NCBI GenBank assembly: GCA_963664815.2
Contig: CAXXHB010000003.1
Span: 2,240,001-2,304,000 of the forward strand
From: Spirochaetota bacterium
Lineage (GTDB): Bacteria; Spirochaetota; UBA4802; UBA5550
Direction of reading: 5' to 3'
Length of the DNA: 64,000 bases
Positions within the stretch are counted from its first letter, which is position 1. Each line of letters opens with the position of its first letter. Below the pieces are notes generated by a model. The model was not told the DNA's origin. It made no database searches and saw only the letters and a program-made list of their open reading frames with translations. The translations under genes and the position numbers were made by a program. This document shows, piece after piece, positions 1-64,000 of this stretch.

Positions 1-387
1 ATTGCCGTAGGTAAATTTATCAAATCCTGCAGGAACATGACTTGCTTCCTTTCCGGACTTGTCCTTTATACCTTTCGCTTTCCGTTCATCCAGTACGGTC
101 ATAAAGGCGTTGATTCCATTCAATGAACGGGGAAAACCGGCATAAGCATAGATATGAACAAGTATTTCTTTAATCTCATTGATGGTCAATCCATCATTCA
201 ATCCTTGATTCAGGGCAATTTTCAGCTTGCTGATTTCACCGTTCGCTGTGAATGCGGCAATTGGTACTATTTTTTGTTCTTTTATGCTAAGTTTATCACT
301 GCCGGTGTTCTGAGCATTGGAGACTGCAGCAATGCTGAACAAAGCAAGAAACAGTGCTGTAATAATTTTAGATATTTTTCTTTTCAT
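1..387 (-). CDS. Carboxymuconolactone decarboxylase (AhpD/CMD-like) family protein, 3' end outside window
   Basis: Not in the ORF track. Manual translation from ATG 387 gives MKRKISKIITALFLALF...IAAFTANGEISKLKIALNQGLNDGLTINEIKEILVHIYAYAGFPRSLN, a CMD-family signature. RBS AGAGG upstream. Confidence 0.8.
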   Translation of the reverse strand, partial: MKRKISKIITALFLALFSIAAVSNAQNTGSDKLSIKEQKIVPIAAFTANGEISKLKIALNQGLNDGLTINEIKEILVHIYAYAGFPRSLNGINAFMTVLDERKAKGIKDKSGKEASHVPAGFDKFTYGN

Positions 388-449
388 TGGGATCACAACC
401 TCTTATATATTTCGCAGCACTATCTTTCCGGAATGTGCTGCATTATTAT

Positions 450-1562
450 TCAGTTCAATCCTTTCTTTTCTAAAAACTTGTACATCTGGTCTGCTATTTC
501 ATCATTATTCAGATCAGACATCGGGAAATGTGTATTCCCTTTAATACCAATCTCCGGTAAATGAACAACTGTGACATCACCGCCGTGACTGTTTACTACG
601 TCCCTCCATTTCAAGGCTACCTCAAGAAATACACGCCATTGTTCCTGTCCCGGATTCTGTGAAGACTTTTTGGGAATATTATCTCCGTAATAGATGATAA
701 TAGGAATCCTGGTGAGCTTCATAAATTCAGCCATTGGCACAACAGCAGGGTTGATGGTACGGCCTGAGAGTTTTATTGATTCAGGTGCTTCACCTTCGGG
801 AAAAAGAAAATCTCCACCCGGTTCAAAGGAAACTATTCCCTGTATGTTGCTATTTCTGATTGCGCTGCGCCATCCGGGTCCGCCGCTTTGCGAGTGGGTT
901 ATGAGAATACCCTTTCCGACTTTATTGAACAGTTCTGATACTGCCGTTATATTTAACTCAGCATTATAGGGTCCCGTATTTGGAACCATCTGACGAAAAA
1001 ACTGATCAAGAGCTGTTGGATCTTTAGAAAACTGAACTCCGGAATAAAAATCGGGCCAGGCACCAAGACGGAAAATGCCGAACCATAATTGTTCGTCCGG
1101 GGTAGAAGTTAACGTAACCGGTTCAATGCTGCGTGACGCACGTCCCCTCCGGGGCTGATCGATCAGATAAACACCGTATTGTTTACGCAGAAAAATATTC
1201 TGAAATCCTTCACGGCCATCCGGCGTGGTTTCCCACGTTTTTGCTGACTGCCCATGCCCATGCCAGAATACGAGCGGAAATTTACGCGCTTTATCCGGGA
1301 TCTGATAGGATACATATGCATGGTCTCCGTGAAATGTCTGACCGTCAGCGCTGACGCCGTTGGGGTTGTAAGAACCTTGTTTTATCGGATCAAAAACCCC
1401 CGGTGCTTTTATTACTGTTCCACCAACAGCGAAACTTCCCTGCTTCTGAATGATTATTGGTGCGGTTTTGCCGCTGTTATCGGCTAATGCAATCGATGTA
1501 AGATTCGCTCCGATGAGAATAAGCGTTAATGTAACAATTAAATTTTTTAATTTTTTAATCAT
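450..1562 (-). CDS. Exported alpha/beta hydrolase
   Basis: Signal peptide, HGHGQ, THSQSG nucleophile elbow, GNTHF catalytic His region. Confidence 0.8.
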   Translation of the reverse strand: MIKKLKNLIVTLTLILIGANLTSIALADNSGKTAPIIIQKQGSFAVGGTVIKAPGVFDPIKQGSYNPNGVSADGQTFHGDHAYVSYQIPDKARKFPLVFWHGHGQSAKTWETTPDGREGFQNIFLRKQYGVYLIDQPRRGRASRSIEPVTLTSTPDEQLWFGIFRLGAWPDFYSGVQFSKDPTALDQFFRQMVPNTGPYNAELNITAVSELFNKVGKGILITHSQSGGPGWRSAIRNSNIQGIVSFEPGGDFLFPEGEAPESIKLSGRTINPAVVPMAEFMKLTRIPIIIYYGDNIPKKSSQNPGQEQWRVFLEVALKWRDVVNSHGGDVTVVHLPEIGIKGNTHFPMSDLNNDEIADQMYKFLEKKGLN

Positions 1563-1573
1563 AATCCGCCTCC

Positions 1574-2665
1574 TTATTTAAGCGTATTGCTGTAGAATTG
1601 GATCAACTTATCCATGGCTTGATTCACATATTGCGGTTTCCAGTAGGTTTGTATGTGTGTTGCACCATCAATTAAAAATAATTCTTTGCTTTTCGCATTG
1701 ACTCCCTTTTTAAAAGCATCCTGTGTCATATACAGTGAGTCTGCTTTACTGCCGGCAATCATCAGAAGTGGCTGATTTATCAAATCCATATTGCTGGCAG
1801 CATCAAAATTCATTAATGAGAGCAGGCTGCTCATGGTGTATCTGAATGTTGAATTAGGGTGAGCGTGAGTTTTGCCGTAGTATTCAAACCCTTCACGATA
1901 CAAATCAAACGGAAGCTTGGCAATTTGATCATCAGTCAGTTTGGTATCTGCTGCATAGATAATCCCGCCCCCTGCCGCTTCTTTTGCACGGGCATCAGAG
2001 GCTTGCTGTAAACGTTCCTGTATGGTAGATACTTGCGAGTCAATGAAGCCGTTTCGTCTCACAAGGCCTGTATTAAACATGCTCAATGTGGCAACTGCTT
2101 TAAAACGTTTGTCGGTTTGGGCTGCTTTTAAAGAATAACCTCCACCGCCACATATACCAAGTAATCCTATACGTTGACTATCGACTCCAGCGTATGTGCT
2201 GATGTAGTCTGCCATGCCGTGTATGTCTTCTATACGATTTGCAGGCTTGTCCACATTTCGCGGTATACCGCCGCTTGCGCCTTGATACGCTGCATCAGCG
2301 GCAATGGTAATATAACCCTGTTCAGCAAGACGTTGAGCATATAGTCCGGCCACTTGTTCTTTCACTCCACCGTTAGGGTGTGCCACCACTACTGCCGGAT
2401 ATTTTTTCCACCGGCTATAGTCTGCAGGTGTATAAATGTTAGCTGAAATATCAATACCATTCAGTTTGTACCTGACGGTGTGAATATTTACTTTACCTTT
2501 TACATTCTTTTCAATCGCATCTGCATATACCAGAGTAAATGGGTTTTGTTTAAAGTCTGATGCCATTAATTCACAGGATATAATACCGATGATTGCAGCC
2601 AACAACATTGACGGGTACCATCGTTTTTGAGTTATTGATTTATTCATAATGGTAAACATCATCAT
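1574..2665 (-). CDS. Alpha/beta hydrolase (YcjY/dienelactone hydrolase-like)
   Basis: HPNGGVKEQ, GICGGGGY (Cys nucleophile), GATH. Confidence 0.85.
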   Translation of the reverse strand: MMMFTIMNKSITQKRWYPSMLLAAIIGIISCELMASDFKQNPFTLVYADAIEKNVKGKVNIHTVRYKLNGIDISANIYTPADYSRWKKYPAVVVAHPNGGVKEQVAGLYAQRLAEQGYITIAADAAYQGASGGIPRNVDKPANRIEDIHGMADYISTYAGVDSQRIGLLGICGGGGYSLKAAQTDKRFKAVATLSMFNTGLVRRNGFIDSQVSTIQERLQQASDARAKEAAGGGIIYAADTKLTDDQIAKLPFDLYREGFEYYGKTHAHPNSTFRYTMSSLLSLMNFDAASNMDLINQPLLMIAGSKADSLYMTQDAFKKGVNAKSKELFLIDGATHIQTYWKPQYVNQAMDKLIQFYSNTLK

Positions 2666-2725
2666 CTCCTTTTAATTTGATTTTTGTTAATCTTAAAATA
2701 ATTATAACAAAGTCTTAAATAATAA

Positions 2726-2762
2726 GGTAGACCGATACTGCTGTATTATTGCCTATTCCTCT
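2726..2762 (-). promoter_or_regulatory. Putative AraC-family activator binding site (copy 1)
   Basis: 27/37 identical to 4321-4357; TATAAT on - strand at 2706-2701. Confidence 0.65.
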
Positions 2763-2903
2763 ATAATTTAGAAAAAAAATTAAAATTATCAAACTGACGG
2801 ATATCATATCAATGTCATTGTAGTCCAATCATCAATGCCCGTAATTTATTTGTATCTTATTATTACCCAGTCTGTTTAGATATTTTTCAGATATATATAA
2901 GTC

Positions 2904-3539
2904 TTATCCTAAAAAATTGGTAAATACCGGAGTTTCCTTTTCCGGTAGTGAGATACCATGCTCAAGAGCGTATTTTTTACACTTCAAAAAGAATGCCATA
3001 TTCCGGCCCAGAACACGCATTGTATACATACCTTCTTTATCCTGTCTCACTTCTTCCGGGCTGTTACCATATACCTGATTCCAGTATCTTGAAGAAATAA
3101 TAGGCATCTCATGCAGGCCGAAGTATTTATTCATCTGATCATATGTAGCAGTTGATCCTGCTCTCCTGGCGGATATCACAGAGGCTGCTGGTTTCAGATA
3201 AAACATTTCGTTTGCATTTCCGCAAAATTCAGAATAAAATAGTCTATCCATAAAGGAAGTCATACCTCCGCCGGCGGCAGCATAATGGACTGGAGTTCCG
3301 AATATAAATCCATCACTGCCTTTTGTGATTTCACGAAATTCATTTACACTGTCCTGAAAAATACATTTTCCCAGTTCAATACATTTCATGCAGGCAATAC
3401 ATCCGCTGAGCGGCTTGCTCCCGATCCAGAATATTTCCGTGTTAATATTTTCACTGTTTAATACTCCCGCCACCTCAGATAATGCAGTGTATGTGCATCC
3501 TTCCTTGTGAGGGCTTCCGTTTACTAACATTACTTTCAT
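2904..3539 (-). CDS. Iron-sulfur flavoprotein / NADPH-dependent FMN reductase (flavodoxin family)
   Basis: NGSPHKEGCT, CxxCxxCx4C, GTPVHYA. Confidence 0.85.
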   Translation of the reverse strand: MKVMLVNGSPHKEGCTYTALSEVAGVLNSENINTEIFWIGSKPLSGCIACMKCIELGKCIFQDSVNEFREITKGSDGFIFGTPVHYAAAGGGMTSFMDRLFYSEFCGNANEMFYLKPAASVISARRAGSTATYDQMNKYFGLHEMPIISSRYWNQVYGNSPEEVRQDKEGMYTMRVLGRNMAFFLKCKKYALEHGISLPEKETPVFTNFLG

Positions 3540-3559
3540 ATTACAACTCCTTCTGTTTT

Positions 3560-4225
3560 TTAATATCCCAGTTTTTTAAGCCATGCGATAATGTCATACC
3601 TGGCTTGTTGAACGCTGTTTCTTGATACGCTATATCCGTTTCTTATTACTTTTGCTGCAGGTTCAAGTTTTTCAATTGTGTTTATTGTATCCGAAAAACC
3701 ACTCCCCCCATGTGTGTTAAATGGTATAATTTTTTTATCTTTAAGATCATAACCATCAAAAAATGAGTAGAGTATCATCGGCATATCTCCCCACCAGTTC
3801 GGGTATCCGATAAATATTGTATCATATTTTTCCAGATTTTTAATTCGCATTTTTATTTTAGGACGGGTGTTATTTTTCTTTTCTTCACGAGCCTGTTCTA
3901 CAAGTGTTTTATGAAATAAAGGATAGGGAATTTCAGGTTCTATTCGATAGATATCACCGCCGGTATATTCTTGTATCACAGATGCAACATACTGTGTATT
4001 ACCCATTACTTTTCCATTAACAACGACTACACTGTTATCTTCTTCTCTGGACATATTATCTGGATTTGTTGTTTCCGGCATGGAGAAATAGACGATCAGT
4101 ATTTTGTTTTTATTCTTTGTAATTTCTTTCTGTTTATCGTGCGATGAGGCATATGTGTTACTGTAATCAGTTATCCCGGGCAGTACAAATGCAAGTAGTA
4201 GTGCTATCATATATTTTATCTTCAT
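3560..4225 (-). CDS. Flavodoxin with signal peptide
   Basis: VYFS...GNT, GYPNWWGDMP, FNTHGGSG. Confidence 0.85.
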   Translation of the reverse strand: MKIKYMIALLLAFVLPGITDYSNTYASSHDKQKEITKNKNKILIVYFSMPETTNPDNMSREEDNSVVVVNGKVMGNTQYVASVIQEYTGGDIYRIEPEIPYPLFHKTLVEQAREEKKNNTRPKIKMRIKNLEKYDTIFIGYPNWWGDMPMILYSFFDGYDLKDKKIIPFNTHGGSGFSDTINTIEKLEPAAKVIRNGYSVSRNSVQQARYDIIAWLKKLGY

Positions 4226-4320
4226 ATTTATTCCTTATCCTCCTTTTGTCCGGTTCTTTTACCAGCTTTTAGTTTTTCTATAATCCATTATGTGTGTTAT
4301 AATGCAATATTTTGAGTGAC

Positions 4321-4357
4321 GGTAGATTAATTCTGTCTGATTGTTGCCTATTTCTCT
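4321..4357 (-). promoter_or_regulatory. Putative AraC-family activator binding site (copy 2)
   Basis: Repeat of 2726-2762; TATAAC on - strand at 4301-4296, same spacing. Confidence 0.65.
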
Positions 4358-4437
4358 CTTTTGATATAAAAAAATTGACATTAAGTTGAAACATTCATTT
4401 CCTTATAATATCATAGATTACGATAGTGAAGGTATAT

Positions 4438-5376
4438 ATGATTAATGACACAACTACTCTAAAAGATGCAGTCTATGAACTGGCAAAAAGTATTGAACGA
4501 TTAACCGAACATGGTGAGTTGAGGACTACTTCTATTCAGGGTCTTTCTCTATTCCGTAAAACTGAAACATCAGAGCCGCTGACCGGGATGTATGAACCGG
4601 GTGTCTGCCTGATAGCACAGGGAGCTAAACGTGTACTTTTAGGGAGAGATACATTCATATATGATACGAATTATTATCTGTTTTCAGGACTCCCTCTGCC
4701 TGTAACAGCACAAATAATTGAGGCAAGCCAGAAGGCTCCATATCTGGGACTTCGGTTAACCTTTGATTATAGTGATATCACAAAGCTTATGATTGAAAGC
4801 CAGCTACCGCCACCAAAACCAGAAAAAACAGAGCGTGGAATGGCTACAGGTATGCTGACTCTTCCTCTTGTTAATGCTTTCCAGCGTCTGATTGATCTTT
4901 TAGACAATGAGCAGGATATCCCTTTTCTCTCTCCTGTTGTTCAGCGTGAAATATTTTATAGACTGCTCGTGGGGGAACAGGGGAGGAGACTTCGCCAGCT
5001 TGTAGTTGCGGGCTCAGCAAGTCAGCAGGTCGCGGAGGTTGTTGCATGGATTAAATCCAATTTTTCAAAATCGATACGGATTGAAGATCTTGCAGATATG
5101 GCCGAAATGGGTGTATCAACCTTTCATCATCATTTTCGGGAAATGACAGCTTTAAGTCCGTTACAGTTTCAAAAAAGATTAAGACTGCAGGAAGCGCGAA
5201 GGCTGCTGCTGACGGAAAATATCGATGCAGCCACTGCTGCATTTCATGTAGGGTATGAGAGTCCTTCACAATTTAGCCGTGAATATGGTCGTCTCTATGG
5301 TGTTTCACCGATAAGAGATATCGCTGCCCTGCGAAGCGAATCCACAGATATTTTAGCAGAGCAAGTTTACCCTTAA
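4438..5376 (+). CDS. AraC family transcriptional regulator (YqhC-like)
   Basis: YEPGVCLIAQGAK N-domain and C-terminal SPLQFQKRLRL...VGYESPSQFSREY HTH. ATG 4438 has RBS GAAGG; GTG 4426 is an alternative start. Confidence 0.9.
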   Translation: MINDTTTLKDAVYELAKSIERLTEHGELRTTSIQGLSLFRKTETSEPLTGMYEPGVCLIAQGAKRVLLGRDTFIYDTNYYLFSGLPLPVTAQIIEASQKAPYLGLRLTFDYSDITKLMIESQLPPPKPEKTERGMATGMLTLPLVNAFQRLIDLLDNEQDIPFLSPVVQREIFYRLLVGEQGRRLRQLVVAGSASQQVAEVVAWIKSNFSKSIRIEDLADMAEMGVSTFHHHFREMTALSPLQFQKRLRLQEARRLLLTENIDAATAAFHVGYESPSQFSREYGRLYGVSPIRDIAALRSESTDILAEQVYP

Positions 5377-5632
5377 CATCAGTACCTGAATTATTTGAAT
5401 TGTAAACACCCTGTTTTACTGAGTTGATCAGGGTTAAAACAATTCTCTCAAATTTATCAACAATTCCCGATATTATTAAATCCCCGTTTTTTATACAGCC
5501 CGTTACCAGAGGTTCAGCTTTACTCAATTTCTACCTGTCTTGTAATCGCCTTATTAATGAGACCTATTACTTTCTTTCAAACTTCGATATAATTCGTGCT
5601 CCATTCCGCCTTTGTCACGTCCCTTGCGAAAA

Positions 5633-5649
5633 AGCAAGAGCCGTGCCAA
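5633..5649 (-). promoter_or_regulatory. Sigma-54 (-24/-12) promoter
   Basis: TTGGCACGGCTCTTGCT matches consensus YTGGCACGRNNNTTGCW. Confidence 0.6.
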
Positions 5650-5805
5650 TCGGCGAAGCTGACCGGTTCCACACTTATTCCTTTACTTCTTTTCTTTAAG
5701 TTCATAAAACCCAACATCCACCGCGTCCCCCGCCACCCTAAGTAAAGGTAAATTTTTACCTCCAGGGCGGTGCTTGTTTAAGTTTAAAACTCAAATGTCC
5801 AGAAA

Positions 5806-5822
5806 AATCCGGTCGCCCCGAA
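5806..5822 (+). mobile_element. tRNA-Pro 3'-end fragment, putative att (island boundary) scar
   Basis: AATCCGGTCGCCCCGAA is 15/17 identical to the 3' end of tRNA-Pro (50604-50620) and is directly followed by a terminator. Confidence 0.55.
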
Positions 5823-5825
5823 ATT

Positions 5826-5852
5826 AAAGCCTGATTATATCAGGCTTTTCTT
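5826..5852. terminator. Intrinsic terminator (bidirectional-looking)
   Basis: AAAGCCTGAT-tat-ATCAGGCTTT followed by TCTT. Confidence 0.7.
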
Positions 5853-5923
5853 GTCTTTAAATATAACAGACACTCTTCAGGAATCACCGTTGACCAAATA
5901 TTTAATACCTTGCAAACAATACT

Positions 5924-7444
5924 TTAAGCAGTTAATCCCATTTCTCTGATAATAAATCCTGTAAAAGGTTTTATATCGTTATCCGCAGCCACTAAATCCA
6001 GTGATTTCATATATTCTGTTCTTTCGGTTACACGAATTATAGTCCATGGATAACCGGAGGAAACAAGCATCAGATTCATCAGAAATCTTGCGAGCCTGCC
6101 GTTTCCATCCATATACGGGTGTATATATACAAAGAAATAGTGTCCGAGCACAGCTCTCACTGCTCCACTCTCTTCATTCTGAAGCAGGTCAAAGAGTGTT
6201 TCCATGGCATCAACTACAGACTCATACGGAGGAGGAATATGCACAGCGTCTTTGATAAAAACCGGATTTCTTCTATACCCCACAAGATCAGAGGTCTTCA
6301 AAATACCCGCCTGAATCATCGGGAAGAATAACTCACTATACCAGTGTGGTAAACTATCCTTAAAGATGGTTCCGGCATCTGCACCCTTCAATGCAGCCCC
6401 TGCACTTTTCAATACTGCATCATAGGCGAGAGAGTAACCTTTAGCTGCAAGTGCATCACGCTGATTGTTGTCAGACTTGTTTTTGTCAGGATTCCACTCT
6501 CCGGACCTGATTCTTTTTATCAGATAATCTGTGACCCTGTAACCCTCAATCGAAAGAGAATGATAAGCATCTTCATCAACCTTTTCCCTGATTCTGTTTA
6601 TTATTGTATCAGAATCAACACCCTGCATCCTGATTAAAGGTTCGGGAAACAGTTTAATTACATCACCTCTGAAGTTATTCCACATGGTAATAATCCGCGG
6701 TGAATATGGCGATCTGAAGCTTTTAAGCCCGATTGAAGGGACAAACCTGACAAAAGGATTCATCGGTTTAACAGAAAACCCGGCCAGCTTCATATCCCTT
6801 ATAACAGTCTGAGAAGCAGAGCTGTTTCCGGCTTCCAGATAAGCCCCGGCAATTCTTTCGGCAGATGCTATACTTCCTGTATCAATGAGTACTCTTGTTA
6901 TATCAGACACAGATTCAATCATGGATAACGCAATTTCAATATTCTGCGCTTTATTCTGATAATATGATGGAGGAGCCTTAACTACAGAGTAAGGGAGAGG
7001 CATTAGGTTTATTCCATTAATGCTGTTAAGATTTTCAGGTATGGCTTTATTATCCTGATACAACAGCACTGTTACTCCATGGGGCAGATGCACTGTGGTA
7101 TTGCTGCTGTCTCTTGTGAGAATAATAATCTGTGCCGGTATGGTTGTTTCCCCGGCATAAATATCAAGAGATGACTGCGGAGAGAGGCAATACCCATTTT
7201 CACCAAAACGATCAGCCATATACTGTCTGACAAAGGGCCAGTACACACTGAACCAAGCAGTGCTGCTGCCTGATGACTCAGGTGAAACGAGCATATACCA
7301 GCCCCTGACGATTCTTTCAAGAAATCCGGCATTTGTCAGTATTTCCCTTGATCTTACAGAAAGATTATCTGAAGAGATAATCCCTTCATCACTCACCCCC
7401 CTGGCTTCTTCAAGAGCTTTTGCTATTCGTTCATTCAATTCCAT
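5924..7444 (-). CDS. Fic family protein (class II-like, long N-terminal extension)
   Basis: HPYMDGNGRLAR Fic motif; SLSIEG inhibitory motif N-terminal to it. Confidence 0.9.
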   Translation of the reverse strand: MELNERIAKALEEARGVSDEGIISSDNLSVRSREILTNAGFLERIVRGWYMLVSPESSGSSTAWFSVYWPFVRQYMADRFGENGYCLSPQSSLDIYAGETTIPAQIIILTRDSSNTTVHLPHGVTVLLYQDNKAIPENLNSINGINLMPLPYSVVKAPPSYYQNKAQNIEIALSMIESVSDITRVLIDTGSIASAERIAGAYLEAGNSSASQTVIRDMKLAGFSVKPMNPFVRFVPSIGLKSFRSPYSPRIITMWNNFRGDVIKLFPEPLIRMQGVDSDTIINRIREKVDEDAYHSLSIEGYRVTDYLIKRIRSGEWNPDKNKSDNNQRDALAAKGYSLAYDAVLKSAGAALKGADAGTIFKDSLPHWYSELFFPMIQAGILKTSDLVGYRRNPVFIKDAVHIPPPYESVVDAMETLFDLLQNEESGAVRAVLGHYFFVYIHPYMDGNGRLARFLMNLMLVSSGYPWTIIRVTERTEYMKSLDLVAADNDIKPFTGFIIREMGLTA

Positions 7445-7447
7445 ATC

Positions 7448-7647
7448 ATTTACTATAAATTAAATTCCGGTTTTACCAGAAATTAAACTCTCAATATTAA
7501 TTAAACCAATGGTCAAATTACAGTAATTGTCAGCAACTGACGCTGGTTCAGCGTAACATAGCCATATTTTACACGGTTTTTAATCTTAAATAATCAATGT
7601 AGCGGTATTTACTATAAATTACAAGCTTTATTTTATAGAAATTAAAC
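7448..7647. repeat. Bipartite direct repeat upstream of the fic gene
   Basis: ATTTACTATAAATTA-N15-AGAAATTAAAC at 7448-7488 and 7607-7647. Confidence 0.7.
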
Positions 7648-7737
7648 CAGCCAATTACTATAAGTTATATGACTATATTTGAAAAATATAATATCTTCTG
7701 CCTGATTCTCTGTGGATTGTTTTTTAAAATCTTTTAA

Positions 7738-8292
7738 ATTGCAAGACATCTAAGGCCAAAAATCGCGGCTCTTCTGTCAGCATCGGGAAGCGGGTATTCG
7801 GAAATAGCAGAATTGCTGATTTCAAACGGAGCTGATGTCAATGCAAAATCAGATGACCAGTTAACTCCATTGATGATCGCATCAGGTTGTAACCAGTATT
7901 TAAAATGGGAATGTGCCGTGAATAATTACAAGGTGATCAGCCTCCTTCTTGAAAAAGGAGCTGACGTTAATGCAAGGTCAAAATATGGTTCAACTGCACT
8001 TATGTTCGCTGTTGATCAGGAATTCTCGGAAGCTAATCCCTACAAAGATGCTGTAGTTCTGATGATATCAAAAGGAGCCGATGTAAATGCCAGAACAAAT
8101 GACGGGATGACCCCATTGTTATATGCATTATGGAAAAGAAGAAATACTGACGTTATAAGGGTACTGATAAATAAAGGCGCTGATGTAAATGTAAATTATA
8201 GTGACGGCGAGAGTATGTTAAAGTACGCGAAGCGGACAATGTATGATCCGGAATATGTTAATCTTCTACAAAATGCCGGAGCCAGAGAATAA
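7738..8292 (+). pseudogene. 5'-truncated ankyrin repeat protein
   Basis: GADVN ankyrin repeats. The frame is open back to a stop at 7735-7737 and starts mid-repeat (ALLSASGSGYSEIAELLISNGADVN) with no ATG or RBS. Confidence 0.6.
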
Positions 8293-8556
8293 AACGCAAA
8301 AATCCCTTGCAGTTTAACAGCGGGAATTATTTAGATTACATCGATGTCCATATGTTTTTTTATCAGCAAATCAATCTGACTTATAACCAGGTTTTACTTC
8401 TTGAAATTTATTCTACTTTAGCTTTGACATGGGAGTTTGACTCACCGCAAAATTGTATTACTTTACAATAATGACAATAAAAGTGCTTAATCATTCTTGA
8501 CAAAAAGTTAACTACATGCACATACTTTATTAAGCTTTATACTATAAAGGTTAAAA

Positions 8557-9864
8557 ATGAAAAAAATTTCCGCTATCGCTTTAATAATGTCAGTCATTGC
8601 CCTCTCCTTTCTTTTTGGCAATGGTGGTAATGTTTACAGTGATGGTTTCAAAAGCTCGGGAAATATAACCCTGTCACAGGCAAAGAATATATCCCTGATA
8701 AGGGAAGACCTTTATATTACATTGAAACAGGATTTAGTTGAAGTAAATGTTACTTACCAGCTTGATAATCGAGATGTTGATCAAACAATAAAATACGGTT
8801 TTCCTTTCAGAGTGGATAATAATTACAGTAGTTCAGGTGAAGATGACTGGATTCCGGTATACAGGATCAGTTTAAATAATAAACGGTTAACATATAATAA
8901 AAAAATTTATAATAATAATGTTAAATCAAAAGAGGGTCTTAATGAGAACGAAATAATCAGGTGGCACTTATCTGATTTACCCCTGAAGAATGGGATTAAT
9001 AGGATAGAAGTTAGTTATTCAATAAAACCGTATAAAGCTGATATAGATAAACCAGACCCTGTATTTGAATATGATTTTAAACCTGCGGCTACCTGGGATA
9101 ACGGTATAGTTAAAGAAATAAAAATTACACTGGACAGGTCAAATATAAATGAACCGGGGATGGAAGTTTATTACTCCGGCTTCAATTATAACAACGACCG
9201 GAAACAGGATAAAATTATTATTATAAAAAACAATGTAGATCTGTTCAAAATGGAAAATATTATAGCCTATTATAATTTCAGTGAATACAGATTTAATAGA
9301 GATTTTTCATTTAAAAATAGTATTTCAAATAGGAATATAAACAAAATTACTGCATCGAGTACATTATCCATGAAATATACAAAGGCAAATCTTATTGATG
9401 AAGATTTTAATACATCCTGGGTTGAAGGCAAAGCAGATAACGGAGTAGGTGAATGGATTGAGGTTGAGTTTAATAACAAAGGGGATGGTCTGCCGAATTT
9501 TGTTGGTATTATGAATGGCTATTATCAGAATGAAGAACTATATTACGCAAATAATCGGATTAAATCTTTGAAATTAACAATAACAGAACACATACAGCCG
9601 GAAGAGATGAGTAGTGCAGAATTAAAACTGGGTTATGTCGAATATAAGTTTGACGAAATTATTGAGCTACCTGATTTAAAATATGTTAAACCGGATATCC
9701 AGAATGCCAGCAAATATCTTTCAACGTTACATACTAATCCTCCCGGAACTCAGGACAGAATGTACACTTTAGGAATAAAAAAAATCAGATTTGAAATTCT
9801 TTCAGTTTACCCTGGTAAAAAGTATAACGATACATGTATAGCAGAGTTGCTCACTTTTAAATAG
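8557..9864 (+). CDS. Exported protein, DUF4424-like N-domain plus discoidin/NADase-type glycan-binding C-domain
   Basis: Signal peptide; ISLIREDL...VNVTYQL and YDFKPAATW; C-terminal ASSTL..Y...NLID....TSWVEG...GVGEWI...NGY...NNRIK...YPGKKYNDTCIAEL. Confidence 0.65.
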   Translation: MKKISAIALIMSVIALSFLFGNGGNVYSDGFKSSGNITLSQAKNISLIREDLYITLKQDLVEVNVTYQLDNRDVDQTIKYGFPFRVDNNYSSSGEDDWIPVYRISLNNKRLTYNKKIYNNNVKSKEGLNENEIIRWHLSDLPLKNGINRIEVSYSIKPYKADIDKPDPVFEYDFKPAATWDNGIVKEIKITLDRSNINEPGMEVYYSGFNYNNDRKQDKIIIIKNNVDLFKMENIIAYYNFSEYRFNRDFSFKNSISNRNINKITASSTLSMKYTKANLIDEDFNTSWVEGKADNGVGEWIEVEFNNKGDGLPNFVGIMNGYYQNEELYYANNRIKSLKLTITEHIQPEEMSSAELKLGYVEYKFDEIIELPDLKYVKPDIQNASKYLSTLHTNPPGTQDRMYTLGIKKIRFEILSVYPGKKYNDTCIAELLTFK

Positions 9865-9965
9865 TTAAATATTCTTTATTGTGTTCGATATTTATCGGAT
9901 ATAAATCATCTGACTCCCTCTTACACTCTCACAATACAGTTAAGATATTACAAGCCTGTGATGCT

Positions 9966-10254
9966 TCAAAAACACGGATTAAGAAATTCTATAATTTTTT
10001 TCCTTAAATCTTTAAATGAAATTTCATTAAACTGCAGCAGGATTCGCTTTGCAAATATCAATATATGATGACAGGTTATCATAATCAAAATCTACTAGTT
10101 TATATATACCTGGTTTTACTTTTTCTATCAGGTTTTCATCAAGTAGTTTCCTGATATACAAGGTATGCACTTTATTTTTTAAAAGTTCTTTAAGAGTAGA
10201 GTATCCGTTATTTTGAATGAATACTTCTTTGATTTCTTTTTTTATATCGTTCAT
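9966..10254 (-). pseudogene. Collapsed type IV TA (AbiEi antitoxin N-terminus plus possible AbiEii C-terminal remnant)
   Basis: NNGYSTLKEL...IEKVKPGIYKL wHTH stops at 75 aa; an overlapping frame encodes EISFKDLRKKIIEFLNPCF*. Confidence 0.6.
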
Positions 10255-10577
10255 ATAAATTCGTTTTAAATATTAAAAAAAAGAATTTTTTTAAAATAGA
10301 ACAATAATATATTTAAACATAATGAATCTAAAACGATCTATATCCTTTTATAAAAATAAAATTTCAGAATAAATGTTTACACAACTAAGGAGAGAATACG
10401 TCTCTTACTGTCTGATAACTATGAATCGCTGGTTTTTATCTAGCCTTCAAATGGCTAATGAAAAACTTATTTAATCATCCTTCCATCGTCTCATCAGCTG
10501 AAAAAGCCTTGACTTATGTGTAGTATTGAAGCTTTATTGGATTGCTCGCTAAAGAGACATATCATAGTGGAGAGCTT

Positions 10578-11168
10578 ATGGGGATTGATTTATTACCGGA
10601 GTTTGTACGAACTAACTATGAAGTTCATGAATGGAAACATGCCTGTGCAATCCTTAAAGAAGATTTCCCGGACGAATGGAACGATATAATTGCAGTATTG
10701 TCAGCTTTCAGGCTGAAGAAAAGCTGGATTATCAATCCCGGCGGAAGAAAATCACAGATATCTGAATCTATAGACTCTTTTCTATACAACAGAAACTGGG
10801 TTGAAAAAGAGTTTAAAACCAGAGTCGTTGTTGATGACCTGTCAATGGATGCCCCGACTCACAAAGTGGACTGTTTTAAAAACAGGGTTGCAGTTGAAAT
10901 TGAATGGAACAATAAAGATCCTTTTTTCGACAGAGATTTAAACAATTTCAGATTGCTGTTTGATCTTCGGGCAATCAGTATCGGAGTAATTATAACAAGA
11001 TGTGATGACTTACAGGATATATTTAACGAATTAGGACGTGGAACGTCATATGGCGCATCCACTACACATATGAACAAACTTCTCCCCCGCATTGAAGGGG
11101 GAAGCGGAGCTGGTTGTCCAATACTGGTTTTCGGAATTTCTAAAAATCTTTATTCAGAGGATGAATAA
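10578..11168 (+). CDS. BglII/BstYI-family restriction endonuclease
   Basis: THKVDCFKNRVAVEIEWNNKDPFFDRDL; ATG 10578 with RBS GGAGAG. Confidence 0.85.
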   Translation: MGIDLLPEFVRTNYEVHEWKHACAILKEDFPDEWNDIIAVLSAFRLKKSWIINPGGRKSQISESIDSFLYNRNWVEKEFKTRVVVDDLSMDAPTHKVDCFKNRVAVEIEWNNKDPFFDRDLNNFRLLFDLRAISIGVIITRCDDLQDIFNELGRGTSYGASTTHMNKLLPRIEGGSGAGCPILVFGISKNLYSEDE

Positions 11169-11170
11169 CA

Positions 11171-11821
11171 ATGAACGCATCTGATGATTTATTAAAAAAG
11201 GTCGGTACAAAAAAATTTTCAACCATATTGGCAGATCCGCCATGGCAATTTCAGAACAGAACAGGAAAAATGGCTCCGGAGCATAAGCGCCTCTCCCGTT
11301 ATCCGACAATGACTTTACAGGAAATCAGGGATTTACCGGTAAGTGAAATTGCAAATGAAACCGCACATCTGTATTTATGGGTTCCGAACGCGCTGCTTCC
11401 TGAAGGTCTGCAGGTTATGGAGAGCTGGGGTTTTACATATAAAACCAATCTCATATGGTATAAGATAAGAAAAGATGGCGGACCTGACAGAAGAGGTGTC
11501 GGATTCTATTTTCGCAATGTAACAGAGGTAATTTTATTTGGTGTCCGCGGGAAAAAAAATTTGCGCACATTACAACCGGGCAGAAGCCAGGAGAATATAA
11601 TTTCATCGATAAAGCGTGAGCACAGCCGTAAACCGGATGAACAATATGATTTAATTGAAGCCTGCAGTTCCGGGCCTTTCATTGAGCTTTTTGCCAGGGG
11701 TCCAAGAAAGGGATGGTTTAACTGGGGAAATCAGGCTGAAGAGTATTCTCCCGATTGGGACACATATTCAAATCATTCACAATCAAAGACAAATTCCATA
11801 AAACAAAAAAAAGCTATATAG
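11171..11821 (+). CDS. MT-A70 family adenine methyltransferase
   Basis: ADPPW, HLYLWV, WGFTYK, HSRKP, ELFAR, WGNQ. Confidence 0.92.
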   Translation: MNASDDLLKKVGTKKFSTILADPPWQFQNRTGKMAPEHKRLSRYPTMTLQEIRDLPVSEIANETAHLYLWVPNALLPEGLQVMESWGFTYKTNLIWYKIRKDGGPDRRGVGFYFRNVTEVILFGVRGKKNLRTLQPGRSQENIISSIKREHSRKPDEQYDLIEACSSGPFIELFARGPRKGWFNWGNQAEEYSPDWDTYSNHSQSKTNSIKQKKAI

Positions 11822-11891
11822 TTTTAATTTTTTAACATATAAATCAGTGTAAAATAAACAATTATTGTTTTGCTGCCAGCTTAGCAACGAT

Positions 11892-12782
11892 TCAGAACTG
11901 TTTAAAATCAAGCGGAATATCCCTGTCTTTAACCAGTATCTGAACAGCTTTCTCTCTTATTGTTTCCAGATGCTCAGGTTTTTCCATATACCCGACATTC
12001 ATCTCATTGAAATAATTTTTTCTTTCCTGTGATATGTCACTGGAAAAAAAGAGGAAAAATTCATTTAAGTCAGGGTACAAATCTCTGGACTTTTCAAAAA
12101 ATGTTATTCCATCCATTGTAGGCATATCGATATCTGAGATGATCAGTTTGTACCGGTTTTCCTGTAATTTAATAAATGCTTCAGTTCCGTCATATGCTTT
12201 ATCAATGTTTCCGATCTTCGAAAGCACACTAGCAAGTAACTCTACTATTAACAGATTATCATCAACCAGAAGTATTTTATCCTTCCAGACAGGTTTGAGT
12301 TTTTTATATTTATCTGTAATTTCCTTAAATTCAGGGCGGTTTTCATAATAAACTTCTACTTTATATTTATGATTCTGTATAGCCTGGCCTATATTTTTAA
12401 ATTCATCAATATCATTTTTTAATGATTCAACTACATACAGAAAAATATCGTTCCATTCTGAAAATTCAGCATTGATAATTGACTCACAAAGAAATGATCT
12501 GGTTAAAGTTCCTGCGGCCAGATGATGATTTAATCCGTCTAAAATACTTTTAATCCTTTCATCTATCTCTGAATCAATAATGACAGCAGCCTCATATCCG
12601 GCATTACCCTTATAATAATCACCTGCCCTGTCCATTATATAAAAATGCAGAGCTTCATCATCGGCGAGGTCATCAAGAAAAATTTTTAAATCTGTATCAT
12701 CGTGGAAATAATCAGCTGCTTTCCGGTAAATACTTTCAATCCTCTTTTCGTTATTTGCCAGCCAGGTTATTATATCTATCAT
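11892..12782 (-). CDS. Ferritin/rubrerythrin-like domain fused to a response-regulator receiver
   Basis: N-terminal E..IY....A...LADDEALH; C-terminal LLVDDN...ISDIDMPTMDG...EKP. Confidence 0.75.
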   Translation of the reverse strand: MIDIITWLANNEKRIESIYRKAADYFHDDTDLKIFLDDLADDEALHFYIMDRAGDYYKGNAGYEAAVIIDSEIDERIKSILDGLNHHLAAGTLTRSFLCESIINAEFSEWNDIFLYVVESLKNDIDEFKNIGQAIQNHKYKVEVYYENRPEFKEITDKYKKLKPVWKDKILLVDDNLLIVELLASVLSKIGNIDKAYDGTEAFIKLQENRYKLIISDIDMPTMDGITFFEKSRDLYPDLNEFFLFFSSDISQERKNYFNEMNVGYMEKPEHLETIREKAVQILVKDRDIPLDFKQF

Positions 12783-13011
12783 ATTATCAGCGCTTCGATT
12801 AAATCAAACGTAGATTTCTGCCAGGTAAACAAACGGGTAATCCCCATAACAAAATTCTGTCTAATCCATTATTTTCTGAAAAATTTTCCTGCAGAATCAT
12901 TTTCACAATCCTTCTATGTTCTGCAGGAATACCAGTTTAAAACCAATTGAATGAGTGTCAAGCAGTTCAACATGGTCAAACAGAAATAAACCGGCATTAA
13001 ATAAATTATTT

Positions 13012-13920
13012 TTATTTAACCGGTTTAAAACTGAATCCATCACCCTCCTTCATAACATGCCCGATTCCGGGGAATATTATGTGCGCTCCGGCAATAAAGA
13101 ATCCCTCAGAGCTTGCCCTGTTCAGAATCATCTTTCTTACTTCTGCTGCTCTATTAATATCTTTATCATAAACAAGGGAGATCTCAGGATGCGGAAACTG
13201 CATCAATGTAATATGCAGAAAATCACCTGCCATCAAAAGCCTCTCCCCTTCTGATTCAAATAAATAACCGACATGCCCCGGAGTATGACCCGACATCTTA
13301 ACAGAAGTGACCCCTTCAGTGATAACTCCGCCGGGAACAAAAGATTCAACCCTTCCGGAGTATATTTTAAGAGCTTTATTGGCTGTTTCAAAATAACTTT
13401 TCATGTTTGAGGGGAGTGATTTAATGGCATTATCATCAAATGCTGCAATTTCATTTTTTGAGAAAAACAGTTTAGCCTTCGGGAATACAGCCTTCCCGTT
13501 ATTAATAAGACCACCTACATGGTCCAAATGCGCATGAGTAATAAGTATTATATCTATATCATCAGGTTTCAATCCGGCTTTCTTCATGTTTTCCAGCATT
13601 TTCCCCTTTCGTGAACCCTCGGTCCCCAGGCCGGAGTCAATCATAATATTCTGTTTACCTGTTTTAACAACAAAGACATTAATAGAGCTCTTAAGTTCAC
13701 CTTCAGGCATATATTTTTTAATTAATGCGGGATCTCCATTTTTAACCAGATCTGATTTCATCACAGAAGATAAATCAAGAAGTGAAATGACTTCAAATTT
13801 ACCAAGCTTCATGCTGTAGTTTTCTGCAGTCTTTGAACTGCACATTGTTTCTGAAGAGAGCAGAAGAGAAACTGCCGCAACTGAAAAAATAACGGTTTTT
13901 AACGTTTTCATTAACCTCAT
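13012..13920 (-). CDS. Exported MBL-fold metallohydrolase (methyl-parathion hydrolase/lactonase-like)
   Basis: THAHLDHVGG, GHTPGH, GD, GAH; signal peptide. Confidence 0.88.
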   Translation of the reverse strand: MRLMKTLKTVIFSVAAVSLLLSSETMCSSKTAENYSMKLGKFEVISLLDLSSVMKSDLVKNGDPALIKKYMPEGELKSSINVFVVKTGKQNIMIDSGLGTEGSRKGKMLENMKKAGLKPDDIDIILITHAHLDHVGGLINNGKAVFPKAKLFFSKNEIAAFDDNAIKSLPSNMKSYFETANKALKIYSGRVESFVPGGVITEGVTSVKMSGHTPGHVGYLFESEGERLLMAGDFLHITLMQFPHPEISLVYDKDINRAAEVRKMILNRASSEGFFIAGAHIIFPGIGHVMKEGDGFSFKPVK

Positions 13921-14224
13921 AATTCTGACTCCTGTTTTTAAATTTTCTTTTTTATAATTTATAATTTATAATTTTAGTACTGTCAACTTTATAAATTTAC
14001 TGGAAAACTGCTTCCTGAAACCTGATAATAATATAAATCTTCTGAATACGATTACAGGATTAAAGAATTTTCAGAATTTTCTGCAGACAGGGATATAGGA
14101 CACGAACATACATACATCGTGCATCAGATGAATCAGATATAATATTACAGCAGATTTATGACAAATATCACAATCTGTTTACAGAGTATTCAGTTTCGCT
14201 TCAATTACACCTCAAACACCTTAC

Positions 14225-14770
14225 TTACAGCTTTAAACGCGCGTTTTTCTCTGTCGGTAACGGTGTTGAAACGGTATTGAAACGGTTTTCAACAGGGTCT
14301 ATATACTGCCTGTGTCCCGCTTTAACAGATTTACTTTTATCTTTTGCTGCATTAATATTACTCTGTCCATCTGCTGATCTGCTGTTTTCTGAACAGAAAA
14401 AGGTATATTCTGTAACCTCGCCTGAAGCAGATGCGACCACTGCACCCTCTGATCCGCCGCTTCCCGATGGAGATACCGGTGAGCCGGGTGCAATTCCACG
14501 AAGGTATTCCGACATAAAGAGATTATACCCTGACTTTCTCTTCCTCTTTGCCCTTGCTCTGTAAATGGCCTTCTCCTCCTCAGGGAGTACCTGCCATGCC
14601 TTTACACTGCCGCCGAAATTACCCCTGCATTTCACCTGGGGCTCTGTACGCGGATTCTTAGGAATTGTGCGTGCTTTAATGTAGATTTTGCCATAGCGCC
14701 TGTAAAGCACAAGATCGCCCATACCTCCATGCGCAGTTCTTAAATAGGGATGAAGCTTTACTTTTGCCAT
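14225..14770 (-). CDS. Basic hypothetical protein, probable nucleic-acid binding (DUF6266-like/HMG-box-like), with low-complexity tail
   Basis: G.MGDLVLYRRYGK...NPRTEPQ...W..L..EEK..Y...A.....SGYNLFMSEYL; RBS AAGGAG. Confidence 0.6.
   Translation of the reverse strand: MAKVKLHPYLRTAHGGMGDLVLYRRYGKIYIKARTIPKNPRTEPQVKCRGNFGGSVKAWQVLPEEEKAIYRARAKRKRKSGYNLFMSEYLRGIAPGSPVSPSGSGGSEGAVVASASGEVTEYTFFCSENSRSADGQSNINAAKDKSKSVKAGHRQYIDPVENRFNTVSTPLPTEKNARLKL
14259..14291. repeat. 11-bp tandem repeat x3
   Basis: AACGGTGTTGA AACGGTATTGA AACGGTTTTCA. Confidence 0.7.
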
Positions 14771-14842
14771 ACATTTACACTCCTTTTTATTTTATATTGA
14801 GATTTATGTCTCTTATAACCAGTGCGGAAAAGCAAATGACAT

Positions 14843-15050
14843 GGGGCAAGCAGAATTTTTAAAAATTTTATGTGTTAAAAACCAGATTTATCAAAGATGG
14901 TGTTCTGCCTTGCCCCTTCTGGGCGCCCGAGCGTAGCGACAAAGTACCCTTGGGGTAGGTGCGGGGACTGATGAATCCCGGCTGCTGAAGGTATACTATA
15001 CAGACAGTGTGTACACAAAATGTAATGTTTAAAACCCACTTTATCAAAGA
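14843..15050. repeat. GC-rich multi-hairpin element (REP/MITE-like or structured RNA) with 25-bp direct repeats
   Basis: Stems GGGGCAAGCAGAA/TTCTGCCTTGCCCC, TACCC/GGGTA, GGGA/TCCC and CCTTC/GAAGG; 21/25 direct repeat at 14873-14897 and 15026-15050. Confidence 0.5.
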
Positions 15051-15121
15051 GGTTATCCGACTGTTTATGAATTTAAAGTTCAATAAATATTATCGGTTGT
15101 GTTACTGCGGATATAGTTCAG

Positions 15122-15157
15122 CCGGTAATGAGATTTAATGTCAAAATTCATTACCGG
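15122..15157. terminator. Inverted repeat downstream of the FGE gene
   Basis: CCGGTAATGA...TCATTACCGG. Confidence 0.45.
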
Positions 15158-15180
15158 GGCAAACATCAATAGTATGCCGG

Positions 15181-16209
15181 TCACCGGGTGACAACAATAC
15201 GGAAACCAAGGCCATATCCGGAATCCGTGGGGCTGCTGTTGGTTCTGGAGGGTAAAAGAATATCTTTTTCTTCACCCAGGAAAGGGCCGCCGCGTTTGGA
15301 GCGATAAGTCCCATATGCCGGACCTGTCGGATTAATTGTCGGACTTTCAGAATAATATTTTTCACTGTACCAGTCCATACACCACTCATTGACATTTCCA
15401 ATCATATCGTATAAACCGAAAGCATTCGGTTTCTTCTCTCCGACAGGATGTGTTTTACGTTCAGAATTTGCAAGGTACCAGCAGTAATCACCGTTCAATT
15501 CATCTCCCCAGTAGAATTTTGTAGTTGTACCGGCACGGCAGGCATATTCCCATTCTGCCTCGTATGGCAATCTTACCTTCACATTATACTTTTCGCCGAA
15601 TTTTTTACAGAACTCCATTGCATTGTTCCAGGTTACCTTTTCAACGGGGAGATTATCACCTTTGGAATTACTCGGGTTTGTTCCCATAATCTCCTGATAC
15701 TGCTTCTGGGTAATCTCATATTTATCAATCCAGAAACCATCCACTGTAACCTGATGAACAGGTTTTTCATCAGGATTGCCGGTATCCGAACCCATCATAA
15801 ATGTTCCACCCTTGATATATACCATCTCTACATTTCCGATCTTCTCAACCGCTCCCAGTTTAGCGGTTAAACTTTTATTCTTGTCAGGTTTGACATCTGT
15901 GTTTACATCATCTTTGCTGAATCTGGAAACCGTCATTCCCTTATTCAGACTGGCCGGCTTACCCTTCCCTTTTATCCTGCATTTTGCAACTGTCTGCATT
16001 GGAAATGTCACCTCCAGTTCCAACTTGCCGTTTTCAGTTTCAACCTGAAGCCGGTCGCCAATTTTTATATCCGTTCCGGGCTTTACATTTACTATAACTT
16101 CTTTGCCGGCAGGGTTTATACTGCCTATTTCACCAATTTTGTTCCCTGCTGCAGCTGATATTCCAGTCAGCAGTAACACCATGAATACATACAAAAAAAC
16201 TCTTCTCAT
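15181..16209 (-). CDS. Exported formylglycine-generating enzyme (SUMF1/FGE, C-type lectin fold) domain protein
   Basis: GGTFMMGS, EITQ, RLPYEAEWEYACRAG, PNAFGLYDMIGNVNEW, RGG...GFR; signal peptide from ATG 16209. Confidence 0.88.
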   Translation of the reverse strand: MRRVFLYVFMVLLLTGISAAAGNKIGEIGSINPAGKEVIVNVKPGTDIKIGDRLQVETENGKLELEVTFPMQTVAKCRIKGKGKPASLNKGMTVSRFSKDDVNTDVKPDKNKSLTAKLGAVEKIGNVEMVYIKGGTFMMGSDTGNPDEKPVHQVTVDGFWIDKYEITQKQYQEIMGTNPSNSKGDNLPVEKVTWNNAMEFCKKFGEKYNVKVRLPYEAEWEYACRAGTTTKFYWGDELNGDYCWYLANSERKTHPVGEKKPNAFGLYDMIGNVNEWCMDWYSEKYYSESPTINPTGPAYGTYRSKRGGPFLGEEKDILLPSRTNSSPTDSGYGLGFRIVVTR

Positions 16210-16611
16210 AGAAAGTAACTCCATAAATAATAAAAATTTATAATAAAAACTCCTAAACTTTTTATAATATAAATATTCTATTTTCAACACTACCAAAGGT
16301 GACGTTTAAGAATTAATCGTTCATTATAAACTAAAAAACATCTCAGGTAATTAATGCTGAATGAATTTATAATTACAAGGCACCATGATTTTCTGTTTGT
16401 CAATAATGATTTTTCTTTCAGCCCCACTTTGCATGCGAATCAATTGTTTTGATATATTACTTATTGATTTGACAACATTATAACCGGAATAATTTCTTCA
16501 ACGACACCGGCAATGCCGCTGATAACCGACGGAATGATAAAAGCAGTTACATTATATTTTTTATTTGACGCTGAGGATTAACTTCATATTATTATATCAG
16601 AGAGGATAATT

Positions 16612-16911
16612 ATGAAAAAAACAGCATTAATACTCATCAGTCTTGCAATGATTCTTCAGGTCATTCAGTGTTCTTCAACAACGTCATCTACTAAACCGAA
16701 AGCAGCACCGGCAGATCCGGTTGTCGAAGCATGTAAAAAGGACTGTACTGCCGCATATGGACAGTGTATTCAGAAAGCCGGCAAAAATGAATCTAAAAAA
16801 ACAGCCTGCACCAATACCATGGTTAACTGTTCTGCAAAGTGCGATACAAAAGCAAAAGGCTATAAAAAACCGGAACCAGCCGGCAAGTACCATAAATCAC
16901 CCGAAATATAA
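16612..16911 (+). CDS. Small Cys-rich lipoprotein
   Basis: Lipobox-like VIQC; CxxxCx6C...Cx6CxxxC; RBS AGAGG. Confidence 0.7.
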   Translation: MKKTALILISLAMILQVIQCSSTTSSTKPKAAPADPVVEACKKDCTAAYGQCIQKAGKNESKKTACTNTMVNCSAKCDTKAKGYKKPEPAGKYHKSPEI

Positions 16912-16931
16912 CATTGTTTTTCACAGCATAT

Positions 16932-16966
16932 TGCTTCACCGCCAGTCTGCGGCGAAGCAGTTTTTT
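16932..16966 (+). terminator. Intrinsic terminator
   Basis: TGCTTCACCGC-cagtct-GCGGCGAAGCA followed by GTTTTTT. Confidence 0.65.
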
Positions 16967-17127
16967 CTGACCAAAGTTTTTAAAACCACAAAGAGTCTTA
17001 AAAAACATTCCGGACAATAAAACCGCATTTATGATCATTTTATCATTGACAACAGCGTGTTGAAAAAAGGTAATTTTCATAAATTCTTTAATAATCAACA
17101 TGGCCTGATTTAATGGAGGATTATGTA

Positions 17128-17718
17128 ATGTTAAAAAATACATTTATAATAATCTGTCTTGTCATACTCCTCTCATCCGCAGCAAATGCCGATACCGGTA
17201 TCAGTGTCGAGGCATTTTACAAAAACATCACTTTAATCGATGCAAAGAATCAGAATGGAGGGGGCGGCACCATTCTGATTGACATGAACAGCCAGACCAA
17301 AGCTGCATTCAGCGGATCATACACTGCATATAAAGAAACCAGTAATATTGCAAGAAAAGACTTTGATGTCAGTTATTCACACGCGACATACTTTATAGGT
17401 ATTTTATATGAACCCCCTGTCGAATTTCTTGAAAGACACAATTTTGTATGGAGAAATTCCCTGTATGGCGGATACAGCAGAACTGAAGTGAAAATTGAGG
17501 GGTTGAAGGATGCCTCTGCTGAAGATTCAGGTTTTGCCATGGCGCTTAACACAGGAATAGGTTATAACCTTACACAGCATATCCAGCTTTTCGCAGATGC
17601 AGGGTGGCAGCATTCCTTTTATCAGGGTGACCTGAATGATTCCAATATCAGCGGCTTCCAGGTATTTGCCGGGGTAAGATATTCATTATCCGGTTCAAAA
17701 TCACTGGAGGATTATTGA
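17128..17718 (+). CDS. Small outer-membrane beta-barrel protein
   Basis: Signal peptide, amphipathic strands (GIGYNLTQHIQLFADAGW, GFQVFAGVRY). Confidence 0.7.
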   Translation: MLKNTFIIICLVILLSSAANADTGISVEAFYKNITLIDAKNQNGGGGTILIDMNSQTKAAFSGSYTAYKETSNIARKDFDVSYSHATYFIGILYEPPVEFLERHNFVWRNSLYGGYSRTEVKIEGLKDASAEDSGFAMALNTGIGYNLTQHIQLFADAGWQHSFYQGDLNDSNISGFQVFAGVRYSLSGSKSLEDY

Positions 17719-17720
17719 TT

Positions 17721-18815
17721 ATGAACAGAATATTAAATAAAACCGTAATAATCATCTCTTTATCCGCTGCAGTTTTTATTATATTGTCATGTGACGGTGC
17801 CTTTGATGCTGCAAAGCAGAAACTGCTGGCTGACGGCCTTATATTATCGGGAGCAGTTAACACCTTCGCGGGATCAGGCACTGCCGGATTCACTGACGGC
17901 ACAGGAACATCTGCAACTTTTAATCAGCCCTGGGGTATAACTTCAGACGGAACAAATTTATATGTGACGGAATTTTTAAATCACAGTATCAGGAAGGTAG
18001 TAATTGCTACCGGAGCGGTAACAACCCTTGCCGGAACAGGATCTTCCGGAAGTACAGACGGCACAGGAACTGCCGCCAGCTTTAATTATCCTGAAGGTAT
18101 TACTACAGATGGATTGAATTTGTATGTATGTGACAGCGCCAATAACAAACTAAGGAAGGTAGTAATCTCAACCGGCGAGGTTACCACATTTGCAGGAACA
18201 GGCACCGCGGCGAGTGTTGACGGCACAGGAACATCCGCAAGTCTTAACAATCCAAGTGCATTAACAACTGACGGAACAAACCTCTATGTTGTAGATTGGG
18301 GGAGCAGTAATATCAGGAAGATAGTGATAACAACCGCTGTGGTAACAACAATTGCCGGGGCAGGATCTGCCGGAAGCTCTGACGGCACAGGAACTGCTGC
18401 CAGTTTTAGTTCCCCCGAGGGAATAGTTACAGATGGAGTAAATCTCTATGTGAGCGATAGTTACAATTATAAAATAAGAAAAATAGTAATATCTACCGGT
18501 GTGGTAACAACATTTGCCGGGACAGGTTCTGCGGCGAGCGTTGACGGCACGGGGACATCCGCAAGCTTTAATCGTCCAGGCCAGATAATTGAAGATGGCG
18601 TTAATCTGTATGTAACCGACAGATACGGATATAAAATAAGAAAGATAGTTATATCCACCGGTGTTGTGACAACTGTTGCAGGATCAGGTACTGCGGCCAG
18701 CGTTGACGGCACAGGAGCATCCGCAAGCTTTAATCTGCCAACCGGTATAGCATCAGACGGTATATTTCTTTATGTTGCTGACACTAATGGCTATAAAATC
18801 AGGGTAATACAGTAA
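17721..18815 (+). CDS. NHL-repeat beta-propeller lipoprotein
   Basis: ILSC lipobox; six 54-aa repeats AG.G....DGTGT.ASFN.P.GI..DG.NLYV.D. Confidence 0.85.
   Translation: MNRILNKTVIIISLSAAVFIILSCDGAFDAAKQKLLADGLILSGAVNTFAGSGTAGFTDGTGTSATFNQPWGITSDGTNLYVTEFLNHSIRKVVIATGAVTTLAGTGSSGSTDGTGTAASFNYPEGITTDGLNLYVCDSANNKLRKVVISTGEVTTFAGTGTAASVDGTGTSASLNNPSALTTDGTNLYVVDWGSSNIRKIVITTAVVTTIAGAGSAGSSDGTGTAASFSSPEGIVTDGVNLYVSDSYNYKIRKIVISTGVVTTFAGTGSAASVDGTGTSASFNRPGQIIEDGVNLYVTDRYGYKIRKIVISTGVVTTVAGSGTAASVDGTGASASFNLPTGIASDGIFLYVADTNGYKIRVIQ
17850..18812 (+). repeat. Six 162-bp intragenic tandem repeats
   Basis: GACGGCAC recurs at 17895, 18057, 18219, 18381, 18543 and 18705. Confidence 0.9.
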
Positions 18816-18994
18816 TCCGCATTTATATGTTATGCTTTAACCTTGAAGTATTTAATAAAAGCCTATAATCACCGGGAAAAATCATATAATCCATAAGCTA
18901 CTCCTCACCAGGTAACCACATATGTTCCACCATGGGGCCTTATGACGCGATATTGGCAGTTATAAGTTTTTCGTTAAATAAAATAAAATAAAAT

Positions 18995-19093
18995 AAAAAA
19001 CCCGGCATTAAACCGGGCAACAGAGGAGGAGCTTTACAGGAAGATTTTTTTATTCTTTACCATTTATATTGCATTACATTCATGCTCTTTATA
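18995..19093 (-). ncRNA. Candidate small RNA with anti-Shine-Dalgarno motif
   Basis: TTGACA (19127-19122), 16 bp, TGnTATTAT promoter; UCCUCCUC; terminator CCCGG-tttaatg-CCGGG-TTTTTT with no minus-strand gene to explain it. Confidence 0.55.
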
Positions 19094-19593
19094 CGTGACA
19101 TAATATCAAACACTTTTAAAATGTCAATTATATAACTATACTCCATAAAAAAAATTACTTTTTTCATAAAAAATTACCGTTAATTCTATAAATAGAAATT
19201 GTTTTTAAAGAATCCCGGGTGGAACTTTTTATTAATTTAATGGGCCGTAATATATCAGCGACAGCATAACAATGAAATTTTTTACATAGTCTGTATATAG
19301 CCCGTTATTTATAAACTCATTTTATTATTTACTGATGCAGTTTGTACCGGATTTCATTATAATTTTTTAACGAAAAGAGTTTGACTTTATACAGGATTGT
19401 AATATTTAATTTTTTGTACCTAAGTTTATATATTTGATTTACCGGTTAATCAGTCCAAGATGTTTGGTAATATTCAGTACGAATAACACTGAGAAGTACT
19501 TATGGAATTAATACATTTTTTTACATAATCCTGACTCATTCTTTATAAGCATTTACTATCTTGAAAATCTGTAAATAAAACAGGAGTACAAGA

Positions 19594-22500
19594 ATGGCAG
19601 CTATTAATATTTTTAAGAAAGGAATATGGGTTTTAATATCGTTTATTGCCGCTGTTTCTCTTTCGGTAATTGCAGGATTCCTGAACCCCGGAGAAAAGGT
19701 TAATGCAATCTGGCTTATTGTTGCTACTGTATGTATATTCGTAATTACTTACAGATTTTACGCTGCATTTCTTGCCTCAAAGGTTCTGGTTTTTGATGAA
19801 ACAAAAAAAATGCCCTCTGAAACAGTGAATGACGGTGTAGATTACTACCCCATGAATAAATGGGTTCTGTTCGGGCATCATTTCGCAGCTATTGCCGGGG
19901 CCGGACCTCTTATAGGGCCGACGCTTGCCGCACAGTTCGGTTATCTTCCCGGGTTTCTCTGGATACTTGTAGGGGCGACTCTTGCAGGAGCCGTCCATGA
20001 CATGGTCATTCTGGCGGCATCAGCACGGCATAACGGACAATCACTTGCCCAGATTGTAAGAGATGAGATAGGAACCTTAAGCGGATTTGTTCTTGCCCTG
20101 ATCATTATCTTCAATGTTGTAGTTGCTGTCGCCGGAGCCGCACTCTCTGTCGTTAATTCACTCAACATGAACTCCTGGGGAACCTTTACACTCCTTATTA
20201 CTTTCCCGATTGCAATCTTTATGGGAATCTATATGCACTTCCTCAGAAAGGGTAAAATCATGGAGGTCAGCATTATTGGCGCATTGCTGCTTCTTGTTGC
20301 AGTATTCCTCGGAAGCCGCATGCCGGGATCTTCATTAGCTCCATTTTTTACAATTGATAAAAACAGACTTATTATTTACCTTGGTATCCTCTGCTTCATA
20401 TCCTCTGCCCTGCCCATATGGCTTCTTCTGGTACCCAGGGATTATATTTCAGCATACCTTAAAGTCGGAACATTTCTTCTGCTGGCTGTTGCCATAGCCA
20501 TAAACATGCCGGTTCTGGAGATGCCGAAAACGACACAGTATATAGCAGGCGGGGGACCAATCGTCCCGGGAACACTCTTCCCTTTTCTTTTTATTACGAT
20601 AGCCTGCGGGGCAATTTCAGGATTTCACGGACTTATATCCTCCGGCACTACGCCGAAAATGATCAAATCAGAAAAGGATATACCCCTTATAGGTTTCGGT
20701 TCAATGCTCGTTGAGGGGTTTGTTGCCGTCATAGCCCTTATTGCAGCATCCATACTCATACCTGGCGATTATTTTGCCATGAACACAAAACTCTCACCCG
20801 AGATACTCTCTTCAATGGGATTTCCCATATCTAAAATACAGGAACTATCACAGACAATAGGACTGCAGCTTCAGGGAAGACCGGGTGGAGCAGTCTCCAT
20901 AGCTGCCGGAATGTCGGTACTTCTGTCATCTCTTTTCGGTGGAAAAGCGTCACTGCCCTACTGGTATAATTATTCACTGATGTTCATCGCGCTTTTCATT
21001 CTTACACTTGTAGATGCCGGAACCAGGGTCGGCCGTTTTATGCTTCAGGAGATAGGAGGGACAATCTATAAGCCCTTTTCAAATCACCAGAATGAGTTTA
21101 ATATTATCATTACAAGTCTTATCATAGTTCTTATGTGGTGTTACCTGCTTTTTACAGGAAACATCTCCACCATATGGCCGATGTTCGGCATCGCCAACCA
21201 GATCCTTGCGGCTACCGCCCTTGGTGTAGGCACCACGCTTTTAATCAAGTCTGACAAGGTTAAATATATCTGGATAACTGTACTGCCGATGTTGTTCATG
21301 CTTATAACTTCATACATCGCGGCATGGCAGCTTGTATTTATATTTTTTGAAAATGCCTCAAAATCCCCGAATCCTTCAGATGCCTTTCATCTGAGGATGA
21401 ATGCATCGCTTATTATTTTTATAGCAGTTCTCGGGATTATCGTTATTGCAGATCTCTTTTACAAATGGCACGGTTATTTTAAAACCGGTACAGATATAAA
21501 CCTTAAGGATCTTTTTATCCGGCTTAAAAACAATATTATCAGCAGAATCCCGAAAAGGACCAGCATCCTTGCAAAGCTGCTGTCATTTCTTATTGCCACA
21601 CTTATCATCAGTTTCGCAGTAATTTACTTTATTTTTAACGTTTCATTTTCAGGATACAGCGAATATGTAATGAAGAAATCTGAAGCACTTCTTATGGAAA
21701 AATACAGCTACATGCTGCAGAACAACACCGAAATGGCAGTGTCTCTTGTGTCTTCAATATATAAACAGAAGAATATATCCGAAGCGCAGAAACTCAAACT
21801 CTCACAGGAATTGGTCAGACAGCTCCGCTATGGCAACGACGGTTATTACTATGCTTATGAAAACAGTACCGGAAAAAACCTTATACATGGTTTGAATAAA
21901 AATCTTGAAGGGAAAAACCTCTGGAATATGCAGGACCCTGCCGGTAAACAGTATATTATAAGGGAGCTTGACGATGTGGCAAAAAACAATAAAGTTTTTC
22001 TTGAATTTTTCTGGAGCAAGCCCGGCGTGGAAGGTATTTACCCGAAACTTGGAACTGCTATGAACGTTCCCGGAACCAATATGTGGCTTGGTACCGGCGC
22101 TTATATTGACGATATAAACAAAAGTAAAACCGAGTTAAGGGCAGCCATTAATAAAATAACCGCCGGGACAAGGCTCAACTTTCTTCTGGGATTTCTTATT
22201 ATTACACCAATCGCGATAATGATTATTATATTTCTTTCAAGAAATATCACTAATCCCATCAAGCACCTTATTACCTCCACCGAAGCGGTATCATCGGGGA
22301 ATTATAACGTAAAAATTGATGCCAGGACTCATGACGAGATAGGCAAACTTGCTGTTACCTTTAACAGCATGACTGTTACCCTGAAGGATCTCACCGAAAA
22401 CCTTGAGCTTAAAGTGGAGGAAAGGACCTCTGAGCTTCAGGAAACCATGAACAAGCTCAACGAAATGAATACTATACTCGGTTCACTTTCAGATAAGCTG

Positions 22501-23691
22501 TCAAAATATATTCCTCCTCAGCTACGGGAGATGATTTTCAACGGAAAGCAGGAGGCAAAGATCGCCTCTTCAAGAAAGAAACTTACAGTATTTTTTTCAG
22601 ATATCAAGAATTTCACACAGACAACAGAGAGAATGGAAACCGAATCACTTACGGATCTTCTCAACAGTTACCTCAACGAAATGTCACAGATTGCAATAAA
22701 GCATGGCGCTACAATAGATAAATTCGTCGGTGATGCCATTCTTGTATTTTTCGGCGATCCTGAAACAAGGGGTGAGCAGAAAGATGCTGTAGCCGCCGTT
22801 GATATGGCGCTGGAGATGAAGTCACGGCTGAGATATTTACAGACCCAGTGGTATGAGAAAGGTATAGTGGAACCATTCCATGTCCGCATGGGTATAAATA
22901 CAGGATACTGTACTGTGGGTAATTTCGGCAGCGATGCAAGAATGTCATATACCATTATCGGTTCTCAGGTAAACCTGGCCAGCAGGCTTGAAAGCTCATC
23001 AGAACCGGACAACGTGCTTATTTCTCACGAAACATATTCACTTGTTTCACATAAATACTACTGCCTTGAGAAAGAGGGTATCATGGTTAAGGGGATAGAC
23101 CACCCCATTAAAACGTACCAGGTTGTTGATTCACATGAGAATCTTAAAAAACAAAACAGGCTGATCGAAGAACGTACAACAGGATTCAATATCAGCCTTG
23201 ACCTTGAAAACATGAGAACAGAAAACAGGGGAAAGGCACGCAGGGTACTAACAGAAGCTCTTCAGCTGCTTGGCGAAGCGGAAGGGGAACCGCTTAATAT
23301 GATTGTTTCCAGTGTAATTAAAACAGTAAAAAAAGAGACCATATCATTAAACAGCGGATTTTCAGTGGATACCGGTGATTTGATATTTCCGGGTGACGCA
23401 TCCACCCTTTCCGCAATACTTCATGATCTGGTTTATAATGCAGTTCTTCTTTCGGGAGATGAAGGCAATATAACAATAAGCGCCGAAGCCGAAAATGGTT
23501 CAACAGTGATACGGATAACAGATTCAGGTCAATGGCTTGACAGGGACGATATTAAAAGCCTTTTTGCCGATGGAGATACACCAGGGAGTTTATCAGGCAT
23601 TAAAGCAGGAATCAGAAAACTTAACGGACACATATCCTCAAAACGCAACCATGAAGGGGGTAATATATTTATTCTGACAATACCCGGCTGA
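19594..23691 (+). CDS. cstA: CstA transporter fused to Cache_2-HAMP-class III adenylyl cyclase-degenerate HATPase_c
   Basis: GHHFAAIAGAGPLIGP, IACGAISGFH, DAGTR and IWPMFGIANQ (CstA); LRYG..GYYY...WSKPG...PK...GTGAY (Cache_2); DEIGKLA..FN.M (HAMP); FFSDIKNFT, KFVGDA and GSQVNLASRLE (cyclase); LVYNA/ITDSG tail. Confidence 0.88.
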   Translation: MAAINIFKKGIWVLISFIAAVSLSVIAGFLNPGEKVNAIWLIVATVCIFVITYRFYAAFLASKVLVFDETKKMPSETVNDGVDYYPMNKWVLFGHHFAAIAGAGPLIGPTLAAQFGYLPGFLWILVGATLAGAVHDMVILAASARHNGQSLAQIVRDEIGTLSGFVLALIIIFNVVVAVAGAALSVVNSLNMNSWGTFTLLITFPIAIFMGIYMHFLRKGKIMEVSIIGALLLLVAVFLGSRMPGSSLAPFFTIDKNRLIIYLGILCFISSALPIWLLLVPRDYISAYLKVGTFLLLAVAIAINMPVLEMPKTTQYIAGGGPIVPGTLFPFLFITIACGAISGFHGLISSGTTPKMIKSEKDIPLIGFGSMLVEGFVAVIALIAASILIPGDYFAMNTKLSPEILSSMGFPISKIQELSQTIGLQLQGRPGGAVSIAAGMSVLLSSLFGGKASLPYWYNYSLMFIALFILTLVDAGTRVGRFMLQEIGGTIYKPFSNHQNEFNIIITSLIIVLMWCYLLFTGNISTIWPMFGIANQILAATALGVGTTLLIKSDKVKYIWITVLPMLFMLITSYIAAWQLVFIFFENASKSPNPSDAFHLRMNASLIIFIAVLGIIVIADLFYKWHGYFKTGTDINLKDLFIRLKNNIISRIPKRTSILAKLLSFLIATLIISFAVIYFIFNVSFSGYSEYVMKKSEALLMEKYSYMLQNNTEMAVSLVSSIYKQKNISEAQKLKLSQELVRQLRYGNDGYYYAYENSTGKNLIHGLNKNLEGKNLWNMQDPAGKQYIIRELDDVAKNNKVFLEFFWSKPGVEGIYPKLGTAMNVPGTNMWLGTGAYIDDINKSKTELRAAINKITAGTRLNFLLGFLIITPIAIMIIIFLSRNITNPIKHLITSTEAVSSGNYNVKIDARTHDEIGKLAVTFNSMTVTLKDLTENLELKVEERTSELQETMNKLNEMNTILGSLSDKLSKYIPPQLREMIFNGKQEAKIASSRKKLTVFFSDIKNFTQTTERMETESLTDLLNSYLNEMSQIAIKHGATIDKFVGDAILVFFGDPETRGEQKDAVAAVDMALEMKSRLRYLQTQWYEKGIVEPFHVRMGINTGYCTVGNFGSDARMSYTIIGSQVNLASRLESSSEPDNVLISHETYSLVSHKYYCLEKEGIMVKGIDHPIKTYQVVDSHENLKKQNRLIEERTTGFNISLDLENMRTENRGKARRVLTEALQLLGEAEGEPLNMIVSSVIKTVKKETISLNSGFSVDTGDLIFPGDASTLSAILHDLVYNAVLLSGDEGNITISAEAENGSTVIRITDSGQWLDRDDIKSLFADGDTPGSLSGIKAGIRKLNGHISSKRNHEGGNIFILTIPG

Positions 23692-23806
23692 CGTTTCTGT
23701 CAGCCTCATTGTCATCACGGGTTACTTAAAATATTCCGCCATCATCAGACAGAATATGTTTTTTATTTAAAACAAACCAAAATATTCCGGTATTTATACA
23801 GCCGGC

Positions 23807-24160
23807 CTATTTTGGTTTTGTTGTTTTTTCCCCGGACAAATCCTTCGGCAATTCTTCAGGCAGCTCTTCCATAATCAAAGTTCCATTTCCCTGGATATCA
23901 ACAGCCCTTTTTGTATCCATATCGAGAATTGTTATGTCAAGAATTCCGGATTCATCATCATGCGTGCGGGAAATGGAACATTTAATATTCTTTGAAAAAA
24001 GAAGCTCCCCGTTATTATTATAATACTTTACAGATCTTAAAATTCCTTTATCCTTCTCTAAATCAGATCTATACTCCAGGATATCTTCCTTCTTACTGCA
24101 GGATGATATAATTAATACTGCCGGCATTAACAATAATAAAATATTCCTTTTTATATTCAT
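23807..24160 (-). CDS. Hypothetical lipoprotein
   Basis: IISSC lipobox. Confidence 0.65.
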   Translation of the reverse strand: MNIKRNILLLLMPAVLIISSCSKKEDILEYRSDLEKDKGILRSVKYYNNNGELLFSKNIKCSISRTHDDESGILDITILDMDTKRAVDIQGNGTLIMEELPEELPKDLSGEKTTKPK

Positions 24161-24377
24161 CTACTTTCCCTTCCCGGTGTATTTTTTTAAACGGAAATAA
24201 AGCATCAGAACTATTTTTTTATTAAAACATGCTGTCAAGTAATTAAATTGCCTTTTTTAATCCGGTATTTGCGATAAAACCGGCATATGTTTACCATGGT
24301 CAATAGCTTCAGATGCTGCTTTTAAATACCTCCATCATATTTAACTAATCTATCTTAATATTTTCATTTAAAAAACA

Positions 24378-26615
24378 TCATGCCCTTTCTACACTACATG
24401 GAACAAAACGGTGAATCGGAGTTCCCACCATATCCCTGTTGGTACTCTTTGTCAGCCGGTTTACGTTAATACCGTACACAACATCACCATATAAAAGCCC
24501 AAATCCGTGTGGAATAAGAACTGTACCTTTCCGCACCTGTCCGGATACCTCCAGTTCACCGGTATCGCTTCCGGCCTCAGTTGTAACCCTGACATTCTCT
24601 CCATCAGACAATCCAAGATGTTCCGCATCAATGGGGCTTATTGCCACAGTGCATGCCCGTTTCCCTCTGTTCCACTCCTGATCACGCATAAGACTGTTCG
24701 CATTATAATCCATATGCCGCCCGGCATTGAGAATAAAAGGAAAACCTTCAGGCATTTTAAGTTCTATCTCTTCAGTTGAAGGATTAAGCAGCTTTAGCTC
24801 CTCCTCAAGTTCAGGAATATAAAGTTCAATCTTACCGGATTCGGTTTTTATATTTTTAAAATTCTTTTCCGTGTCAACCCTTCCTATCATAACCCCCTGA
24901 GGATTATCAAGCAATGTCTGGAATATCCTCTCACCGATATCAGGTCCTTTGGCAAATCCTGCCCTTTCTGCATTTTCCCTTAGCTCTTTCGGAGCAGATG
25001 CCAGTATCGCCCAGAAAGCTGAAAGATTTGCGCTCCCCATTGCCCTCCCCAGCGTCTTTGCAAGGATAAACGGCCTCTGTTTTGCAGCTTCAGGGTTATC
25101 CTTTATCCATCCCATAAGCTTCATTATAAAGGCAAGACGGTTACCTTTGGCTGCCTCATATAGTTCCGCCGGGATTTCAGGTATCAGCCCAAGTTTATCC
25201 GCAATCAGTGTATGTATCTCAGCCGCTTCAAGACACTGCTCCGGCGGTTCAACAACAGGTTTTCTTATGTGATAATATATCTCCGGATAGTTATATGGGT
25301 AAAAGGTGCTTTCCCATGATTCGAAATATGTCTTGCATGGCAGTACATAATGGGCTAAACGCGCTGTTTCACTCATTACAATCTCATTTACTACAAGAAG
25401 ATCAAGCCTGCTGAAAGCCTCCTCGTATGCCGTTGTATCGGGAAACGCTCTCAGGGGATTGCAGGCGCTTACAATCATGGCCCTTAACCTCTCAGGGTTG
25501 TCGCTGAGAATTTCCTCAGGCACAACAGAGGGTGGATAAGACCCCGCCGCCGCAGGGGGCATATTTGTTGCCGTTGTTTTCCATATTTCAGGTTTACGTT
25601 CATCCGCGTGAAAACCCAGCGGCATAACAAACCCCGGTATAATGTTGCCGCCCGGCACACAGAACCTGCCGCACAATGACCCGAGAATATGCAGCAGATA
25701 TGAGTTAAGCACGCTTTTGCGCCCCATGTAGATTCCGAGGTCCGGATGAAATGACCACTGTCTTGTTGACATCAGCCTGCAGAGATTATGCACCTCTTCA
25801 TATTCAAGCTCACATACTTTCAGTGCATTCTTTACATCAAAATTATTAAAAAACGGTAAAATCTTTTCCCAGCCTGTTACATGCTCATTTATATAATCGC
25901 GTTTTTCCCATCCTTCTCTGATTATAATTGAAATCATTGCCTTTATCAGCAGGGCGTCAGTCCCCGGACGTACTGCAAGATGTATATCGGCTATTGCAGC
26001 CGTTTCATTTTTTCTCGGATCAATAACGACAAGCAGCCGGTTTTTATCATTGCTGAACTCCCTGAGGGTTACCCTTGCCCGCGGTATCTGGTGACTCTGC
26101 ATTCCATTCCATCCCCAGGCAACAAGCATATCCGTATTATGTTCATCCGGCCCGGTAATATTATACTGCTTCCCGAATACGCGGCCCTGTACCCACCATT
26201 GCCCGCTGAATTCCTGCCCACCCGGCGAATAGTAATACTGCGAACCAAGACTTCTGAGAAGCTGCAGACCAAATGCAGTCTCGCCATGTCCTGCCTGTGC
26301 TGCCCCACCCATGTAGGCAAGGCTTCTCGGTCCGTAGGACTTTAAAACAGACTTTATCCTTTCAGCAATATCTCCTGCAGCCTCATCCCATGTTACAGGT
26401 ATAAAATCATTCCCCTTTCTTTTGAGAGGTTCTGTTATTCTATCCTTAGGATACTGGTGAGTCATCACATTCATCCCCTTCCTGCATATATAACCGAGGC
26501 TTCTCGGATTATCCTTATCCCCTCTTACCTTTACCATTTTGCCGTTTTCAACAAGCGCCTCAAGACCGCAGTTCTGAGTACAGAGTACACAGCATGTTTT
26601 CAGCCAGTTTTCCAT
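24378..26615 (-). CDS. Molybdopterin (bis-MGD) oxidoreductase, DMSO-reductase superfamily
   Basis: CxxCxxxC...C Fe-S motif, WGWN, IDPR, PGTD, C-terminal molybdopterin dinucleotide-binding domain; ATG 26615 with RBS GGAGG. Confidence 0.9.
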   Translation of the reverse strand: MENWLKTCCVLCTQNCGLEALVENGKMVKVRGDKDNPRSLGYICRKGMNVMTHQYPKDRITEPLKRKGNDFIPVTWDEAAGDIAERIKSVLKSYGPRSLAYMGGAAQAGHGETAFGLQLLRSLGSQYYYSPGGQEFSGQWWVQGRVFGKQYNITGPDEHNTDMLVAWGWNGMQSHQIPRARVTLREFSNDKNRLLVVIDPRKNETAAIADIHLAVRPGTDALLIKAMISIIIREGWEKRDYINEHVTGWEKILPFFNNFDVKNALKVCELEYEEVHNLCRLMSTRQWSFHPDLGIYMGRKSVLNSYLLHILGSLCGRFCVPGGNIIPGFVMPLGFHADERKPEIWKTTATNMPPAAAGSYPPSVVPEEILSDNPERLRAMIVSACNPLRAFPDTTAYEEAFSRLDLLVVNEIVMSETARLAHYVLPCKTYFESWESTFYPYNYPEIYYHIRKPVVEPPEQCLEAAEIHTLIADKLGLIPEIPAELYEAAKGNRLAFIMKLMGWIKDNPEAAKQRPFILAKTLGRAMGSANLSAFWAILASAPKELRENAERAGFAKGPDIGERIFQTLLDNPQGVMIGRVDTEKNFKNIKTESGKIELYIPELEEELKLLNPSTEEIELKMPEGFPFILNAGRHMDYNANSLMRDQEWNRGKRACTVAISPIDAEHLGLSDGENVRVTTEAGSDTGELEVSGQVRKGTVLIPHGFGLLYGDVVYGINVNRLTKSTNRDMVGTPIHRFVPCSVERA

Positions 26616-26754
26616 TATATTTTCCTCCGGGTTATTATCAAATGCATCTTTATACAATTATAAATACCTGAATGGTAAAATCTCACCAGGTATTCCTTAT
26701 ATATTAATTAACTCTTCTTTTATTTACCATAGAATAAGAATATTTTTCATCCGG

Positions 26755-26774
26755 GACATACCATCCGGTATGTC
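26755..26774. promoter_or_regulatory. Putative TetR operator upstream of the oxidoreductase
   Basis: GACATACC-atcc-GGTATGTC, same core as 27385-27416. Confidence 0.6.
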
Positions 26775-26788
26775 GGCAGGCATAAAAA

Positions 26789-27382
26789 TTATTTCACCTT
26801 TATCCCTTCAACAAGTGTTAAAACAAGTTCAACCGCATGATCTAAAAATCTCTTTTCATCCCTTACCTTCGACAGTGCAAGGCCCCCTTCGATCAGTGAA
26901 AAAAGATTCATTGAAAGTCCCTCTGCATCGACAGAGGGACTTATTTCATTATCTGATTTACCATTTTCTATTATGGTTTTCAGAGTATTCTGCCAGAAGT
27001 CGATAGATCTGTTGACACGGTTTTTAATCAGCACATTCCCGTCATCCGAATCTATAGCCGCATTCATCAGAGGGCATCCACCTATTTTTCTCATTGAATC
27101 ATAGTTGTTTCTGAATGTTTCTGCAAAAACCGAAAGTTTATCACAGGAACCTGTTTTTCTGTTTATAGCTGAAAAAACAAACTTTGTCACCATGTTAAGG
27201 TTGTATTCAAGCGCAGCTAAAGCGAGTTCATCCTTGTTCTCAAAATAGTGATATATCGCCCCTTTTGTAAGACCTGTATATTCGAGCACATCAGCAAGAG
27301 ATGTTCCTTCATATCCGTGTTTGTTAAAAACCGGAGCTGCCGTTTCTATTATAAAATCCCGAGTATGTTCCGACTTTTTCAT
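26789..27382 (-). CDS. TetR family regulator (NemR-like)
   Basis: GYEGTSLADVL...GLTKGAIYHYF..K; GGCPL; probable start ATG 27382. Confidence 0.9.
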   Translation of the reverse strand: MKKSEHTRDFIIETAAPVFNKHGYEGTSLADVLEYTGLTKGAIYHYFENKDELALAALEYNLNMVTKFVFSAINRKTGSCDKLSVFAETFRNNYDSMRKIGGCPLMNAAIDSDDGNVLIKNRVNRSIDFWQNTLKTIIENGKSDNEISPSVDAEGLSMNLFSLIEGGLALSKVRDEKRFLDHAVELVLTLVEGIKVK

Positions 27383-27384
27383 AC

Positions 27385-27417
27385 TGACATTACATACCAA
27401 TCGGTATGTAATGTCAA
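27385..27417 (-). promoter_or_regulatory. Sigma-70 promoter overlapped by a 14-bp-arm palindromic operator; leaderless tetR mRNA
   Basis: TTGACA-17-TGTAAT-6 nt-ATG; TGACATTACATACC-aatc-GGTATGTAATGTCA. Confidence 0.75.
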
Positions 27418-27632
27418 GCAGATAATATCTTAAATGCATAAAACTGCCGCTTATTATCTCATATAATCTTTCCGGTTTTTCAGAATATCTGTATACATAC
27501 ATTGATAAAAATTTTAATTTTATCTCTTTTTACAGCTCTCTTCAACAGAAAAATGATTGTATCTCACCGGGGAGTTCAGCTAATTAACACCCTATACTAT
27601 AATATTTAAATAATACAGGAGAATACACTTTA

Positions 27633-28019
27633 ATGAAAAGAATTCTACTCTCAGGTATAACACTGTTTTTCTGTTTAACCGCATTATCTTTTTCCGCTGA
27701 TAACATTAAGACAGTTAATTATAATGATCTGCCAAACGGAGCAAAAGAGGTTATTACAAAGATAAAAGCGGGTTCCACAGAGTGGGCATTTGTCAAAAAC
27801 GACGGGGTTCGTTTCGGGAACCGGGAGAAACATCTTCCTGCTGACCATAATGTTTCATATAAAGAGTACACCGTCTGCACAGACAGAATGAACAAAGAGT
27901 TAAAAAAGGGGAAACGGCCCAACCGTGGTCCAAACCGTATAGTACATGATGTCAGCAACGATATCTACTACTACACTGATGATCACTACAGAACGTTCAG
28001 GAGAGTTGTATTTAAATAA
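27633..28019 (+). CDS. Secreted guanyl-specific ribonuclease (barnase/RNase Sa family)
   Basis: FGNREKHLP, YKEYTV, RGPNRIV, YYTDDHYRTF; signal peptide. Confidence 0.88.
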   Translation: MKRILLSGITLFFCLTALSFSADNIKTVNYNDLPNGAKEVITKIKAGSTEWAFVKNDGVRFGNREKHLPADHNVSYKEYTVCTDRMNKELKKGKRPNRGPNRIVHDVSNDIYYYTDDHYRTFRRVVFK

Positions 28020-28426
28020 TGAAAACCATTGAACAGCTGGTCAAGACCATAAGGGAAGGCTCCTTCACCCGCGGAAGTAAACTCATTGCAGAAGCAGAAG
28101 CCGGCGGAATTCATATTTTTTATTTCAGCGGTAAGTCAATTGCAGACGAAGAGAGTTTTTTCAATACTGCAAAAACCGTTATGCGGCTCCCAGGTTATTT
28201 CGGTTACAACTGGGATGCCTTCGAGGAATGCATCAATGACCTGAGCTGGATCCCGGCGCAGGGTTATATATTTATTTACGATAATACCTCTGTATTCTTT
28301 TCTAAGCATCCCAAAGATGCAGAGATATTAACCGGCATACTTGATGATGCCCGTAATAATTTCAGAGGGTCAGAAATATCATTTGAAGTTATCCTGGCGG
28401 ATGGAGATGATCTTTCAGCTGCATGA
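28019..28426 (+). CDS. Barstar family RNase inhibitor
   Basis: LPGYFGYNWDAFEECINDLSW; translationally coupled to the RNase (TAATG). Confidence 0.88.
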   Translation: MKTIEQLVKTIREGSFTRGSKLIAEAEAGGIHIFYFSGKSIADEESFFNTAKTVMRLPGYFGYNWDAFEECINDLSWIPAQGYIFIYDNTSVFFSKHPKDAEILTGILDDARNNFRGSEISFEVILADGDDLSAA

Positions 28427-28435
28427 AAGAGGCTT

Positions 28436-30742
28436 TCAGCCATGTTGACCATGCATATGTGTTAAAAACAGTTTACAGATCCCGGGATCAAACTGAATAC
28501 CTGCATTGCTCTCTATCTCCTTTAATGCATTTTCTGCAGATACAGCCCTGCGGTATGGCCTTTCAGTGGTCATTGCCGTATATGCGTCAGCAATGGCAAG
28601 AATTCTTGACTGAAGCGGGATATCAAGGGCTTTAATTCCCCTTGGGTAACCCCTGCCATCCCATCTTTCATGATGTGCCAGCACGTAATCGGCTAATTTC
28701 GCATACTCATTAACTGAAGATAATATTCTGTAACCATGCTCACTGTGACGCTTAACTTCATCAATGGCATACCCGCTTAAAGGCTTAGTACTGTTTAAAA
28801 TTTCTTCAGCTATGGCGATATTACCGATATCATGCATCATCCCCAGTGTCTTCAGTTCGAGTATCTCCTCCCCCCTTAAATTCATTTCTTTACCGATAAC
28901 AGCGCACAGTTCGCTTACTTTTTTAGCGTGAAGCTCTTCTCCGGGATTTTTACTGTATAATGTATTCTTTATAGTTTCTATAGTCTGGTGTTTTATAATA
29001 TTACTTTCAGAGAGTTTCTCTTTGTACATCAAATCTTCGGCCTGTTTGTAAATATCGGTTATATCCTGTTCATCGGATTCTTTGGCCGCAAGGCCGAAAG
29101 ATACCGAGACAGGCAGAATGCCGGCCTTTTCACCATGCATAGATATTTTAATCCGCCGGACAATAGTTTCAGCTGTAATTCTGTCAGCACCGGGCAGAAT
29201 AATTACAAATTCATCGCCGCCTGTTCTGGCAATGATATCATCCGAACGGCACTCTTTTTTTAAGACACCTGCCGCTTTCCGAAGAAGATTATCCCCGGCC
29301 AGATGTCCGAAAACATCATTTGTAAGCTTCAGTCCATTGACATCACCTACCACCAGCGTGATGGGTAGATTTCTTTTTGTATCAAGTCTCCGAAGCTCCT
29401 CCTCAAAAAACCTGTGGTTATACAGGCCTGTCAGGTGGTCATGGAATCCCAGATGGGCTATCTCCAGTGCGCTTTTAAGTTCCCTGTTTACTCTTTCCAG
29501 GTTAGTGTTTAAAATATTTATTCTGTCAGCAAGCGCAATAGAGAGAAGCACGGCTTCTATAACCGCGGCTATCTGAAAATTGTAGAAGGTAAAGTTATTA
29601 TAAGGAAGAACACTTTTAAATGTCAGTGAAAAGACTATTGTTCCGGCTAAAAAAACGAATGATGCCCATATATAAAACCTGGCATTCCTGTTTCCCCGTC
29701 TGAAAGCCGTTATTCCAGTAATCATTAATACAACAGGAACAACAAGTCCCATGGTTGTAAAATAATTAATAATCTTACTGTACTCAAACAGGAAAACGCC
29801 TGCAGATAATCCGAGTGAGACAATAATTAAAATATTAAGAATGGTGTCAATTACCGGCATAATCTTCCGTGTTGAGAGGAAAGTCTTTGCGAATAACATT
29901 GCAAATGCAGAGCTGACACCCAGAAAAAAGAGCGTTAAATATGTTGACACAACAGGATTCTGCCTGAAAAAGAACTCGGTCGTAAGCCGGTTCACTGCTG
30001 AGAAATACAATGTAATGGTTAAAAGATACAGCAGATAATAAAAACGCGACTTTTCCCTGAGGAATATACACAGAAAGAGGTTGTAAAGGAATAAACCTGT
30101 CATAACGCCATAGAACATCCCGAAGAGAATAAGCTGATAAAACAGTTTACTGTCCAGTTCATCTTTCTGAACAACTTTAAGCGGTATAAAATATGGTGAT
30201 TTTGATTCGACACGCAGATAAAATGTCGATGGTTCACGATCCAGCGCAGGGAGACTGAAAACCACATTTTTGTATACCAGTTCATTCAGTCCAAGAACCT
30301 TCAATGTCCCGCCTGACTGCCTGATCCATCCGTCTTTTCCGTATTTATCTTTTTTTACCGGGGTATATAAATCGGCGTAATAGACATATTGAGTACCCAT
30401 GTCAAGAAAGCGGGCAGTCCTGTCGGCTCCGCTTTCAATACCGGCAGACTGAAGAGTAAATCTTAACCAGAAGACCGATCTGCTGAGTCCAAGATTTATA
30501 TTTTCTTTTTTATGAGTGTAAAATTCACCATTATAGCTCCCGGAGCTGACCTCTGCAATACCAAGCTTTCCCTCCTTATCCTCAAGAATCTCAACATGCC
30601 TGCCAAGAGAAATACCAGGTGTTCCATTATCTATATTTACAGCATCCAGAGCCAGTGCGTTTTTCAAGGGGAATGTATATACAATCAGGTGGAAGGCAAT
30701 AATAACCTGTAATAATGAACGTGTATGGATAACTCTATTCAT
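28436..30742 (-). CDS. 7TM-DISM receptor-GGDEF-HD-GYP c-di-GMP enzyme
   Basis: DISMED2 (NLG.....FWLRF), 7 TM helices, GGDEF, HDIG, HHERWDGRGYP. Confidence 0.9.
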   Translation of the reverse strand: MNRVIHTRSLLQVIIAFHLIVYTFPLKNALALDAVNIDNGTPGISLGRHVEILEDKEGKLGIAEVSSGSYNGEFYTHKKENINLGLSRSVFWLRFTLQSAGIESGADRTARFLDMGTQYVYYADLYTPVKKDKYGKDGWIRQSGGTLKVLGLNELVYKNVVFSLPALDREPSTFYLRVESKSPYFIPLKVVQKDELDSKLFYQLILFGMFYGVMTGLFLYNLFLCIFLREKSRFYYLLYLLTITLYFSAVNRLTTEFFFRQNPVVSTYLTLFFLGVSSAFAMLFAKTFLSTRKIMPVIDTILNILIIVSLGLSAGVFLFEYSKIINYFTTMGLVVPVVLMITGITAFRRGNRNARFYIWASFVFLAGTIVFSLTFKSVLPYNNFTFYNFQIAAVIEAVLLSIALADRINILNTNLERVNRELKSALEIAHLGFHDHLTGLYNHRFFEEELRRLDTKRNLPITLVVGDVNGLKLTNDVFGHLAGDNLLRKAAGVLKKECRSDDIIARTGGDEFVIILPGADRITAETIVRRIKISMHGEKAGILPVSVSFGLAAKESDEQDITDIYKQAEDLMYKEKLSESNIIKHQTIETIKNTLYSKNPGEELHAKKVSELCAVIGKEMNLRGEEILELKTLGMMHDIGNIAIAEEILNSTKPLSGYAIDEVKRHSEHGYRILSSVNEYAKLADYVLAHHERWDGRGYPRGIKALDIPLQSRILAIADAYTAMTTERPYRRAVSAENALKEIESNAGIQFDPGICKLFLTHMHGQHG

Positions 30743-30987
30743 CTATGTTCTCTTGCAGCTTCTTTTATGAAATCAGTATCAATCGAATTATGCTCTATTA
30801 ATTGCTTATACAGATAAAGATAATTCAGATCAGCATGTTAAAAAAAACTGAATAACATAGCTGATAATTGTCTGGCATGAAATATAAGTATGTACATTGC
30901 GTCCAGTAATTTTATTTTAAAAATACTATTATATTCAATGAATAATTTATTATTTTAATCTGCAATCTCTGACCCGAATTAAATTAC

Positions 30988-31067
30988 AAAAACTCTGACT
31001 GAATCAGAGTTTTTTGCAATACACTTTTTTTATAATACACTTCAGGATTATCCTGAAGTGTATTATA
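30988..31067. terminator. Two tandem inverted repeats/terminators downstream of the enoyl-CoA hydratase
   Basis: AAAAACTCTGA/TCAGAGTTTTT and a 17-bp perfect arm TATAATACACTTCAGGA/TCCTGAAGTGTATTATA. Confidence 0.7.
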
Positions 31068-31093
31068 TATTTCCAGTAAATCCGTTAATTCAG

Positions 31094-31864
31094 TTATTCA
31101 CCCTTAAATTCAGGCTTTCTTTTTCCCATAAAAGCGGTTATACCCTCTTTCATGTCTTTTGTACCGAAAAGAACTCCAAGCTCCTCCCTTTCCATTTTTA
31201 AATGACGTTCCGGCGACAATCCCGGCGCTGCCGATGTTATTTTCAGCAAAGCCTTCACAGCAAGAGGCGGACGCACAATAAGCTCACCTGCAAAGGCCAG
31301 GGCGTCATCAAGCAGTTTACCATCTTCGCATAAACGGTCAACCAGTCCAAGTGATAACGATTCTTCAGCCTCAAACTGCTTCCCGAGAATCATATATTCC
31401 AGCGCTTTTGACTTTCCAATAAGCTTCGGCAGCCTCAGTGTTCCGCCATAACCCGGAATAATACCGAGATTGGTTTCGGTTAGCCCTATGCGTGCCCCTT
31501 TTTTCATAAACCTGAAGTGGCATGCCAGCGCGAGTTCACAGCCGCCCCCCAGCGCCGGGCCGTTTATCGCGGCTATAACCGGCTTTGGATAATCTTCAAT
31601 TTTATTCCATATATCCTGCCCTCGTTTCAGAAAATCAACTACACTGAAGTCGCCGTTTCCTTCCGACAGGTCTGCCCCGGCACAGAACGCTTTATCGCCT
31701 GTCCCGGTAATAATCAATGCCCGGACATCATAGCCCTTTTCATTGGCATCAAGAAGTTTCCTGATCCCTTCAAAAACAGAATGACTCAGCTGGTTTGCCT
31801 TCGGCCTGTTGATTGAGATTATTCCCACCTGACCCTTTAACTCAAATAAAACCGGTTCATCCAT
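31094..31864 (-). CDS. Enoyl-CoA hydratase/isomerase (crotonase)
   Basis: AFCAGADL, GGGCELALACH, ETNLGIIPGYGGT. Confidence 0.92.
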   Translation of the reverse strand: MDEPVLFELKGQVGIISINRPKANQLSHSVFEGIRKLLDANEKGYDVRALIITGTGDKAFCAGADLSEGNGDFSVVDFLKRGQDIWNKIEDYPKPVIAAINGPALGGGCELALACHFRFMKKGARIGLTETNLGIIPGYGGTLRLPKLIGKSKALEYMILGKQFEAEESLSLGLVDRLCEDGKLLDDALAFAGELIVRPPLAVKALLKITSAAPGLSPERHLKMEREELGVLFGTKDMKEGITAFMGKRKPEFKGE

Positions 31865-32058
31865 CTTTTCTCTCCTTGGCTTTTATATTATTTTATTTTT
31901 TTAAAATACCTGACAGCTGCAAAAAATATTTTTCTCAGATTATAAGTATATCCATAGTATTACAAGAATTTTTTATATAAGTCTGAAGTAATAATATACT
32001 GATTATTCAATTAATACGCCATTATACCGGAATCTTCCGGATCAGTCTTATAAAATCA

Positions 32059-34239
32059 CTATTTTATCATTTTATTATTTCTCAGTGCAAAAATTACCAT
32101 ATTTCTCATAACCCTCTCTTTAACTGAAGCAGGTTTTTCAAGTTTCATATATTTAAGAAAAACCGCCGCAGATTTCGGTACAGGTCTTATTGTTTCCATA
32201 ATAAGTCCACTGAGCAGTTTTAATGGATCTCCGGCCGCAAGATTTTTCATAACCTTCAGCGAATTCCCCAGCATCATCTCTTCCGGCTTTAAATCCGTTC
32301 CAAAGGGAAAAGGCTGAAAAAATCCCCTTTCACGATATGGCTGCAGAAGTTTATTAATTCTGTCGGGAGTGTTATTACGGAATTCCTCCGGAATCTCATA
32401 ATCCACTGAAATCTTTTTAGCTTTTTTAGCCTGCTCAAGCAGCTGTTTCTGGAATCTTGAATCAGCAATATTCAACATCGCCGCGATAACCTCTGCATCG
32501 GGTTTGCCTCTTACATCGGCTATTCCATACTCGGTAACTACAATATCCCTCAAATGTCTTGGAACTGAACAGTGCCCGTAACTGAATACAATATTGGACT
32601 TTAAGGCTTTTCCGGAACCTTTTGTACTTTTTACCATCATAATAAGCCTGCCGTCTCTCAGTGCATGTGCCATTGCGACAAAATTATACTGTCCCCCTAT
32701 GCCGCTTACCACCCTCCCGTCCTGAAGCTGGTCTGAAGCGATAGAGCCAAGAAGTGTTGCAGTCATACCGGTGTTTACAAATCTGCCATCCTTTCTCTGA
32801 AGAGTTCTCAACTCTTCATCTCCGTACAGCTGGTTGACCTTCTCCACGCCGGACATGCCGAACTGCTGTCTCTCCTCTTCGCTCATATCGTTAAGTGCTT
32901 TATAAAATGACTGAGGACCGAAATAAAAGGCACCAAGTATTACCTGTCCCCCCAGAAGCTCTTTCCCGATAATATTTCTTATTTTGATCCTGTTACCACT
33001 ATCGGCAAGATCAACCGGGTAACTCTCGCCACCGTCGATTATTGCGTTCTCAGTAAATTTTACATCTTTTTTCAGTATTCCGAATTTAATTAAAAAATTA
33101 AAATCATCCTCATCAACCCTTGAATGGATTGCCTTCATCTCTATCAGTTTATCGATAATATCCTGAGGAATTTTATCAGCGGATAGCTCGTTATTATTAA
33201 TAAGTTTCATCAAAGGTACACTGTCAAAAACCTTCCGTTTAAGAATTTTACTTTTATACATCTGCATAAATGCATCAACAAACATCTCGGATGACCCGTA
33301 AAGTCCCTGCGTAAATACACCCGTATCTCCCCATTTTTTTATAAGGGTTCCATTCTTTGACAAAAGTCCGGCCTTCTCTATAATCTCCCTGTATACTCCG
33401 TTATGTTCATTCCGCATTATAAGCCCGGCCACAATTGCATCGCCCAGTGCGCCTATTCCGACCTGTATTGTTCCTCCATCCTTCACAAGTGTGCTTACAT
33501 TAATCCCGATCATATGATCAGCTGGTGCTACAGGATCCTTCGGCGCTCCGAAAAGTTTGTAGTTAAACTTTTCTCCCTGCAGTATATAATCATATTCTTC
33601 TTTTTCCACCACTGCATCTCCATACATAAACGGGAGATTTATATTAGCCTCGCCGACAGTGACTACTTTCCTCCCCTCTTCCCTGAGCCTGTGGTACTCA
33701 GTTTTGAGTGCTTCAACTCCTACATCAGTATTGCATCCCATGGAATACATCACCTTTCCGTCAAATTCACGAACTGATAAAAGCTGGGCAAATACATTCC
33801 CACCGTTATCAATCCCATCCCTTACACAATGTGTATAATTGGAGGATATATGCCTTAACTGTGAATGCTCATCATTCAGATTGGCGCCTGCTTTGCAGAA
33901 AAATTCAAATATCTCAACGTTTTTCGGCAGTTTACCATCTCTGAGGTCAAGCATGTATTCGAATTCAGGCACACCGTCAAATATTCTCTCAGCTATAGGC
34001 TTAAGAAATCTTTTTTCAATATCGGTATGCCCTTTAGGCTTTTCAAGCGAAAGTGCTGTCAGAATATTAAGCTTTATTTCCGGGTCCTCTTTTGCCCTCC
34101 GGTATATTTCATTGGCCAGCTTCAGCGATTTTCCAAGCGCCAGCGGCATGGTCAGGTTTACCTTTTTATCCAGGTACTTAATAATCTGATCCGCGCATGC
34201 TGCCACATCATCCGTTACAACACCCATTTTCCCATTCAT
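32059..34239 (-). CDS. Acetyl-CoA hydrolase/CoA-transferase family protein
   Basis: DGGTIQVGIG, SEMFV, SGIGGQYNF, VVTEYGIADVRGK. Confidence 0.85.
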   Translation of the reverse strand: MNGKMGVVTDDVAACADQIIKYLDKKVNLTMPLALGKSLKLANEIYRRAKEDPEIKLNILTALSLEKPKGHTDIEKRFLKPIAERIFDGVPEFEYMLDLRDGKLPKNVEIFEFFCKAGANLNDEHSQLRHISSNYTHCVRDGIDNGGNVFAQLLSVREFDGKVMYSMGCNTDVGVEALKTEYHRLREEGRKVVTVGEANINLPFMYGDAVVEKEEYDYILQGEKFNYKLFGAPKDPVAPADHMIGINVSTLVKDGGTIQVGIGALGDAIVAGLIMRNEHNGVYREIIEKAGLLSKNGTLIKKWGDTGVFTQGLYGSSEMFVDAFMQMYKSKILKRKVFDSVPLMKLINNNELSADKIPQDIIDKLIEMKAIHSRVDEDDFNFLIKFGILKKDVKFTENAIIDGGESYPVDLADSGNRIKIRNIIGKELLGGQVILGAFYFGPQSFYKALNDMSEEERQQFGMSGVEKVNQLYGDEELRTLQRKDGRFVNTGMTATLLGSIASDQLQDGRVVSGIGGQYNFVAMAHALRDGRLIMMVKSTKGSGKALKSNIVFSYGHCSVPRHLRDIVVTEYGIADVRGKPDAEVIAAMLNIADSRFQKQLLEQAKKAKKISVDYEIPEEFRNNTPDRINKLLQPYRERGFFQPFPFGTDLKPEEMMLGNSLKVMKNLAAGDPLKLLSGLIMETIRPVPKSAAVFLKYMKLEKPASVKERVMRNMVIFALRNNKMIK

Positions 34240-34573
34240 ATTGCACCTTCCTTATTATTTATAGATTAAATTATCACTGCAGGCACTAAACCCGTATACA
34301 TGCAATGATTCATTTACATATTCAGAAAGCTGCCTTATTCCCTCTCCGGTATGATGAGTTTTTTTATTCCTCTTAATTTTATTTTTTATTTAAAATCTTA
34401 AATCTTATAACTTTTCTTTTTAAAAAGTTCTTTTCCGCTATCAAATATTAATTCATCTTTTACATCTTCCGGGTACATTAATCTTTAACATATAAGCCTG
34501 GCCATGACATTTTCCGAAAAAACATAAATGAATGACCATTAATTTAAACGCCATAATTCATTTATCGCGGCAA

Positions 34574-35176
34574 TTAACTCCTCTCCGAAGCCCCGAGAGC
34601 CTTAAGTGAAAAATCATACATAAATGCAATTATATCATCCACAGAATACTGCCCATCAGGAGTATACCATATTCTTGAACGAGCTATCATTGATGCTATA
34701 AAGTAAACAGCCAGCCGTTCATTTTCGCATGAAAATATTTTTTCTTTTGTCCCGCGTTCCAGTACCGTTATACATATTCTGTCGTATTCATCGCGCTGTT
34801 TTATTATTTTTTTACGGTTTTTAGGCGTGAGATTATTCAGTCCTGAATCAAAAAGCAGTTTTGATTTTCTTCTTTCACCAAGAGTAAGACGAAGATGATT
34901 TTCAATAATCAGCTTTAATCCATCCCTTGGATCGATTGTATCATCCTTCTCCAGAGATCTTATTGGTGATAATATATCCTCCATTTCCTGATAAAGGATT
35001 TCGAAGAGTATGGTCTCTTTTTTATCAAAAAAATTATATATATTTGCCGGACGAAATCCGCATTCGCCGGCTATATCTTTCATACTTGTTTCGGCATAAC
35101 CCTTCTCCCAGAAAAGGCTGCTTGATTTCGATAAAATTAGTTTCTGCTGAAATTTACTTTCTTTTTCTTCGGGCAT
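34574..35176 (-). CDS. TetR family regulator
   Basis: GYAETSMKDIA...ANIYNFFDKKE. Confidence 0.9.
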   Translation of the reverse strand: MPEEKESKFQQKLILSKSSSLFWEKGYAETSMKDIAGECGFRPANIYNFFDKKETILFEILYQEMEDILSPIRSLEKDDTIDPRDGLKLIIENHLRLTLGERRKSKLLFDSGLNNLTPKNRKKIIKQRDEYDRICITVLERGTKEKIFSCENERLAVYFIASMIARSRIWYTPDGQYSVDDIIAFMYDFSLKALGASERS

Positions 35177-35414
35177 ATTTTAAAAACCATAATATTGTTA
35201 TTTTATATTTATGAATGATAATTAATACAAATCTGTGTAAATTACAATTTTTTTTCGGTAAAAAATACTGAACTTTTTTTACCGAAAAACTCTGTTCTCT
35301 CAACACCCGGGAGATATAACCGCTTATTTTAAACTTAAATATATTAAAAAAATATCATTGCATGAATTTAAGTCAACATAGATTTTTTTCAAGGATTAAA
35401 ATGGTGAATTTATT

Positions 35415-36026
35415 ATGATAGACCTGACACACACTATTATTGATAATCTGCAGGTATATCCTGGAGATGAAAACCTGTCTCTTACCAGACAGAAAGACTT
35501 TTCCACTGATAAATTTACCGATTTTAAACTTATCACGGGAATGCATGCCGGAACGCATATTGACGGCCCGATGCATTTAACACAGGACGACAGGTATATT
35601 TCCTCATTACCATTGACATCATTTGTCGGAAAAGCCTGTGTCATTAATACAGGAAGTGAAATGGATATAAAATGGAAAGAATCATATTCAGAAATTATAA
35701 AAGAAAAAGATATTATCATAATTAATACAGGTTTTGGGAGATATTTCGGTACTGTAAAATATCTAATTGATAACCCTGTAATTAATGAGAGTTTTGCCGC
35801 TGCTGTTATTGAAAGAGGAATTAAAATGATCGGAATAGATCTGATGTCACCTGACAGTCAGCCGCATAAAATCCATAAAATGCTTTTATCAGCCGGAATT
35901 TTAATAGCTGAAAACCTAGCCAACCTTGACCGGTTAAGCTCTATCGGCAGCTTTGAGGTAATTGCATTGCCTCTTAAGATAAATTCCGACAGTTCTCCGG
36001 CACGGATTATTGCAAGAAAGATATAA
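35415..36026 (+). CDS. Cyclase family metal hydrolase (kynurenine formamidase-like)
   Basis: HAGTHIDGPMH, GID..SPD, H..LL, ENL. Confidence 0.88.
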   Translation: MIDLTHTIIDNLQVYPGDENLSLTRQKDFSTDKFTDFKLITGMHAGTHIDGPMHLTQDDRYISSLPLTSFVGKACVINTGSEMDIKWKESYSEIIKEKDIIIINTGFGRYFGTVKYLIDNPVINESFAAAVIERGIKMIGIDLMSPDSQPHKIHKMLLSAGILIAENLANLDRLSSIGSFEVIALPLKINSDSSPARIIARKI

Positions 36027-36065
36027 AACAATTCAAACCATAATTTTCTTTAATACCAGTATTAT

Positions 36066-36110
36066 TTCTCCCGGCCGTCTTCGGCGGCCGGGAGAACAGT
36101 CTTTCTTTTT
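36066..36110 (+). terminator. Intrinsic terminator
   Basis: TTCTCCCGGCCG...CGGCCGGGAGAA with a cUUCGg loop and T-rich tail. Confidence 0.75.
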
Positions 36111-36154
36111 TACACTAAAACTTATCAATTGATTAGCATTGAGATATTTTATAA

Positions 36155-36182
36155 TTGACATTTTGTAACCAATGGTTACAAT
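36155..36182 (+). promoter_or_regulatory. Promoter with palindromic operator for the acyl-CoA dehydrogenase
   Basis: TTGACA-16-TACAAT overlapping TTGTAACCA-a-TGGTTACAA. Confidence 0.65.
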
Positions 36183-36319
36183 AATAACCATATTTATTAA
36201 ATATATTTAATTTTCAGGATTTAACAGTATTATAAAATTGTTATTCAATACCGCATGCCGGAGAAGATGATATCAGGCCGGTTATTTTTCAGATTTTTAT
36301 AATATAAAGGGGGGATTTC

Positions 36320-37909
36320 ATGACACTGCCGGACCGCAACAATTCATATACATTCAGCGATTTTCTTCAATGGAGAAAAGATGTTGATTATTATGCCGAT
36401 GATACATTTGTGCAGAAAGCCCTTAAACATTTTTCGGGTAATGACTGGAATATTGCCGACAATGAAGCGCGCAGAACATCAAAGATGGCTTCGTACAGGT
36501 GGCGAGATATGGCTTCTTCCATATCATACCCTGAAAAAAGGCCTTACATGATGCATTATGACGGACACCATAACCGTATTGACAGGATAGTCCGCCCAAA
36601 AGAAACCGAAATTATGGAAAAGGAGATTTTCGGTTTGCGCCTTTTTGCAGATGATTTTTCTCCATGGGTAAAACTGATCAGGATGCTGATAATATACCAG
36701 AATGGAGAGGCCTGTGTTGCTTGTCCCATGACCTGTACCGAGGGTCTTGTAAAGCTTCTTGAAAAATATGCCGACACCCCGGAAACACTGCATATACTAA
36801 AACACTGTAAAGACGGGATTGACGGTGATGTTGCAATCGGCGCACAGTACCTTTCTGAAATACAGGGGGGATCAGATGTTCCTGCCAATATTCTTGAGGC
36901 TGTTAAAGAAGGTGATACATGGAAGCTTTACGGCAGCAAGTTTTTCTGTTCAGCCACTCATGCGGATTATGCTGTTGTGACAGCAAAGCCTTCCGGATCT
37001 GAAAAGGTTGCCCTTTTTGTAATGCCGTCATGGCTCCCCGGGAATAAGGAGAAAGAGATACGCAACGGCTATACTATTGACCGTATTAAATGGAAGATGG
37101 GTACAAGCGAACTTACAACCGGTGAATTAACATTCAACGGTGCTGTTGCATATCCTGTCGGTCCGCTTGAAAAGGGAGTTTCCAATGTAGTTGGAATTGT
37201 CCTTACTTACTCAAGGCTGACTGTCGGTCTATCAGCGGCTGCATTTATGCTCAGATCGGTAAGGGAGGCTGAAAAATACAGTGAGATGAGAGAGGCTTTC
37301 GGCATTACAATCGGGAAGTTCCCACTCGTAAAGGCACAGCTGAAAGAGATTGAACACCAAGCAAAAAGAACTACAGCGGGAGCATTCAGGGTATACAGCG
37401 AATTTATCAAATATTCTGAAAGATCTGACAAAAATGACAAAGGTGAAGACCATACATTTTTCAGGAAAAAATCTTTTGCCGTGAGGGAACTTGTAATGCT
37501 GCAGAAAATGACCGCATCAATGGATTCCACCGATGTTATAAGAAAAGCCATGTCAATTTTCGGAGGTCATGGTATAATGGAGGATTTCTCTTCACTCCCG
37601 CGGCTGTATCGCGATTCAGCCATAAACGAGTTATGGGAGGGTCCGCGGAATGTCCTTCTTACCCAGATTTATAATGATATTAAAAAGGCATCAGAATGGT
37701 ATAAACCTTATGATTTTATTAAAGACGTTCTCTATAATGCCGATACCGCAACTGTCAAAGAATTTTCTGACGAATTGAATGTTATTATTTCACATCCGAA
37801 CCTTTTCGGGAACGATGACAGAACAATCGAAATATGCAGCATGTGGGACAGTTTCTGCCACAGGCTTTTTCATGCCTATCAGGACTGTGCGCTAAGAGAA
37901 ATAGATTAA
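36320..37909 (+). CDS. Acyl-CoA dehydrogenase (AidB-like)
   Basis: CPMTCT, SEIQGGSDV, GSKFFCS, K.KMGT, FGGHG, ELWEG. Confidence 0.88.
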   Translation: MTLPDRNNSYTFSDFLQWRKDVDYYADDTFVQKALKHFSGNDWNIADNEARRTSKMASYRWRDMASSISYPEKRPYMMHYDGHHNRIDRIVRPKETEIMEKEIFGLRLFADDFSPWVKLIRMLIIYQNGEACVACPMTCTEGLVKLLEKYADTPETLHILKHCKDGIDGDVAIGAQYLSEIQGGSDVPANILEAVKEGDTWKLYGSKFFCSATHADYAVVTAKPSGSEKVALFVMPSWLPGNKEKEIRNGYTIDRIKWKMGTSELTTGELTFNGAVAYPVGPLEKGVSNVVGIVLTYSRLTVGLSAAAFMLRSVREAEKYSEMREAFGITIGKFPLVKAQLKEIEHQAKRTTAGAFRVYSEFIKYSERSDKNDKGEDHTFFRKKSFAVRELVMLQKMTASMDSTDVIRKAMSIFGGHGIMEDFSSLPRLYRDSAINELWEGPRNVLLTQIYNDIKKASEWYKPYDFIKDVLYNADTATVKEFSDELNVIISHPNLFGNDDRTIEICSMWDSFCHRLFHAYQDCALREID

Positions 37910-37978
37910 GCTATATAAAAGTTATATTCCTCTTCTGCAGCAGATATAAATGCTGTTTGAGCGGAATATGACTCATAA

Positions 37979-38578
37979 TTATTCCTTAAATTTTAACGCT
38001 ATTATTCTTCCCAGCTTCTTCATATGGGATATTACTTCTTCTCTGCTCCTGCCGGGATAGTTTCTGAAAGTGATCAGCACTCCGTTCATGGCGGCAAAGT
38101 ATGCGTGTGAAGTCATCCTTATATCCCCTTTCGAACCTGTTTTAATAAACAGCTTGTCAAGCTGATCAAGGAGGCGCCTTTCTGTTACATTCAGCCGTTC
38201 TACCAGTTCCCCGCTGAGTGACCCATCGAGCATGAAATTAGTCATCATCCTGAAATAACTGTCATTTTCAATAAGATATACTATAAATTTCTCTGTAACT
38301 TTCTCAATATTTACTTTTTTTCCGTCATTCACAATTGATTCAAAAAAACTGATAATCTCCGCCGAACCTTTCATAAAGGCTTCAACAAAAAGGGTCTGCT
38401 GGTTAGGAAAATACCTGTAGATTGAAGCATGTGATATACCGGCCTCTTTAGCTATATCCCTGATGCTCACTTTATCAAATGGTTTACCGGCGAATACCCG
38501 CTCTGCGGCGCTGATAATTGCATCCTGCCTCGCCTTTCTCTCATTTTTTTTCATTGAACCGAATGTATTTTTTTCCAT
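37979..38578 (-). CDS. TetR family regulator
   Basis: VSIRDIAKEAGISHASIYRYF. Confidence 0.9.
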   Translation of the reverse strand: MEKNTFGSMKKNERKARQDAIISAAERVFAGKPFDKVSIRDIAKEAGISHASIYRYFPNQQTLFVEAFMKGSAEIISFFESIVNDGKKVNIEKVTEKFIVYLIENDSYFRMMTNFMLDGSLSGELVERLNVTERRLLDQLDKLFIKTGSKGDIRMTSHAYFAAMNGVLITFRNYPGRSREEVISHMKKLGRIIALKFKE

Positions 38579-38771
38579 ATATATTACACTTTTACTGAAT
38601 CTCTTTTTCAGCTATTATTTATTTTGTATCAGGATTATCATTCTGACTTATAATTAAGTCAATTTATAATTTTTTTATTATAAATTATCCTATAAGTTCC
38701 GGTTAAAGTATAATCTGTCCAGATCCCAAAATTTTCTTGACTAAAACATTTATTCAGATGATTTAAAATTT

Positions 38772-39434
38772 ATGAACGTTAAAATTGAGCAGTCATGGAA
38801 AGGCCATCTGGATCAAGAGTTTGAAAAAGATTACTTTATAAAACTCACTGATTTTGTGCGTAATGAATACCGTACAGGCGCGGTATATCCTCCGGGTAAA
38901 TATATCTTCCGCGCGTTTGATCTCTGCCCTTTTGATATGGTAAAAGTTGTCATTGTTGGACAGGATCCCTACCACGATAAAGGCCAGGCAAACGGTTTAT
39001 GTTTCGCCGTTGATACATCTATCAGCAAGCCTCCGTCTCTTATTAATATTTTCCAGGAGATTGAATCCGATCTCGGGAGAAAACCTCATGCTGATTCCAC
39101 ACTTCTTCACTGGGTAAACCAGGGCGTTTTTCTTCTTAATGCAACTCTTACAGTTAAGGCACACCAGGCGGCAAGCCATACCGGCAGGGGGTGGGAATTA
39201 TTCACGGATGCGGCGCTGCACCATCTTGCCGAAGAGAAAGACCGTCTTGTATTCATTTTATGGGGTTCATACGCGCAGAAAAAAGGGAGTTTTATAAATC
39301 CGCAACGCCATCTTGTCATTAAAACCCCGCATCCTTCACCGCTGTCAGCTTACCGCGGCTTTTTCGGTTCAAAGCCTTTTTCCAAAGCCAACGCCTATCT
39401 GCAATCGTCCGGAAAAGAGCCGATTGACTGGTAA
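38772..39434 (+). CDS. ung: Uracil-DNA glycosylase (family 1)
   Basis: GQDPYH, GLCF, LLNATLTV, HPSPLS. Confidence 0.97.
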   Translation: MNVKIEQSWKGHLDQEFEKDYFIKLTDFVRNEYRTGAVYPPGKYIFRAFDLCPFDMVKVVIVGQDPYHDKGQANGLCFAVDTSISKPPSLINIFQEIESDLGRKPHADSTLLHWVNQGVFLLNATLTVKAHQAASHTGRGWELFTDAALHHLAEEKDRLVFILWGSYAQKKGSFINPQRHLVIKTPHPSPLSAYRGFFGSKPFSKANAYLQSSGKEPIDW

Positions 39435-39708
39435 CAATTATTAATCCTGAATAATTAAACCTGTTCCTTCCTGAATAGAGTTCTCAACAACTAAAAAAAA
39501 TCCTGTGCCTTAAATTCATCTTGATTTTTTAAATCCGGTATTTTTTTATGATGATTCATTGATATTCAGAATTAAGCTTAGTACGATAAACTGACTTAAT
39601 ATAATAATTATTATAATAATGTCCTGTTTAGATAAATAATGAACTCTTAAATTAAATATATAATAATACAATAAATTAATCCCCGGAGTAATAACAAGTG
39701 ATTAGCTT

Positions 39709-41673
39709 ATGAAAAAAATAAAAAAATTACTGATAGCAAACAGAGGCGAAATTGCCTGCAGGATTATAAAAACATGTCAGAAAATCGGTATATCAACTGT
39801 TGCTGTATATTCCGATATCGACCGCGGCAGTTTATTTATGAAAATGGCCGATGAGGCAATCAATATCGGCCAACATGGACTTGAAACTTATCTTGACCAG
39901 GAAAGAATTATAGCAGCCGCAAAAAAGGTCAACGCATGCGCAATTCATCCCGGTTACGGTTTTCTGTCTGAAAATGCTTCCTTCATGTCGCGTTGTAAAG
40001 CTGAAGATATTATATTCATAGGTCCATCTTCTGAAGCCATAACAGCTATGGGATCTAAAATAACGGCACGCGAATTATGCGAAAAAATCGGCACGCCCGT
40101 TATACCAGGATTTGCAGTAAAAAATGAAACCGTTGAAGAGCTTGCATTAAAAGCTGAAAATATCGGATTTCCGGTTCTTATTAAAGCCTCTGCAGGCGGC
40201 GGCGGTATCGGAATTTTTATGGTAAATGATAAAAGCGCTTTCGCTGAAACACTTGAATCTGCCAGAAAGAAATCGATGGCTATTTACGGCGATGACAGCC
40301 TTCTTGTTGAGAAGTGCCTTAAATCTGTAAGACATGTGGAATTCCAGATACTTGGAGACACTCACGGCAACATTATACACTGTTTTGAAAGGGAATGTTC
40401 GGTTCAGCGCAGACACCAGAAAATGGTTGAGGAATCACCATCCCCTGTGATGAATGACGCACTCAGAAAGACAATGGGTGAAGCGGCAGTTTCTGTTGCA
40501 AGGGCCGTTAATTATACCAATGCCGGTACAGTAGAATTTGTTCTCGATGATAATGGTCAGTTCTATTTTCTTGAAATGAATACAAGACTCCAGGTTGAAC
40601 ATCCCGTTACAGAAGCTGTTACAGGACTCGATCTTGTCGGGATGCAGATAAAAATAGCTGAAGGCGAACCTCTCGGTGTAAAGCAGAAGGATCTTGCAAT
40701 CAATGGACATGCCATTGAATGCCGTATTTATGCAGAAGACCCCGAGAATAATTTTATCCCCTCATCCGGCAGGATACATCTCTGGAAGGAACCCTCCGGG
40801 ATCAGAATTGACTCCGGCATTGAATCTTCTTCAGAAATTTCCATAAACTTTGACCCGATGCTTGCCAAATTCATTTCTCATGCAGACAACAGGTCTGATG
40901 CAATCCGTATAATGAATTATGCTCTCAAAAATTCAGTCGCACTTGGAATTGCCACAAATATTGATTTCATATCTGATTTTTTAATGAATGAAATATATTA
41001 CAGCGGTGCGGTAAAAACTGATTACTTCGACAGCAGTTTCTCCACTATACCCGCAAGAGACTACTCTCCGGAAGAAATAAATTCACTGCTGGCAGCATCT
41101 GTAATTATCAGGATCGGTGATCATGATACTACAGATTGCGAATCCTCCTGGAAAGGAAAATATCACAGTTCCAGGCATTTATCTTTACGTATTCATGGAA
41201 AAGATTATACAGTCGGGCTGGTTAAAAAAAATAAAAACAGCTTCCAGGCTGAAATAGAAAAAAACATTCTCGATATTTCAATTACTGAAAAATCGGACAG
41301 ATATATTATATTATCAGTTAACGGATGGCAGAGCAAATTCAGTTATCATGCGTCTGAAGATAAAATATTTCTGCATTCAGCAAATACCGGTCATCAGACT
41401 ATAACAGAACTTTCCCGTTTTGATTCAATGGATTTTCAGCTTAACAGAAAAGAGGCATGCGAAGCTCCGATGGATGGAGTCGTCTCTTCAATCAAAGTGC
41501 GGGAAGGCGACAGCGTTGAAAAAGGACAGGTTGTTATTGCCATAGAATCTATGAAAATGGAATCGCTGGTATATTCAGACAAAACCGGTACAGTTAAAGA
41601 AATCTTCATCAGACAGGGAGATTACGTTAAAAAAGGATCAATACTTCTTGATATAACCATGGAGAACAATTAA
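39709..41673 (+). CDS. Acyl-CoA carboxylase alpha subunit (biotin carboxylase + BCCP)
   Basis: ANRGEIA, HPGYGFLSEN, EMNTRLQVEHPVTE, ESMKME biotinylation site. Confidence 0.92.
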   Translation: MKKIKKLLIANRGEIACRIIKTCQKIGISTVAVYSDIDRGSLFMKMADEAINIGQHGLETYLDQERIIAAAKKVNACAIHPGYGFLSENASFMSRCKAEDIIFIGPSSEAITAMGSKITARELCEKIGTPVIPGFAVKNETVEELALKAENIGFPVLIKASAGGGGIGIFMVNDKSAFAETLESARKKSMAIYGDDSLLVEKCLKSVRHVEFQILGDTHGNIIHCFERECSVQRRHQKMVEESPSPVMNDALRKTMGEAAVSVARAVNYTNAGTVEFVLDDNGQFYFLEMNTRLQVEHPVTEAVTGLDLVGMQIKIAEGEPLGVKQKDLAINGHAIECRIYAEDPENNFIPSSGRIHLWKEPSGIRIDSGIESSSEISINFDPMLAKFISHADNRSDAIRIMNYALKNSVALGIATNIDFISDFLMNEIYYSGAVKTDYFDSSFSTIPARDYSPEEINSLLAASVIIRIGDHDTTDCESSWKGKYHSSRHLSLRIHGKDYTVGLVKKNKNSFQAEIEKNILDISITEKSDRYIILSVNGWQSKFSYHASEDKIFLHSANTGHQTITELSRFDSMDFQLNRKEACEAPMDGVVSSIKVREGDSVEKGQVVIAIESMKMESLVYSDKTGTVKEIFIRQGDYVKKGSILLDITMENN

Positions 41674-43223
41674 TGAATCACTCCGAGGAATTATTTAAAC
41701 TGAACGTACTCAATTCAAAGATTAATAAAAATCTTGAAATGGGAGGCGAAAAAAAAGTTTCAATACAGCACAGAAAAGGAAAATTTACTGTCAGGGAAAG
41801 AATAGATATTCTTCTTGATCGTGACACTTTCGACGAATTCGGCATTCTCTGCCATAGCGATCTTCCCGAAGCTGTTACCAAATCTCCGGCAGATGGTAAA
41901 GTATGCGGATTCGGAAAAATAGACAGAAGATACGTATATGTTTCCGGAGATGATGTTACTGTCATGTCTGGTGCCGGAGGAAGGATCGGCGTAATTAAAG
42001 CGCAGAAGAACCTCCAGTATGCGACAAGAAAAGGTTATCCCTGCATACACCTTGGCGATGGCGGCGGAGCCCGTATCCCTGATACAATGGGTTCATACGG
42101 AATAATGAAAGCACTCGATCTTGTTGAGCCTCACACGCGCGAAGTCCCCTTCATCGTTGCCATAATGGGGGAATGCTACGGCGGCCCCTCCTGGGAGGCG
42201 GCAATATCAGATGTAGTTGTTCAGGTTAAGGGTTCAGTCATGGCTGTCTCCTCACCCAGAATAATTGAAGTTGCCACCGGCGAGAAGTTAACCTCTGAAG
42301 AAATAGGTGGATGGGAACTTCACGCAAATATTACCGGGCAGGTCGATCTCTTTGCTGAAAATGATGAAGAATGTCTCTGGATGATAAGAAAACTTCTTTC
42401 TTACCTTCCGTCCAATGCCCATGAGTTCCCGCCGGATGCGCCATGTAATGATCCCGGGGATGTAAAAATAGAATCTATCTTCGAAGCGGTGCCATCAGAT
42501 CCTAAACAGCTGTATGATATGCATAATGTCCTCAACCTTATATTTGACAGTGAAAGTATAATGGAGCTCAAGCCCTACTATGATGGAAGTCTTATTACCT
42601 GCTTTGCCCGTCTCAATGGACATTCCGTCGGTGTACTTGCCAATAACCCGATATTCAACGCAGGCGCAATGGGCCCCGATGCATGTGATAAAGCAATCGC
42701 ATTTATCTGTCTCTGCGATTCATTCAACGTTCCCATGATATTTGTTCACGATACGCCGGGTTTCCTTGTAAGCCGTGCAGCAGAAGAGAAAAAGATGCCT
42801 TTTAAAATAATGTCAATGATTAAGGCACTTCAGCTTCGTACAGTTCCATGCTTCAGCCTTATTATACGAAAATCATACGGGATGGCTCACCATAATATGG
42901 CTGGAGGAAAACTCGCCGACTCAATTATAGCCTGGCCTACAGCTGACATCTCATTCATGGCTCCTGATGTAGCAATTAATGCAACCTTTGACCAGAGCAT
43001 GTCAGGAAATCCGGAGATGGAAAAGATGAAACAGGCATTTATGCAGGAGATGATCCGCAAAGCTGAACCATGGGAGGCTGCAGGCTTAAACCTTATAGAT
43101 AAAATAATAGACCCCCGTGATACCAGGACAGAGCTTATTAAAGCGCTGGAGCTTTCACGCGGTAATCATGGAGAGCGCGGAAAAAGCAGGCGGCTCCTGG
43201 CTTCATGGCCACGCATGATATAA
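41673..43223 (+). CDS. Acyl-CoA carboxylase beta (carboxyltransferase) subunit
   Basis: RERI..LLD, GGGARI, DTPGF, RKSYG, IIDP. Confidence 0.9.
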   Translation: MNHSEELFKLNVLNSKINKNLEMGGEKKVSIQHRKGKFTVRERIDILLDRDTFDEFGILCHSDLPEAVTKSPADGKVCGFGKIDRRYVYVSGDDVTVMSGAGGRIGVIKAQKNLQYATRKGYPCIHLGDGGGARIPDTMGSYGIMKALDLVEPHTREVPFIVAIMGECYGGPSWEAAISDVVVQVKGSVMAVSSPRIIEVATGEKLTSEEIGGWELHANITGQVDLFAENDEECLWMIRKLLSYLPSNAHEFPPDAPCNDPGDVKIESIFEAVPSDPKQLYDMHNVLNLIFDSESIMELKPYYDGSLITCFARLNGHSVGVLANNPIFNAGAMGPDACDKAIAFICLCDSFNVPMIFVHDTPGFLVSRAAEEKKMPFKIMSMIKALQLRTVPCFSLIIRKSYGMAHHNMAGGKLADSIIAWPTADISFMAPDVAINATFDQSMSGNPEMEKMKQAFMQEMIRKAEPWEAAGLNLIDKIIDPRDTRTELIKALELSRGNHGERGKSRRLLASWPRMI

Positions 43224-43236
43224 TAATCTTTAACGG

Positions 43237-43283
43237 TTTCTTTATAATAATTTTAAAAATAATTTAAAATTATTATAAAGAAA
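43237..43283. repeat. Perfect 21-bp-arm AT-rich inverted repeat
   Basis: TTTCTTTATAATAATTTTAAA-aataa-TTTAAAATTATTATAAAGAAA. Confidence 0.8.
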
Positions 43284-43791
43284 TATCTGCCATAATCACA
43301 GCATGAGTTAATGACTGTGAATTGCGGTATATTACAGTATATATGATATCACTTCTTTTTATTATTCTCTTACCTTATCTTCTTCATATCTTTTATCCTG
43401 CGATATAAACAAGTTGAACATAAATTTATCCATATTTTATATTTTGTTACTTCTTTTTTTAATAACACCATTTTACCAGGTATATAATAACCTGAAAAAA
43501 TACCACTCCGGAATTGAATAAGTATTTAAATGATTTGTTTAAAAAATCCATTTATGCTTGACAGTTTTTCTGTCTGAACCAGAATAACCTGGTAGCAATA
43601 GATATTTATAATAAATTAAAATTAACTCATACTTATAAAAAAATTTATTTGCCGATTTGAATAACTTTTTTTATTTCCGATTGATAGTTGCAGCACCCCT
43701 GAATAAATCCGGGGATGATACGGAATTGAGTTCCCGGTGATTAATCCCGTATCAGACAGATCGGAAAATATGTTGAGCTGGAGGGAAGATA

Positions 43792-44949
43792 ATGAAGGAT
43801 ATTCTGGTTGAATTTAAAGATTGCTGTGATCATCCATATAAACGTGTTGCTGAATTAAAATCAGCCCGCAACACCAAAATCATAGGGATTCTTCCGATGT
43901 ACTTCCCGGAAGAGATTGTTCATGCTGCCGGTGCAATTCCGATTACCCTTTTCGGGAGTGACGAGCCAATTACACTTGGCGACAGCCATATGATGACAAA
44001 TGCCTGTGACCAGGTACGCAGTTCTTTTGACAGTCTTCTGAAGGGAAAATACGATTTCGTTGACGGTATTGCCGCTATCTCAGTTTGTGACCAGGTTAGA
44101 TTTTTTATGGAGATATGGCAGCTTGATCATCAGGTCCCTTACTTCCACCAGATGTGGCGCCCTCATAAACTTGACAGCACAAACAGAATTTATCTCGTCA
44201 CTGAGCTTAAAAGGCTTATCTCAAGCCTTGAAGCTTTTACCGGTAAAAAAATTACAAATGATGCTCTCCATGAAAGCATTCGTGTTTACAACGAATCGCG
44301 TTCAATGATGAGAAAACTTAATAAATTACGCAAAGAACATCCCGGTGTAATAAGCGCCTCAGACTTTGTCAGGGTCATTGCTTCCAGCATGCTTATGCAA
44401 AGAGAGGATCACAATGCTCTTCTTAAGCAGCTTCTTCAGCAAATTGAAAAAGCCACAGAGCCGGCGGGTAAAAAACAAAAAGTTGTTATTTTAGGCCATC
44501 CCTGTGCCATTCCCGAGACAAAACTGCTTGATTTAATTGAAGACAATGGCCTGACCATTGTTGATGACGATTTTTTCACCGGAGCCCGCTATTTCGCAAA
44601 AGATATCTCCACTGACGGAGATCCAGTTGAGGCTTTCGCAGATTTTTATATGGACTCTATCCCATGTACAACCATTCACTATGCGGATAACTGGACCGGA
44701 GGGGACAAGAGTTGCTCTCCATATGCTGATTACGGTATCAATCTGGCAAAAGATGTACAGGCAGGGGGGATTATCGTATTAAGAGAGATGTACTGTGATC
44801 CTTACGATCTTGAGTTTATAATGATGAAGGAAAGATTCGAAAAAGAGAGCATTCCGTATCTCACTATCTTTACGGAACATGGCCCTGGACCGCTTGAAGC
44901 TGTCCGTACAAGAATACAGGCATTTGAAGAAACCCTGCGGTTTTCCTGA
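43792..44949 (+). CDS. 2-hydroxyacyl-CoA dehydratase / benzoyl-CoA reductase subunit (HgdB/BcrC-like)
   Basis: PEEIVHAAG, NACD, VCDQ, YCDP, RTRIQAFEE. Confidence 0.85.
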   Translation: MKDILVEFKDCCDHPYKRVAELKSARNTKIIGILPMYFPEEIVHAAGAIPITLFGSDEPITLGDSHMMTNACDQVRSSFDSLLKGKYDFVDGIAAISVCDQVRFFMEIWQLDHQVPYFHQMWRPHKLDSTNRIYLVTELKRLISSLEAFTGKKITNDALHESIRVYNESRSMMRKLNKLRKEHPGVISASDFVRVIASSMLMQREDHNALLKQLLQQIEKATEPAGKKQKVVILGHPCAIPETKLLDLIEDNGLTIVDDDFFTGARYFAKDISTDGDPVEAFADFYMDSIPCTTIHYADNWTGGDKSCSPYADYGINLAKDVQAGGIIVLREMYCDPYDLEFIMMKERFEKESIPYLTIFTEHGPGPLEAVRTRIQAFEETLRFS

Positions 44950-44963
44950 CAGGCAAATAAGGC

Positions 44964-45746
44964 ATGATTACTGCTGGTATTGATATTGGATCGACAACGA
45001 CGAAAGCTGTCATTCTCGGTGAAAGCGAAAATATAATTTCATATGCTGTTCAGCCGACCGGCTTTGACATAACTGATGTCAGCCACAGGGTAATAGAAGA
45101 TGCTTTAGTCAAAGCTGGTCTTAAAATTGACGATGTTAACGGCATTGTTGCAACTGGTTATGGCAGAATAAGCATCCCATTTGCCTCTACCACAATCACA
45201 GAAATTACATGCAATGCGGCCGGAGTTCATTATCTCTATCCCGATGCTACTCTGGTCATCGACATTGGGGGTCAGGACAGCAAAGTCATTAAAATTGATG
45301 GCAAGGGTCGTGTCGTTCAGTTTGCCATGAATGATAAATGTGCAGCCGGTACCGGGAAGTTTCTCGAAGTTGCCGCGCAGACTCTGGGGATGCCTGTGAG
45401 TGAAATAGGCAACACCTCTCTTCAGTCAAAAAACAGAGTAACTATCAGCAGCACCTGTACAGTTTTCGCACAGACAGAAATTGTTTCATTAATTGCACGT
45501 AAAACATCTAAAGAAGATATAGCCGCCGGACTGCACGAATCAATTGTAAGCAGGGTATACGGATTAATAAGCACTGTAAATCCTGAACCAGGTGCATGTA
45601 CGGTGATGACCGGAGGAGTTGCTAAAAACGTGGCCATTGTATCACTGCTGCAGCGGATGATGGGAAGGATTAACCTTGTCCCGGATAATCCGCAGATTGT
45701 AACCGCATTAGGTGCAGCTCTTTTAGCGAGGCGGCTGAATGATTAA
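44964..45746 (+). CDS. ATP-dependent activase (HgdC/BcrAD/BadFG ASKHA family)
   Basis: GIDIGSTTTK, TGYGR, DIGGQDSK, MNDKCAAGTG, CTVFA, GGVAKN. Confidence 0.93.
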   Translation: MITAGIDIGSTTTKAVILGESENIISYAVQPTGFDITDVSHRVIEDALVKAGLKIDDVNGIVATGYGRISIPFASTTITEITCNAAGVHYLYPDATLVIDIGGQDSKVIKIDGKGRVVQFAMNDKCAAGTGKFLEVAAQTLGMPVSEIGNTSLQSKNRVTISSTCTVFAQTEIVSLIARKTSKEDIAAGLHESIVSRVYGLISTVNPEPGACTVMTGGVAKNVAIVSLLQRMMGRINLVPDNPQIVTALGAALLARRLND

Positions 45747-45851
45747 CCTGCTTTCGGATCAATGATGATCTGTTATTATTACTTTTAAATGTATCCGGGA
45801 TCTTTAATTTTAAAAAAGATCCTGTAGAAGAAAAATATGGAGGGAGTTAAC

Positions 45852-47099
45852 ATGGCAGAAAAGGAATATAAAGTCGGTCAGAGAATGGATGGCCAGAAAA
45901 GGCTTGCAAAACTGATAATGTCTCACTACGGCGGAGCGCTTGAAATAGATAAAACCAGGTCACAGCCTATAGCCTGGGTATCAGCCGGCGCGCCGAATGA
46001 ACTTTTATGGGCTATGGACTTCTTCATACAGTTTCCCGAAGCCTATGCCGCTACATGCGGCGCAAGGCATTTCGGTCATACACACTGCGAGATTACCGAA
46101 GCTCATGGCTATGAGCATCATCTCTGTACTTATTGCAGAAACAGCCTTGGTTCTACTATTGCCCTTCAGGAAGGAAAAGAAACTTTCGAACCACTTGCAC
46201 GTCCTGATGTTCTTATTGTAGCAAACAGCAGCTGTATACTTATTACCAAGTGGTGGGAACACCTGAGCCACCTGTGGAATATCCCGCTTTTTAACATTGA
46301 CTGTCCTCTTGTAGTATCAGAAGATAATGAGAAAGAGATCATTGAGCATGTAAAACGCCAATGCCTTGAACTGATCACGTTTCTTGAGAAGTTTACAGGA
46401 AAGAAATTTGATTATGACAAGCTGCAGGAGATTACAATCAACGCTAAACGGAGTACCGATAACTACCGTTCGATGCTGAAAGCTAACATGAACAATCCGG
46501 TTCCGGCAACTTTTTTTGATATTATGGGTCACAATTTTCCCAACCTGGCATTACGCTACAAACCTGAAGCAGGTGAACATTATCGTCTGATGACAGAAGA
46601 GCTTAATCAGCGTATAACTGACGGTGTTATTCCCATGCCCATATCAGATATGAAATACCGTATCTACTGGGATGGTATTCCATACTGGTTTGCTATCAGA
46701 AGCCTTTCCGAAAAGCTTCAGAGCCTTGGCATGTGCCTGGTCACCAGCGGTTATTTTGATCTTTTTGCATTCGACAGACTTGATCCGGCACATCCCTTCG
46801 ACAGTGTTGCCGAAGGCGTTGCTACGATGATTCTGAATCATAATCCAAGTTACAAGGCAGCTATAACCGAACGTATATTCCGGGAATATAACCTTGATGG
46901 AGGAATTTTCGCATATGCCCAGAGTTGTAAGCCATTTTCAATTACCATGCGTTATATCTCCGATTATATCCAGAAAAAACTGGATGTTCCGATAACAATG
47001 ATAGAAGGTGACCTTATTGATCACACTTTCTATGATGAAGAAAGAAACAACATGAAATTACAGGCACTCGCTGAAACTCTTGCAGCAAGAAAGGGTTAG
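45852..47099 (+). CDS. 2-hydroxyacyl-CoA dehydratase / benzoyl-CoA reductase subunit (HgdA/BcrB-like)
   Basis: PNELLWAMD, FPE, LCTY, SC...KWWE, SCKPFS, IEGD. Confidence 0.85.
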   Translation: MAEKEYKVGQRMDGQKRLAKLIMSHYGGALEIDKTRSQPIAWVSAGAPNELLWAMDFFIQFPEAYAATCGARHFGHTHCEITEAHGYEHHLCTYCRNSLGSTIALQEGKETFEPLARPDVLIVANSSCILITKWWEHLSHLWNIPLFNIDCPLVVSEDNEKEIIEHVKRQCLELITFLEKFTGKKFDYDKLQEITINAKRSTDNYRSMLKANMNNPVPATFFDIMGHNFPNLALRYKPEAGEHYRLMTEELNQRITDGVIPMPISDMKYRIYWDGIPYWFAIRSLSEKLQSLGMCLVTSGYFDLFAFDRLDPAHPFDSVAEGVATMILNHNPSYKAAITERIFREYNLDGGIFAYAQSCKPFSITMRYISDYIQKKLDVPITMIEGDLIDHTFYDEERNNMKLQALAETLAARKG

Positions 47100-47128
47100 T
47101 ATCAACGAATCAGGACTCTCAGTCTGCA

Positions 47129-47170
47129 TAAAAAAACGATGATTCAGAATACCTGATCATCGTTTTTTTA
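47129..47170. terminator. Bidirectional intrinsic terminator
   Basis: AAAAAAACGATGAT...ATCATCGTTTTTTT between convergent genes. Confidence 0.8.
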
Positions 47171-47232
47171 TTTACCTTAAATAAATATCAACGTTAATTA
47201 TACAGTAATAAATCAATCTCTTTCAGAATATC

Positions 47233-48294
47233 TTATTTTAAGGTGATTGATTTATTTCCTCCATCTATCACTTTACCTATTATTGCGGCCTGTTCAATCC
47301 CGGCCTTTTTCATTTCAAACACCATCTCTTCAGCTTTTTTATCAGGAAGAGAAATTAAAAGACCACCCGATGTCTGAGGATCGAATAAAATATCAGCGAG
47401 TTCGCGACTGACATTTTCAGATATGATACATTTTTCCCCGGCATACGTTCTGTTTCTGTAAAGACCGCCGGGGATCAGTCCCATAGCCGCATTTTCAACT
47501 ACACCATCAAGAAGAGGAAGTTTTGTTGCGTCCAGCACAACAGAGCAGGCTGTCCCTTCAATCATTTCAAGAATATGACCTGCAAGTCCGAATCCAGTCA
47601 CATCAGTACATGCATTAACATTATACTTTAACATTATTTCTGCAGCACATCTGTTCAGAGTCCCCATGGATTTAATAAAACCTTTCAGAATTGCTTCAGC
47701 TGCCAGCCCTGCTTTTAATGCTGTTGCAATTATCCCCGTTCCAAGAGGTTTTGTAATAACCAGTGAATCTCCCGGTTTCAAACCATTATTCCTCAGCACT
47801 TTTTCCGGATGCACAACTCCTGTTACAGACAGGCCATATTTAAGTTCAGGATCATCAATGCTGTGCCCGCCAAGCAACTGCACACCAGCTTCTTTCATTA
47901 CTGAAAGCCCGCCATCAAGAATTTTACTCAGGATATCCAGTGAAAATTTCTGCAAGGGAAAAGCGACAATATTCATGGCAGTAACTGGCCTGCCACCCAT
48001 AGCATATACATCTGAAAGAGAATTACACGCAGCTATCCTGCCGAACTCAAACGGATCGTCGCATACGGGAGTTATAAAATCGAGTGTCTGTACCAGCGCA
48101 AGCTCACTGCTTACCCGGTAAACACCGGCATCGTCCTTATCTCCGCTCCCTACAATAACATTTATGTCAGAAGGAATTACAAGTCCTTTCATGACGCCGT
48201 ATAGATCCTCCGGACCTATCTTGGCCGCTCAACCGGCTCCGGTTACAGACTCAGTGAGTCTCAGCATATTGAGCTGCCTGCAGATTTCACTCAT
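47233..48294 (-). CDS. selD: Selenide, water dikinase, selenocysteine-containing (in-frame TGA at 48231-48229)
   Basis: MSEICRQLNMLRLTESVTGAG-U-AAKIGP then DDAGVY, QTLDF, NSLSDVYAMGG, DVTGFGL, DPQTSGGLL; SECIS-like hairpin after the TGA. Confidence 0.93.
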
Positions 48295-48296
48295 AC

Positions 48297-49202
48297 TTAC
48301 CCCTTTTTATAATTATTGAGAATAAATGATACAAGCCTTCCGGCAGGTTCATGAAGAGTTCTGACATTTGACACAACAAGAAAAAAATCTCTTCTTATAT
48401 CAAGGCCTTTTATATCCACAATTTTAAGTTTTCCGGATTTAATGTCATCTTCTATTGCAAGCTTTGAAATAAATGCAAGTCCCAGCCCATTAATAACCGC
48501 CTCTTTGATACCTTCCGATGATGAACATTCCATAACCACATTCAGTTCAGATGGAATAATATCCATCTGGTTGAGATACATCTCGGCGGCATTTTTTGTT
48601 CCTGACCCGCTTTCACGAAATATAAGAGGAACAGTTTTCAAATCTTCTGCTTTAATTGATCCACTATAATCATTCCCTGAAACAAGCACAACCTGATCTT
48701 CAAATATTTTTGTGTATGTAAGGGCAGGATGCCGTATTTCTCTTCCAACAATTGCGAGGTCGGCTTCACCCTGTTTTATTTTTTCAATAGCTTCCCTGCT
48801 GTTCCCTATATCGAGTTTAAAAAATATGCCATCCTGTTCATTTTTTTTGAAAGTTGAGAGTATTTCAGGAATAATGTAAGAACCAGGCATTGAACTTGAT
48901 ATTATATTTATAACTCCCCCGAATGTTCCCTCCTGCATCTCTGCTTTAAGGCCATCAATATCTCTCATCAATCTGTTGCAGAATTTTACGAATACCTTCC
49001 CTTCTCCTGTTAAAGAAAAATCCTGGCTGTTACGATGTATCAGTTTTACTCCCAGCATTTTTTCAATCTGGCCTATCTGATGGCTGATGGAAGCCTGGCT
49101 TATTTTTAAATTTCTTGAAGCATTTGTGAAACTCTTTTCATTTACAACTTCAATGAAAGAACGTATCTGCTTGAGATCAAAATTAAAATCCTTTAATGCC
49201 AT
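48297..49202 (-). CDS. LysR family regulator (CysL-like / selenium-metabolism-associated)
   Basis: SFTNAS..L.ISQASIS HTH, RESGSGT; 2 bp upstream of selD. Confidence 0.88.
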   Translation of the reverse strand: MALKDFNFDLKQIRSFIEVVNEKSFTNASRNLKISQASISHQIGQIEKMLGVKLIHRNSQDFSLTGEGKVFVKFCNRLMRDIDGLKAEMQEGTFGGVINIISSSMPGSYIIPEILSTFKKNEQDGIFFKLDIGNSREAIEKIKQGEADLAIVGREIRHPALTYTKIFEDQVVLVSGNDYSGSIKAEDLKTVPLIFRESGSGTKNAAEMYLNQMDIIPSELNVVMECSSSEGIKEAVINGLGLAFISKLAIEDDIKSGKLKIVDIKGLDIRRDFFLVVSNVRTLHEPAGRLVSFILNNYKKG

Positions 49203-49224
49203 ATCTGCTCCGTAATATATTATT

Positions 49225-50130
49225 TCAGATAAACTCTACAGAATACTTTTTCCGAAGTGAGTGTCTGTTGAATTTAACAGCTGGTTTTCCTATAGCTATC
49301 ACTGAATGAACCCTGTTTTTTTCATAAATATCAAGCTCATTTTTTATCGCAGAACTGCGATTCAAAGCTTCAACAGCAAATCCTATAAGGCATGTACCGA
49401 GCCCCATGTAATGGGCAAGCATACATATGTTATACGAAGCATATGTTGCATCCTCAATCGGAGTGCTGCCATCAACCGGTCCATGAACTATTACTACACA
49501 TGGTGCTCCATGAAATAAACGATCAATCCCCTCTTCAGATTCCTTTATTGCCAGTTCTACTGTATTATAATGATCACTGTAATAATTTATAAGGGCTTTA
49601 CCCATAAAAGGCACTGAAAGATACCTGATAAGACTGTTTCCGGCAACTTTATTTATTTTCAGAAAGAATTCTTTAATCCTCACAGCAAATTCCCAGACTT
49701 TATCCCTTCCGTTTATTATTGTAAATTCCCATTCCTGACAGTTGCTTCCCGAAGGTGCTGTTACGGCAAATTCAACCAGATCCCTCAGGATATCATCACC
49801 AATTTCTTCTTTTGTATATTTTCTTATACTTCTTCTTGACCTGAACGCATTTACAAGATCTTCCGGAGATATATCTGCGGGGCCTTTTATTCTCTCTCTG
49901 TATCCAAACGTTTTAAACTCAAGATCCACAAGTTCATTATTAAAAGAAACAGCGCCATATTCACATACAGCGTAACAATGAGAACACAGCATACATTCAT
50001 TTTCATTAACTCCTGCTTTTTTGTTCTCAAGATACAGAACCTGTTTAGGGCAGATATTAACGCATTTTCCGCATCCTGTACAATTTGCTTCATTAATAAC
50101 CGGTGCTGAATTCATCAATGTTACCTTCAA
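49225..50130 (-). CDS. Nitroreductase with N-terminal 2x[4Fe-4S] ferredoxin domain
   Basis: CTGCGKCVNICP, CMLCSHCYAVC, RRSIRKY, APSGSNCQ, GLGTC. Confidence 0.9.
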   Translation of the reverse strand: MKVTLMNSAPVINEANCTGCGKCVNICPKQVLYLENKKAGVNENECMLCSHCYAVCEYGAVSFNNELVDLEFKTFGYRERIKGPADISPEDLVNAFRSRRSIRKYTKEEIGDDILRDLVEFAVTAPSGSNCQEWEFTIINGRDKVWEFAVRIKEFFLKINKVAGNSLIRYLSVPFMGKALINYYSDHYNTVELAIKESEEGIDRLFHGAPCVVIVHGPVDGSTPIEDATYASYNICMLAHYMGLGTCLIGFAVEALNRSSAIKNELDIYEKNRVHSVIAIGKPAVKFNRHSLRKKYSVEFI

Positions 50131-50544
50131 TTTTATATTTATAATAATAGTTTATTGCAATATTATTATTTAAGTATGTTATTAAAAAATCACATCCTTA
50201 ACCATATATTCAAATGTTTCATTATTATTATTATAATCAAGCATAATAAGGTTTCTGTTTATTGACAGATTAATAAATCATTATTTATTCATTATTTTTT
50301 TATTATAAAAGTCTCCATTTTTTATAAATTATTACTTAAAACATACCATATTTAACTATGAGTGGCGGAATCTGTAAAACAACTGACTCGTAAACAGGAA
50401 ATATTTATAACAAATACTGATCTGCTTATATAAATTGACTTTCAGGGAGTATTTTTAATATTCACATGGACAAAAAATGTATGCTGATCCAGAAATAATA
50501 TTGACACAAAAAAAGCATCGGATAGGTTGACACTCGTTCCTGAA

Positions 50545-50619
50545 CGGGGCGTGGCTCAGTCCGGCTAGAGCGCGTGGTTTGGGACCATGAGATCGGAGGT
50601 TCGAATCCTCTCGCCCCGA
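50545..50619 (+). tRNA. tRNA-Pro(TGG)
   Basis: Cloverleaf with anticodon arm CGTGG-tttggga-CCATG and GGTTCGAATCC; CCA not encoded. Confidence 0.95.
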
Positions 50620-50653
50620 AGTTACTATCAGGAGTAATAAAAGTTTTCCAGAT

Positions 50654-50727
<74 letters not shown>

Positions 50728-50742
50728 CATTTTAAAATACAT

Positions 50743-50815
50743 GGTGATCGTAGTTCAATGGTAGAGCCCTGGATTGTGGTTCCAGTCGTTGCGGGTTCGA
50801 GCCCCGTCGATCACC
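50743..50815 (+). tRNA. tRNA-His(GTG)
   Basis: CTGGA-ttgtggt-TCCAG arm; encoded G-1 and C73. Confidence 0.95.
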
Positions 50816-50832
50816 CATTATGTAACGAGTCC

Positions 50833-50870
50833 GAACTCGCTGTCATAACTGGCAGCGAGTTCTCTATTTT
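50833..50870 (+). terminator. Terminator of the tRNA operon
   Basis: GAACTCGCTGTCA-taac-TGGCAGCGAGTTC followed by TCTATTTT. Confidence 0.75.
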
Positions 50871-51246
50871 AAGTACCAAATTATACATAACAAACTGATA
50901 AAACAACTTTCATATTATTACAAATTATTTTTTATTTGCACTTATATCAGCAATTTCTTTAAAGCTATCCGCTGCAGATTTAAATGTGGGAATTAATCTC
51001 TGGTATGCATGGTTTTAGCCTTCGTTTAAGAATGTATTCATGTGTAAAAAGACTGTACAAGCTACAATAATCATTTTGATATGAAATCACTACTCTGTAC
51101 TTAAACAGCACAACTGCAGCTGAATACTTTTCTGTTTAAAAACCTTATTTAAATTATTTTCTTATTTTTTATATTGTAGAGCAAAAATTTGACTTAACCG
51201 TTTTTATCATTATACTATTTATAAAAACTATAGTGGAGGCGGGTAT

Positions 51247-51498
51247 ATGAAAAGTGAACTTAACCTGATAGAATCGCAGATTTTAAGAATATTCAGAAAC
51301 AATAAAAAAAGCGCAGATGACAGTCTGGATACAAAAAAAGTTCTTGAGGACTCACTCAAAGCACTTGAGGAAAACTTCGAAGTAATCCTGCACTCTCTCG
51401 CTGAAAAAGGATTTATACTCAATTCAGGTGATAAACTGATCCTTACCGATAAAGGAGATGAGTATCTGTACAGATCTAAATTATACAGCGATTACTGA
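51247..51498 (+). CDS. Small winged-helix-like hypothetical protein
   Basis: L..L.EKGFI......LILTDKG pattern; RBS GGAGG. Confidence 0.6.
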   Translation: MKSELNLIESQILRIFRNNKKSADDSLDTKKVLEDSLKALEENFEVILHSLAEKGFILNSGDKLILTDKGDEYLYRSKLYSDY

Positions 51499-51801
51499 TT
51501 TATCATGATGTCAGTTTTTTTAGAAAATCTGCAACTAAGTAACAGATGTTTTTGTTTAATTTATAAGAGATTTTTTATTTTGTAATTTAACTATTGATTT
51601 TTTTTTATAATAACGTTTAAATATGACTTGATAAAATTGTTAAATATATCAATTTACTTGACATAAACATCAAATTGTCATATATCAGCTTTACCTTTCT
51701 TTTTATATTAATTATATGCAGCCCTATTATGTATCTTTATTCCCCGCTGTATATAAATTCTGAAATTAACTCAAATTTAAACAAAGGAGCTAACCTCCAA
51801 C

Positions 51802-52737
51802 ATGAATTATAAGGATAAAAGTATAATAATTGATGTAGAGAAAAGGGAAGATGAATCATTATTAAAAAAAATTATTCATAACCTTATCGGTGTTTTTTCA
51901 CTACTGTTCGTACTAGCCCATACAACAGTCGGTTACCCTTTTCTGCTTCTGGCGTCTTTTATCAAATTAATCCCTTTTAAGCCAACACAGAAATTGTGTA
52001 CTTTTATACTTATAATTATTGCAACCAGGTGGATTCATAATAACACTTTCCTTTTCGGTAAAATTCTTGGGATAAAAGTAATTGTCAAAGGGGAAACAAA
52101 TCTCCCGATGAAAGAATGGTATCTTGTAATATCAAATCATCAGTCGTGGAGTGATATTGTTGTACTGCAGATGGTTTTTAACGGGAAAATCCCAATGCTG
52201 AAATTCTTTCTTAAAAAAGAACTGATCCGAGTTCCTCTTCTGGGGTTCGCCTGGTGGGCTCTTGATTTTCCATTCATGAAAAGATATACTTCTGAATTTG
52301 TAGCAAAATATCCGCATTTAAAAGGAAAGGACATTGAAATAACCAGGAAAGCCTGTGAAAAATTCAGCACACTCCCCGTTTCAGTAATGAATTTTGTTGA
52401 AGGAACACGCTTTACCAGAGCAAAGCATGACAGGCAGCAATCACCATTTAAAAACCTTCTTAAACCGAAGGCCGGTGGGACAGGATTTGTTTTTACCGCC
52501 ATGGGTCATCAGCTTCACAGCATTTTAAATGTTACAATAAAGTATCCCGAGGGCGATCTCAACTTCTGGAATTTTCTGTGCGGAAAGATAAGCGAGGTCG
52601 ATGTTTTTATTGAAAAGATCCCTGTCACCGACGAGCTTATCGGTGATTACATAAATGATATCGATTACCAGTCAAGATTCCGGAAATGGCTCAATGATAT
52701 CTGGATAAAAAAAGATGCAACTCTTGAAAACATGTAG
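51802..52737 (+). CDS. Lysophospholipid acyltransferase (YihG/PlsC-like)
   Basis: NHQSWSD, FFLKKEL, FPFMKR, FVEGTRF, LLKPKAGG. Confidence 0.9.
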   Translation: MNYKDKSIIIDVEKREDESLLKKIIHNLIGVFSLLFVLAHTTVGYPFLLLASFIKLIPFKPTQKLCTFILIIIATRWIHNNTFLFGKILGIKVIVKGETNLPMKEWYLVISNHQSWSDIVVLQMVFNGKIPMLKFFLKKELIRVPLLGFAWWALDFPFMKRYTSEFVAKYPHLKGKDIEITRKACEKFSTLPVSVMNFVEGTRFTRAKHDRQQSPFKNLLKPKAGGTGFVFTAMGHQLHSILNVTIKYPEGDLNFWNFLCGKISEVDVFIEKIPVTDELIGDYINDIDYQSRFRKWLNDIWIKKDATLENM

Positions 52738-52823
52738 AGTATCCGGATAGTTTTAATTCATGAACTATACCGCTGATGAATTAAATCTGTATAAAATATG
52801 TCAGAAATTACCGGAAGCTATTT

Positions 52824-53186
52824 ATGATCATAAAAGTATTATTATGGATTAACATTTCACTTTTCATCCTTCATGAAATGGATGCGGTTAAAACCCGTGA
52901 ATGGAAGATGATGATTTTCATTAACAGGTTAAATGATGATCATGGACATATTGTATTCACCGCATTTCATTTTTTTATCTTCATTATAATTTTTTATTTA
53001 TCAGAATTCCATCCCGTCTTTTTTGCTGTCATTATCTCATTTTCCCTTATTATTCACCAGTTTGTACACATCCTGTTTACCAGACATAACGAGAACAGAA
53101 TGAATAATTTTTTTTCCGTAATTATAATTTCTCTTATGTCTATAAATTCAGTTATAATTCTTTTTTATTATTTCATAATAATGTAA
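52824..53186 (+). CDS. Small membrane protein (DUF6713-like)
   Basis: HEMDAV...EW motif, about 4 TM helices. Confidence 0.65.
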   Translation: MIIKVLLWINISLFILHEMDAVKTREWKMMIFINRLNDDHGHIVFTAFHFFIFIIIFYLSEFHPVFFAVIISFSLIIHQFVHILFTRHNENRMNNFFSVIIISLMSINSVIILFYYFIIM

Positions 53187-53276
53187 AATAATAAAAATCT
53201 TTTTCAAAACTTTAATTTCCTGTTGACTGAAAAACAGTAATTGTTGTAGTCATATAAAAATAAAGAGGATACTTAA

Positions 53277-55289
53277 ATGGGCTTAATTAAAAAAATGAAT
53301 AATTTTAAAATTTCGACAAAACTTTCAATGCTGGCAATTGCAGTTATACTTATCTTCCTTATCGTCGTTTCTTCCAGCATGATTATAATAATAAAAACTG
53401 TTCTTGGTGATTATATTAATGATGAAATAAAGATTAAATCCGATGTACTTGCGCAGAATGTAGAAATAATGAAACAAAAATCCCTTGCAGCAACTGAATG
53501 GTTCAGCTCATCCCCCAGATTAATTAAAGCAATTAAATCAGGTAACAGACAAGCCGCAATTGACACAGGAAAGCTTGCGATGAGATCTATGGGTTTCGAT
53601 TATATGCTGGTCACCGATAACGCCGGAAATGTCTTTTTCAGAGCACATAGTCCGGAAAAATACGGCGACAATATAGCAAAACAGGTAGGGATTCAGAAGG
53701 CCCTGAAAGGGGAAAAAAATGTAGGCATTGAAGAGGGAGAAGTTGTCAAATTCTCAATCAGGGCAAGTACTCCCCTTATAGACGGGAATACTGTTATTGG
53801 AGCTGTTTCCCTTGGTTATGTTCTCAGCAACAATGAATTTCCGGATGAGCAGAAAAGAATCCTTGGATGTGATGTAACCGTCTTTTTCAAAGATGAAAGA
53901 ATAGCAACATCCCTTACAAATAACGGTAAAAGGCTTATCGGAACCAAGATGGAACATCAGGAAATCCTTGATACTGTTTTAAAACAGGGTAAAAACTATT
54001 ACGGAAATGCCACGATTCTTGGTAAACTTTACCATACGGCATATCTTCCCCTTCGGGATGTAAACAATAATCTTTCCGGTATGCTTTTTATCGGTAAAGA
54101 TTCAGGGGTTATCAATATGTTGATTTTCAAGATGTTCATTTACCAGAATTCAATAATGATTGTACTCGGTTTATCATTTATTTTCCTTTTGCACTCGTTT
54201 ATTAAAGGTATTCTTATCAAAAGACTGAACCATATTAATACAAGACTGAAAGATATTGCCGAAGGTGATGGTGACCTTACCGTCAGCCTCGAAACAGGTT
54301 TTATGGATGAACTTGGTGAGTTTTCATTAAATTTTAACAAGTTTGTCAAGAAAATCCGTGATGTCATTTCAGATATTAAACGTATCTCTGTTGAACTTTC
54401 CGGCATGTCCTCTCAATTGTCCTCCACAACAATGATATTCTCTGAAACAGCACAGAATCAGGCATCATCAGTAGAGGAGGTTAATGCAACAACAGAGGAA
54501 TTATCTGCCGGTATGGAATTCATTTCAGATAAAACCAAAGATCAGCATGAGAACCTTTCAAAAATGGTCGATAAGATGAATGAATTGTCTGCTCTTATCA
54601 ATAATATGGGGACTCAGGTAACCGAATCGCACAAACTCACTACTATTATGTCGGGCAATGCGAGAACAGGTGAAAATTCAATACGCACCATGAACACAAG
54701 CATGCATATGATTAATGAAAGTTCATCTAAAGTAAGCAATATAATCCAGATAATAAACGATATCTCTGACAAGATTAATCTGCTTTCGCTGAACGCTGCG
54801 ATAGAATCCGCAAGGGCAGGAGAAGCAGGCCGTGGCTTTGCAGTTGTTGCAGATGAGATCTCAAAACTTGCTGATGAAACCGCCGGAAGTATTAAAGAGA
54901 TTGATAAACTTATCAAAATGAATAATTCTGAGATTCTGAAAGGACTGGAAATTTCTGATGAAACAAGCCGTATAATTGGGAGCATTATAAAAGGGGTTGA
55001 ATCGGTAACATCAATGATGAATTCCATGACCGATTATATGCACAACCAGCTGGAAGCAAAAGACAGAATGAATGCTGCTGCACAGATAGTAAAATCCAAA
55101 ACCGATGAAATCAAAAATGCAACATCCGAACATCTCATATCCACAGAGGAAATTGTAAAGGCCACTTCATCTATAAATGAAATGACACAGTCAATCGCCG
55201 GTGGAGCCGAGGAGATGGCTTCCATGTCTGAAGAAATATCCGGAATGTCTGATACACTTAAAAACAGGGTTGACTTTTTTAAAGTCTGA
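53277..55289 (+). CDS. Methyl-accepting chemotaxis protein with periplasmic Cache domain
   Basis: 2 TM helices, HAMP (GDGDLT..DELG), [33 protein letters not shown]. Confidence 0.95.
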
Positions 55290-55334
55290 CATTTTATCAA
55301 CAGATATCTGAAAACATTTTTTCAGACTTCTGCT

Positions 55335-55367
55335 ATACCGGTTTTTAAGAAATTAAACCGGTATTTT
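55335..55367 (+). terminator. Inverted repeat/terminator after the MCP gene
   Basis: ATACCGGTTT...AAACCGGTAT followed by TTT. Confidence 0.55.
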
Positions 55368-55412
55368 AAATATAATCCCAGTTTACTATATTTTCCGGGC
55401 AATTGAGGTTTT

Positions 55413-58295
55413 ATGCCAAAACCATCCTATTCATTTCTCCTTTTATTTACATTTGTAATTTATTCAATAAACCTTAATGCTCAGCAGAATCCATCCGGAA
55501 TAAAATGGAAAAGTATCGATACCGGAAATTATGTAATAATTTTCCCTGAAGAGATCACTCCACTGGGCCAGAGAGTTGCAAATCTCATGGTTCATTATGA
55601 AAAATATAACTACTCAAGCATTAAAACTGAACCGAGGAAAATACCAATTGTACTTATAAATCAATATGCAGAGCCTAACGGTTTTGTCTCTTTTGCCCCT
55701 TTTTATTCACACTGGTTTACCACGCCGGCTTCATTCGATTCAATTGAATGGTATAAAGGCCTTGCAATTCACGAAGGTCGGCACATGGTTCAGGCTAATA
55801 AACTTAAAGATGGCGGCGGAAAAGGTTTATGGAGATTCCTTTTTGGCGAAACAGGTACCGCGCTTTTTTCAGCTATTTATGTTCCGGAATGGTTCCTTGA
55901 GGGTGATGCAGTTGTAATGGAGACAGCCCTTACAAAAGGCGGGAGGGGTCGTATACCCTCCTTTAATCTCTGGCAGAGAGCAATTGAGCTTTCAGATGAA
56001 AAATACTCATATTATGAATCATACCTGGGGAGCTACGGTTCACCTACACCCTATGATGACTATTACAGACTAGGATATTTAATATGTTCCTATGTCCGCC
56101 GGCATTACGGCAAAGAAGTATGGAATAAAGTACTGGAAGATACCGGAAAATATTTTCTTTTTTATACATTTGACAGCTCATTGAGACATGAAACAGGAAG
56201 ATCAATTACAGAGCTTTATTCTGATGCTTTAAAAGAATATCATTCATTATGGAAATTTCAGCAGCAGGGACTTCAAATTACTGATGCAGAAATTTCAGGT
56301 ACTGTAAACAGCAGTGTATGGGAAAGCTATCTCTACCCTTCATTAACTGAAGATCGTAATCTTACAGCCGTCTTTTTCTCCAGAAATAAAAAACTTTCAT
56401 TTGTTAAAATCAACAGTGATAACGAAACAAAGAATATTACACAGATTCCCATGGAAATAGCATCAACATTTATAAATAATGAACGTATATTAACAACCGG
56501 GGGTAATTACGCGTTATGGAGAGAAAGCATTCCTGATTTACGCTGGGGTTACAGGACTTTTTCAGATCTCAGGCTTCTGGATATTAATACCGGCACTACA
56601 AGATACATATCACATAAAAAAAAATATACCGCTTCCGCACTTTCACCTGACGGCAAAACTGCTGTCGGTATAGAACATCAGCCTGACCTTAGATACTATA
56701 TTGCACTAATTGACACAGCCAGTGGTTCTGAAATATACAGAGAGGAGATAATAAACAGAGGTTATATTTACGACCCGGCTATATCACCGGATGGAAAAGA
56801 TATTGTCTTTTCTTCTCTCTCGAATGAAGGAAATTCACTCCTTCTATTCAATGTTGAAACAAAAAAAATTGCAATTTTAATCCCGTCAGCAAATGAAGAA
56901 CGGATAAAATCACCTGTATTTTACGGCAAATATATAATCTACAGCTCAGATTATTCCGGAATTGATAATATCTACGCAATAGAAATTAAAACTAAAAAAA
57001 GATACCAGGTAACATCAAGGCCGCTCGGAGCATTTTTCCCGACTGTAAGAGATGATATTCTCTGTTTTAATGATTATTCTGTTTACGGTTATAAAGCTGC
57101 CACAATGAGCCTGGATCAAAAAAAATGGATCCCCATCCAGCAGGTTCAAAGACGTATAATCGATTACATTAAACCGATAGTTGAACAGGAACTTTCAAAC
57201 GATAATAGCGATACAGATAATATACCAGATGAAGAGTATAACGTTAAAAATTATTACCCGGTACTTAACAGTATAAATATCTTCCAGTGGGTTCCATATT
57301 TCAATTCAACATCAACCGATCTTTATTTCAGCATTTATTCAAGAGACGTGCTCCATACAACAGATATTGCAGTTTCATATATACACAATTTTAATGAAAA
57401 ACAGAATCATGGTGAAGCCTCTCTCTTATACAGCGGTTTATTCCCGGTAATTTCATTATACGGCGGATACGGAGGACGTGCCGTATATCTTTCAAAAGAA
57501 TCCAGTAAAAATAATAACGAATATCTGACATGGAACGAGGTAAAAGGTTCCGGTGACATTTCACTTCCTTTTAATTTTTCAAGGGGTATTCATACAACAA
57601 GTTTCGACTTAGGTGCAGAAACAGGGTATATCAAACTTTATGAAAAAAACCGTTTCGATTATACAATTTATGACGGGATGAATGCTGAAGGTGAACTGAA
57701 CTATTTATATTATTACCTCAGTTTCAGCAGTATCGCCCAGGGAGCACTGGATTCTGTAGCCAAAGGAACAGGTGCGGCTATCGATATTTCATACACACAT
57801 ACTCCATACTACGGGAATTATCGCGGCAGTCTCTTTTCAACAGAACTTGAAATATATCTCCCCGGGATAAACGATACTCATGGACTGAAGTTATCAGGTT
57901 CATACGAACGAATTAAATACGGAAATTATATATTCCCGGAGAAATTTCTTTTTCCGAGAGGTTACGATTCAATACGATATGACGGGTTTTACAAGGCGTC
58001 TGCTGACTACGCCTTCCCCATACTTAATTTCTCGTTAAACATATGGAAGCTCGTTTATTTTAAAAGAATTAATGGAGATATTTTTTATGATTTCGGAGCA
58101 GGCAGAACTGATAATATAAATACATATTACAGATCGGCAGGCTTTGAACTTACAGCAGAGCAGGTATTTCTTTCAAATAAATACCTGTCACTGGAAACAG
58201 GACTCAGGTACTCAAGATGCTTTGATAGTGATAAGGATGCACCGGAAAATAACGATAAAAACCGGTATGAATTTGTAATTAAGTCAGCCCTTTAA
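55413..58295 (+). CDS. Outer-membrane protein: zincin domain + TolB-like propeller + beta-barrel
   Basis: Signal peptide; HEGRH...WFLEGDAV; SPDGK repeats; C-terminal amphipathic strands with PRGY. Confidence 0.7.
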   Translation: MPKPSYSFLLLFTFVIYSINLNAQQNPSGIKWKSIDTGNYVIIFPEEITPLGQRVANLMVHYEKYNYSSIKTEPRKIPIVLINQYAEPNGFVSFAPFYSHWFTTPASFDSIEWYKGLAIHEGRHMVQANKLKDGGGKGLWRFLFGETGTALFSAIYVPEWFLEGDAVVMETALTKGGRGRIPSFNLWQRAIELSDEKYSYYESYLGSYGSPTPYDDYYRLGYLICSYVRRHYGKEVWNKVLEDTGKYFLFYTFDSSLRHETGRSITELYSDALKEYHSLWKFQQQGLQITDAEISGTVNSSVWESYLYPSLTEDRNLTAVFFSRNKKLSFVKINSDNETKNITQIPMEIASTFINNERILTTGGNYALWRESIPDLRWGYRTFSDLRLLDINTGTTRYISHKKKYTASALSPDGKTAVGIEHQPDLRYYIALIDTASGSEIYREEIINRGYIYDPAISPDGKDIVFSSLSNEGNSLLLFNVETKKIAILIPSANEERIKSPVFYGKYIIYSSDYSGIDNIYAIEIKTKKRYQVTSRPLGAFFPTVRDDILCFNDYSVYGYKAATMSLDQKKWIPIQQVQRRIIDYIKPIVEQELSNDNSDTDNIPDEEYNVKNYYPVLNSINIFQWVPYFNSTSTDLYFSIYSRDVLHTTDIAVSYIHNFNEKQNHGEASLLYSGLFPVISLYGGYGGRAVYLSKESSKNNNEYLTWNEVKGSGDISLPFNFSRGIHTTSFDLGAETGYIKLYEKNRFDYTIYDGMNAEGELNYLYYYLSFSSIAQGALDSVAKGTGAAIDISYTHTPYYGNYRGSLFSTELEIYLPGINDTHGLKLSGSYERIKYGNYIFPEKFLFPRGYDSIRYDGFYKASADYAFPILNFSLNIWKLVYFKRINGDIFYDFGAGRTDNINTYYRSAGFELTAEQVFLSNKYLSLETGLRYSRCFDSDKDAPENNDKNRYEFVIKSAL

Positions 58296-58331
58296 AATAA
58301 ACGTTCTGCTTTTTCCGCTGATTATCCCGGA

Positions 58332-60089
58332 TTAATCTGCATTTTCATTAAAGTCCGGGTCATCTGCTCCTTCATACTCACCGCTGGTATTATTATCCGG
58401 GTTATAATCTCCGTTGTAATTTTCTTCATTTAAGTAGCTCTTAGGTTCCTGTTTGAACGTTCTTTTTAAAAACTCAACAACCTCTGTCCTGTTGTTCTGT
58501 GCAGCAGCATCTATAGCCCGCTGTTCATTTCTGTTTAACAGGTTCGGATCGGCTTTTTTTTCAATAAGCACTTTTACAATTTTTATAAAGCCATTTGTTG
58601 CCGCATAATGAAGCGGAGTTGAAGAATCAGAATCAACAGAATTTATAAGTGCACCCCTTGCCAGAAGTATCCTTGTTATTTCGCTGTTTCCCTGCATGGC
58701 ATTGTAATGCAGAGATGTCATACCTGTATCACCCGTTGCGTTAACATTGGCCCCCTTGCCCAGAAGAAATGTAATTATATCCATCTTTTCCATCTTAACT
58801 GCCTGATGAAGGGGCGTCTGCTTATCTACATTCTGAGTATCTATTCCCGCTCCGCTTTCAATAAGCATTCTTGCAACTTTAATATTCCCGTTAACTGCCG
58901 CCACACCAAGGGGTGTATTGCCATCAATGTCAAGTCCATTGATGTTATATTTTTCTTTTAAATATTTCAGGACAAGTTCAGTTTTATTTTCTGTTATAGC
59001 GCGGGTCAGTCTGGAGATCTTCTCACGTTCAAGCCTTTCCGCCTGAGCTTTCTTCTCTTTTTCCATCTCCTTTTTTATGAATGAAATAACAATATCTGTT
59101 TCAGAACTGGTCATCTCAAAAGAAATTGAAACACCTTTATCTACAGGTTTTACATGAATTCTTCCGAATGCCTGGTTAATCCAGGACATCAGTTTCTGAT
59201 CATTTGTCAGTTCGCTGAGTTTCTGCTGACCGCTCCTGGCCGCCATAAGATCCGCAAAAGAAGCAATAAAACTTGATCCCACAATCCATGTATGACACAG
59301 CATCTGCAGACGCTCACTATCTTCAGGCTTTGATCCCTGCATCCCAGACTGAAATGTTATTTTATCATTTATCTCCACTCCCCAGTCTATAGATTCAAGT
59401 GACAGGAGTGTTTGTATAAATACGTTTTCTTTCAAACCCTTTGCCATTCCGGCTCCGTTGTCCATAGCTTTATTCATCGCCGTTTTAATATACTCCGAAA
59501 CCGTGATATAAAAGAATACGGATTTGTTTGCAGCTTTACCAAGAAAGATTGAGGTTTTCCCTGAAAGTGATTTATTACCGGAGGATCTTTTTTCAATAAA
59601 CGAATCTATATATTGCGAAGGACCTATTACAAAAAAATCATCAACCTTTGTAAAAACAACATCCTGCTCAACAGACGCCTTATATGCCGTTCCTGTTTTT
59701 AACTTGATGCTGTTCTTTCTGAATTCTTCAGGAATAATCCCCCTGCCGTTTTTAAAACTTATTAAAACTATATATCCGCTTTTCCTGTCAAGATCCATAG
59801 TGTTCATTATTATCATTAGTTCATTTATATCAGTTAGTTTTAATCCGAAATTCTTTATCATTATATCAGTTTCACTGGCATTCCCACTATCTGTTATTTT
59901 ATCAAATTCATTTATATTGATCCCGCTTGAGGATAGAAACTGCATTATCCGCGAGAAATTGACATAACAGTATATATCACTTTTTTCATTTATGTAGTTC
60001 AGTTCATCAATCAGTGCAGCACTTGAAACTGCTGAATTCAGGGCAATCATGCAGAGGCAAATAAACACAATAAAGATACATTTTTTCAT
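58332..60089 (-). CDS. Exported ankyrin-repeat protein
   Basis: Signal peptide; TPLGVAA/TPLHQAV/TPLHYAA repeats in the C-terminal half; acidic tail. Confidence 0.8.
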   Translation of the reverse strand: MKKCIFIVFICLCMIALNSAVSSAALIDELNYINEKSDIYCYVNFSRIMQFLSSSGININEFDKITDSGNASETDIMIKNFGLKLTDINELMIIMNTMDLDRKSGYIVLISFKNGRGIIPEEFRKNSIKLKTGTAYKASVEQDVVFTKVDDFFVIGPSQYIDSFIEKRSSGNKSLSGKTSIFLGKAANKSVFFYITVSEYIKTAMNKAMDNGAGMAKGLKENVFIQTLLSLESIDWGVEINDKITFQSGMQGSKPEDSERLQMLCHTWIVGSSFIASFADLMAARSGQQKLSELTNDQKLMSWINQAFGRIHVKPVDKGVSISFEMTSSETDIVISFIKKEMEKEKKAQAERLEREKISRLTRAITENKTELVLKYLKEKYNINGLDIDGNTPLGVAAVNGNIKVARMLIESGAGIDTQNVDKQTPLHQAVKMEKMDIITFLLGKGANVNATGDTGMTSLHYNAMQGNSEITRILLARGALINSVDSDSSTPLHYAATNGFIKIVKVLIEKKADPNLLNRNEQRAIDAAAQNNRTEVVEFLKRTFKQEPKSYLNEENYNGDYNPDNNTSGEYEGADDPDFNENAD

Positions 60090-60377
60090 TATCTTCTCCG
60101 GTATAAAAAATATTCATGAATTATATTAATTCGAATTTTAATCTGGATTAAAGATTTCTCAGTCGTAACTTATTCAATATTAAAATCAGCTTATACCATC
60201 CGGATTACATATCAGCCTGAATTATTTCTATATAGTCATAAATAAGATTAATGTCAATAAACTTTCTTTTAAAGATATTTGAACAATCAATACGTAAATT
60301 TTCGTATGATTTTTTATTTGACTTTATCAATCATAAAACTTCAATAATCGGCAGATTTAAAAAGCCGGAGTTTTGCC

Positions 60378-60914
60378 ATGACAACCAAACAGAGACCATT
60401 TACGCGTTTTTATAATTGTTCGACCGGGACAGCATCGCGATATAACAGGAAACTTGTTTCCTTAATATTTAAAACCGTGACCAAGGTTATTGAACTTGAT
60501 GAAAATCTTAATTTTACCGTTGAAAATATATATGCTTTAGTGGAAAAATCTTTAAAACAAAAACATATAGCTTTATTAAAAAATGATCTTATAGACATTA
60601 TCATAGAGATACTCAGCTTTTATATTGAGGAGGGTGAAATTGATCTTTACGAAGATTTATTTGATGATATAGAAAGTGAATTGAAAAAAGCTTTATGGCC
60701 TCTCGTATCAAAACATAATAATCCTGAAATACTCGATTTGCTGATTGATGAAATATATAATGAACTCGATAGCGCCACAGAATACACCTCCATTGATCTT
60801 GCAGACAGGTTATCGAAAATTGATTCATTCAGCCAGTTTACATATAATGAGTTAATCGATATATCAGAAATGGCTCTGTACAAGCTTGAAAATATGGATT
60901 TCCTTGTTGAATAA
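60378..60914 (+). CDS. Acidic hypothetical protein
   Basis: 178-aa ORF with RBS GGAG; no recognised motif. Confidence 0.6.
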   Translation: MTTKQRPFTRFYNCSTGTASRYNRKLVSLIFKTVTKVIELDENLNFTVENIYALVEKSLKQKHIALLKNDLIDIIIEILSFYIEEGEIDLYEDLFDDIESELKKALWPLVSKHNNPEILDLLIDEIYNELDSATEYTSIDLADRLSKIDSFSQFTYNELIDISEMALYKLENMDFLVE

Positions 60915-61083
60915 GTATTTTTTTATAACTGTCTATAACTTCAATAATCCTTTAAAACGCCGCTGCAAATTGTTTTTTACTGTTAATAAAAAATAACTTG
61001 ATTACTCAATTCTGCGCTTAAAGATGGTTTAAATATATGAATTTTTATAACTTTACCTTAAAACACAATTCAGGTATCAGCAA

Positions 61084-62205
61084 TTGAACAGAGTTATTAT
61101 AGATGACACAACATTCAACAGATTGCGCCCTCTTGATTCACTGAGAGGATTTGCTGCAATTGGGGTGGCATTTTTCTGGCATTATAAACATTTTAATTAT
61201 ACATATTTTGCTGCAAATCCTGAATCTCTGCCATTATATTCTTTATTTAAATGGTTTTATCTCTGTGGCTGGAATCTTGTAGATTTCTTTTTTGTACTTT
61301 CGGGTTTCATTTTCATGCATGTGTATTCAAAACAGATTTCAAATGATGATATTAACCAAAGAACATTTTTTATATTACGGATAAGCAGGCTTTACCCTCT
61401 TCATGTAATTACTCTTTTTATCGTGGCATTTATACAATACTACAGGTTTTTTTCAGGTAAAGGTTTTTTTCAGTGTGATATAAATGACCTGTATCACCTC
61501 ATATTAAATCTGCTTTTTATTCAGGCTGGATTTTTCGAGGATGGGCTCTCTTTCAATGGGCCTTCATGGTCTTTGTCATGTGAGATGGTAGCATATATTC
61601 TGTTTTTCTACGTTCTGAAAAAACAAAAGAACCCTTTGCCTGTTTTTATTCTTTTCATATTTGCAGGAATGAGCATTCTGCAAAAACAGCTAAATGTTCC
61701 TCTATTTAACGCTTCGATGGGTAAGATGCTGATCGGTTTCTTTGTGGGATGTATTTCTTTTTCATTAAATAATAAAATTCATGAACTTGAAAAGAATAAA
61801 AAAAACATGCTGTTTATTACTATTCTGGTTTTTTCTCTCATTATAGGAATTATGGTACATAAAGCTGGTTATATAAAAATTTTCGGGCACTGGGAGAGGG
61901 TTATGCCTCTGCTTGTTTATCCTCTTCTTATCCTTGTTACGCTCAATGTTTTTTTTCTTTATAAATTTTTCTCAATAAAACCATTTACCTATCTCGGTGA
62001 TCTGTCTTATTCAATATACCTTATCCATTTCCCTGTACAGCTCATGATGGTAACTTTTCTTCCGATGACCGGTATTGTCCCGAATTATAAGAGCTGGACA
62101 GGACTTGCTATTTTTATTTTTACAACAATAATTATTGCAGCTTTATCATTTCATTTTGTTGAAAAGCCTCTGCAATCCTTTATAAGAAGAAAATTTATAA
62201 CATAA
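61084..62205 (+). CDS. Membrane O-acyltransferase family 3 (OafA/YrhL-like)
   Basis: LDSLRG, VDFFFVLSGF, RISRLYP, WSLSCE, LGDLSYSIYLIH, VEKP. Confidence 0.92.
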   Translation: MNRVIIDDTTFNRLRPLDSLRGFAAIGVAFFWHYKHFNYTYFAANPESLPLYSLFKWFYLCGWNLVDFFFVLSGFIFMHVYSKQISNDDINQRTFFILRISRLYPLHVITLFIVAFIQYYRFFSGKGFFQCDINDLYHLILNLLFIQAGFFEDGLSFNGPSWSLSCEMVAYILFFYVLKKQKNPLPVFILFIFAGMSILQKQLNVPLFNASMGKMLIGFFVGCISFSLNNKIHELEKNKKNMLFITILVFSLIIGIMVHKAGYIKIFGHWERVMPLLVYPLLILVTLNVFFLYKFFSIKPFTYLGDLSYSIYLIHFPVQLMMVTFLPMTGIVPNYKSWTGLAIFIFTTIIIAALSFHFVEKPLQSFIRRKFIT

Positions 62206-62229
62206 AAAAATATCAATTAAGACGTCTCG

Positions 62230-62901
62230 CTAAAGTACTTTAACACAATTATCGCACAGTGGTGAATCTGCATTCACATGAAATTTCATTCCGCACATAT
62301 GGCAATATTCCCCCTCCTTCGAACTTTTGTTACTTTCCGATGCACAGTTGCTGCAATAGGTTTTATTCAGGTTGTATGAAATTGGCATAGCACAATTTAT
62401 GCAGAATCCATGGTATGCCCTTTTGATCTTAACTGAAGGTCTGTCAATCTCGTCAACCGGCCGTTTATGCAGGTTCATATTATCAGATGAATTTACTATA
62501 GCTTTTATCTGGTTATAAGTTTTTTTATACAGATCAGTATCATCTGTTTTGTTTATCAATATTCCCATCTCAATGCTTTCTGAATCTCCCGACCTGAATA
62601 TATCCATCGAAGTTATCATAACATTTTCTTCATTACAACAGCACCTTGCATTAAGATTCACTGAATTATAAATTTCTAAATTGTTAAACTCAGCCAGCAT
62701 ATTTTTCTCTTCAGGATATAAATCTTCACTGGCATAAACTATAACTAAACTATTACAATTTTCTGATGATACTTTAAGCGCTTCATAAAATGGTCGGTCA
62801 AGCTGCAGGTATGGCATAAGCAGATTGAGTTCATCCTTTGCCTCTCTTATAATTTTTTCGACATAGAATGAAATACCGCTTGTTGTAAGAAATTCCGGCA
62901 C
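62230..62901 (-). CDS. Phospholipase D-like nuclease domain protein (degenerate HKD) with C-terminal Zn ribbons
   Basis: PYLQL...LNARCCCNE...ITSMDI...EMGIL; four CxxC pairs. Confidence 0.7.
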   Translation of the reverse strand: MPEFLTTSGISFYVEKIIREAKDELNLLMPYLQLDRPFYEALKVSSENCNSLVIVYASEDLYPEEKNMLAEFNNLEIYNSVNLNARCCCNEENVMITSMDIFRSGDSESIEMGILINKTDDTDLYKKTYNQIKAIVNSSDNMNLHKRPVDEIDRPSVKIKRAYHGFCINCAMPISYNLNKTYCSNCASESNKSSKEGEYCHMCGMKFHVNADSPLCDNCVKVL

Positions 62902-63203
62902 AATATTACCTCTTTTGCTATATTATACTCTATATGCCATGAATTGGAATGAAGTGTCAATATTTTATTTAACGTTATATGATATTGTTAAAGCTGCAAA
63001 CAACCGTTAAGGTATGATTAATAATATTTAATTTTAACACCTTAATATGTTACCGGAAATTATTACTTATTAAAAACAATGAATTAAAAAATTGTATTAA
63101 ACACAATTTTAATGTATCATCATTTATATAGAACAGTTGTTAAATCCTGGCTGAATAGCCATAATAATTTAATTCATTAACCTGTTAAAAAGGAGAAGAT
63201 GAA

Positions 63204-64000
63204 TTGAGAATTTCGTTCATAATCCAGTCTGGACTTTTCCGAAGAATGCTGATAATGATCGGAACTATGGTATTTGTTCCTCTCGTGGCAGTTATTTCAT
63301 TCTCCATTATAAGTTCATACCAGATAGTTAAAAATGAATCGTTTTTATACGCTGAAAAATTTGGTGAATATACGGCAAGTCAAATCAATCTCGAGTTAAC
63401 GGGAAAACTTGAGATTATACGGACCCTTGCTTTTTTATGTGCTGATTTTCGCTCCATCCCATCTCCACTCCGACGTAAAATAATTTCTTCACATGTCAGG
63501 TCAATTCTTAAAAATAATCCGGACATAGTTGCAGCCTGGGTTCAGCTGGAACCTGGAGCTATTGAAGACGATTCTTCAGTTTATAAGGGGACAAAGCTTA
63601 CTGCACCTAATGGAGGATTTGACGCTACATGGTACCGTGTTCATGGAAAAATTATTCAGGGGAGTATAACTGATGATACATACAACGGAATATTCTATAC
63701 AATTCCAAAATTAAAAATGGAAGAGACAATTATTGACCCATATTTTTATTCATACACAGGAAAAGAAAATGACAGGATGCTTGAAACGAGTATATGCGTA
63801 CCTGTTATTACAGATAATAAATTCAAGGGGGTAGCCGGTCTCGATATTGCATTAAGTACATATCAGAATATATCCGACAGTGTTAAGGTTTTTAAAAGCG
63901 GATATGCCTCAATAATTGCCGGAAACGGCATGATTATTGCCCATCCGCAGAAATCCAGAATCGGCAGTATTATTATTAATGACATAGGACAGGACAAGTG
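63204..64000 (+). CDS. dCache_1 membrane sensor (MCP/kinase-type), 3' end outside window
   Basis: Manual translation from TTG 63204 (RBS AAGGAG): a TM helix, then WVQLEP...FYTIPK...IIDPYFY...SICVPV...GVAGLDI...IIAHP. Confidence 0.8.
   Translation, partial: MRISFIIQSGLFRRMLIMIGTMVFVPLVAVISFSIISSYQIVKNESFLYAEKFGEYTASQINLELTGKLEIIRTLAFLCADFRSIPSPLRRKIISSHVRSILKNNPDIVAAWVQLEPGAIEDDSSVYKGTKLTAPNGGFDATWYRVHGKIIQGSITDDTYNGIFYTIPKLKMEETIIDPYFYSYTGKENDRMLETSICVPVITDNKFKGVAGLDIALSTYQNISDSVKVFKSGYASIIAGNGMIIAHPQKSRIGSIIINDIGQDK

Follow-up and report, generated by a model that had tools for sequence, protein, structure and literature searches.

Can a single bacterial protein both take up a carbon source and signal its presence? 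The window analysed here, a 64,000-nucleotide stretch of a Spirochaetota genome, raises this question through one gene on its forward strand, whose single product appears to combine an importer, an outward-facing sensor of small acids and an enzyme that makes cAMP, and would be a natural test case for the linkage between uptake and signalling. A preliminary description, made from the DNA letters, had proposed one uninterrupted open reading frame of 1365 amino acids in the order CstA, Cache_2, HAMP and cyclase. We found the reading frame as proposed, and Pfam recovered the same order, but with a further C-terminal domain that had been missed, so that the families along the protein run CstA, sCache_2, HAMP, Guanylate_cyc and HATPase_c. 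The features are as follows:

19582..19586, + strand: Shine-Dalgarno sequence AGGAG, within the block ACAGGAGTA, preceding the ATG
19594..23691, + strand: whole gene, 1365 aa plus stop, ATG start, no internal stop
19594..21468, + strand: CstA-family transporter module, aa 1-625 (Pfam CstA at aa 37-574), about 16 membrane helices
21469..21552, + strand: fusion linker, aa 626-653, basic and variable, with indels among the aligned copies
21577..21633, + strand: TM17, an extra membrane helix by hydropathy, aa 662-680, equivalent to TM1 of stand-alone sensor cyclases
21694..22128, + strand: periplasmic sCache_2 domain, aa 701-845 (Pfam, 109 bits)
22180..22236, + strand: TM18, second membrane helix of the sensor, aa 863-881 (hydropathy peak 2.95)
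22231..22386, + strand: HAMP domain, aa 880-931 (Pfam, 50 bits)
22387..22569, + strand: helical coiled-coil connector between HAMP and cyclase, aa 932-992 (AF2)
22570..23124, + strand: class III (IIIb, CyaB-like) adenylate cyclase, aa 993-1177 (Pfam, 103 bits)
23125..23391, + strand: post-cyclase segment, aa 1178-1266, two short strands and then a helical hairpin (AF2)
23392..23685, + strand: HATPase_c (GHKL) domain, aa 1267-1364 (Pfam, 33.1 bits against a cut-off of 26.4)

Three further fused sequences were found: a paralogue 1.8 Mb away in the same genome (P0121; 1088 of 1367 positions identical, 80%), a protein from another assembly (P0002; 79% identical at 100% coverage) and a copy in an uncultured Leptospirales MAG (G046). 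Since these relatives carry the full architecture and the Pfam scores are as listed, an architecture arising by chance is excluded. Upstream regions were available for three copies, those of the window, the paralogue and the MAG, and the block with AGGAG is the only one conserved in all of them. It is nearly inconceivable that the gene is an artefact, that is, a misassembly or sequencing error joining neighbouring genes, or a decaying pseudogene. Two observations lean that way: an A-run near aa 497 of the G046 copy contains a frameshift of 1 base, either an assembly error or decay, and that copy also has a masked stretch; and the runs in which the gene is best represented may be the assembly's own source data. 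Against this, the gene is spanned from end to end, across the junction that had been named as a possible misassembly, by contigs of 2 runs in 2 studies that show 0 differences. The same junction recurs in both intact copies of this genome, which lie 1.8 Mb apart, and in the intact protein of the other assembly. Every domain is also under purifying selection; between the window copy and the paralogue, synonymous sites are saturated (pS 0.72), while pN is 0.065 for CstA (with pS 0.70 for that module), 0.067 for the cyclase, 0.136 for Cache and 0.24 for HATPase_c. The CstA-sensor-cyclase fusion is a genuine single polypeptide and is selectively maintained.

The boundaries of the two halves indicate how the gene was made. 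Stand-alone CstA proteins terminate at YKW(Y/H)G(Y/F), which corresponds to aa 623-628 of the fusion, and the two edges of the linker fall exactly where stand-alone CstAs stop and stand-alone sensor cyclases start. As read from these alignments, a complete CstA and a complete sensor cyclase with two TM helices have been joined end to start via a linker, apparently through a single event that linked the 3' end of a CstA gene with the 5' end of a gene for a sensor adenylate cyclase. Set against the stand-alone sensor cyclases P0122 and P0123, the four fused copies group as one clade (support 100/100), and they are about equidistant from one another (78-80% identity). They make up the sole CstA-cyclase cluster among 1.84 billion representative proteins, and the fusion is present in 2 of the 122 genomes of the order. 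None of the gene sets of the other same-genus genomes carries it (0/7), and it is therefore dispensable. In close relatives each half is a separate gene and the two are non-adjacent, as the preliminary description had envisaged for the case in which its proposal failed, but its accompanying provision, that no other fused examples exist, does not hold. Its author knew of no described CstA-cyclase fusion, and we likewise found none in the literature searched, or outside the one clade in the protein libraries searched. Judged by these comparisons, the fusion is old, very rare and of single origin. The linker had also been called free of methionine and of internal starts. This is correct for the window copy, where none of ATG, GTG and TTG occurs in frame from aa 603 to 692, but the feature is not conserved: Met codons stand at 639 and 645 in the paralogue, and there are some in the linker of the MAG copy as well.

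The CstA module is a full-length member of its family. Pfam PF02554 (TC 2.A.114) matched at 657.1 bits against a curated cut-off of 27 and was covered over model positions 1-558 of 560. The NCBIfam equivalog for the pyruvate/H+ symporter, NF011590, gave 559.7 bits and its cut-off of 1188 was not reached; the module is therefore a CstA family member whose substrate is not assignable by equivalog. In the AF2 model, pLDDT was above 90 in most 10-residue blocks to aa 630 and never below 88, and Foldseek of this model found a fold resembling LeuT-fold/APC transporters, with both broken helices modelled. The module is the best-conserved part of the protein, at 86-89% identity among the four copies. 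We consider it likely that the module transports. We read its N and C ends as both cytoplasmic, and the basic loops at 217-220, 350-361 and 552-557 share one side of the membrane with the linker, whose loop (aa 623-661) contains 9 K/R; the modelled membrane topology is workable.

Beyond the linker, a domain of the sCache_2 fold lies between the two membrane helices at 662-680 and 863-881. In P0122 and P0123, the counterpart of TM17 in the alignment is their N-terminus (MK..ILGKL...), and in the AF2 model TM17 runs on into the N-terminal helix of the Cache domain as a single continuous helix (aa 658-723). A sequence comparison with the PDB at E up to 1 gave 4 matches (2qhk, 4exo, 4k08 and 5g4y), every one an sCache_2 domain of a chemoreceptor, and Foldseek gave a TMt of 0.79 to 2qhk/4exo at about 31-32% identity. 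Ligands in structures of this group are pyruvate (2QHK and 4EXO, one domain deposited twice), acetate (4K08) and propionate (PscD) (PMC5062169). The Cache motifs quoted in the preliminary description are present, with DGYYYAYE at 749, LIHG at 763, FFWSKPG at 805 and YPKLG at 816. When pocket residue lists from PMC5062169 and bioRxiv 2025.02.11.637667 were applied to the alignment, the 4EXO pocket residues Y96, F98, Y100, H109, F148, W150 and K161 corresponded to Y751, Y753, Y755, H765, F805, W807 and K818, so that all seven positions are kept with one conservative swap (F98 to Tyr). These comprise carboxylate-binding Y751, F805 and K818, an aromatic sandwich of Y753 and W807, and the pyruvate-type H765; at this last position (4EXO H109), His denotes a pyruvate-type and Leu a lactate-type sensor (PMC5062169; bioRxiv 2025.02.11.637667). 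The pocket residues are also kept in the other three fused copies, and the stand-alone relative P0122 has Tyr at the F148 position. The proposal of a Cache_2 domain of the type that binds short carboxylates thus agrees with membership of the sCache_2 group and with the retained histidine-type pocket. We think it reasonably likely that the ligand is a short carboxylate, and that it is pyruvate itself seems plausible, at slightly less than an even chance.

The output end of the protein follows through HAMP and the connector, where the AF2 model of aa 930-1365 has helices at aa 931-970 (model residues 2-41) and 975-982 (46-53). The cyclase matches CyaB (3r5g) at 272 bits with an E of 3.6e-80, and Foldseek superposes the two with a TMt of 0.95, an rmsd of 1.2 Å and 62% identity. 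D1003, K1043, D1047, R1098, T1120, N1127 and R1131 are invariant in 45/45 aligned cyclases, and include the two metal Asp, the Lys and Thr, and the transition-state Asn and Arg of class IIIb. The earlier claim that both metal Asp, the Lys and the N..R pair are kept is thereby confirmed. The Lys/Thr pair (K1043, T1120) is what we take to be the mark of subclass IIIb. In its residues the cyclase is, as far as the alignment can tell, catalytically complete, and the fusion protein probably makes cAMP.

The HATPase_c domain is also found in the full-length relatives P0121 (47.7 bits) and P0002 (35.7 bits). N1282, D1310 and G1312 are kept in 4/4 aligned sequences and the G2 box is degenerate; the assignment agrees with the HATPase_c clusters from an Atlas feature search and with the kinase CA domains that the sequence matched weakly in the PDB. 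The catalytic domain of a sensor histidine kinase is thus present. However, Pfam found no HisKA/DHp family in the protein, and the post-cyclase segment has no conserved histidine, its sole candidate, H1181, being replaced by Asn in the paralogue and by Tyr in P0122. We rejected the reading of the fusion as a histidine kinase since it is without HisKA and without a conserved phospho-accepting histidine.

We put at about even the prospect that the fusion is an external cAMP-making sensor of pyruvate or short carboxylates, tethered to a CstA importer. For its ligand, transport substrate, cyclase activity and any cross-talk, we infer a scheme in which the sCache_2 domain would be the primary signal input, binding external pyruvate or a similar C2-C3 carboxylate, with HAMP and the coiled coil relaying the signal to a cyclase that works as a homodimer. 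The resulting cAMP could be received by the approximately 25 cNMP-binding domains of the genome, which has 25 such matches and 10 class III cyclase matches. The attached CstA module would bring in the same or a related substrate, the covalent tie would fix a 1:1 ratio and place sensing and uptake together, and the transporter would at most modulate the cyclase.

A larger part for the transporter would make the protein a true flux sensor, in which the CstA transport cycle is a main input. Conformational changes in the final CstA helix would then be relayed by the linker and TM17 to HAMP, and cAMP would report how fast the substrate is taken up, either by itself or in combination with the Cache signal. 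We consider this unlikely. It would fit with the fused state being retained in four diverged lineages despite saturated synonymous sites, with a linker that stays 24-28 aa long and basic among the fused copies, and with the direct continuity of TM17 and the Cache N-terminal helix; co-sensing by transporters is also established elsewhere, as for DctA-DcuS and LysP-CadC. In CbrA, the best-studied analogue, the SLC5 domain modulates autokinase activity; transport and kinase activities there are largely independent (PMC7096432). The linker is the least conserved part of the fusion (46% identity to the paralogue and 14% to the MAG copy; pN 0.29), with pLDDT below 50 at aa 632-641 and 647-656, and this low conservation and low model confidence speak against a precise mechanical coupling of the two halves. 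Moreover, the sensor cyclase is a self-sufficient receptor that stands alone in about 19 clusters among the matches listed (52-58% identity), and four fused sequences are too few for a covariation signal between the halves.

It is doubtful, too, that the inputs are unrelated, with CstA importing something outside the sensing range of the Cache domain, such as peptides, and the tie merely co-expressing and co-localising two carbon-starvation functions. The substrate of the module could conceivably be peptides because the cut-off of the pyruvate symporter equivalog was missed, because CstA proteins are linked to peptide use, which is impaired in CstA mutants of several species (PMC7730263), and because the other CstA proteins of at least 1121 aa (4/6 matches found) are all fused to peptidases. 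On the other hand, direct characterisation of transport in the CstA family concerns E. coli CstA and BtsT, and both are pyruvate/H+ importers (PMC7730263). The Cache pocket here is pyruvate-type, and maintenance of the tie by selection would be explained most simply if the sensed compound were also the imported one. A non-transporting CstA module, serving as membrane anchor or receptor for the cyclase, would have parallels in Snf3/Rgt2 and UhpC, which are non-transporting receptors. The genome does encode another, distant CstA of 557 aa, and class III cyclases often have polytopic membrane anchors as receptors (PMC4821796), but we find this very improbable for a module that is the most conserved part of the protein, covers the full Pfam model and is modelled with a complete LeuT-like fold; the sensor also owns two membrane helices, so that no anchor is needed.

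As an external sensor tethered to an importer, the fusion is rated by us among the bacterial transceptors by kind, with a CstA-cyclase combination. The SLC5-STAC kinases CbrA, CrbS and RpuS likewise join an N-terminal LeuT-fold secondary transporter to a cytoplasmic signalling output (PMC7096432, PMC13022988) and are likewise tied to carbon-source sensing, with RpuS and CrbS concerning pyruvate and acetate (PMC7096432, PMC13022988, PMC9100948). Unlike them, the fusion has CstA (TC 2.A.114) in place of SLC5, its output is a class III cyclase and presumably cAMP in place of a histidine kinase, and it adds a periplasmic ligand-binding domain with two membrane helices, giving two possible inputs. 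Since Pfam reports neither SLC5 (SSS) nor STAC, membership of the SLC5-STAC family was rejected, and the fusion would be transceptor-like only in its working. The E. coli network of BtsS/BtsR, PyrS/PyrR, BtsT and CstA likewise links a CstA-family importer in function with cAMP and with a sensor of external pyruvate, and cAMP-CRP activates cstA there (PMC7730263, PMC10653868). Sensor, transporter and cyclase are separate proteins in E. coli, cAMP lies upstream of cstA and the pyruvate sensors are LytS-type 7TM kinases, whereas here one protein contains all three parts, with a Cache sensor, and cAMP would be its product.

The individual modules have relatives of their own. The sCache_2 chemoreceptors (V. 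parahaemolyticus 2QHK/4EXO, Adeh_3718 4K08, PscD 5G4Y and McpP) share fold and pocket with the fusion, but their output is a chemoreceptor signalling domain rather than a cyclase. P. aeruginosa CyaB (PDB 3R5G) has the same Lys/Thr substrate pair and catalytic residues as the fusion cyclase. CyaB has a MASE2 membrane anchor, is without Cache, HAMP, CstA and HATPase_c, and is stimulated by bicarbonate. The stand-alone sCache_2-HAMP-cyclases of Leptospirales and metagenomes are direct relatives of aa 651-1365 with the same domain order, at 48-58% identity among the BLASTP matches listed and 64% for P0122 by HMMER. They have no CstA module, and their first residue is the residue after the fusion linker. 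HATPase_c occurs in 2 of the approximately 21 closest clusters, being present in P0122 and P0274 and absent from P0123 and P0275-P0291. In their source records these proteins are named 'class 3 adenylate cyclase/HAMP'. On the transporter side, the CstA-peptidase fusions P0008 (S9 / DPP-IV-like) and P0271-P0273 (gamma-glutamyltranspeptidase) share the construction logic, but there an extracytoplasmic enzyme would feed the transporter, whereas the fusion here adds a signalling module. In two of these unrelated C-terminal fusions, P0008 and P0272, a basic loop and one extra membrane helix precede the enzyme domain.

We found that the fusion gene (window 19594-23691, forward strand) is one ATG-initiated, stop-free frame of 1365 codons, whose product carries the following domains:

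aa 37-574, + strand, CstA (Pfam, 657 bits, model positions 1-558 of 560)
aa 701-845, + strand, sCache_2 (Pfam, 109 bits)
aa 880-931, + strand, HAMP (Pfam, 50 bits)
aa 993-1177, + strand, Guanylate_cyc (Pfam, 103 bits)
aa 1267-1364, + strand, HATPase_c (Pfam, 33.1 bits, cut-off 26.4)

Translation and Pfam bear out the uninterrupted 1365-aa frame and the order CstA, Cache_2, HAMP and cyclase that had been read from the sequence in the preliminary description, and every motif quoted there was found in the translated sequence. Its domain list was correct for the domains it named but overlooked the C-terminal HATPase_c domain. The linker reported as Met-free is so in the window copy, which has no in-frame ATG, GTG or TTG between aa 603 and 692, making a separately initiated sensor with the first membrane helix unlikely in this copy; this is not a conserved trait, since Met codons occur in this region of both the paralogue and the copy from a metagenome-assembled genome (MAG). 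The three copies whose DNA was compared have just one upstream sequence in common, AGGAG at 8-12 nt before the ATG; its conservation in 3/3 upstream regions supports the ATG start.

When the CstA model was run against the genome that carries the gene (3 contigs, 5.2 Mb in all), it revealed a second open frame of equal size about 1.8 Mb away. Its product, the paralogue P0121, is 1366 aa long, shares all seven Pfam families with the window protein and is 80% identical to it over the whole length (1088/1367). P0002, a 1367-aa protein on a 39.5-kb contig of another assembly, is 79% identical to the window protein and 78% identical to P0121. The fourth fused copy lies in G046, an uncultured Leptospirales MAG from another genus of the same family (77% complete, 6% contamination). 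This copy (G046:C72; L018/L023) is split into two frames at about aa 497 by a one-base loss in an A-run near L018:1500-1530, which may be an assembly error or real decay, and it has a run of masked bases within the HATPase_c domain. Since the paralogue and two foreign copies (P0002 and G046) share the architecture, the fusion is not the misassembly that the preliminary description had allowed for. At the junction itself, contigs from 2 runs of 2 studies cover the gene entirely with 0 differences, but these may be the assembly's source data and are hence given little weight. Contigs from sequencing runs X4 and X5 carry just short pieces of the gene that end at GATC sites with unrelated sequence beyond; we read such breaks into foreign sequence as chimeras of ligation-type (Hi-C-like) libraries and rejected these contigs as evidence on the gene. 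In P0129, a stretch with 100% identity to aa 693-913 gives way to unrelated G+C-rich sequence, and this protein looks like a chimera of a ligation-based library of this kind.

Between the window copy and the paralogue, synonymous sites are saturated (pS 0.72), while pN is 0.065 for CstA, 0.067 for the cyclase, 0.107 for the second sensor helix (TM18) plus HAMP, 0.136 for Cache, 0.24 for HATPase_c and 0.29 for the linker. The transporter module is constrained at least as much as the enzyme, which speaks against a decayed anchor. Altogether, we conclude that the gene joins a CstA importer to a sensor adenylate cyclase of the carboxylate type, and that this fusion is true, ancient and constrained.

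When 5.8 billion protein clusters were searched with a word index and 8000 candidates of 750-2389 aa were scored, the full domain set occurred in 2 of the best 120 listed, the query and P0002. In a HMMER search with aa 1-1200 against all 1.84 billion representatives, only the query's cluster spanned both halves among the best 150, followed by stand-alone sensor cyclases (772 and 729 bits) and then plain CstAs (at most 515 bits), a ranking that is informative since a protein with both modules would score near the top. Against proteins of at least 1121 aa, where relatives may be crowded out by long proteins, the CstA module gave six matches: the 2 cyclase fusions and the CstA-peptidase fusions P0008 and P0271-P0273. 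P0121 was absent from the homologue matches though it lies on the query gene's own contig; the collection may omit own-genome proteins, and its counts of fused clusters are lower bounds. By six-frame searches of genomes, the fusion is present in 2/64 members of the family and 2/122 of the order, own genome included, and in 0/7 other genomes of the same genus (completeness 73-97%). Metagenome contigs scanned with junction patterns and with sensor-start patterns yielded no relative, and a scan of genome contigs returned the G046 copy, one stand-alone CstA, one weak Cache match and nothing else. Full-text literature searches gave no relevant paper on a CstA-cyclase fusion or a CstA transceptor (transporter-receptor). 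The earlier remark that no such fusion was known stands, with none found in that literature or, outside this fused group, in the libraries searched: nothing like the CstA-sensor-cyclase fusion has been described, and its range is limited to a small number of uncultured Leptospirales.

Each half also occurs on its own. Stand-alone CstAs (open frames of 646-674 codons, 47-54% identical to aa 6-636) are present in 8 genomes of the order, namely 6/13 of family f6, 1/13 of family f2 and G062, and one that is 58% identical was found in a Thermodesulfovibrionales MAG. Stand-alone sCache_2-HAMP-cyclases, 55-58% identical to aa ~651-1220, occur in 5 genomes of the gene's own family (577 aa where an ORF was listed; open frames of 579-597 codons). 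Separate genes in relatives had been named as grounds for doubting the fusion; the halves do occur alone in the order, but further fused copies exist. As a check for a pre-fusion arrangement, the fetched flanks (mostly ~1.5 kb per side; only 876 nt upstream of locus L019) held a CstA at 0/5 stand-alone sensor-cyclase loci and a sensor-cyclase part at 0/3 stand-alone CstA loci, and none of the order's genomes searched had both close halves at E <= 1e-150. Aligned with the fusions, the stand-alone CstAs terminate at YKW(Y/H)G(Y/F) and the stand-alone sensor cyclases start (MK..ILGKL) at aa ~651, leaving between both edges a linker of 24-28 residues with indels and little identity among the 4 fusions. 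Since the stand-alone ends match the linker edges, we conclude that a whole CstA gene was joined to a whole sensor-cyclase gene. HATPase_c came with the sensor half, since it is also the last domain of two stand-alone relatives, P0122 (737 aa) and P0274 (741 aa). A tree of the sensor-cyclase region (6 rows, all retained) separates the four fusions as one clade (100/100 support) from the stand-alone P0122 and P0123, which suggests a single fusion event; inside the clade the branching is unresolved, with roughly equidistant members that are 78-80% identical overall. The gene's own genome also has a plain CstA-family frame of 557 codons (G000:C3:393935-395389; L003/L004), which is just 31% identical to the fused module and was matched by the Pfam model in two pieces.

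By hydropathy, 16 segments lie ahead of aa 630 and two more follow it (662-680, TM17, and 863-881, TM18). An AF2 model of aa 1-900, made from a 51-row alignment picked from protein-search matches, has a mean pLDDT of 86.4, with CstA-module blocks at 88 or above and mostly above 90 through aa 630, and contains broken helices at 89-115 and 328-349. A membrane helix at ~431-450 was dropped in favor of an outer loop (433-447) after comparison with the AF2 helices and basic loops, and 89-115 was counted instead. This reading puts all the strongly basic loops on the same side of the membrane: RKGK (217-220), a loop with three Lys (355-361), those at 478-493 and 552-557, and the linker, which has 9 K/R. 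Hydropathy, AF2 helices and basic loops are consistent with a CstA module that crosses the membrane 16 times and has both ends inside; this would make the linker cytoplasmic, with TM17 leading out to Cache and TM18 back to HAMP, as in the stand-alone sensors. For E. coli CstA and BtsT, 18 helices are predicted (PMC7730263). Foldseek placed the CstA module nearest to LeuT-fold/APC transporters (NKCC1, LeuT, LAT, CHT1), a resemblance of fold class only, given TMt values of 0.5-0.6, E ~1e-5 to 1e-7 and high rmsd. No PDB sequence matched the module at E <= 0.01, and the fusion places a transporter family without a solved structure in a signalling context. The CstA-peptidase fusions arrived independently at the same device, a basic loop plus one extra membrane helix: the CstA C-terminus is joined to an S9/DPP-IV-like peptidase in P0008 (1453 aa) and to gamma-glutamyltranspeptidase in P0271-P0273 (1152 aa). 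Gamma-glutamyltranspeptidase is periplasmic, and these proteins would be importers with their own periplasmic substrate-releasing enzyme.

When aa 684-870 were compared with PDB sequences (E up to 1), 4/4 matches were sCache_2 chemoreceptor domains (2QHK, 4EXO, 4K08 and 5G4Y), and the best NCBIfam sensor matches, both far under cut-off, were chemoreceptor CtpM and kinase MctS. According to PMC5062169, the ligand is pyruvate for 4EXO, acetate for 4K08, and glycolate, acetate, propionate and pyruvate for PscD. The preprint bioRxiv 2025.02.11.637667 gives the 4EXO pocket as Y96, F98, H109, F148, W150 and K161, associates His at position 109 with pyruvate and Leu with L-lactate, and reports that replacing Leu with His allowed pyruvate to bind and made lactate binding weaker. 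An additional Tyr, printed as Tyr70 in PMC5062169, bonds the keto group, and from its position relative to PscD Asn94 it is probably Y100 in the preprint numbering. In the HMMER alignment, Y96, F98, H109, F148, W150, K161 and Y100 correspond to Y751, Y753, H765, F805, W807, K818 and Y755, and all seven positions are kept in the other 3/3 fused copies. Since the matches are sCache_2 domains and the pocket residues are kept, we predict that Cache binds a short-chain carboxylate, most likely pyruvate; identical pockets may differ in affinity, as PMC5062169 cautions.

For the cyclase (aa 990-1184), a match with E 3.6e-80 was obtained to the CyaB catalytic domain from P. aeruginosa (3R5G), on which an AF2 model covering aa 930-1365 (mean pLDDT 88.9, built from 45 aligned rows) superposed with TMt 0.95, rmsd 1.2 Å and 62% identity. 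The metal Asp residues, ATP-selecting Lys and catalytic N..R noted earlier are present and invariant, with D1003, K1043, D1047, R1098, T1120, N1127 and R1131 the same in 45/45 aligned cyclases (the query and 44 matches picked from the representative-protein HMMER search). The Lys/Thr pair points to an ATP-using class IIIb enzyme. Cyclases of this kind dimerise, and CyaB responds to bicarbonate. The gene's own genome has 10 cyclase-family and 25 cNMP-binding-family matches, so receivers of cAMP are plentiful. In the AF2 model, a pair of short strands and then a helical hairpin connect the cyclase to an alpha/beta domain, which is HATPase_c by Pfam, an Atlas feature search and weak PDB matches. 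Mg-binding N1282 and the G1-box D-x-G (D1310, G1312) are kept in 4/4 sequences, in which the G2 box is degenerate and no histidine is conserved; SHENL 1180-1184 was rejected as a kinase H-box since it is not conserved. Judged from these residues, the protein is not a histidine kinase, and HATPase_c may be an ATP-binding regulatory input or act on a partner.

In CbrA, transport and kinase activities are largely independent, according to PMC7096432. This analogy and the loose linker lead us to favor Cache-driven signalling with tethered uptake, to which we give about an even chance, over a true flux sensor in which transport feeds into cyclase signalling, which we consider unlikely. It is similarly doubtful that the protein senses both flux and concentration through Cache and the CstA cycle, with the ATPase domain as a third input. 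Here, pyruvate outside the cell would be gauged by the periplasmic Cache domain, and the transport cycle of CstA would gate the same HAMP-cyclase dimer via helix 16, the linker and TM17. The cAMP signal would then stand for the amount of sensed pyruvate that is in fact imported, and a cytoplasmic input, for instance ATP or the energy state, would come in through the ATPase domain that lacks the histidine. If true, bacteria would have here their first transporter-receptor whose output is a cyclic nucleotide, and the CstA family its first role in signalling.

Uptake-signalling links are usually studied in separate proteins or in the single fused family CbrA/CrbS, SLC5-STAC histidine kinases termed a rare transceptor in a 2026 CbrA structure preprint (PMC13022988). 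The CstA-cyclase belongs among bacterial transporter-sensor fusions and represents a second, independent solution from other parts: a CstA importer, a periplasmic sensor and a cAMP output. Its Cache pocket predicts the same compound class as the best-studied CstA proteins import. The fusion also turns round the textbook scheme, where cstA is activated by cAMP-CRP. The initial proposal that one polypeptide imports, senses and signals is partly supported, with the architecture, a CstA fused to a carboxylate-type sensor cyclase, borne out. General importance is limited by the narrow distribution (four sequences, 2/122 genomes of one order). Since stand-alone halves exist in related genomes, the system offers a clean natural experiment on the effect of the tie, that is, flux versus concentration sensing.

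The fusion gene stands alone. The ~780-nt gap upstream (window 18816-19593) has no ORF of at least 80 aa and, compared with the other two copies, no conservation beyond the ribosome-binding block and no conserved small ORF; downstream, on the other strand, are an unknown 117-aa ORF and a molybdopterin oxidoreductase. Rfam gave no match at E <= 0.1 across 18700-24400, and promoter-like (20 found vs 18.4 expected) and terminator-like sites (8 vs 4.9) were at chance level. The three loci have no neighbour genes in common. The divergent neighbour of P0121, 340 nt from the start of the P0121 gene, encodes a 959-aa protein (L005:8669-11548, + strand; G000:C3 ~486668-489547) with 7TMR-DISM_7TM, HisKA, HATPase_c, receiver and LytTR DNA-binding domains, a kinase and LytTR regulator in one chain. 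This neighbour is suggestive since the E. coli LytTR regulator BtsR turns on the CstA-family gene btsT (PMC10653868), and by analogy it may regulate the P0121 gene. Elsewhere in the window, a barnase-family ribonuclease (128 aa) adjoins a barstar-like inhibitor (135 aa) at 27633-28426 (+ strand), and a 768-aa signalling protein with 7TMR-DISMED2, 7TMR-DISM_7TM, GGDEF and HD (HD_5) domains lies at 28436-30742 (- strand), 5 kb from the fusion gene.
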